From Callorhinchus milii (Eukaryota), in assembly GCF_018977255.1 (NCBI RefSeq), contig NW_024705404.1, forward strand, positions 1-47,901: 47,901 bases of DNA, given 5' to 3'. Made by a program: the position numbers and the translations under genes. Numbering within the stretch: the stretch's first letter is position 1; each line of letters opens with the position of its first letter. Below, piece after piece: positions 1 through 47,901 of this stretch. Below the pieces are notes generated by a model that ran no database searches, was not told the DNA's origin, and worked only from the letters and a program-made list of their open reading frames with translations.

Positions 1-10915: not shown

Positions 10916-12404
10916 AGCTTATTTTAGTTTAACGTGATTCTGTCCATTCACTTCATAGTATATTCTGGTAAATGCTTTCAAATGGCATCAATACTAATTG
11001 CTTTCGACATCACACAATTGAGACTTCTGAAAACCATCCGCGGTATGTAGTGTAAAGTGAACCGATCATGTATTTTGTGGGTGATCAGTGGCTGATAAAC
11101 ATGCACAGTGACGCCCTATAAACATCCGTGGAATGAGTGATCCATTTATTATACACCTTTGCTGAAGCACGGTTACACTCAGAGAGCAAACCTGCAATCG
11201 ACTAACACCTGGGATCCCACTTAATAAATGTGAAACAGAGGCCTGAGTCTGAAATGCGGAAATTTTCACTGAGGTCTCCCGCTGTCCTGCCCGGGAATCG
11301 AAGCTGTGTCCTCTAACTTGCGAAGCGAGCGCTCCAAATACTTCACTTCTAATACTATATAGTGCACAAATCATGCGCTGGGCATGTGCACACATACTTA
11401 TTGGCTATGGTGAGGATTGCTATCAGTAACTGGCAGAGAGCTGTCATGTTGGCTGCTGAGGTGTAGACAGATAATGGACTCAGTTCCTTTGTATATCGTT
11501 GTGTTGCTGCTTCAGTGACAAGTTGTGAGGATGCGGCTGATCTGACGCGTTCAGTGGTTTACTGTCTACAATTGTAGGCGTTTTCCGCAAACCAGAGGAT
11601 CTTGAAGTTGATTTTCTGGCGATTGTTAGCCAATAGGTCTGGGTTTTGAATTGTTTGGGAACATAGAGTAGCGTTTCACCCACAAAGAATTTATTTGCAG
11701 TATATGCTGCGAAGTGCTTTGACACGCCTCGAAGAAGTGATAACACGCTCTAACTGTCATTGCATTAATGTTGTTGATGCTGAACCATGCAGACTAGCCT
11801 AAAGGAAAACAGATTTACTTTCTCTCTTCACGGCTGAGGTGAATATGCGCATGTATTGCTGGTAATATGTGGAGTCACAATGATGTTGTCTCAGGACTCA
11901 CGTCGACACTTTGAGCTCACACTCCAGACATACAATCAAAGTCAACACTCCATGAGGGCTGTATTGACAGTATCCCCCAGATAAAGGCCATCACTCAATT
12001 TATAATATTTATGTGGAAATTAGCGTATGCAAATGCCCTAGTTTGCTTGCCTATGAATTGCAGTAACGTATTTTTAATTTGCTAACATTAATCTCTTTGA
12101 AACACCGCCAACATGAAAGACGCTACATGAAAGGCAACGATTATTATATTTTATCGCTGTCCAGTTCTGTTTTCATTTACGTCGAAGACAGAGCAACTAT
12201 ATAAGATAGTTCTTCAATTCCCATATCAAAATAAATTAGGTCAGTGTTAATCTTCTTCCCAAATTAATACAAAACAAATCATTTTAATGTGTGAAAATTG
12301 ATTCATGTATTGGCCTACACCATACTGTGAATTCTTTTTTACAGAAACGAATATTAAACGCTTGGCCACAGCCTCCAACTTACAAGGCGCTGTATCAGAG
12401 GCAA

Positions 12405-12640
12405 GTATTATGATTATTATAATTATATTACAATTATTACAATTATTATAATTATTATAATTATTATAATAATTATTATATTTATTATCATAATTATTAT
12501 ATTTGTTATTATTATAATTATTATTATAATTATTATTATTATAATTATTATTATTATAATTATTATTATTATAATTATTATTATAATTATTATTATCTTT
12601 TCTATTACTGTTATAGTTATTATAATTATTGTGATTATTA
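12405..12640. repeat. AT-rich (ATT/TAA)n-type degenerate tandem repeat
   Basis: Visible runs of attattataattattattatt. Confidence 0.9.
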
Positions 12641-13724
12641 TCGTTTTCCCGTCCTTCTTAGCATTGCATCAAACTAAGGAATCTGCAAACTCAGATATCC
12701 AAATTAAATTAAACAAAGTGAGCTTTAATCATCTTCTGAAATTAAACAAAAGCTAACGACCATATTCCCGTTAATAAAAGCAAACGCATTTATTAACGCA
12801 GTGACATCCACTGAAGGGCCGCTGCTTATTTGGGAGAAAGATAATAAAATACAAAATATGCAATTGAAATTGCTTCCTGAGCAGTCTAAAGCCATGCTGT
12901 AAACAAAGTTTGTACTTTACGTTTGAAGCAGCCATAGCTTGTATGAGGGAACTATGTCAACTGTACCAGGAAGCACCTGTTGTTGCTTCCAAGAAAGTTA
13001 GTTACAGAAAGAAACGTGTCAATTTATGAGAGTTGCAGCTCCTGTTCTATATTTAGTTCGCCATCTGCTGATGGACTGTAGCTGCAGCACGAGTGCAATT
13101 GGAGACATCTGATTGTAAATTGTTTTACACCATTTTATATTTAGAATTGTGAACGGCGCTATATAGTACTAAGTTGTTTTGACGTTTTCGTACTTATTAA
13201 GTTGCCAAAGGAAAACAAATGCATATGGTAGAACTTCTCAGAATGTAAGACTTTTGAGGTTATTTCTGTGAATATAATATAATAATAATCCTTGCATTTG
13301 ATATAGCGCTTTTCACGTCGATTATATGTAATAATAATCATTGCATCCTTGCTTTTGATATAGCGTTCATCACGTCTGCGAAACGCCTCCAAGTGCTTCG
13401 CAGAATATGTTGTAAACCAGTTAACTGCATATTGTGTAGCCGAAGCAAAGCAACATATTGTTCACGTCAATCCCTTTGGATTGAGGGATCAATTTATTAT
13501 TATTACTATGTTGAAGAACTTATCACAGCTGGAAAAGAGATTCAACATTGGACCAACAACCATACTGCAAGTTAACCAGAGGTGTGTTGCTGCGTGGAGA
13601 AGGGAAACTTGCACAATGATTGGTTCTGGTGGTTTCGTTTGCGAGGCGAGTCCTCCAACTATTGAGCTACACGACTGCACTTGTCAGTTTTTGTACAGCT
13701 AAGTCGCTGATCTACGCCACTGTG

Positions 13725-14606
13725 GGGCTCAGTGCACAGTAATACCCCGCGGTGTCTGTAACTCTCACATGAGATATATTTAATGGGACGGTTCGCTCCG
13801 CTTTAGACACATTCGTTGAAAAGCGTTCCTTTGCGAAGTCCGCGTGATCCGGGAACTTGTTGCTGGTGTCTGTTCTAAGGATATATTCTGGAGGTTTGTT
13901 GGGACAGTGACGGTACCAGAACAGATAGGGATTATTGTCGTTTGTAGCTGTGTAATTACACTGCAGATAAACAGTCTCCCCTTCTTTCACTGTTACAGTA
14001 GATTGGAGCTGTGTCACAGAGTCTGCTCCACAATGTCCTGAAAAACAGAGAGATATCAGCGTTCAACACAACAGCAACAACAGCAATACAAATCGATTTA
14101 ATAATTGGATTTGTTGTGGCCGCTAATCACACGGTTCAGACGTCTGCAAATGCTTCACAGAATATATATTTGCTTTGTAGTTTGTGGGCGAAACGTGGCA
14201 GTTAATTGCGCGCAACATTCTCCCACAAAGAGCATTGCATTGAATGAACGCATTCTTATTGTTATCAAAATTACAATTATTTTTGAGCACTATTTCCCCC
14301 CGAAATCTGATCCAATTAAAAAATGTGTAGCTATTTAGCGCTGGGTAAACAGAGGTTTGTATTTGTAGTGTGAGGAAACTCGCCTCATGTCACGCCCGGG
14401 AACCGAACCCACTTCCTCACGCTTCGGAGGCCAGTTCGCTATACGCTGAGCAACAGGACTAAATGAGTCGTGTAGTATGTTGGATATTTAATGCAACAAA
14501 ACATACGGAATAAAACAGGGATGATATGTGCAGCAACCAGACTGATAGAGCGACTTTATGGCTTACCTGACAAGATAATCATGGCTGCTGTCACATAGAT
14601 ATGCAT
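13725..14606 (-). CDS. TCR alpha/delta V segment, apparently intact
   Basis: Leader 14606-14567 (MHIYVTAAMIILS, G|GTAAG). V exon 14037-13725 (ADSVTQLQSTVTVKEGETVYLQC...WYRHCP...DTAGYYCALSP). RSS CACAGTG-23bp-ACAAAAACT (13724-13686). Confidence 0.9.
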
Positions 14607-15862
14607 TGACATGTGTATGTATTGGGGCGGAGCGTTGAGAAATAGCTGATGGTGTAGTTGGAGAATTTTGGCTTGAAGGCAGCAGGATACCGTGAGGAGG
14701 GCTTAACAGCAAATGACATGCAGAAGTTTCCATGTACTGTGAGGGAGCAGTGGTTTGGGTTATACACAAACCTCGTGTCTCTGTCATTTTGCGTCATCTT
14801 CTCTGCTCTGCCATCTCGCTCCTCCATTGGTTCTTTTCCACCAAGGATATGTTTTTGTTCAGCCGAGTGTCTGACACCTGCTTCGAGTTACACCCATATT
14901 TGGGTTCATCCAAAACACATTAATGATTTCCGCCTGTGAGTGACATCTGTGCATGTAAATGTTACCATGGGTCGGAACTTGCTTGATGACCCTGGTTTGT
15001 TATACTTCACAGGCTACTTGGCGCAGAATGGCAAGAAACATGACTTGGGGAGGCAAATCTACCTTGAGCTACATTCCGATTATGTAATCAATAATTCACT
15101 TTTATTATTAATGTCTAGTCTTGATTACACCAACTGTTTGCTGGCATGGTTACCCTTCTTTCGCTTCAGAATCTACAGAGTATCCACACGTTTCCATCTA
15201 TGACAATAGCAATGATAGAATATGCTATAGTGCCTTGTCATGACATCAAGTCGTCGCAAAGGGCTTCACAGTATTTGATGGTAATAATCATTACGTTTCA
15301 TATGCCGCCTTGTCACATCTTTCAGACGTCTCAAAGCATCTAATTCAATATGCAGCAACAACAAAAATACGTTTTTAATTGTAGTAGTTGAAATTAATTA
15401 ATTGCATGTTTTTTCGGGAGAAATTGGGTGGACAATTGAGCTGAGCAATGGCACTTGAACTATCTTGCATTGAATGATCAAATTTGTTTTAATTATTATA
15501 TATCTTTTTAAAAACCTTTGTGGGATTATCCCACGCAGCAAAACAATCTGACTTTCGACTGAGCGAGCTTTTTCCTACTTACTGCTATGTAAAACGAAAG
15601 AAACGTATGCAGTATTGAAACTTGACTGAGGTTTCTCCCTGTCACGCCCGGGAATTGAACACAGGTCCTCTCGCTATAAACACTGAGTTAAGGGATATCA
15701 GGATCCAGCAGACGTGACATAAGCATGTCGTCATTAACAAGGAAATTGAGGGTAACTGAGTGGCAGTGAGTGCTGAGCAGTTATTGTGATGAACAAGAGG
15801 GGAATTGCTGACTGATCACTGGGGGTGTGTGTACGGCCTCTCCATGTGATTGTCTCACTGTG

Positions 15863-16310
15863 TCTCCAGTGCACACACGTAGGTGGCGGCGTCTGTCACT
15901 TCTGTTCCTGTGATGGTCAGATTACTGCCCTTCTCTCTATAGTTCATTATAGCTGTGATCCTCTCCTTCTGCTGCTTTCCTGTCTTTCCTGTTACCAAGT
16001 GTGTGAGAGCCTGGTTCGGATACTCTCTGTACCATTGTAAGGCCTGATTGGTATCTGTTGTGGAACAGCTGATAAAGACTTGTTCCTTCTCCCCAACAGT
16101 CACAAAGAGTGGCGTCTGGTAGACTTTCTCCTGACCACTGACTCCTGGTAAACGAAAGAAAATCTGTTAATGAAACTAACTCGTTAATTGTGGCCGAATT
16201 AAACACATCTCTCACAAAAGGCAAGCGAGATTTGTCTGTGAAGCATACTCACCCCAAAAGAACACGGCAGCTTTCAGGAGGATGAAGAGTAAAGTGTTTT
16301 CGCACTTCAT
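15863..16310 (-). CDS. TCR alpha/delta V segment, apparently intact
   Basis: Leader 16310-16253 (MKCENTLLFILLKAAVFFW, G|GTGAGT). V exon 16144-15863 (QEKVYQTPLFVTVGEKEQVFISC...LQWYRE...DAATYVCALE). RSS CACAGTG-23bp-ACACACACC (15862-15824). Confidence 0.85.
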
Positions 16311-17299
16311 AGCCAATCTTTCAGCGCTTTAGTGAAGAAACTAAAATCTCCTTTAAAACCGTAGGCAGTTGTCCTTACTCCACACGTCTCTGTTTAACGA
16401 AGAGTAAACAGGAACCCGACTGCGAGTCGATCGGTGGATCGCTTTACAGGACTAATAATCCCTCAAAAAGATAGTCAGTCAATCCACGACCCTTCGAGAT
16501 ACTCCGCGGTGCACGGTTCGTCCTCGAGTTTCGCCCAATCTTTACCCGGTCACTGGATTTGAGAATGTATTGCATGAAGCGCTTTGAGAAGCCTCAGCGA
16601 CGAGATAAGGCACTGTCTCAAACGTGAAAGACTGTTAAGGTAGAGACAGTCAAAAGAATGTAGGAAGAGGTATTCCGTGGAAGGCCCGGAGTATGTGCGG
16701 ACAGCTGGACAATGGCCTAATATGTGTTGGCTTCACATCCCCGGGGGCACAGTGTCAATTTGGTAACGAGCTGAAACGAGCCATTGAGAGGGTTCAAAGC
16801 GAATGGGGATCAGTTCCTCAGATGACTCTGCCCCAGTTAGTTGAAAGTTTACTTCCCGCCCCTTTCCGCTCTTGGTTTCTGGTTTAGAGCCGTTTGGGTA
16901 CAACACACTCGTTTTCTCGCATAATTTATGACTGCAAGTGATTGTAATGTACTATTGATTCTGATGAATAACGCTTCATATTTTAACGTTTATTTTTTCT
17001 AAACTATGCGTCTGACATATTTGGAAGCCAATCACCATGCTTATGATTATCCAAACCAAACTGAGAGATATCGTAATAATCCTTGCATTTGAGACGTCTC
17101 AAAGCGCTTGAGAGGCAATAAGTTAAATTGTAGTGACTGTTTGTTTGGTGGGATAAAACAGTAGCCAAATTGCTCTAACGTTTTGTCCAACCGAGAATCG
17201 AACCCAGGCCCTGTCGTCTGTGAGACGAGTGCTTTAACCATTGAGCTACAATATCCCCAATGTTTTTGTACAGATTTCTCTTACACACGCAACACTGTG

Positions 17300-17580
17300 C
17301 TCACCGCACAGAAGTAAGTGGCGGTGTCCGACACCCGCACGCCTTGGATTGATAGACTGCTTCTTTTTATCTTTTACAACCTTCGAAGCCCTTATGCTGT
17401 CCTTCACGTTAACCTCACTTGTTCCCAAAACCCAAAACAGGATAGAGCCGTTTCCATACTGTTTGTACCATTGAAAGAAAGAGTTGGACGCAGTGGCGGT
17501 GCACTCCACAGATACGTTTCCTTTTTCATTCTCTGACAAGGCCCGAGTTCTCTGTGACACCTCGTTTTCAGCCAAAACAC
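17300..17580 (-). pseudogene. TCR V pseudogene exon (+1 frameshift in FR3)
   Basis: AENEVSQ...VEC...FQWYKQ in one frame and QGVRVSDTATYFCAV in another, due to an extra A in the AAAAAGAAGC run near 17360-17368. RSS CACAGTG-23bp-ACAAAAACA (17299-17261). Possible leader 18109-18043 contains an in-frame TGA. Confidence 0.82.
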
Positions 17581-17599
17581 CTGAAAAGATCATAAATAA

Positions 17600-17844
17600 A
17601 TGAAGATGAATCACAAAGTCAGCGAGAGAAAGCCCGGGAGAGACAGACAGACAGAGAAATTGGGCAAAAATATAACGTAAAGTGTAGTGACTTTCTGTTT
17701 TGTGGGAAAGACTGAGAGATTGACTAAGAGAGAGACAGAGGGAGAAAATACATAAGAACATGTATGGACCTTGCTTTTGTGGGAGAGACTCAGAGAGAGA
17801 GAGGGATAGGTAGAGAGCGAGGGAGAAAGGGGGAGAGAGGGGAC

Positions 17845-17875
<31 letters not shown>

Positions 17876-18040
17876 AGAGAGACGAAGATAGACGGAGATA
17901 GAGATGGAGGCGAGAGGGAGAGAGACATCGATACAGAGAGAGACTCATGGTGACTCAGAGAGAAAGACTGCGAGCGAAACGAAGAGACTGAGATAGGCTT
18001 AGAGACACTGAGAGAAAGACAGAGAAGGTGAGAGACTCAT
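17600..18040. repeat. GA-rich microsatellite / low-complexity tract
   Basis: (GA)n and GAGG runs inside the putative V intron. Confidence 0.85.
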
Positions 18041-18403
18041 ACCACACTTTCATGAGAGGGAAAACATTATATTAAAAATACTATACGTTGCATTGAAATT
18101 CCGCTTCATCCTCAACTCTCAAATCAAAATCTCTGGTTGAAATGCAACCAGAAATCAGCAAAAGGGCTGCAAAAGTTTAAAAAATTTGACGAACGCCGTT
18201 AACGTTGTAGGTTATAATTATATTCTATGTGACGGCTTCACTAACTGCTCACTCCCTGTATATTTGTTTGTGCTAAATTCATTCGCCAATCGATATATTG
18301 ATCGATATGTCAACAGAGGCGTTTGTTTGGATGAAGAAAACTCTCCCAACATTGCTCCTTGTTCGAGAAGTGAACACTCGCCCTCTCCATTATGATGAAT
18401 TAG

Positions 18404-18445
<42 letters not shown>

Positions 18446-20169
18446 TCAGTCTGTCTCTCTCCGTCTCCGTCTATCTCTCTCAATCTCAGTCTATCACGCT
18501 CTCTGAGTCTCCCTCACAGACTCTCTACAAACGATAATCTACAGCACTTTCTCCTTGACATATTTCCAGAGAGCCTGAGGATAGACTTGAGGCTCGACCA
18601 CCAATAGTATGCGGAATTGAGGAGTCCAGATGGTCACCATTGCTTTTGATGGTCCCAGTTGATCCGGGTTTATTTCCAGGAAAGGGCGAAATATTAGGCA
18701 CGTTTCCGTAATGGACACCAACGTTCCTGCAGCAGTAATATGGAAGCCGCTTATTAGTCGATTTCGGGATCGCTTTCTGGTGGAGATAATCCCTTCATAT
18801 TAATAATGATAATACTTCTCAACCCATGGTTGTACGTGGGACACGGCCGCGCGCAATTCGGTGCCACGTTTCGCCCAAAAAATACAGAGTCAATTCATTT
18901 TACAGGTCATGGTGTGAAGCGTTTGAGATATTTTCAACAACAACAAAGTTACATTTATAGAGCCCTTTCATGTCTCAAAGCGCAGATTTTCAAAAGATGA
19001 GAAGTGCGCGTATCAAATCCAAGGATTATTGTTACTGATGAAATTGGAAGTAGAATTTGCATTATTTAATTCTCACCCACTGATAATGATAATAATATAA
19101 CAATATAAGAGTATTATTATTATATTATTATTTTTCCTGCCTCAGAGACCTCTTGACTCTGTACCAACCTACTCGATGCCTCTCTTTGGAGATCTCCTTC
19201 TGCTTCACATTCCCTGCCTCCCCTACCCCGCCATTAGTGGGTGAACCTTCAGCCACTCCACCACAAAACTCTCGGTGCAGTCCCACCGACTCGCCCTCTC
19301 ACTTGACCCATCTAAAGACGGTCTATTCCCACCTTGTTGTCAGTTACCCTACGTCCCGACAAATACACCACCCGCACCCACACTACACACCCATCCCCCC
19401 CCTCTCCCCAATAAGTTCTTTTCACATCCTCACAAGGAGGACCAGTGACGTTGCAATGAATGTGGCACAGCGGAATATCAATTCCTGGTGGCAATAAATT
19501 GATAATGCAATTTTCAAGTTTAATATGAACGCAGTGTAAACCACAATAAACAATTTTATTCCTCAAATACAAAACAGCCACCAGGACAGAGGCAGAGGAT
19601 CTGGTTTGGTTTCACTGTCTGACCACTCTCTAGCATTGGGTGATGATAACCAGATCGAGTGAAAGAGTTGTGCAATTAGTGACATCGGATTTATTGGGGA
19701 ATTGCTTGTTTACATAAACAGATTAAAAGCGAATGAGAGTGCATTTTTCAAATATAAAACAACACCGAAAAATAGCTCCCAGTCGCGGTCTTACGTGCAG
19801 GATCCAAAACGAACGTAGATTATTTGTACTTTTGTAGAAAAAGTAAGAGTTTATTAATTGAATTTTATTGGATCTGTAATACCGTGGCCAGTTTCTGGGT
19901 GGTGTTATTGTACTGCAACAGTGGAAGGAATTAACTGCTTCTATTGCAGGCTTTATAGGCATTCCTATCTGTCAGATCTTGGGGGCATTTGAAATCCCCC
20001 CTCCCCATTCAGTGCTTGATTATTGACAGCTGTAGGTGACCAGGAAACTGGAGTAAGTGGCGCTGCAGGGGTTCAACTGGCAAGTCTTTCCGAAGCGCAG
20101 GCTGCTACACATTTTTAATTTGTTGCTGCATATTGTTGTTGCCACTCCCTATTCACACAGAAATCCACA

Positions 20170-21010
20170 AACAGCCCTTCCCATCCTCAACCGAACCCAG
20201 TCCCTTCACATTCTCACTCATATCTAGCCCCTATCCCTCGTCACTCAAATCCATCCCCTCCCCATCCACAGCAGCAATGAGCCCCTTCCCAGCTTCACAC
20301 TGAACCGGATTCTCCCAATCCTCGCACGATTCCCTTACCTCCCCATCGTCACCCACAAAAATGCCCTCACCACCCAGAACCACTCTCAGCACCTCGCATT
20401 CAGCAACCGCTCCCAGTCACTCCTCATCCTCACACACACCCAGCCCCTCCCCATCCTCACACACTGCAAGCAGCTCGCCATGCTGACACACACCCAGCCC
20501 TTCCCCATCCTCACACACACCCAGCACCTCCCCATCCTCACCCACTGGTAGCACTTCCCCATGCTGACACACACCCAGACCTTCCCCATCCTCACACACA
20601 GCCAGTCACTCCCCATCCGCACACACACAGCACCTCCCCAAAACTCAAACACTGCCCCGACTCATCCTCACCAAACACACAGCCCATCCTCTTTCACAAC
20701 AGCTCCCAGCCCCTCCCCATCCTCACACACTGTGAGCATCTCCCCATTCTTACACACACCCAGCCCTTCCCCATCCAAACACACACCCAGTCACTCTCCA
20801 TCCGCACACACACACACAGCACCTCCCCAAAACTCAAACACTGCCCATACTCATCCTCACCAAACACACAGCCCATCCCCTTTCACAACCGCTCCCAGCC
20901 CCTCCCCATCCTCTCACACACACCCAGCCCCTCCCCGTCCACGCATTCAACCAGCCCGTCCCCAATGTCACAAATACACAGCCACTCCCCATCCTCACCC
21001 ACACCAAGCT
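20170..21010. repeat. Diverged C/A-rich tandem repeat (units like cacacacccagcccttccccatcct)
   Basis: Repeated ~30-bp units plus a larger internal duplication. Source of the repetitive ORFs (VCVRMG...). Confidence 0.85.
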
Positions 21011-21024
21011 CCTCCTTGTTATAG

Positions 21025-21444
21025 TGACCAGCTGAGCACGAACACCATAATCACCAGATCAGCAGTAAAACCATGTTGATGATCTCGGCACTAACACTAT
21101 GTTGACCAGCTCAGCAATAGCAACATGGTGACCAGCTCAGCACTGTCACTATGCTGACCAGCTCAGCATTAACACCATGGTGACCAGCTCAGCATTAACA
21201 CCATGGTGACCAGCTCAGCACTAACACCATGGTGACCAGCTCAGCACTAACACCATGGTAATCAATTCAGCACTAACACCATGGTGACCCGCTCACTCTG
21301 AACACCATGGTGACCAGCTCAGCAGTAACACCATGGTAACCAGCTCAGCACTAACACCATGGTGACCAGCTCAGCACTCACGCCATGGTGACCAGCTCAG
21401 CACTGACCCCATGGTCACCAGCTCACCACTAACACCATGGTGAC
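21025..21444. repeat. 26-bp minisatellite (TGACCAGCTCAGCACTAACACCATGG), ~16 copies
   Basis: Head-to-tail copies without spacers, degenerate toward the left edge. Confidence 0.92.
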
Positions 21445-22678
21445 TGTGGGAATGTAAGAAGTCTAAGATACGTAAAGTACAGAGTGTCTAGACTATGATA
21501 ATGTTAAAGTTGTTTTTTACGCAACAACGTAGATAAATTGGAGCAGAACCAGTGTCCTTGTCCTGTCCTTTCTGTAAATGTATAACCGAACTTGTGTTGA
21601 CTGAGCGTTGCTTGTCAATCAACAGCAAGAATTATTTTGAGATACGAGGTGTTCGCAAATAATGATGTATATAAACTGATGGGACTGCCCCATTGGCAGA
21701 GGAAGAGTACCGTTTCCTCTGAGAGACGTGCTATTGTATTGCCTCTCGCTTTCTCTTTCCTTCCTGCAAGGATTAAATAAACTATATTTCTGAGCTAACC
21801 CTGTTTCTGAGTGTCCGTTTAATCCTATCTGTAGCGACTACATCCTGGATTCGACAGACAGGAGCCTCAATCTGTCTGCAACCTTGATTCTGGATTGTCG
21901 ACGGGTACTGACCTGGGAGTTTTACTGTGTTTCTTTCCGTGAACTGTGAGTTTTGGTGGTCAGTTTGGTGGGAATATTTAATCTGTTTTGTAAGATATTC
22001 AAAGCTACCGAAAAGTAATGAACCCATTAAGACAAGTGAGCAATCAATCGTTTAATTCGACATCACATCAGTTAACACGTAGAAAATATAATTCTTGCAG
22101 TTTAAGCAAGTGACAACGATAGGTTGCAGGAAAAACGATGATCCGGTCTTACTCGAGAGCAAATGTGTAATTCGTCTGATCACGTCTCTTGCTTTTGTTG
22201 GCTCTGATCTGCATGTGAAAACTACGCAGCTTAAAATGCAATTGTAGTTTAAATTAAGCAAGGCCTGAAGATGCACTTGCTCTTTTATACCTGCTCTTAA
22301 GATGTCCATCTGTTACTTGTGTATCGTGCTATTAGATAGTCCGTTGCTTTTCAATAGCTGTTTTCCTTAACATACCCGACCCTTTGCTCCCTTGTCTCTC
22401 CCGACCTCTCTTTCCTCAACCAATCATTTTTTCCTGATTGATTTCAATTCAACAGCACTTTACTTTTGGGTTTTCATTGTGTCCCGTTTTGCTTTGTGTT
22501 CTATCCTTGACGATAACGTGTGCGTATACCATTTCTGTTTGGTTGATGTCGACTGTGAAATGGGGTTTTTGGCATATCCTGTAATCTCCAAAGCTAACCT
22601 GGGAAATCGGTCGCAGAGTGCAGCATTTCCCGATTTCTATTGAAATGAACATTGCATTAGAGTCGCCGGCAACATTTG

Positions 22679-23595
22679 TTAATTAGATAATTTAACAAAT
22701 AGATTTATTGGAAACTTCACCAATTTTTTCAGCTCCTCCCTAAATTTCGTCTGGGAAACCGCGTAAATGCACGTGTTTGTACAGGAACTCAAAAGCTGCA
22801 GCATGTAACCAGTTTGCCAGATAATATAAAAAGGATCCAAAGGGCCTTTGTGGAAATAACTTTTTGAAAACCTCCAATATATGTAAAATAAAACATACGT
22901 CATCCATAATAATATAAAACTGTTTGAAACCGCGAAGAGCAAAACAATGGATTTCCTTCTGTTCCTCATCTACGGATCAATGTCACTCGCTCTTCTATTC
23001 CTGTCCCCATTACTCCGTCCCCGCAATCTTTTGCGGGCTCGTCCGGCCATCAGTATGTGTCTGATCGTCAGTGCATTGAGCAGCAAAATAATGAGGAATG
23101 GGAGAATTGGTGTTAAAATAAAATTAAGCGTGTCAAACGCTTTCCATGCGAGTGAAGCGAAATAACTCGTTTTAGGATCGCAATCCCACGGTATATCTTT
23201 AATTATGTACCGTGGTTTAAATATAAAACCCCAGGGAACGTTTAACAGGACGCAAAGCACACTCAATATTGCTATCACTGCACCAGAAGTTTTTCCTGAG
23301 CAATATTTTGTTTTCAGATTTTGGCAACAAATAGCCACATGTCGATCAAAGGTGAAAGCCACAGTTAACCAGACAGAGATTGACGTTGTAGAAGCAGCCA
23401 GTATCATAAGGAGCGCACAAACATGTGTGATGGACACAAATGAATATGGGAAATGAGGAAGAATTATTCGATAGAAAATCACTGATGCGATAATCACGAA
23501 CAGATCTGCTGTGGACATGGCCACCAGATAGCGAGAGATACATTTGGAGAGTCCACACCGCCCTCGAGACAGGATTACAATCGACACCAGGTTTG
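22679..23595 (-). pseudogene. Class A GPCR main exon (GPR139/GPR142-like family expanded in cartilaginous fish) with premature stop
   Basis: (A)NLVSIVILSRGRCGLSKCISRYLVAMSTADL...FTFDRHVAIC...LLLNALTIRHIL...DIDP*MRNRRKSIVLLF...SSCTNTCIY: hydrophobic TM segments, DRY-like DRH, TM7 N-x-x-I-Y. In-frame TAG at 22972-22970. Phase-1 acceptor AG|CA at 23596/23595. Family name is from recalled motifs, not a search. Confidence 0.8.
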
Positions 23596-24213
23596 CTGGA
23601 GAGAGAGAGAGAGACNNNNNNNNNNNNNNNNNNNNNNNNNNNNNNCTAGTGGTGATTTATACGAACCTCCGAGGGTGGCTAAACAACAGGACCGGCGTAC
23701 AAGGAAACGACATCGTCATAGCACATTATCGCATTTTTGAAACTCCTGAAAGCGCTTCACACAGTATGCGGCAAAGTTAATTCCTGTGTGTCTTTATTGG
23801 GGAAAAGCAGCAGCGAATTGCGCAGTGCATCGAGGCACATTAGATAGTGGAATGAGTTATCAAGTTATCCATTTACACCATCTCAACGATTATTAGCTCG
23901 GATAAGCGATCCATCAATCTACTAAAAATATTTGAGAAATCATTGCAATTCGGAGGGTGTTATTATTCCTTATGATAAAACGGGTGATGAAGCAAACGAT
24001 GACCGACATACTGCTGAGTAAACAGATGCGTGTGAGTGGAGTGAGGAAACTTGCCAAAAACATTGCTCTGTTTTGACGGGGAATCGAACGCAAGTCTTGT
24101 CGCTGGCGGGGCGAGTGCACTAAACACAAGGATTCACGTCTGCCTCCGCCAAATGTTGTTCAAATGGAGATGAAACTCATCACCGACATTGAATTAGCTC
24201 AACACGGCCTCAC

Positions 24214-24259
24214 CTGACATGAAGGATCCCAGCACCAGACAGACAGCAAACAGCCTCAT
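24214..24259 (-). other. Orphan TCR V leader exon (MRLFAVCLVLGSFMS, G|GTGAG) with intact family promoter
   Basis: Nearly identical to the leaders at 8342, 38287, 40641 and 43136. Conserved promoter block at ~24270-24400. No V exon found downstream before the N gap and the GPCR exon. Confidence 0.88.
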
Positions 24260-24951
24260 TGCTGCTCGTCAGTCTGTGTGGTCGTGTCTGTGGCATCAGT
24301 TTGCTGATAACCCGCAGTGATTGCCGTCATTAGCGGAGCGACAGTCTCACGTCACCTCATTGGCATCTCAGCCGCGTTTCAGTACAATAACCAATTGCTT
24401 TGATACAGCGGCTTTCACCAGTCACCGGGGTGGAGAGTCCTCTCACTCAGCTACTATTAACCATGCAAGCTACAGCGCTAACTCGAAGCGTGCTGACAGA
24501 TGGACAAACAGCGGGAGCGTTTGCCGGACAGCTCTATCAATGGCAAGTTATGTGCATTTTGCTGGCTAGACTCCAGCAGTTCGCCCGACATATACTCTGA
24601 GGATCCCCTGCCTTGCCTCTGGCCAACGTTAGCCGAATGCTCTCTGAAAATAAGAACGAGGAATGCGGTCCTCCAAGAAGTGTATTGCTTTTCAACAATC
24701 TATCTCTGGGTTTTCCGTTTGTCGGTGGCATGCATGGAAGTATCAGTTATGTTTGGAGACCCTGAATCACGGTGATGCCTTTTCTTAGTTGCTGTCCAAA
24801 AGAAAACACCACAGAGAGAAAGTGGAATAGCAGTATTTTAAAGAGTTGCAATTCTATCCAGGGGATGGCTTGGAAAGTCGTCTCACTATTCGCATGTAAT
24901 TTTAATGCAATTTTCGCAACGTCATATAACGGTAAACCAATAATTCTTCGT

Positions 24952-25274
24952 GGAGTCCTGTAGCTCAGTGGTTAGAGCACTCGCTTTGCAAGTGAGAGAC
25001 CTGAGTTCAATTCCAGGCAGAGGGCGAACCATGGGCAAGTTTCCTTACTCCACACGCCTAATAATAATCCCTCCAAAAAAAAAACAATAATTAAATTGGT
25101 CATTTTCACTCTACGACTGTTTGTGGGACATTGCTGTGCGCAATTGGCTGCCGCGTTCGCCCACAAATATACAGTCAATTCACTTTACAGTGTGTTCTGT
25201 GAAGCGCATTGGGACGTCCTCCGGACGTGAAAAGCGCTATATCAAATGCAAGGATTATTATTATTATTATTATT
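24952..25274 (+). mobile_element. tRNA-derived SINE, full length
   Basis: GGAGTCCTGTAGCTCAGTGGTTAGAGC...GTTCAATTCC head, core, tail GGGACGTCCTCCGGACGTGAAAAGCGCTAT similar to the L2 3' end, (ATT)n end. Confidence 0.9.
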
Positions 25275-26145
25275 GTAATAATAATGTGTCGAGATTCCCA
25301 GTGGCTTATATCACCTGAGGCTCCGAGTACAGTAACACACTCCGCTGCCAGTCACTGTGAGGCCACAGACACTGAAGCCCCCCTCCCACACGCTAAATCC
25401 ACGCCTCACAATTATGTTGATCTGTTCTGAGCCCCAAAGGGCAATTTGTCACTATAATAGTTCACATTGCAACAATGAATTGAGCCAATATTGCCACTGG
25501 CAATTGTACATTCTTGTATTTACGTACTATTTACCCAGCAGTATATAGGAATCCGTTGTTATTCGATTGGCGAATCACTTTCCGAGTTAATAATCCCTCC
25601 GAAATGTGTTGGTCACTGCTATCCGCCAATCGACTAACAGATGAGTTAAAAGTTACTGCTATTTAAACAGAGGTGTGCGGAATAAGGAAACTTGCCTATC
25701 GTTGCAGTTTAGCTAAATCCGTAAATGATTAGCCGCAAGTTGGCGAGAACCAAGGCTTGACAACCCACACATTATGCTTTGGGGAAACTGTTGCTGTATA
25801 ACCAGCTAATGCCACATAGTTTCCCGTTTACATTGCCAATTCGTAGCAACTTCTTTCCACAGTATATTTTGCGAAGCCGTTTGAAACATCTCGAAGTTGC
25901 AATAGGGCGCTACATTAAATGTAAGGTTCACTTTTATTTCGTTCATTGTTTCCCTCCACGGACTTTTCCGTCACATTTTGCTTGTGGTTGGCATTCAGCC
26001 GCGTGTTTCCTCTGAGAGAAACAGGAGCAAAGTAAAAAATGTGAATTAGGTCAACTGTCAGCATTAACATCTGTGCTGAGATGAGACCCTTTCTCTCCTC
26101 TTTGGAGATTTATGCACAGTGATGTAGTCTGACAGTAACACTGTG

Positions 26146-26452
26146 TGTGTGATGGTACAGTAATGTTTGACCATGTCAGGTAGAGCCACGGGGAACACAA
26201 ATAGAGTGGATCTCTTCCTGCCCATGTACAGATTTGACTTTAAACTTTGCGTTGCAAATTCAGCAATGAATACATCCCCCTCAGAATCATGTATCCTTGT
26301 GTACAGAGGAGGTTCGCTTGGATACTGACGGTACCAGAATATTAAACCATTGGTGGAATCAGCAGAGAAGGTGCAGCTCAGGGTTACAGTCTGTACTTCA
26401 GTAACAGACATTTCAACCTCTGATGGATCAACACTGACTCCATCTCCTGTCC
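26146..26452 (-). pseudogene. Divergent TCR V exon, open frame but probably non-functional
   Basis: TVTLSC...IFWYRQYP...DMVKHYCTIT (degenerate D-x-x-x-Y-Y-C). RSS CACAGTG-23bp-GCATAAATC has a weak nonamer. The only leader-like remnant (~27108-27173) has ATGTCAG|TGGAG in place of a GT donor. Confidence 0.6.
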
Positions 26453-27357
26453 CTATAGCCAGAGCAAACATGTTTATCAGTGTCATACAAAGCCCGGAGG
26501 TAAACCCACTAATTGTTTCAAGGGTTAGGGAGAAAGATTTAACATCATGCACAATAAACGTGAATGTAACATCCCAAAGGAATTAACAGCGAAAATGTGC
26601 TGCCCTGTTAACCACAAAGCACATAGCAACTCAAATTTGCAATCAGAATATGTGAAGAGCTTTAAGTTATACTCTATACCGACAAACATATAAGGTCTGA
26701 TGTTCCTTCATCTCCAGGATTTATTTTCTATGCTGGGTTGTCAAAAAATCAGCCTTGTGCTCCAATGTAGGTCAAGTAATACCCATTGATTATCTTGACT
26801 TCATCTACTGCAAGTAACATAATAGCAATGATTGCATTTGATGGAGTGATTGTACATTTTAATCTGGAGCGCACACCTGTGTCCTTCAAAAACAGGCGTG
26901 GATCAAGAAACAAAACTATTATTTGCCAATTAGTTTTGTAGTTGTCATTACCCCAGATAATAATTTGACAGTCGACCAGCAAACGCGTTCTCACGTACTG
27001 CAAGAAAAACAGAGGCGCGAGTATGGAGTAAGGAAACTTGACCAACTTTTCGCACTGCCTGGGATTCGAACCCATGTCCTCTCACTAACGATTAAGGTAC
27101 ACGTCTCCACTGACATTAAAATATCACTTCCAAAAACATTTATCACAATCTTCTCTCTGTTGGTGAAGAACATCTCAACTATACAGTAAGAAAAGTATCA
27201 CACATTTTAGCTGACTTGACAAACCTCAACAAGATGTGAGCTATGGTGGCATTTGGCAGAAGGTTTGTTACATTCTCTGTCGCTAACTGTACTGTTTCCC
27301 AGCTTTGACTTTGATGAGGGTTATTGTACGAGGCTTCCTATGATGTGTATCACTGTG

Positions 27358-27659
27358 GTGCAGACTGAGTGCACAGTGATACATAGCGGAGTCTGTCAGC
27401 CGCAGGTCGGCGATGGTTAAAACGCTGATTTTCTTGGCAGTGTCAAGAGAAACAGAAATATGATCTCCAGTGGGGTTTCCTCCCTCTCCTGAGGGTTTTC
27501 TGTGGAGCAGGTATTTCAGTCCCTCGCCAGGGGACTGACGGTACCAGGAGACGCTGAAATCCTGTCCGCAGTATCCTGAATATTGGCAATGTAAATTTAT
27601 CCTCTCACCAGCAAAAGCAGTTTGTTCAGGCGGTGACTGGGAAACTGTATAATTGGATC
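27358..27659 (-). CDS. Leaderless supporting TCR-delta V of NAR-TCR cassette 2
   Basis: Phase-1 acceptor CAG|GA. SNYTVSQSPPEQTAFAGERINLHCQYSGYCGQDFSVSWYRQ...DSAMYHCALSLH, with an extra CDR1 Cys. RSS CACAGTG-23bp-ACAATAACC (27357-27319). In phase with the upstream NAR J donor. No leader seen upstream, although N gap 28645-28940 is unread. Confidence 0.88.
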
Positions 27660-27689
27660 CTGCGGGACGCAAATTACAGTTTACTTAGA

Positions 27690-28230
27690 GTCATGGAATC
27701 ATTGAATCTTTCAGCACAGGAAGAGGCCATTCAGCCCATTGTGTCTGAGAAAAGAGCTTTTAAAAATGCCAACCAATATGATCCCGCTCTCTCGCAATGA
27801 ACACATAGAACTTTATAATTCCTTTTGATGCATCCAGCCAATTCCATACTGAAATTATCTTTCGAATCTGTTTCCACCACCCGTTGAGGCAGCACATTGC
27901 ATTCAATAGGAATTTTCAGTGAAAATAAATCCTTCTGCTCTCCCCTCTTGTTCTTTTACCAATTATCATACATTTGGGTTCATTGGTGACTGAACCACTT
28001 GCCAGTGGAAGCATGTTATCCTTCTCTGCTCTATCAAAAACACTCACAGCTCTGAACACTTCATCTAAATCTCCGCTAAACCTTCGATGCTCTCAGGAGA
28101 AGATGGCCAGATTCTTCATACAAACTAATTCCCTCTGTCTTGGTATCATTTTGCTAAATGGCCTTTGCACCCTGTCCAAGGCCTTCACGCATGTGTCCGT
28201 GAAAGGTACAAAGACAATTGTAGGGATTAA
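27690..28230 (-). mobile_element. CR1 LINE 3' fragment in the J-to-supporting-V intron
   Basis: Typical CR1 3' end on the minus strand (...ATGGGCTGAATGGCCTCTTCCTGTGCTG...GATTCCATGACTC) preceded by RT C-terminal-like sequence. Boundaries approximate. Confidence 0.75.
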
Positions 28231-29489
28231 TGTTACATCAACAGTGGAAGGAGCAATGGGATGTATTAAAATAGGCATTTCTTGTAGCTGAGCCATGTTT
28301 TATTGCAGACGCAAACCTTATTTCTATGACTGTATACCATTGATATGATCTCTCATAAATGAACCGTTTAATTGAGGTTTGTTTCTCTAATCTTATATTT
28401 GTTTGCTGTTGCGGTTTGTCGACATTGAGGCTTTGGGTGTCTGCGATCATGGGAATGTTTAGCAGAGAATCAGGTGTCAGGTTGTACCGTTAACTTCAGC
28501 GCGTTTACAGTTGAAGCAAATGGAAAGCTTCTCTGCTGTAAATATCGTTACTTTAACATCGCTGCTGAGGAGATTTATTCTCTGGTTTGTTGCCAATATC
28601 AGTTTCCCTCTCAGTCTGTGAGCTGCTCATTGCAGTTTCACTTGNNNNNNNNNNNNNNNNNNNNNNNNNNNNNNNNNNNNNNNNNNNNNNNNNNNNNNNN
28701 NNNNNNNNNNNNNNNNNNNNNNNNNNNNNNNNNNNNNNNNNNNNNNNNNNNNNNNNNNNNNNNNNNNNNNNNNNNNNNNNNNNNNNNNNNNNNNNNNNNN
28801 NNNNNNNNNNNNNNNNNNNNNNNNNNNNNNNNNNNNNNNNNNNNNNNNNNNNNNNNNNNNNNNNNNNNNNNNNNNNNNNNNNNNNNNNNNNNNNNNNNNN
28901 NNNNNNNNNNNNNNNNNNNNNNNNNNNNNNNNNNNNNNNNATGTCTTTCTTTATGTCTTTCTTTAGGACTTTCTTTCTTTCGTTCTGTCCCTCTTTCTTT
29001 CTTTCTGTCCCTCTTTCTGTCTAATTCTTTTTTCATTCTTTCTTCAAATGTCATGGCTTACATTTTCGCAACATGCAGTGTTTCTGCAGGCTTGCATATT
29101 GACTTGCTTGTTGGTGTAGAATAAAGCAGAATTACCTGGGAACTCTCAGCGAATATGGAGAGAGGAAAGTGTGTTAACGTTTCAGGTCGATGAACTTGAT
29201 GCAGAAATTTAGACCCCACTTTTCGGGAGAACAGAGGAGGTTATTGATGATAATACATCATTTTACCCAGCTCAAGTACAAATTCATTACACAATTAATA
29301 TCAATTTACTCTGGTCATGGTCCTTTGGAACTACTATGCAATCCAAATCAGTGACTTTCAAAACATGGAAATAAAAGTTGGTCATTTGAGAAACAAACCT
29401 TGAAGTAGTATTCGGTTAGAATAATGTTTTTNGACAAACTCACGTGAATAAACTTTTATGTTAGTTCGTTAGAAATATTTCGCACTTAC

Positions 29490-29545
29490 TTTTCGTTACA
29501 GTTACTTTGGTTCCTGAACCATCTTCTGTATATTCCTTATAATAA
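29490..29545 (-). other. NAR-TCR J segment, cassette 2 (YYKEYTEDGSGTKVTVTK)
   Basis: AGTTTTTGC (29584-29576), 23-bp spacer, TACTGTG (29552-29546), 56-nt open segment, phase-1 donor A|GTAAGT. Confidence 0.92.
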
Positions 29546-29925
29546 CACAGTAACACAGCTCTGACTCTACAAGTTGCAAAAACTGTTCCATCGAATCATG
29601 ATTTAATTCTGGCACCAAAACAAGCAAATGCAGACAAATTGTTAATAAATTCCTATACTTATACCACAGTCCCATTTGTATAATATTCGTTTGTCCAAAT
29701 CATGCTTATTTTCAGTAAGTTTTCCACATAAACACAGTCAAAGCGCAAAGACCGAAGAACATTTTCTGCAAATAATTCTACAAAATATGTGGAAATAATT
29801 AATATTGAAAGCTAACTTTCGATACTTTCTGGAGCACAAAACAGGACAATGTTAGCAATGATCACGCCTCATGTATTTCCGTGAAAATTAGCAGTGCGGT
29901 AATTGTGCTGATGTTTTCCAATGTG

Positions 29926-29940
29926 GGTTCCCAAGCCAAG
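29926..29940 (-). other. NAR-TCR D segment, cassette 2 (CTTGGCTTGGGAACC), 12/12 RSS
   Basis: TGTTTTTGT-12bp-CAACGTG (29968-29941; variant heptamer that keeps CAC), 15-nt D, CACATTG-12bp-ACAATTACC (29925-29898). Open in three frames (LGLGT / LAWE / WLGN). Confidence 0.88.
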
Positions 29941-30330
29941 CACGTTGTTTTATGTCAACACAAAAACACCGGTTCGCAAAACAATTCAAATGAGATCTGC
30001 CATTTACAAATGGTCAATTAATCACATAACGTGTAAAATTCTTTTGAATATTTTCTGAGTAAATTTGCATGCCGTCTGTCCCTTGCAATAATTTATAAGG
30101 TATATGAATCCAAACAACGTAGTAACTTCAGATTGATACACACTCACTTTTCCTAAGTATTCATAACTGTCAGTCGCTGCTTAAAGGAAGTATTCTTAAA
30201 CATAGCTGCACATCACACACGAATGAGGAACATGCACTGAACTCATCGGCAATTTCACATTATCTGTATTTTTCCTGTGAGTTGGTGACGGGGCTTTTTG
30301 TACTGTTGGAAGCCCAGATACGGCATTGTG

Positions 30331-31047
30331 GTATCCCAGTAATATCGAGCTCTACAGTAATAATCAGCGCTGCCTTCAACTTGCAAGTCATTGATTTCCA
30401 GAGAAGAGGACCACGATCCCTTGTCTGTCTTCACAACAAACCGTCCTTCACGAGGAATGGGCTTCCAATTTCTTTCATTTGGAAACCGCCTATAAAACTC
30501 CATACTTTTGAATTTGCTTTCAAAGCTTGCTGAGAAGACGCAGTTGATGGTTAGAGACTCGCATTCTTCTCTTCTAATAGAGGATGGCGTCTGTGTTACT
30601 GAGGCGCTGAAAACATCTGAGAAATTATGCACAATATTACATCAGTTTAACAGATTTTCAACGTTGACCACTGCTATTACAATTTCAATGCAACTTTTGG
30701 CTTTATCTCCCTTGATATCAGTTGACATAATATACTCAGGATTATGTAATATCATTATTATATTAATTAATTAATATGATTATAATATATAATGAAACAA
30801 AAGTAAAATAATTGCCTGTCGCGTTTCGCCCATCAAAATACAAAGTTATTTCAGTACAAAATTATTATGTGAAGCGATTTGAGACGTCCCATCCACATCA
30901 TAACGCTATACATCAATTACAAGGATAATTTGTATAGTGTAGTTACAGTACTGATGACATTCACTGGTGCTGTGAAGTGCTGTGTTATGGAAACAAACAC
31001 TTACATTGTAAGAAGAGGAAGGAGATGGAGACACAGAGGAGAGACAT
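30331..31047 (-). CDS. NAR-TCR V (IgNAR-like V domain), cassette 2
   Basis: Leader 31047-31005 (MSLLCVSISFLFLQ). V exon 30616-30331: ASVTQTPSSIRREECESLTINC...GSADYYCRARYYWDT. 61 residues between the canonical Cys and an extra FR1 Cys. RSS CACAATG-22bp-ACAAAAAGC (30330-30293). Confidence 0.92.
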
Positions 31048-31715
31048 TCTCTCACCGCTGGGAGACACCGTCAGCCCCGGACACCTCAGAGTGACTGTGA
31101 GTAACACAGGACTGTTCTGTAAGACTGTTGGAGACTTGGTTTATTTGTGATGAAGAGCGAATCACATCATGGCTGGTGTCAGCGGCTTTGAGGCGTGGGC
31201 GGTGTGTGGTTTGGGGGTGGGAAATCCTATTTGATGAAAGAGATTGACGAACAGTGCGCGAGAGCAGGCGGCAGTAGAGGGCGATGTGGTGTTCACTGTT
31301 GACCACTCAATTAGGATTAAATTCACAATTGACGGGAAGCCGAAGGAAGGAAATTTAAACTGACACGGGAAGTGGGACAAAGGTCTTGTGATGCGGAGAG
31401 CGGCTTTAGTGAATGTTAGGAAAGACCGATAAAGAAGATACTAATGCACCTTTGACTTGGAGAAGGATCTGTTGCAGTGACCAGCAGTGACCAGAGTGGG
31501 GAAACTGGTTAAAGCAGCAGGGATTTAGCGTGACATGGATGATGGTGGGTGTGAAGGAGGAAGGAGAATTTGGGGTAACGGAGTATAAGGTTAGGGCAAT
31601 AATAAGAGCCTTAAGTGGTAGGGAACTAATTGATGGGCGGATGCGAGGGGACATAGAGGGGATAGAGGAGGCAGCTATCAGAATGGTCACTTTACTGTAT
31701 ATCCTGTGAACCTGT

Positions 31716-32052
31716 GGAGTCCTGTAGCTCAGTGGTTAGAGCACTCGCTTTGCAAATGAGATACCTGGGTTCAATTCCAGGCAGAGGGCGAAACCTTGGG
31801 CAAGTTTCCTTACTCCACACAAAGCCTAATAATAATCCCTCCAGAAAAAAACAAAAATAAAATGGTCAGTTTCAATCCAGAACTCTGTGTGGAGCATTGC
31901 GGTGCGCAAAATGGATACGGCGTTTCGCCAACAAATATAGAGTCAGTTCACTTTACAGCATAATCTGTGAAGCGCTTTGAGACGACTTGAACTCGTTAAA
32001 AGCGCTATATCAAACGCAAGGATTATTATTATTATTATTACTATTATTGTTG
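31716..32052 (+). mobile_element. tRNA-derived SINE, full length
   Basis: Same head, core and tail as 24952-25274. Confidence 0.88.
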
Positions 32053-35000
32053 TTATTAAGCCCTTTAACAAGTCTCAATGGCACTATAAGCTATGTTATC
32101 AAATCTCAGGATTATTATTTATCTGTGCCAGTCTGTTTNNNNNNNNNNNNNNNNNNNNNNNNNNNNNNNNNNNNNNNNNNNNNNNNNNNNNNNNNNNNNN
32201 NNNNNNNNNNNNNNNNNNNNNNNNNNNNNNNNNNNNNNNNNNNNNNNNNNNNNNNNNNNNNNNNNNNNNNNNNNNNNNNNNNNNNNNNNNNNNNNNNNNN
32301 NNNNNNNNNNNNNNNNNNNNNNNNNNNNNNNNNNNNNNNNNNNNNNNNNNNNNNNNNNNNNNNGTCTGTCCTTCTTCGACACCTTAGGCAAGTTTCCTGA
32401 CTCCGGAGGCACAAACAAACACACACACAGTCACACCTCGGTTTACATAGCAGCAACTAGGAACCTGCTTGCTTGCTAAATGCTCGCTCGCTCTGCAATG
32501 GGTAATATTCCTGTAAAACATTAATAATTTGGTTAATTAATGTGTTTATGACGCCGTGTTTTGCGGGCGAAATGCACCAATTGTTTGCCGCGTTTTGCCC
32601 ACCAAACACACAGTCACTACACTTTACTGTATTTGATGTGAAGCGTTTCGTGTCGTTATGGATGAGGTGATGAAGCATTGTATAAAATGCAAGGAGTGTT
32701 ATTATAATTAATTATTTTCACAAACGTCACTGTCCAAGAACATTAACCTGATTTAAAGGGTGTGGGAAGAAGCTGATTACTGATGTTATAAGAAGTTTGG
32801 GATCAGATCTTGTCTTGAACTTTGGAATTGGAGGGCAAAGCAGTTTGGCGGTGTGTGTGAGCTGTAGGCAGTAGTTTTATTATTGGAGCCAGTTTTCGCT
32901 AACTATCATGCTAACGCTTGCATAATATATGNNNNNNNNNNNNNNNNNNNNNNNNNNNNNNNNNNNNNNNNNNNNNNNNNNNNNNNNNNNNNNNNNNNNN
33001 NNNNNNNNNNNNNNNNNNNNNNNNNNNNNNNNNNNNNNNNNNNNNNNNNNNNNNNNNNNNNNNNNNNNNNNNNNNNNNNNNNNNTGTCTGTCTCTGTTTC
33101 TGTGTGCAAGTCTGCCTTCTATCTTTCACTGTTTCTGTGTGTAAGTCTGTCTGTCTATCGATCTCTGTTTCTGTGTGTATGTCTGTCTGTCTATCTAACT
33201 CACTGTTTTTGTGGCTCTCTCTATGTCTGTGTCTCTGTCTGTCTGAGTCTGTCTGTGTTTGAAACCTGAGGCAAGTTTATTTCCACCCCCATCGCCACTC
33301 CCATCAATATTCCCATCACGCGCAGATACACACACACGCAAACACACACAGACACACATACACAGACACACACAGACACACACACAGATACACACCCACA
33401 GACCGACAAAGACACAAACACTCACACCTGTTTACCTAACAGTAGATAGGACTCCGCGTTTTTATCGATTGGCTGATCGCTTTCCAGAGACAAGAAGCCC
33501 TTCAAAATAATAATAATAATTTGCTCACTATATGCACGACTGTTTGTGGATTGTGAATTTGAGACTATCTGCCAATTATCGCCAAAAAACGCACTGTCAC
33601 TGCACTTGACAGTATATCATGCGCAGCGCTTTGAGACGTCTCCATGATGTAACGAGGTGCGATATCAAATGTAAGAGTCATTATTATGTTGTTGTCTGTT
33701 TTGAAATGAAACAATCTTCTTTACAATCGGCAATTGTGTTGAGTATCGAAATGATTGAGGAAGTGTTAGGTTGAACTGATCATTCGTGCATAACAGAATT
33801 TTGTGATTATCTAAAATATTACCAGTTTGTTTCCTCCCTTGAGACGTCGTAACGACATCATAAGGTCTTATATCAGATGCAAGGATTACCTTATATATTT
33901 TTGACTGTTAATAAAAATAATATTCCTTGTATTTAGTACAAAGTTTCCCACATGTTCTGAATATTTCTAAGCGCTTCACAGGATATACCGTGGAGTGTAG
34001 TAACTGTTTGGTTGTGGGCGAAAAGCGGCAGCGAATTGCGCCAAGCGGTGTCCGCACAAACAGTCGTGGAGTTAAGAAACCAATTTATTATTGTGTTTTA
34101 TTTCTTGAGGGATCATTATCATCCATACCTGTGTATGTATGCGTGTGTGTGTCTGGCGGGGGGTTGTGTTCATCGTGAAAGTCTATGCAATTTGGGTCTG
34201 TGTGTGAGGGTGAGGTGACAATATGAAGATGCTGGAGCCAGGGTTATGCAGATAATCATAATAATATTTACATTTCACATGGACACTTATCACGCCTCAA
34301 AGCGCTTCACAAAATACGTTGTAAAGTGGGTTGTCTATATATTGTGAGCAAAATTGGAAGCAACAGTTTCCCACAAACGGAGGTGAATAATTTGACCGAA
34401 TTACTATCTTACTCATGTTTGTATGTATTTATGTATTTCGTTATTTACTTACAAATTGATGTGCTTGCTTGTCTATTTACATTTGGTGTCCATATTTTAC
34501 TGCAGTGCCTTGGGACGTCCTCCCGACGTGAAAGACGCTCAATATAATGGAATCTTGTTGTTGTTGTTGCAGAAAGCCTTCCGAGAATGGATGGTCAATC
34601 GTGTTCCGACTCACTGCTTACTAAAGAAAGGCGTACGGTGTAGGAAATTGTCTAAGTTTTATTCGCTCCATGGGCCAAACCCAGGTCATTTCGCCTGCGG
34701 CACCAGTACTCTGAACTCTAAACTACAGGACAACACATTACTACAATGCTAAGCGCTGGTGAGGGTTTCTCCGGAAGCTCAAGCTGCTTTGCAACAGCCA
34801 GTTTTATTGTTTTGCTATATGGCGGCATCTAACGGTGTTTCACGAGAATGACAGTGTATGTGTGGTCTCGGGATGAGTTGATTTATGAATCATGCAAATT
34901 GGTTAAGATTTACCCGTGTATACAGTGCAGGCAGTACAAGTCGTATAACATTAATATTCCTCTCGGATAAAGAACCTCCATCTCAAGACATTCCTCTTGA

Positions 35001-36149
35001 ACAAGCCTTTCCCAACACCTAATATCTTCTTTCACTCAGTTCCGCCCCCCAAGAACTCAACACCGCAGCGTCCAATCCCACTTCCCATCCCCCCACACCA
35101 AACTCCCACCCCAACCATCTCTAAACACTTGCTTCAATACCCCCCACCCACACATCCTCCAAATCTCGGATACAAAGCTCGACTATCCAAAGCATTGGGA
35201 CATTTTCCCGAAGTAAAAATTGCTATACCAATATAACATAGTCTTTGCTTTGAAGTGTAAGCGGCAACGTTGGTAAGTTTGCAAGGCGGTTCAGCTTGAA
35301 GCTAAAATGGCCCGAATGTGACACATTTTGCAATAGGAATATTTGGATCGAGCAAACGTCTTTGATGGTTTCTAGTCCGGTTCATGAGCCAGAGGGGTCC
35401 ATAGTATTCCAGGCACTCATTGCTCATGGCAGCACAGCCCAGCCTGGTCCAACTGCAAGAAATGGAATGGCCGACCAGTCACTGGGGGTAGGGAAATCTC
35501 CCACTCATCTCCTCTTAACCCTGCAGCCAAAAAACGAACAGCTCGGCCCTTGCTGGAGAAACTGTGAGAAAGCTTGCCAGATAGCAATATCAAGGCCAAG
35601 CTGTGACGTTTTAGCTGCTTAGTCTCCAGCCGATACTCAAGCAGCACAATCTGGATTTGATCAAGTCTCGGCTCTCGAGAAACTGCGCCTAATATTTTCT
35701 GGAATTTGGCATTCAGGGAGAGTACGGGCCTTCTATTCCAACAAACTGTCTCTGCAATTTCCACGTGTAGGTGGGATCATTGGATATCTCAGCTTGCTTT
35801 AGAAACAATTAATCATGCCCATGGGCTGCACTGTGTAATAGAAAACAGGATGACCCCAAACGACGGCGAAGTAAATGTCTGTGCAAACGTTTGTGAGAAT
35901 ATTTTACAATATACGGTGCACATGTTTGCAGAAACAGACATAATGGTAAAAGATTTATTTAGTCTCATGGACAGCTGGTTAGGAACATGCATACATTTTG
36001 CAGTGTATAATATGAAGCGCTTTGAGGGTTTTCGATCACGTAAAAACGCGCTTTATCGAATGTAAAGTTTAATATTATTTCTTCCACGATTTACAAATAT
36101 TTTTTTCACTGTGATACCACTGAATCTTTTTTTGTGGTTGGAAACTAAT

Positions 36150-36375
36150 CAGTGTTTCCTTTGAGAGACACAGCAGCAATTTCACAATTTGTCAAATAGG
36201 TCAACTGCCAGGATCAACATGTGTGCTGATCTGAATCCCTTTATCTTCCCTATGGGATGTTGACGTTCAGAGATGTAGTCGCATTGAAGAATTGGTATGT
36301 TTCCATATGAAACGTAGGAATTATTATTATGTCTGAAATGTCTCAAAACACTTGACAGGGTAACTGTCATAAAAA
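36150..36375 (-). pseudogene. Highly decayed relic of a V like the one at 26146-26452
   Basis: 36150-36300 aligns by eye with the 3' flank and RSS spacer at 26010-26170 (shared GACTACATC, AGGTCAACTG). TVTLS-like FR1 remnant. No recognisable heptamer. Confidence 0.35.
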
Positions 36376-36599
36376 TATAATAATTCTTGCATTGGATGTG
36401 GCGCCTTAAAACTTCTTCTAGATGACTAACGCCTTCACGGAATACACTGTAACGCGAATTTTCTGTAGATTTTGTCGGTAAATGTGGAAATTGCAGTTTG
36501 TATCTATTCTACTTTCTTCCTGAGAGTCAAACAGACACTGTTACAAAATGTTTTGTTTCGCGGCATTTGCATAATACAGCAAATCAATGGAAAATGATG

Positions 36600-37280
36600 A
36601 AATCAAAGAATTATGCATGACAAAAGGAGGCCAATCGGCCCATCATGTCTGTTCCGGCTCTTTGAAAAGAGTTACCCAATTCAAACTCCTCCCCCGCACT
36701 TTACCCATAAGTCTGAAACTGGTCCTCTCCAAACAATTATCGACCTGTCTCTTAAAAGTTGTCATCAAATCAGCTGCCATCACCCTTTCAGGCAATGCAT
36801 CCCAAATTCAAACAAATCGATTGGGGAAAAAACATTTCCACTCGCCTAACCTCTATTTCTTTAGCAACAATTTTAAATCGGTTGCACTCGGATTACCGAC
36901 CAACCCGCTTTCGGAAATAGTTTCTGCTTGTTAAACCTAATGAAGTCTTTTATCATTTTGAAATAATCTTTCACGTCTCCTCTTACCCGCTCTGCTCCAA
37001 GGAGAGTAATGTTAGCTTCCCAAGCCTCTCCTGACAACTGAAGTCCCTCTTTCCTGGTACCGTCCTGGTAAATCTACTTTGCACCATCTCCAATGCATTG
37101 ACATCCGTCTTAAGTGTGGGGCCCAGTCTGAGCACAGTCTCCAGCTGAGGCTTAAATAGTGTTTTATAAACGTTCGTCATAACTTTCTGATTTTGTCTTC
37201 TATTCCCGTATTTATGAAGCCTAATATCTCCCGTATGATTTTTAGAGAGCTTTATCCACCTGTCCTGCCACCTTCAATGA
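36600..37280 (-). mobile_element. CR1 LINE 3' fragment
   Basis: Minus-strand RT C-terminal-like text (LFKPQLETVLRLGP...DVNALEMVQSRFTRTVPG...LGKLTLLSLEQ) and a CR1-type 3' UTR. Boundaries approximate. Confidence 0.75.
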
Positions 37281-37525
37281 TTCACTTATATTACGTGGAC
37301 TGTTGCATCTAACTGAATGTTTATTTTACATTCTGAAGTTGTTGAGAAAAATAATTACGATGATCTTCAGCAGACAGATTCACTTGTGGTGAATGTGGTT
37401 TTCCCTCAAACAAGTTGCACACAAAGCCTGACTCTGAATATATAAAAAGAGGTCAGATGGATAGACCAAGCTCACACACCCAGGGTAGTTATTGTACGAG
37501 GCTGTGCCTGGTTCCGATCACTGTG

Positions 37526-38287
37526 AGTACATCAGGAGAGAGAGCACAGAGATACACAGCGCTGTCAGACACCAGCAGCTCAAAGATGGATAATCTGGTG
37601 GCAGATTGGGAAGTGAGAAGCTGAGAAGAGAATCGAATTCCAATTCCTTCTCCTTTTCTTTCCTGATTGTCATATGAATCCCTTCGTAGTATGAACTCTG
37701 GCTGTTTGCCTGGGGAATGTCGGTACCAGAACAGGTAGTAATATCTTTCAGTCGTGGAATAGCTACATTCAAACGTCACCGTTTCTCTTTCTGTCTTCAG
37801 CATCAGTGCATCCTTCTGACTGACAGAATCCCCACCACAGAGATCTGTAATAGACATGGAAGATCACGACAATGCATTATTCACTATTTGCCTGAATTAT
37901 TTTACACCACCTTGCTACATCATCCTGCTGACGCGATAGGCGCTATACGTTTTGTTACTAATCAAATAATAATCATCCATACAATTTATGTAACACATTG
38001 TCACGTCTATGAGTCTTCTTGCGTTAATTGCTGTGTATTTTCAAGGGCGAAACGCATCCGTCAATTGCACACAACAGTGTTTCTCAAACAGTCGTCCATT
38101 GAATGAACGCATTATTTTTATGGGATTATTAACGACGGGTTCAACCGTGATTAAATAGCGACTGGGTTCCAGCTGACTACTGGGCAAAAAGACGCGTTCC
38201 TGTGTCAGCAGCATCACTGAATCAGCTCAACACGGCCTCACCTGACATGAAGGTTCCCAGCACCAGACAGACAGCAAACAGCCTCAT
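37526..38287 (-). CDS. TCR alpha/delta V segment, apparently intact (MRLFAVCL-leader family)
   Basis: Leader 38287-38242. V exon 37844-37526 (GDSVSQKD...FEC...LFWYRH...DSAVYLCALSPDVL). RSS CACAGTG-23bp-ACAATAACT (37525-37487). Confidence 0.9.
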
Positions 38288-38299
38288 TGCTGCTCTTCA

Positions 38300-38430
38300 A
38301 TCTCTGTGGTTGTGTCTGTGCCATCAGTTTGCTGATAACCCGCAGTGATGGTCGGCATTGGCGGAGCCACAGTCTCACGTCACCTCATTGGCATCTCAGT
38401 CGCGTTTCAATACAACAACCAATTGCTTTT
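38300..38430 (-). promoter_or_regulatory. Conserved V-family promoter block (also ~8355-8480, 24270-24400, 40655-40785, 43150-43280)
   Basis: Strongly conserved block upstream of five paralogous leaders, containing TGACGTGAG (CRE/TCR-decamer-like, 38382-38374) and CCAAT elements. Confidence 0.7.
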
Positions 38431-38624
38431 ATACCGCAGCTTTCACCTGTCACTGGGAACTGGGAATCCTCCCACTCAGTAACTGATAATTCTACGATCC
38501 AAAGTTCTGGCGGGAAGGACGCTGACAGCTGAGCAAAACTAGATAGCAATGTGAATGGCAAGCTGTTTGATATTAGCTATTTAAGCTCCAGCAGATACAC
38601 AAACACACTCTGTGAGGGCCCTAA

Positions 38625-38897
38625 ACCTTAATAATAATAAAGATAATAATAATAATAATCCTTGCATTTGATATAGCGCTTTACACGTCGGGAGGACGTC
38701 CCGAAGCGCTTCACAGAATATACCGTAAAGTGAATTGACTGTATACTAGTGGGCGAACGCGGCAGCCAATTGCGCACAGCAATTTCCCACAGACATTCGT
38801 AGATTGCAAATGACCAATTTATTATCGCTTTTGGTTTTGGAGGGATTATTATTAGGCGTGTGGAGTAAGGAAACTTGCCCAGGGTTTCGCCCTGCCC
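38625..38897 (-). mobile_element. tRNA-derived SINE, 5'-truncated
   Basis: Core plus tail GGGACGTCCTCCCGACGTG...(ATT)n. Head incomplete. Confidence 0.8.
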
Positions 38898-39722
38898 TTG
38901 TCTCTGTCCGACCTGCGCCTAATGTCCTCCAGTATGTGTGTGCGATCCATTTCAAAATTTTGTCTCTGGGATTTCCATATGTATATTTCAAAATCACACC
39001 TTGAAAAATACTAGATTCTATTGGTCAGCTGACAGAGTTCAGCTGTGCCTTAATGTTAGTTGCCAAATTTGAATGTATGCAATGAATGAAACACTAATGT
39101 GTTGTTTTTCCAGTGGCTTTTAACACCTGAAGCACAGGGTACAGTAACGCCCCGCCTTGTCAATCACTGACACCAGAGATACTGAAGCCCCGCCTCCCAC
39201 ATATTGATTAATAATAATTCTTGCATTTGATATTGCGCCTCATCACGCGTTAGAGACGACCCCAGCGCAATTAACAGAATAAACTGTAAAGTGATTTGAC
39301 TGTGTATTTCCGGAACGAGAGGTGACAGCCAACTGAGCAGAGCAGTGTCCCACAAACGGTCGTGGATTGAGTGATCAACTTTTCTAAATAGATGTAAAGG
39401 TTTCACGAAAATGGAATTACTGTCATAAAAAACAATTGTTTTTATTATACTTGCAAGCTGAAGCAATTCAATACAAACTGGACCTGTAATGCCGAACTCG
39501 TTCACTAATTGTTGTCTGCGTTAATTGTGACAAATAGTATGCGGACCTTTAGCTAACAAATTGATGTGAGGTGAATGTGGTTTCCACTGTCACTGGCTAC
39601 ACACATGTCTGCTCCCCGCAGGGCCTCAAAGCCTGACCAATTTTCCGCACACACTTCAACAGACAGATGTACAAAGTGAAGGCAGTTTTTGTACGAGACT
39701 TGCAGTGCAGTCTATCACTGTG

Positions 39723-40641
39723 GTGAGACTAAAGGCACAGTAATACACAGCGCTGTCAGACACCTCCAGCTCAGAGATGGATAAACTGGTAAAGGAACTG
39801 GATTTGTATAGTTGAGCAGAGAAACGATTTCCAAATCCTGTTCCTTTGTTTTGATCGTCTAACCAAGAATATCTCACAACGATAAACTCTGGTTGCCTTT
39901 CTCGGTAATGTCGGTACCATAAGAGAAAGTAGTTGCTTTCAGTCGTGGGAAATGTACATTCAAAAGTCGCAGTTTCTGTTTCTTTCCTAACTATCGGGGC
40001 AACTTTCTGACTGACAGTGTCCCCATCGCAGAGTTCTGTAATAAACATGGAAGAAAACGACAGTATGTTAATCGCTATTTTTCTCAATTATTTCTTTCAG
40101 CGCCTCGGGACGTTATCCTGATGAGAAAGGCGCTAAACATGTTGTATTTGTCAATAATGAAACAATAATAATCAGTGCATTTTACATAACAGATTATCAC
40201 AATTGCGCGCAGCAGTGTCACACTTTTATTCGGGGAATGAGTTGTCAATTTATTATTTTTAATTTTGAATGTATTCTTGTCCCCGGAAAAGAGATCCGCC
40301 AATCCGCTAATAAGGTTTGGTAAATTATTATTTAGTTGATACTATTACCGCTTATGTTAAAACTGGTGATAAGCAAACAGTGTTATTCTTATTGCGGTTA
40401 AACACAGAGGCGTGTAAGTGGTATTAGGAAACTTGCCTATGTTTTCGTCCTGTCCCGTCCGGGAATTGAGCTCAGATCCTCTCACTTGAGAGGCAAGTGC
40501 ACAAACGGCTTAACTACAGGTCTACCTCCACAAATTGTTGTTGAAATGGAGCTGAAAATCATCAGGAACACTGACATAGCTGAACACCACCTCACCTGAC
40601 ATGAAGGTTCCCAGCACAAGACAGACAGCAAACAGCCTCAT
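39723..40641 (-). CDS. TCR alpha/delta V segment, apparently intact (MRLFAVCL-leader family)
   Basis: Leader 40641-40596. V exon 40035-39723 (GDTVSQKV...FEC...LWYRH...DSAVYYCAFSLT). RSS CACAGTG-23bp-ACAAAAACT (39722-39684). Confidence 0.92.
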
Positions 40642-42213
40642 TGCTGCTCTTCAGTCTGTGAGGTTGTGTCTGTGGCATCAGTTTGCTGATAACCCGCAGT
40701 GATTGTCGGCATTGGCGGAGCCACAGTCTCACTTCACCTCATTGACATCTCAGTCGCGTTTCAACACAACAACCAATTACTTTTATACCGCGGCTTTCAC
40801 CAGTCATTGGGGGCAGTGAATCCATTCAGTCAGCTACTGATAACTGCTCGAGCTGAAGCCCTATGCTGACCGATGGAGAAACAGCTGTAATGCTTACAAG
40901 ACAGCACTATAAATGTCAAGCTATGTGTGTTTAGCTGGATAGAGTCCAGCAACAATGCCATTGCTGCCTCTGGAGTCACCAAATTTTGACTCTTGCCAAA
41001 CTGTGCCTAATACTCTGTGGAAATAAATGAGCTGAATCGTGCCTCCAGAGAGAGACTGCAAATGACGTTTCAATAATATATCTATGGGATTTCGATGCTT
41101 GGAGAATTACATGGAAATTTCAACTTGGTTTGGAGACACTTTAGCACGTTGATGGTTTTCCTCATTTGCTGCCCCCGCCTCCATATGAACTGTATATTTT
41201 GTGGTTGGAACGCAGTGAAATTTCGCTCAGTTCCTTCAAGTATAGTCATGGGTCAAGTGATCAAATTATTATTATTGTTATTTTTGAAAGAATTTTAGCC
41301 CACGGAAAAAGTTTCCATCTCATCCGTAGGGTAAAAAAATTTCCCCGTCCAAATTCTCTCGATTTAAACTATAAATGACTTTGCCTCTTAATGTAACTTA
41401 CGGATTCAATTTAAAAATTCATTAATTTATTTGGCAAAAAAATTGATCATCTTTGATGATTTTGTAAATAATATTAGATTTCGCACACTATTGGTCAATG
41501 TGCCACAGTTTGGCGTTGCTTCAAGGTTTATGCAGAACTTGAAGTAAAGCAATGCTTGTTATAATATTGTGTTGCATTTTCCAGTGGCTATTATCATCTA
41601 ACGCTTCGAATACAGCAAAACACCCCTCCGTCAATAACTGTGACGGCACAGATATTGAAGCTCTGCTTCCCATACACCAAATAGTAATAATAATAATAAT
41701 ATCAACAATAATAATCCTTGCAATTGATACAGCGCCACATCAGGTATTCGACACGACTCATCGCAAATCACAGAATCAGCTATAAAGTGAATTGGCTCTC
41801 TATGTTGTGGGCGAAACGCGAGAGCTAATTAAACGCAGCAATATCTCAAAACCAATCGTGGTTTGCGTGACCATTTAAAAAAAAAATAGTTTTGAAGGTG
41901 CGACGAACACGTGGATGTATTTCTATGACAAGGGTTTGTTTTGTAATATTGCAAACTAAAATTATTCAATCGCAACTGGACCTGGAATGCCTAATTCGTA
42001 TATGATTGCTGTCTCCATTTATTGTGACACATAATGATTTGAACGTTTAGCTGACAAGTTGACGTGAGATGGTTGCGGTTTCCTCTCTCTCTGGCTGCAG
42101 ACATGTTTGCTCCCCGCAGGGCATCAAGGATTCGCGCACACTTCAATAGACGGTTCATCCCAATATACATACGGAGTTTTTGTACGAGACTTGCAGTGCA
42201 GTTTATCACTGTG

Positions 42214-43136
42214 GTGTGAATAAAGGCACAGTCATACACAGCGCTGTCAGACACCACCAGCTCAGAGATTGATAAACTGGTGAATGACTTGGATTTCTGC
42301 AGCTGAGCAGAGAAACGGTTTCCAAATCCTGTTCCTTTGTACTGATTGTCATCCCGAGAATATCTTCGAACGATAAACTCCGGCTGCTTGTCTGGGTAAC
42401 GTCGGAACCAGTAGAGATTGTAAGAGCTATATGAAGTGGAATAAGTACACTCAAAAGTCACAGTTTCTCCTTCTTTCCTAACCATCGGGACAGCTTTCTG
42501 ACTGACAGAGGCCCCGTCACAGAGATCTGTAATAAAGGAGGAACAGCACGAAAATTTTGCATTCACTCGTTGGCTGACTTATTTTTCCATCGCCTTGGAA
42601 TTTCTTCCGGACAAGAAACGCGCTATAAACATTACGTTTGTCAACAATCAAATAAAAATCATCAATATATTTCATATAGTACATTAGCACGTGGTTGAGA
42701 TATTTGTATGCTTCACACAGAATAGACCATAAAGTGAAATGCTGTGTATTTTTGAGGGCAAAGTAGGCACAGCAGTTTCTCGCACACAGTCGTAGAAACG
42801 GTTTCCAAATTATTATTTAATTTTGTTAATGTACTATTGAATCTGTAATGGAGGTCACACGTTTCCACGAACAACGTTTGGATTCAGAAACTATTATTAC
42901 TTGGACGGGTGTTTAGCCCTGGGTTATAAAACAACGGAGTTTATAAAACAACGGAGTTCCCATTAATGTTAGATAAACAGAGGCTTATGTTTCGAGTAAG
43001 GAAACTTGCATAAGGTTTCCTTCCACCCATTGTTGTGGGAATGGAGCTATCATTCAGCAACAACGCGGAATTAGCTCAACTTGGCCTCACCTGACATAAA
43101 GGTTCCCAGCAAAAGACAGACAGCAAACAGCCTCAT
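42214..43136 (-). CDS. TCR alpha/delta V segment, open (YDC instead of YYC)
   Basis: Leader 43136-43091. V exon 42526-42214 (GASVSQKA...FEC...LYWFRR...DSAVYDCAFIHT). RSS CACAGTG-23bp-ACAAAAACT (42213-42175). Confidence 0.88.
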
Positions 43137-44296
43137 TGCTGCTCTTCAGTCTGTGTGGTTGTGTCTGTGCCATCAGTTTGCTGATAACCCGCAGTGATTG
43201 TCGGCATTGGCGGAGCCACATTCTCACGTCACCTCATTGGCATCTCAGCCGCGTTTCAATACAACAACCAATTGCTTTTATAAAACGGGTTTCACCAGTC
43301 ACGAGGGGCAGGGAATCCTCCCACTCAGCTCTTGTTAAACCTGCAAGATAAAGTTCTAACGAGAAAGATGGTGATAGCTGGACAAACAGCGGAAATGGTT
43401 GCTATTCAGCGATGTCAATTGCAAGCTACGTGTTTTAATTAGTTGGACTCCAGCGGAGACAAATCGTATACTCAGAGGTCACCAAGCCTTGGTTCCTGCC
43501 AACCAGCAGCTAATAATCTCCGGAATGAGTAAAGCAGGACCTGTCTCTCCAATCTCTGGCATTTCCAAGTATAGGTGGGATACATGAGAATCTCACCTTG
43601 GTTTGGAGACTCTTAAGAATGTTATAGGCATTTGTGGACCACCCCAAAACAAAACACTTCAAAAATGTGTAGTGTCTACATTTTCGTTAAAAAAATCATT
43701 CAGCATCATGATTTGGTAAATATTAGTAACTTGTCGCCCTCTGGAGACCATTGGGCCATAGCTCAACCCTGCCTTCATATTTGATGCCAAACTTGAAGTA
43801 AAGCAATGATTGTAGTAATAATGTGTTGAGGTTCCCAGTGGCTTATATCACCTGAGGCTCAGAGTACAGTAACACACCCCGCTGTCAGTCACTGTGATGC
43901 CACAGATACTGAAGCCCCAACTCCCACACACTAATTCCTCGTCTCACAATTATGTTGAGCTGTTCTGAGCCCAAATGGGCAATGTGTCAGTGGAATAGCT
44001 CACATTGCAATAGTGAATTGAGACATTATTGCCACTGGCAATTGGATATTGTCGCATTTGCGTACTGCTCACCAAGCAGTAAGGAGAAAACCGGTTGATA
44101 TTAGATTGGCTAATTACTTTCTGAGTATTATAATTCCTCCATAATAATAATAATATTATTAGAGTCACGCAATCCACAACTCTTTGTGAGTCACTGCTGT
44201 GCCCTATTGGCTGGCTTGTTTCAGTCACAAAATGTAGTTTCAATTCCCGTCAAAATATATTCCATGAAGAGGTTTGAGAGGTATCGAAGTCGTGAT

Positions 44297-47200
44297 AACA
44301 ACAAGATTCCATTTATAAAGCGCCTTTCACGTCAGGAGGATTTCCCAAGGCGCTGCACAGTTGGGTCATGACCCGAGCAGGGGGGAAATGGTCAGGGTGA
44401 GGGAAGGGAGGGAGCGAGGAGGGGGAACTGGTCAGGGTAAGGGGAGGGAAGGGAGGGAGCGAGGAGGGGAAGAGAGTCGAGAGGGGAGCTGAAGGCACGG
44501 TCAAAGAGAAAGATTTTGAGACCGGCCTTGAAGGAGGAAAGGGAGGAAGCAAGGCGAAGGCACTGGAGGATGGAGTTCCAGAGCCTCGGGGCTGAGAGGC
44601 TGAAGGCCCGACCACCGATGGTAGGGAGGTTGGGGCGGGGGACGTGGAGCAGACCGGAGCCAGAGGAACGGAGGGTACGGGCAGGTAGGTAGGGGGATAG
44701 TAGGTTGGAGAGGTAGGAGGGAGCAAGGCCGTGAATGGCCTTGTAGGTGAGGATGAGGATCTTGAAATCAATCCTCTGGGGGATGGGGAGCCAGTGGAGG
44801 CGAGCGAGGGTGGGAGTGATGTGGTCCCGAAGCCTGGTGCGGGACAGTACACGAGCTGCAGAGTTCTGAATGACCTGCAGCTTGTGGAGGGAGGTGGCGG
44901 GAAGGCCGGCGAGGAGAGAGTTCCCATAGTCCAGCCTTGAGGTGACAAAGGCGTGGACCAGGGTTTCAGCAGCGTGAGGGGTGAGGTAGTGCCGTAGTCT
45001 GGCGATGTTCCGGAGGTGATGGAAGGCGGTGCCAGTTGTGGTGCGGATGTGAGGGAGAAAGGACAGCTCAGGGTCGAACAAAACGCCGAGGTTCCTGACT
45101 GGCTTTGAGAGGTGGAGAGTGCAGCCTTGGATGCTGATGGTGTCAGCGCCTGAGGTGCGGAGGCGCTGACGTGAGCCAATCAGGAGGGCCTCGGTTTTTC
45201 GCACGTTGAGCTGAAGAAAGTTGTCTCTCGTCCAGGACTCGATGTCGGACAGGCAGCTGTCAGGACATCGGTGGTCGTGGAGTTGAGAGTAGAGGAGGAA
45301 AGGTAGAGTTGGGTGTCATCCGCATACATGTGGAAGTTAACTCCATGTCTGCGGATGATGTCACCGAGGGGGAGCATATAGAGGGTGAAGAGGAGGGGAC
45401 CGAGGACAGAGCCCTGAGGGACACCACATGAGACAGTACGGGGGGTGGAGGAGAAGCCATTCGTTGAGACAAAGTGAAGACGGTGAGAAAGGTACGACCT
45501 AAACCATTCAAGGACAGTGCCTTGAAGGTTGAGGTGGGAGGACAAGCGGTGGAGTAGGATAGCGTGGTCGACCGTATCGAATGCTGCCGATAGGTCGAGG
45601 AGGACGAGGAGACAGAGGGAGCCCTGGTCACAGATGGTCAGGATATCATTGGTGACCTTGACCAGGGCAGTTTCTGTGCTATGGCAGCACGGAAACCTGA
45701 CTGAAGGGGTTCAAAAAGAGAATGGGTGGAAAGGAAAGAGCGCAGTTGGGAGGCGACAACTCTTTCCAAGACCTTGGAGAGAAAGGGGAGGTTGGAGATG
45801 GGCCGGTAGCTTGATAGCTGCGACGCATCAAGGGAGGGTTTTTTCAGGGTGGGCGTGATGATGGCAGTTTTTAATGGAATGGGGACAGAGCCAGAGGAGA
45901 GGGACAGGTTGATGATGTCAGTGATGTGTGGGGCAAGAAAGTGGAGCTGGGAGATAAGGAGTGGAGTGGGGATGGGGTCAAGGGAGCAGGTGGTTGGTTT
46001 TAGGGATAGGATGAGTTCAGTGACAGAGGGTGGGGAAACGGGTACGAAGGTGTGTAGGGGAGGATAGGTAGGAGTCGGAGTGTGGGAGGGAAGGGGTGGG
46101 TGGTGGGTGGAAGTTGGAGGGGAAGTGACCGCGGAGCGGATTCCCTTGATCTTGGATTCAAGGAAATCCAGCATCTCCTCGCAGTGAAGGTTGGAGGAGA
46201 TGACCTGCGCGGGGTGGCGGGGGGGACGGAGGAGTCGGGTTGTGGTGGAAAACAGTAGCCTGGGGTTGTTCTTCGCCTCCAGGATTATCCTGGAGTAGAA
46301 GGACGACTTGGCCGAGGCTAGAGTGGAGCGGTAAATTTTGAGGAGGTCCAGCCAGATTTGTCGGTGGACCGTTAGGCCAGATTTGACACAGGTGCGTTCA
46401 GCAGCCCGCACCTGGCTTTTCAGTGAGCGGAGGTGGGTGGTGTACCAGGGGGAGGAGCGGGAGTAGGAGACAGTGCGGGAAGTGATGGGGGCAAGAGTAT
46501 CGAGTGTGGAGGAGAGGGTATTGTGGAGGAGGGAGAGAGGAGAAGAGGGGTCGGTGAGGGTTGAAGGCCAGAGGGAGAGGAGTTCAGAGGACTCCAAGGC
46601 ATCGGTTAGGGATTGTGGGGGTAACTTCTTCCAAGGGCGGTAGAAGATGGTGGTGGGTCTGGTGGAGGTGGGGAGGGGGGTGGAGGTGGTGAAGGAGATG
46701 AAGTAGTGGTCAGAGATGGCCTTGTCGGTAATAGTGACATCCGAGACACTGAGGCCCCGGGTGATCACCAAATCGAGTGGGTGGCCGTGACTGTGAGTGG
46801 GGGAGTTTATGTGTAAGGAGAGGTTGAGTGAGGAGAGCAGGGAAGAGAAGTCTGTGGAGATGGAGCAGGAGGGGGTGAAGTGTAGGTTAAAGTCGCCCAG
46901 GATGATGAGGCGATCGGAGCAGAGGCAAAGAGATGTGAGGAGTGTTGAAATGTCAGAGATGAAGGTGGGAGAGGTTTTAGGGGGCCGGTAGAGGAGGAGG
47001 ATTTTAAGGGAGAGGAATGAGGGGTGGGAGAGGGTGAGGTGCTCAAAGGAGGGGAAAGAGCCAGTGGAGTAGGGGGATAGGGCAAGTGGTGTCCTTGAGA
47101 TAAGGGCAACACCACCGCCACGGCGGTTGGGGCGGGGGATGTGGTGGGAGGTGTAGCCGGGTGGTGTGGCCTCCGTGAGGGGGAAGGTGTCGCCTGGGGT

Positions 47201-47845
47201 GAGCCACGTTTCTGTCAAGGCCATGATATCAACGTTCTCATCAAGGATGAGATCGTTGATGACCAGGGCGTTGTTGCAGAGGGAGAGGACATTTTGCAGT
47301 CCGATGTGGAGGGAGCGGTTGACAGAAGGGTGTGTGGGAGGTGAGGGGGATCCAGGTTGTGAGGCAGGGGTGGGGCGAATGGGGATGAGGGAGGAGAGGT
47401 TGACTCCCCGGGTCTGTGTCCGTGGTGGGTGGCGAGTGTGGTGGGGAATGGGGCAGTCGGTGTGGCTGCTGCTGGACAGCCAACGCCGAGTGCCGCGGTG
47501 AGCCCGGCGGAGGATTCCCAGGCTGGAGCAGAGGGAGGTTGTGGGAGGGTCAAGTGGGGATAGAAGACGAGAGGGACGGAGAGAGAGGAGGAGAGAGCGG
47601 GAGAGATGCAGAGGGGGGAGGGTTTGGGGGAGAGAGGAGGGGGGCGGGAGGGAGGGGGTGAGGGGGCTCGGGTCAAAGCGGCAGCCATAGTGCGCACGCG
47701 GGGACCGGGAGCGAGCGGTCAGGTGGATGGCATTATCCCGCAGATTGGGGCAGCGAACCCAACAGGACCATAGTGGGCTCTGATGTGAGCCCTGGGGGGG
47801 GGGGCGCAGAGGGTTTTTTTTTTTTTTTTTTTTTTGCGCGCGCAC
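44297..47845 (-). mobile_element. Near full-length L2-clade LINE (APE endonuclease plus reverse transcriptase), two frameshifts
   Basis: ALTETWL, ILGDFNLH and H..GH.LDLVI (APE); [28 protein letters not shown] and YADDTQLY (RT). Frameshifts near 45683 and 45260. 3' tail ends in (TTG)n at ~44297. The 5' end may extend beyond the window. Confidence 0.93.
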
Positions 47846-47901
47846 GTACCTGAAAACTAATCTATTACGTCGCAGTTCCCCCGCTCCGTCCCCTCCCCTC
47901 C

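Follow-up and report, generated by a model that had tools for sequence, protein, structure and literature searches.

Within the window, by which we mean the whole 47,901-nt stretch of Callorhinchus milii DNA that was analysed (contig NW_024705404.1), positions 27319-31047 hold a leader, a NAR-type V, a D and a J followed by a second V of the TCR-delta type, a unit that we refer to as cassette B. The preliminary description had proposed this L-V-D-J then V order with every element intact, and a base-by-base check located each one on the minus strand, intact and at or within these coordinates. The features of cassette B, together with a paralogous L-V-D-J unit (cassette A), are as follows:

31048-31586, minus strand: region on the promoter side (upstream) of the NAR leader, in collinear alignment with cassette A
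31005-31047, minus strand: NAR leader exon, MSLLCVSISFLFLQ plus 1 base, donor AAT/GTAAGT, phase 1
30617-31004, minus strand: leader intron, 388 nt
30331-30616, minus strand: NAR-type V exon, 286 nt, acceptor ctcag/AT, C-terminal end ...YYCRARYYWD
30293-30330, minus strand: NAR V RSS, CACAATG, 22-nt spacer, ACAAAAAGC
29941-29968, minus strand: D 5' RSS, TGTTTTTGT, 12-nt spacer, CAACGTG
29926-29940, minus strand: D segment, 15 nt, CTTGGCTTGGGAACC, all three frames open
29898-29925, minus strand: D 3' RSS, CACATTG, 12-nt spacer, ACAATTACC
29546-29584, minus strand: J RSS, AGTTTTTGC, 23-nt spacer, TACTGTG
29490-29545, minus strand: J segment, 56 nt, YYKEYTEDGSGTKVTVTK plus A, donor GTAAGT at 29489, phase 1
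27660-29489, minus strand: J-to-V intron, 1830 nt as scaffolded, containing a gap, one N, a microsatellite and a conserved block
27358-27659, minus strand: supporting TCR-delta-type V exon, 302 nt, acceptor cccgcag/GA, ends YHCALSLH
27319-27357, minus strand: supporting V RSS, CACAGTG, 23-nt spacer, ACAATAACC, a perfect 23-spacer RSS ending at 27319
907-2450, minus strand: paralogous cassette A (L-V-D-J), with leader 2450-2408, V 2025-1743, D 1352-1337 and J 953-907

Cassette B sits inside a conventional V array, as had been claimed: it is flanked on the same strand by at least nine V segments of the conventional TCR type, each bearing a 23-RSS, and conventional TCR V segments are found at 26148 below it and at 37528 above it. 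D-delta, J-delta and C-delta do not occur within the 47,901-nt window, nor does any constant exon that would identify the locus directly. Cassette A is collinear with cassette B (900-2987 aligned with 29483-31586), and its J-to-V intron is interrupted by a gap at 369-847 and continues beyond the window. A pseudogene V fragment lies near the cassettes at 7386-7541. The expectation that automated annotation mishandles NAR-TCR units was borne out by the Ensembl/UniProt model A0A4W3HC63 (C. milii, 'Secreted protein'). This model represents a V of the cassette, with a 57-residue stretch at 100% identity, but its N-terminus is foreign and its end has been spliced wrongly; among the neighbouring gene models, several fuse different V exons into chimeras.

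The NAR leader has a hydrophobic core score of 2.54 and a donor agreeing with the consensus at 7 of 8 positions. The NAR V exon, which is matched by Pfam V-set and retains the canonical Cys pair, falls in our tree into a clade with VNAR (IgNAR) and elasmobranch NAR-TCR Vs (SH-aLRT 99), and VNARs make up the top 7 of the 60 solved-structure matches listed (E=4e-15 to 2e-13). We drew the defining NAR-TCR features from PMC1845163 and reviews; in PMC1845163, the marks of a NAR-TCR V include a Cys within its a-b loop and lack of the canonical Trp of WYRK. Both extra Cys residues named in the preliminary description, in REECESL of the NAR V and YSGYCGQ of the supporting V, are present. The former is the a-b-loop Cys (RREE[C]ESLTINC), which was seen in all eight NAR-TCR Vs examined, in contrast to a Gly at that site in two IgNAR Vs. 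Similarly, the FR2 motif of the NAR V is EFYRR, without Trp, whereas IgNAR Vs have WYRK, and the FR2 Trp is missing from NAR-TCR Vs wherever it was scored.

Recombination signals in cassette B run in the order V with a 22-nt spacer, D with 12-nt spacers on both sides and J with a 23-nt spacer, and this arrangement, including the 22-nt spacer of the NAR V, recurs in cassette A, Carcharodon and Heterodontus. Such a 12/23 layout resembles that of Ig heavy chains and renders the D obligatory. The arrangement exceeds chance: the window has two pairs of back-to-back 12-RSSs separated by 8-25 nt, one precisely at each NAR cassette, vs. none in 200 dinucleotide shuffles, and 23-type RSS matches in the window number 17 vs. 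1.96 expected. An Ig-like signal layout, coupled with a V closest to VNAR domains, might point to an IgNAR-type Ig cluster with a J that splices to Ig constant exons. We regard this reading as almost certainly wrong in view of the following: 1) cassette B contains a single D and not three; 2) its V carries the NAR-TCR marks, with the FR2 Trp absent and the a-b Cys present; 3) the sequence downstream of J has no open frame of the Ig C type, with none of the open stretches of at least 40 aa in the J-to-V intron (longest 83 aa) matching an Ig domain; 4) the next in-phase exon is a TCR-type V; and 5) IgNAR and IgW are reported absent from C. milii (PMC3964593).

Three of the five heptamers in cassette B show one departure from CACAGTG, and the heptamer on the 5' side of the D shows two. 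These imperfect heptamers (CACAATG, CAACGTG, CACATTG and TACTGTG), together with pseudogene Vs nearby such as the fragment described above, could signify that cassette B is an inactive relic which has preserved its frames and lost rearrangement or expression. We find this distinctly unlikely, given that the critical CAC is kept in every heptamer, that the nonamers agree at 7-8 of 9 positions, that all exons are open and that the splice sites are canonical. Moreover, the 213 nt ending at the leader donor (promoter and leader) and the J segments are 90.6% and, over 44 nt, 91% identical between the two cassettes, vs. 67-71% for the intervals separating V, D and J and for the leader intron (79% for the V exon), a pattern that points toward constraint. 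The untrimmed conceptual join of L, V, D, J and V in cassette B gives an open frame of 702 nt (234 codons); we dismissed the in-frame untrimmed V-D-J join as a coincidence, because the corresponding join of cassette A is out of frame and because junctions are trimmed in vivo.

The supporting V is likewise matched by Pfam V-set (3e-15), is placed by the tree among the supporting Vs of C. milii and elasmobranchs (support 92), separately from the NAR Vs, and has a rearrangement signal of its own, CACAGTG-23-ACAATAACC. Its CDR1 Cys lies in QYSGY[C]GQDFSVS, and such a Cys was present in 10 of 11 supporting Vs vs. none of the 9 conventional Vs of the window. The exon starts four codons ahead of VSQSP of FR1, with no end of a signal peptide. 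With respect to the claim that this V is leaderless, we looked for a leader-like phase-1 mini-exon in the sequenced bases of the J-to-V intron (27660-28644 and 28941-29489) and found none; the same scan recovered the leaders of 8 other Vs in the window, with leader introns of ~90-540 nt. The claim thus stands for the 985 sequenced nt between the V and the 296-N gap. In each of the elasmobranch introns, the scan gave a single weak and non-conserved leader candidate, over 1.2 kb away from the V, which we judged to be due to chance.

As the gap (28645-28940) is unreadable, one may ask if it conceals a leader, in which case this V would be a TCR delta V of the ordinary kind, or one with two uses, and its supporting role would not be obligate. 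A C. milii gene model (P0006) does place a conventional-type leader, MRLFAVCLV, on a supporting-type V without the CDR1 Cys, but this model looks like an annotation artefact because the intron upstream of the acceptor is read through. A leader in the gap would require an intron of at least 986 nt, well apart from the ~90-540 nt mentioned above; in addition, the acceptor phase of the supporting V fits the J donor, the four codons preceding VSQSP lack a signal-peptide end, and gene models of two sharks join orthologous supporting Vs directly to the NAR J. We therefore deem a hidden leader very unlikely.

The splice phases of J and supporting V match, as had been proposed. In silico, the donor AAAA/GTAAGT and the acceptor CGCAG/GA are both in phase 1 and yield TK-R-SN; since A plus GA encodes Arg, the junction is exactly TKVTVTK-R-SNYTVSQSPPEQ. 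The J-to-V junction recurs in protein records obtained independently, as TKVTVTK-R-KSYTVSQSPPEQ in UniParc UPI0004576186 and as TVTA-D-SSSLVS in the gene models of Carcharodon and Heterodontus. We did not accept the UniParc record (P0001) as proof of expression and used its J-to-V junction alone as corroboration, because Ensembl-type models here (P0017) 'splice' V to J without recombination and the V-J joint of P0001 may accordingly be an artefact.

The assembly gap within the J-to-V intron is 296 N long, its length being an estimate, and is situated 545 nt past the J donor and 985 nt short of the V acceptor. As the gap is intronic, no reading frame depends on it; a single N at 29432 is intronic as well. 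Because the gap separates J from the supporting V, their pairing depends on a scaffold join; that the two are linked and that the gap harbours no exon is presumed by analogy, and physical continuity of the two flanks has only indirect support. It is conceivable that the scaffold join is wrong, with the leader/NAR V/D/J contig (28941 up) and the supporting-V contig (28644 down) coming from different cassettes or places, in which event the architecture would persist and this particular pairing would not. Tandem paralogues in the window are 72-91% identical, both cassettes are gapped in the J-to-V intron, and the gap in cassette B adjoins a (TCTT)n microsatellite (28944-29044), a spot prone to mis-joins. 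Nevertheless, both gap flanks are in the expected order and orientation, cassette A separately displays a J, a gap and the same conserved intron block (28336-28644 in cassette B, 88.7% identical over 310 nt), and in Carcharodon and Heterodontus, whose loci are free of gaps, J and supporting V are contiguous at distances of 2.7 and 5.5 kb. We consider a wrong join unlikely.

The conserved block was tested as a dispersed repeat and against sharks, and proved to be neither a repeat nor shared. Because its identity between the cassettes exceeds that of the leader intron, the V-D and D-J intervals and even the V exon, we speculate, while judging it rather doubtful, that the J-to-V intron may hold a conserved cis-acting element beside the long microsatellite. 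If so, the element might coordinate accessibility of both rearrangements or the splicing of J to V over a long range; a duller explanation would be a recent gene conversion.

The nurse shark NAR-TcR, reportedly described by Criscitiello, Saltis and Flajnik in PNAS in 2006, is one of the closest points of reference. That work is cited in PMC1845163, PMC5931798 and PMC3149040, and the receptor resembles cassette B in the following: 1) two V domains, each with its own V(D)J rearrangement; 2) a leader-bearing, IgNAR-related N-terminal V with the a-b-loop Cys and without the WYRK Trp; and 3) a supporting delta V that carries a Cys in CDR1. The shark V is leaderless and lies in the TCR delta locus; that of cassette B has no leader in its 985 sequenced upstream nt and probably lies in the corresponding locus. 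Cassette B differs in belonging to a holocephalan, with a two-V sequence ~45% identical to elasmobranch two-V products. In the gap-free Heterodontus and Carcharodon loci, the layout, RSS spacers and phase-1 J-to-V junction are as in cassette B, with spacing of ~390 and 380-405 nt. NAR-TcRV and associated TcR-delta V genes of C. milii itself were reported in 2007 (Venkatesh et al., PMC1845163) and 2014 (PMC3964593); they concern the same species, family and hallmarks and, in the text consulted, give peptide alignments and presence, whereas cassette B gives the full germline layout of one unit, from leader, V, RSSs, D and J to the intron and supporting V. IgNAR clusters share with cassette B a homologous V (support 99), Ig-like RSS logic and a J with a 23-RSS; in contrast, they have three Ds, constant exons of their own, a retained FR2 Trp and Gly at the a-b site. 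Marsupial and monotreme TCR mu likewise has three domains per chain, and its antibody-like distal V, carried on a supporting V, is believed to contact antigen unpaired (PMC3457774). TCR mu is considered a product of convergence; the distal V is VH-related and not NAR-related, the supporting V is germline-joined in marsupials, and the locus is separate from TCR alpha/delta. VH-delta/TAILV segments are Ig-type Vs located within the TCR alpha/delta locus or close to it (PMC12227049) which, unlike NAR-TCR, form ordinary two-domain delta chains with no dedicated D/J and no second V.

The anatomy of cassette B, read directly from the DNA, is that of an IgNAR-related V with a leader, then one D, one J and a phase-1 donor. 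By analogy with the nurse shark, we surmise that RAG would join the NAR V, D and J in a developing T cell of the gamma/delta lineage and that, independently, the supporting V would be recombined with a D-delta and a J-delta lying downstream of it. Transcription would begin at the NAR leader promoter, with splicing of the leader to the NAR VDJ and of the NAR J to the supporting VDJ and on to C-delta, and the product would be a three-domain delta chain. The NAR domain may be held on the supporting V through the peptide link and a proposed disulfide between the a-b-loop Cys and the CDR1 Cys. An AlphaFold2 model of the Carcharodon two-V product (8-row alignment) had a mean pLDDT of 64 and a pTM of 0.44, and its linker and a-b loop both scored under 50.

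Taken together, cassette B is very probably a NAR-TCR germline unit, its anatomy coming from sequence and its presumed rearrangement and expression from the nurse shark. It shows the sequence-testable NAR-TCR hallmarks of PMC1845163, the leader scan of the supporting V covering the sequenced bases, and the view that this is the known NAR-TCR architecture of cartilaginous fish agrees with these hallmarks and with the same layout in Carcharodon and Heterodontus. It is a germline copy of the already described shark/chimaera NAR-TCR unit and ordinary for the locus; its value is for annotation alone, and existing knowledge of NAR-TCR is unchanged. Public gene models of the cassette B region are visibly wrong, and the delimited holocephalan unit offers an annotation reference for D, J, five RSSs, splice phases and the supporting V, in a system that is the presumed origin of the single-domain VNAR scaffold in biotechnology. 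Chimaeras and sharks alike have conserved this layout, with its spacer lengths and its splice phase.

Read directly from the sequence, cassette B, the NAR-TCR unit at 27319-31047 on the minus strand, has matched splice phases throughout and ends in a TCR-delta-type V (the supporting V) with its own 23-RSS. Its elements, all on the minus strand, are:

31047-31005 (-), leader exon, 43 nt: MSLLCVSISFLFLQ plus one base; donor AAT/GTAAGT, phase 1
Leader intron of the NAR V (-), 388 nt, between the leader donor and the acceptor ctcag/AT
30616-30331 (-), NAR V exon, 286 nt: acceptor ctcag/AT; (Y)VFSASVTQTPSSIRREECESLTINC...MEFYRRF...DYYCRARYYWD
NAR V RSS (-), directly adjoining the NAR V exon: CACAATG-22-ACAAAAAGC
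29940-29926 (-), D segment, 15 nt, 390 nt beyond the NAR V
D flanking RSSs (-), on both sides of 29940-29926: TGTTTTTGT-12-CAACGTG and CACATTG-12-ACAATTACC
NAR J RSS (-), 380 nt beyond the D: AGTTTTTGC-23-TACTGTG
29545-29490 (-), NAR J, 56 nt: encodes YYKEYTEDGSGTKVTVTK plus A; donor /GTAAGT, phase 1
J-to-V intron (-), 1830 bases as scaffolded, from the NAR J donor to the supporting V acceptor
27659-27358 (-), supporting V exon, 302 nt: acceptor cccgcag/GA; (R)SNYTVSQSPPEQ...LHCQYSGYCGQDFSVSWYRQ...YHCALSLH
Supporting V RSS (-), adjoining the supporting V and ending at 27319: CACAGTG-23-ACAATAACC

The in-frame junction between NAR J and supporting V that had been claimed for this unit is exact, with A and GA joining to encode Arg. 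The untrimmed conceptual join of the five coding pieces gives an open frame of 234 codons; as the equivalent join in the paralogous cassette A is out of frame, we take this openness to be a coincidence. An ATGCAAAT octamer lies at 30064-30071 (-), in the interval from the NAR V RSS to the D, and may mean nothing, with about 1.5 matches expected by chance in the window.

Both V exons encode V-set domains, and the closest solved structures to the NAR V are VNARs (E=4e-15). In the tree, one clade (support 99) unites the NAR V with the V of cassette A, two IgNAR Vs and the NAR-TCR Vs of two sharks. The supporting V groups with C. milii relatives and the supporting Vs of the same two sharks (support 92); the window's conventional Vs fall outside that group. 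The proposed NAR-TCR architecture is borne out by marks taken from the literature (PMC1845163): a Cys in the a-b loop is present in 8/8 NAR-TCR Vs vs. Gly at that place in IgNAR Vs, the FR2 motif of the NAR V is FYRR rather than WYRK, and a CDR1 Cys is found in 10/11 supporting Vs vs. 0/9 conventional Vs.

The RSS arrangement exceeds chance. A scan of the window at one fixed threshold gave 17 matches of the 23-type, where 1.96 would be expected, and 6 of the 12-type, where 0.98 would be. Two 12-RSSs placed back to back at a distance of 8-25 nt are seen at just two places, the two NAR cassettes, and in none of 200 dinucleotide shuffles. Since the RSSs of NAR V and NAR J alike have long spacers, the 12/23 logic renders the D obligatory. 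The NAR V RSS spacer is 22 nt, not 23, in all four germline copies examined (2 chimaera, 2 shark):

Window 30293-30330
Window 1705-1742
Carcharodon carcharias locus (L001), from 6484
Second shark locus (L002), from 6467

The NAR-TCR loci of Heterodontus and Carcharodon share the order and spacers of cassette B (V RSS with 22, 12-D-12, 23-J), nearly match it in their V-to-D and D-to-J distances, and splice J to V at TVTA-D-SSSLVS, likewise in phase 1. UniParc UPI0004576186, which carries TKVTVTK-R-KSYTVSQSPPEQ, is 66% identical across the full conceptual product. At L001 11424-11792, Carcharodon has a germline-joined NAR VDJ ahead of a supporting V, and the matching leader starts with ATA, not ATG; the C. 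milii models P0018 and P0019 have one identical CDR3 in common, which suggests germline-joined NAR-TCR copies in this species too.

The N gap at 28645-28940 is intronic by its position, being 545 nt away from the J donor on the upstream side and 985 nt from the acceptor of the supporting V on the downstream side; no reading frame crosses it, and it is the exon borders that determine the splice phases. Upstream it is bordered by a degenerate (TCTT)n microsatellite (28944-29044), and microsatellites are a frequent source of assembly breaks. Three comparisons indirectly support continuity of cassette B across the gap: the flanks have the expected strand and order; cassette A runs from J through its own gap (369-847) into an intron block (310 nt) whose match sits just below the cassette B gap; and in gap-free loci NAR J and supporting V are contiguous, 2.7 kb apart in Carcharodon carcharias and 5.5 kb in Heterodontus francisci.

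The supporting V has no detectable leader. A scan for ATG-initiated hydrophobic mini-exons ending in a GT donor found a leader for 8 of the window's Vs, both NAR Vs among them, and the leader introns of these measure about 90-540 nt. Upstream of the supporting V it gave no candidate, in phase 1 or any other, either in the 985 nt next to the exon or in the 549 nt that separate gap and NAR J. On the coding strand of the J-to-V intron the longest open stretches reach at most 83 aa, with no match to an Ig domain. It is unlikely that a leader is hidden within the gap, as its intron would need to be about twice the longest other leader intron in the window.

Cassette A (907-2450, minus strand) is a second leader-V-D-J unit whose RSSs are laid out as in cassette B; the supporting V that belongs to it falls beyond the window start, and its gap ends at a point homologous to that of cassette B. 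The non-coding block below the gaps (28336-28644 vs. 47-354) is 88.7% identical between cassettes, compared with 67-71% for the leader intron, V-D and D-J intervals and 79% for the V exon. It has no further copy in the window and is absent from the two shark loci; it could be a regulatory element or the outcome of gene conversion.

That automated annotation mishandles such units, as the preliminary description had held, is evident from public records. The C. milii protein A0A4W3HC63 ('Secreted protein') matches 30605-30435 with 100% identity over its residues 27-83. The window does not contain its first 26 residues, and the model ends in a mis-splice beyond the RSS; the window is thus almost certainly from Callorhinchus milii, and the NAR V gene is mis-modelled. 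The supporting V has no identical public gene model, and models of its best relatives, paralogues 82-93% identical, read through acceptor and RSS. Several other C. milii UniProt models (P0009, P0010, P0013, P0014, P0015, P0017) fuse conventional-V halves to supporting or NAR V halves, or splice V straight to J; these are artefacts of a kind that annotation typically produces in V arrays.

Other features of the window are:

9081-9431 (-), conventional V, overlooked by the RSS scan
7386-7541 (-), truncated V fragment with a good RSS
17300-17944 (-), doubtful V, its end reading LLLCGE, set in AG-rich simple sequence
6980-7049 (Val-GAC), 8149-8220 (Gly-CCC), 9469-9540 (Ala-CGC) and 24955-25025 (Ala-TGC), tRNA-like sequences (ARAGORN) within the V array, which may represent tRNA genes or the heads of tRNA-derived SINEs
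20412-21444, two adjoining minisatellites (units of 27 and 26 nt) with strong C over G skew
4333-4430, 45-nt C-rich repeat, with its reverse complement at 44374-44469

The NAR-TCR was reportedly described in the nurse shark in 2006. Its presence in C. milii was reported in 2007 and 2014 (PMC1845163, PMC3964593), and PMC3149040 places it inside the TCR delta locus, as does a drawing in PMC12227049. Reading this unit as a NAR-TCR cassette was a correct account of an established system, one already on record for the species; mild novelty attaches only to the annotation-grade detail and to the intron block with its unusual conservation. By analogy with the nurse-shark system (PMC5931798, PMC3457774, PMC12227049), each V of cassette B would undergo its own independent RAG rearrangement, transcription would start at the NAR leader, and splicing would run from leader to NAR VDJ, to supporting VDJ, to C-delta. 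The product would be a three-domain delta chain, with a putative disulfide joining the two extra Cys of NAR V and supporting V, in which the distal V would bind antigen unpaired.
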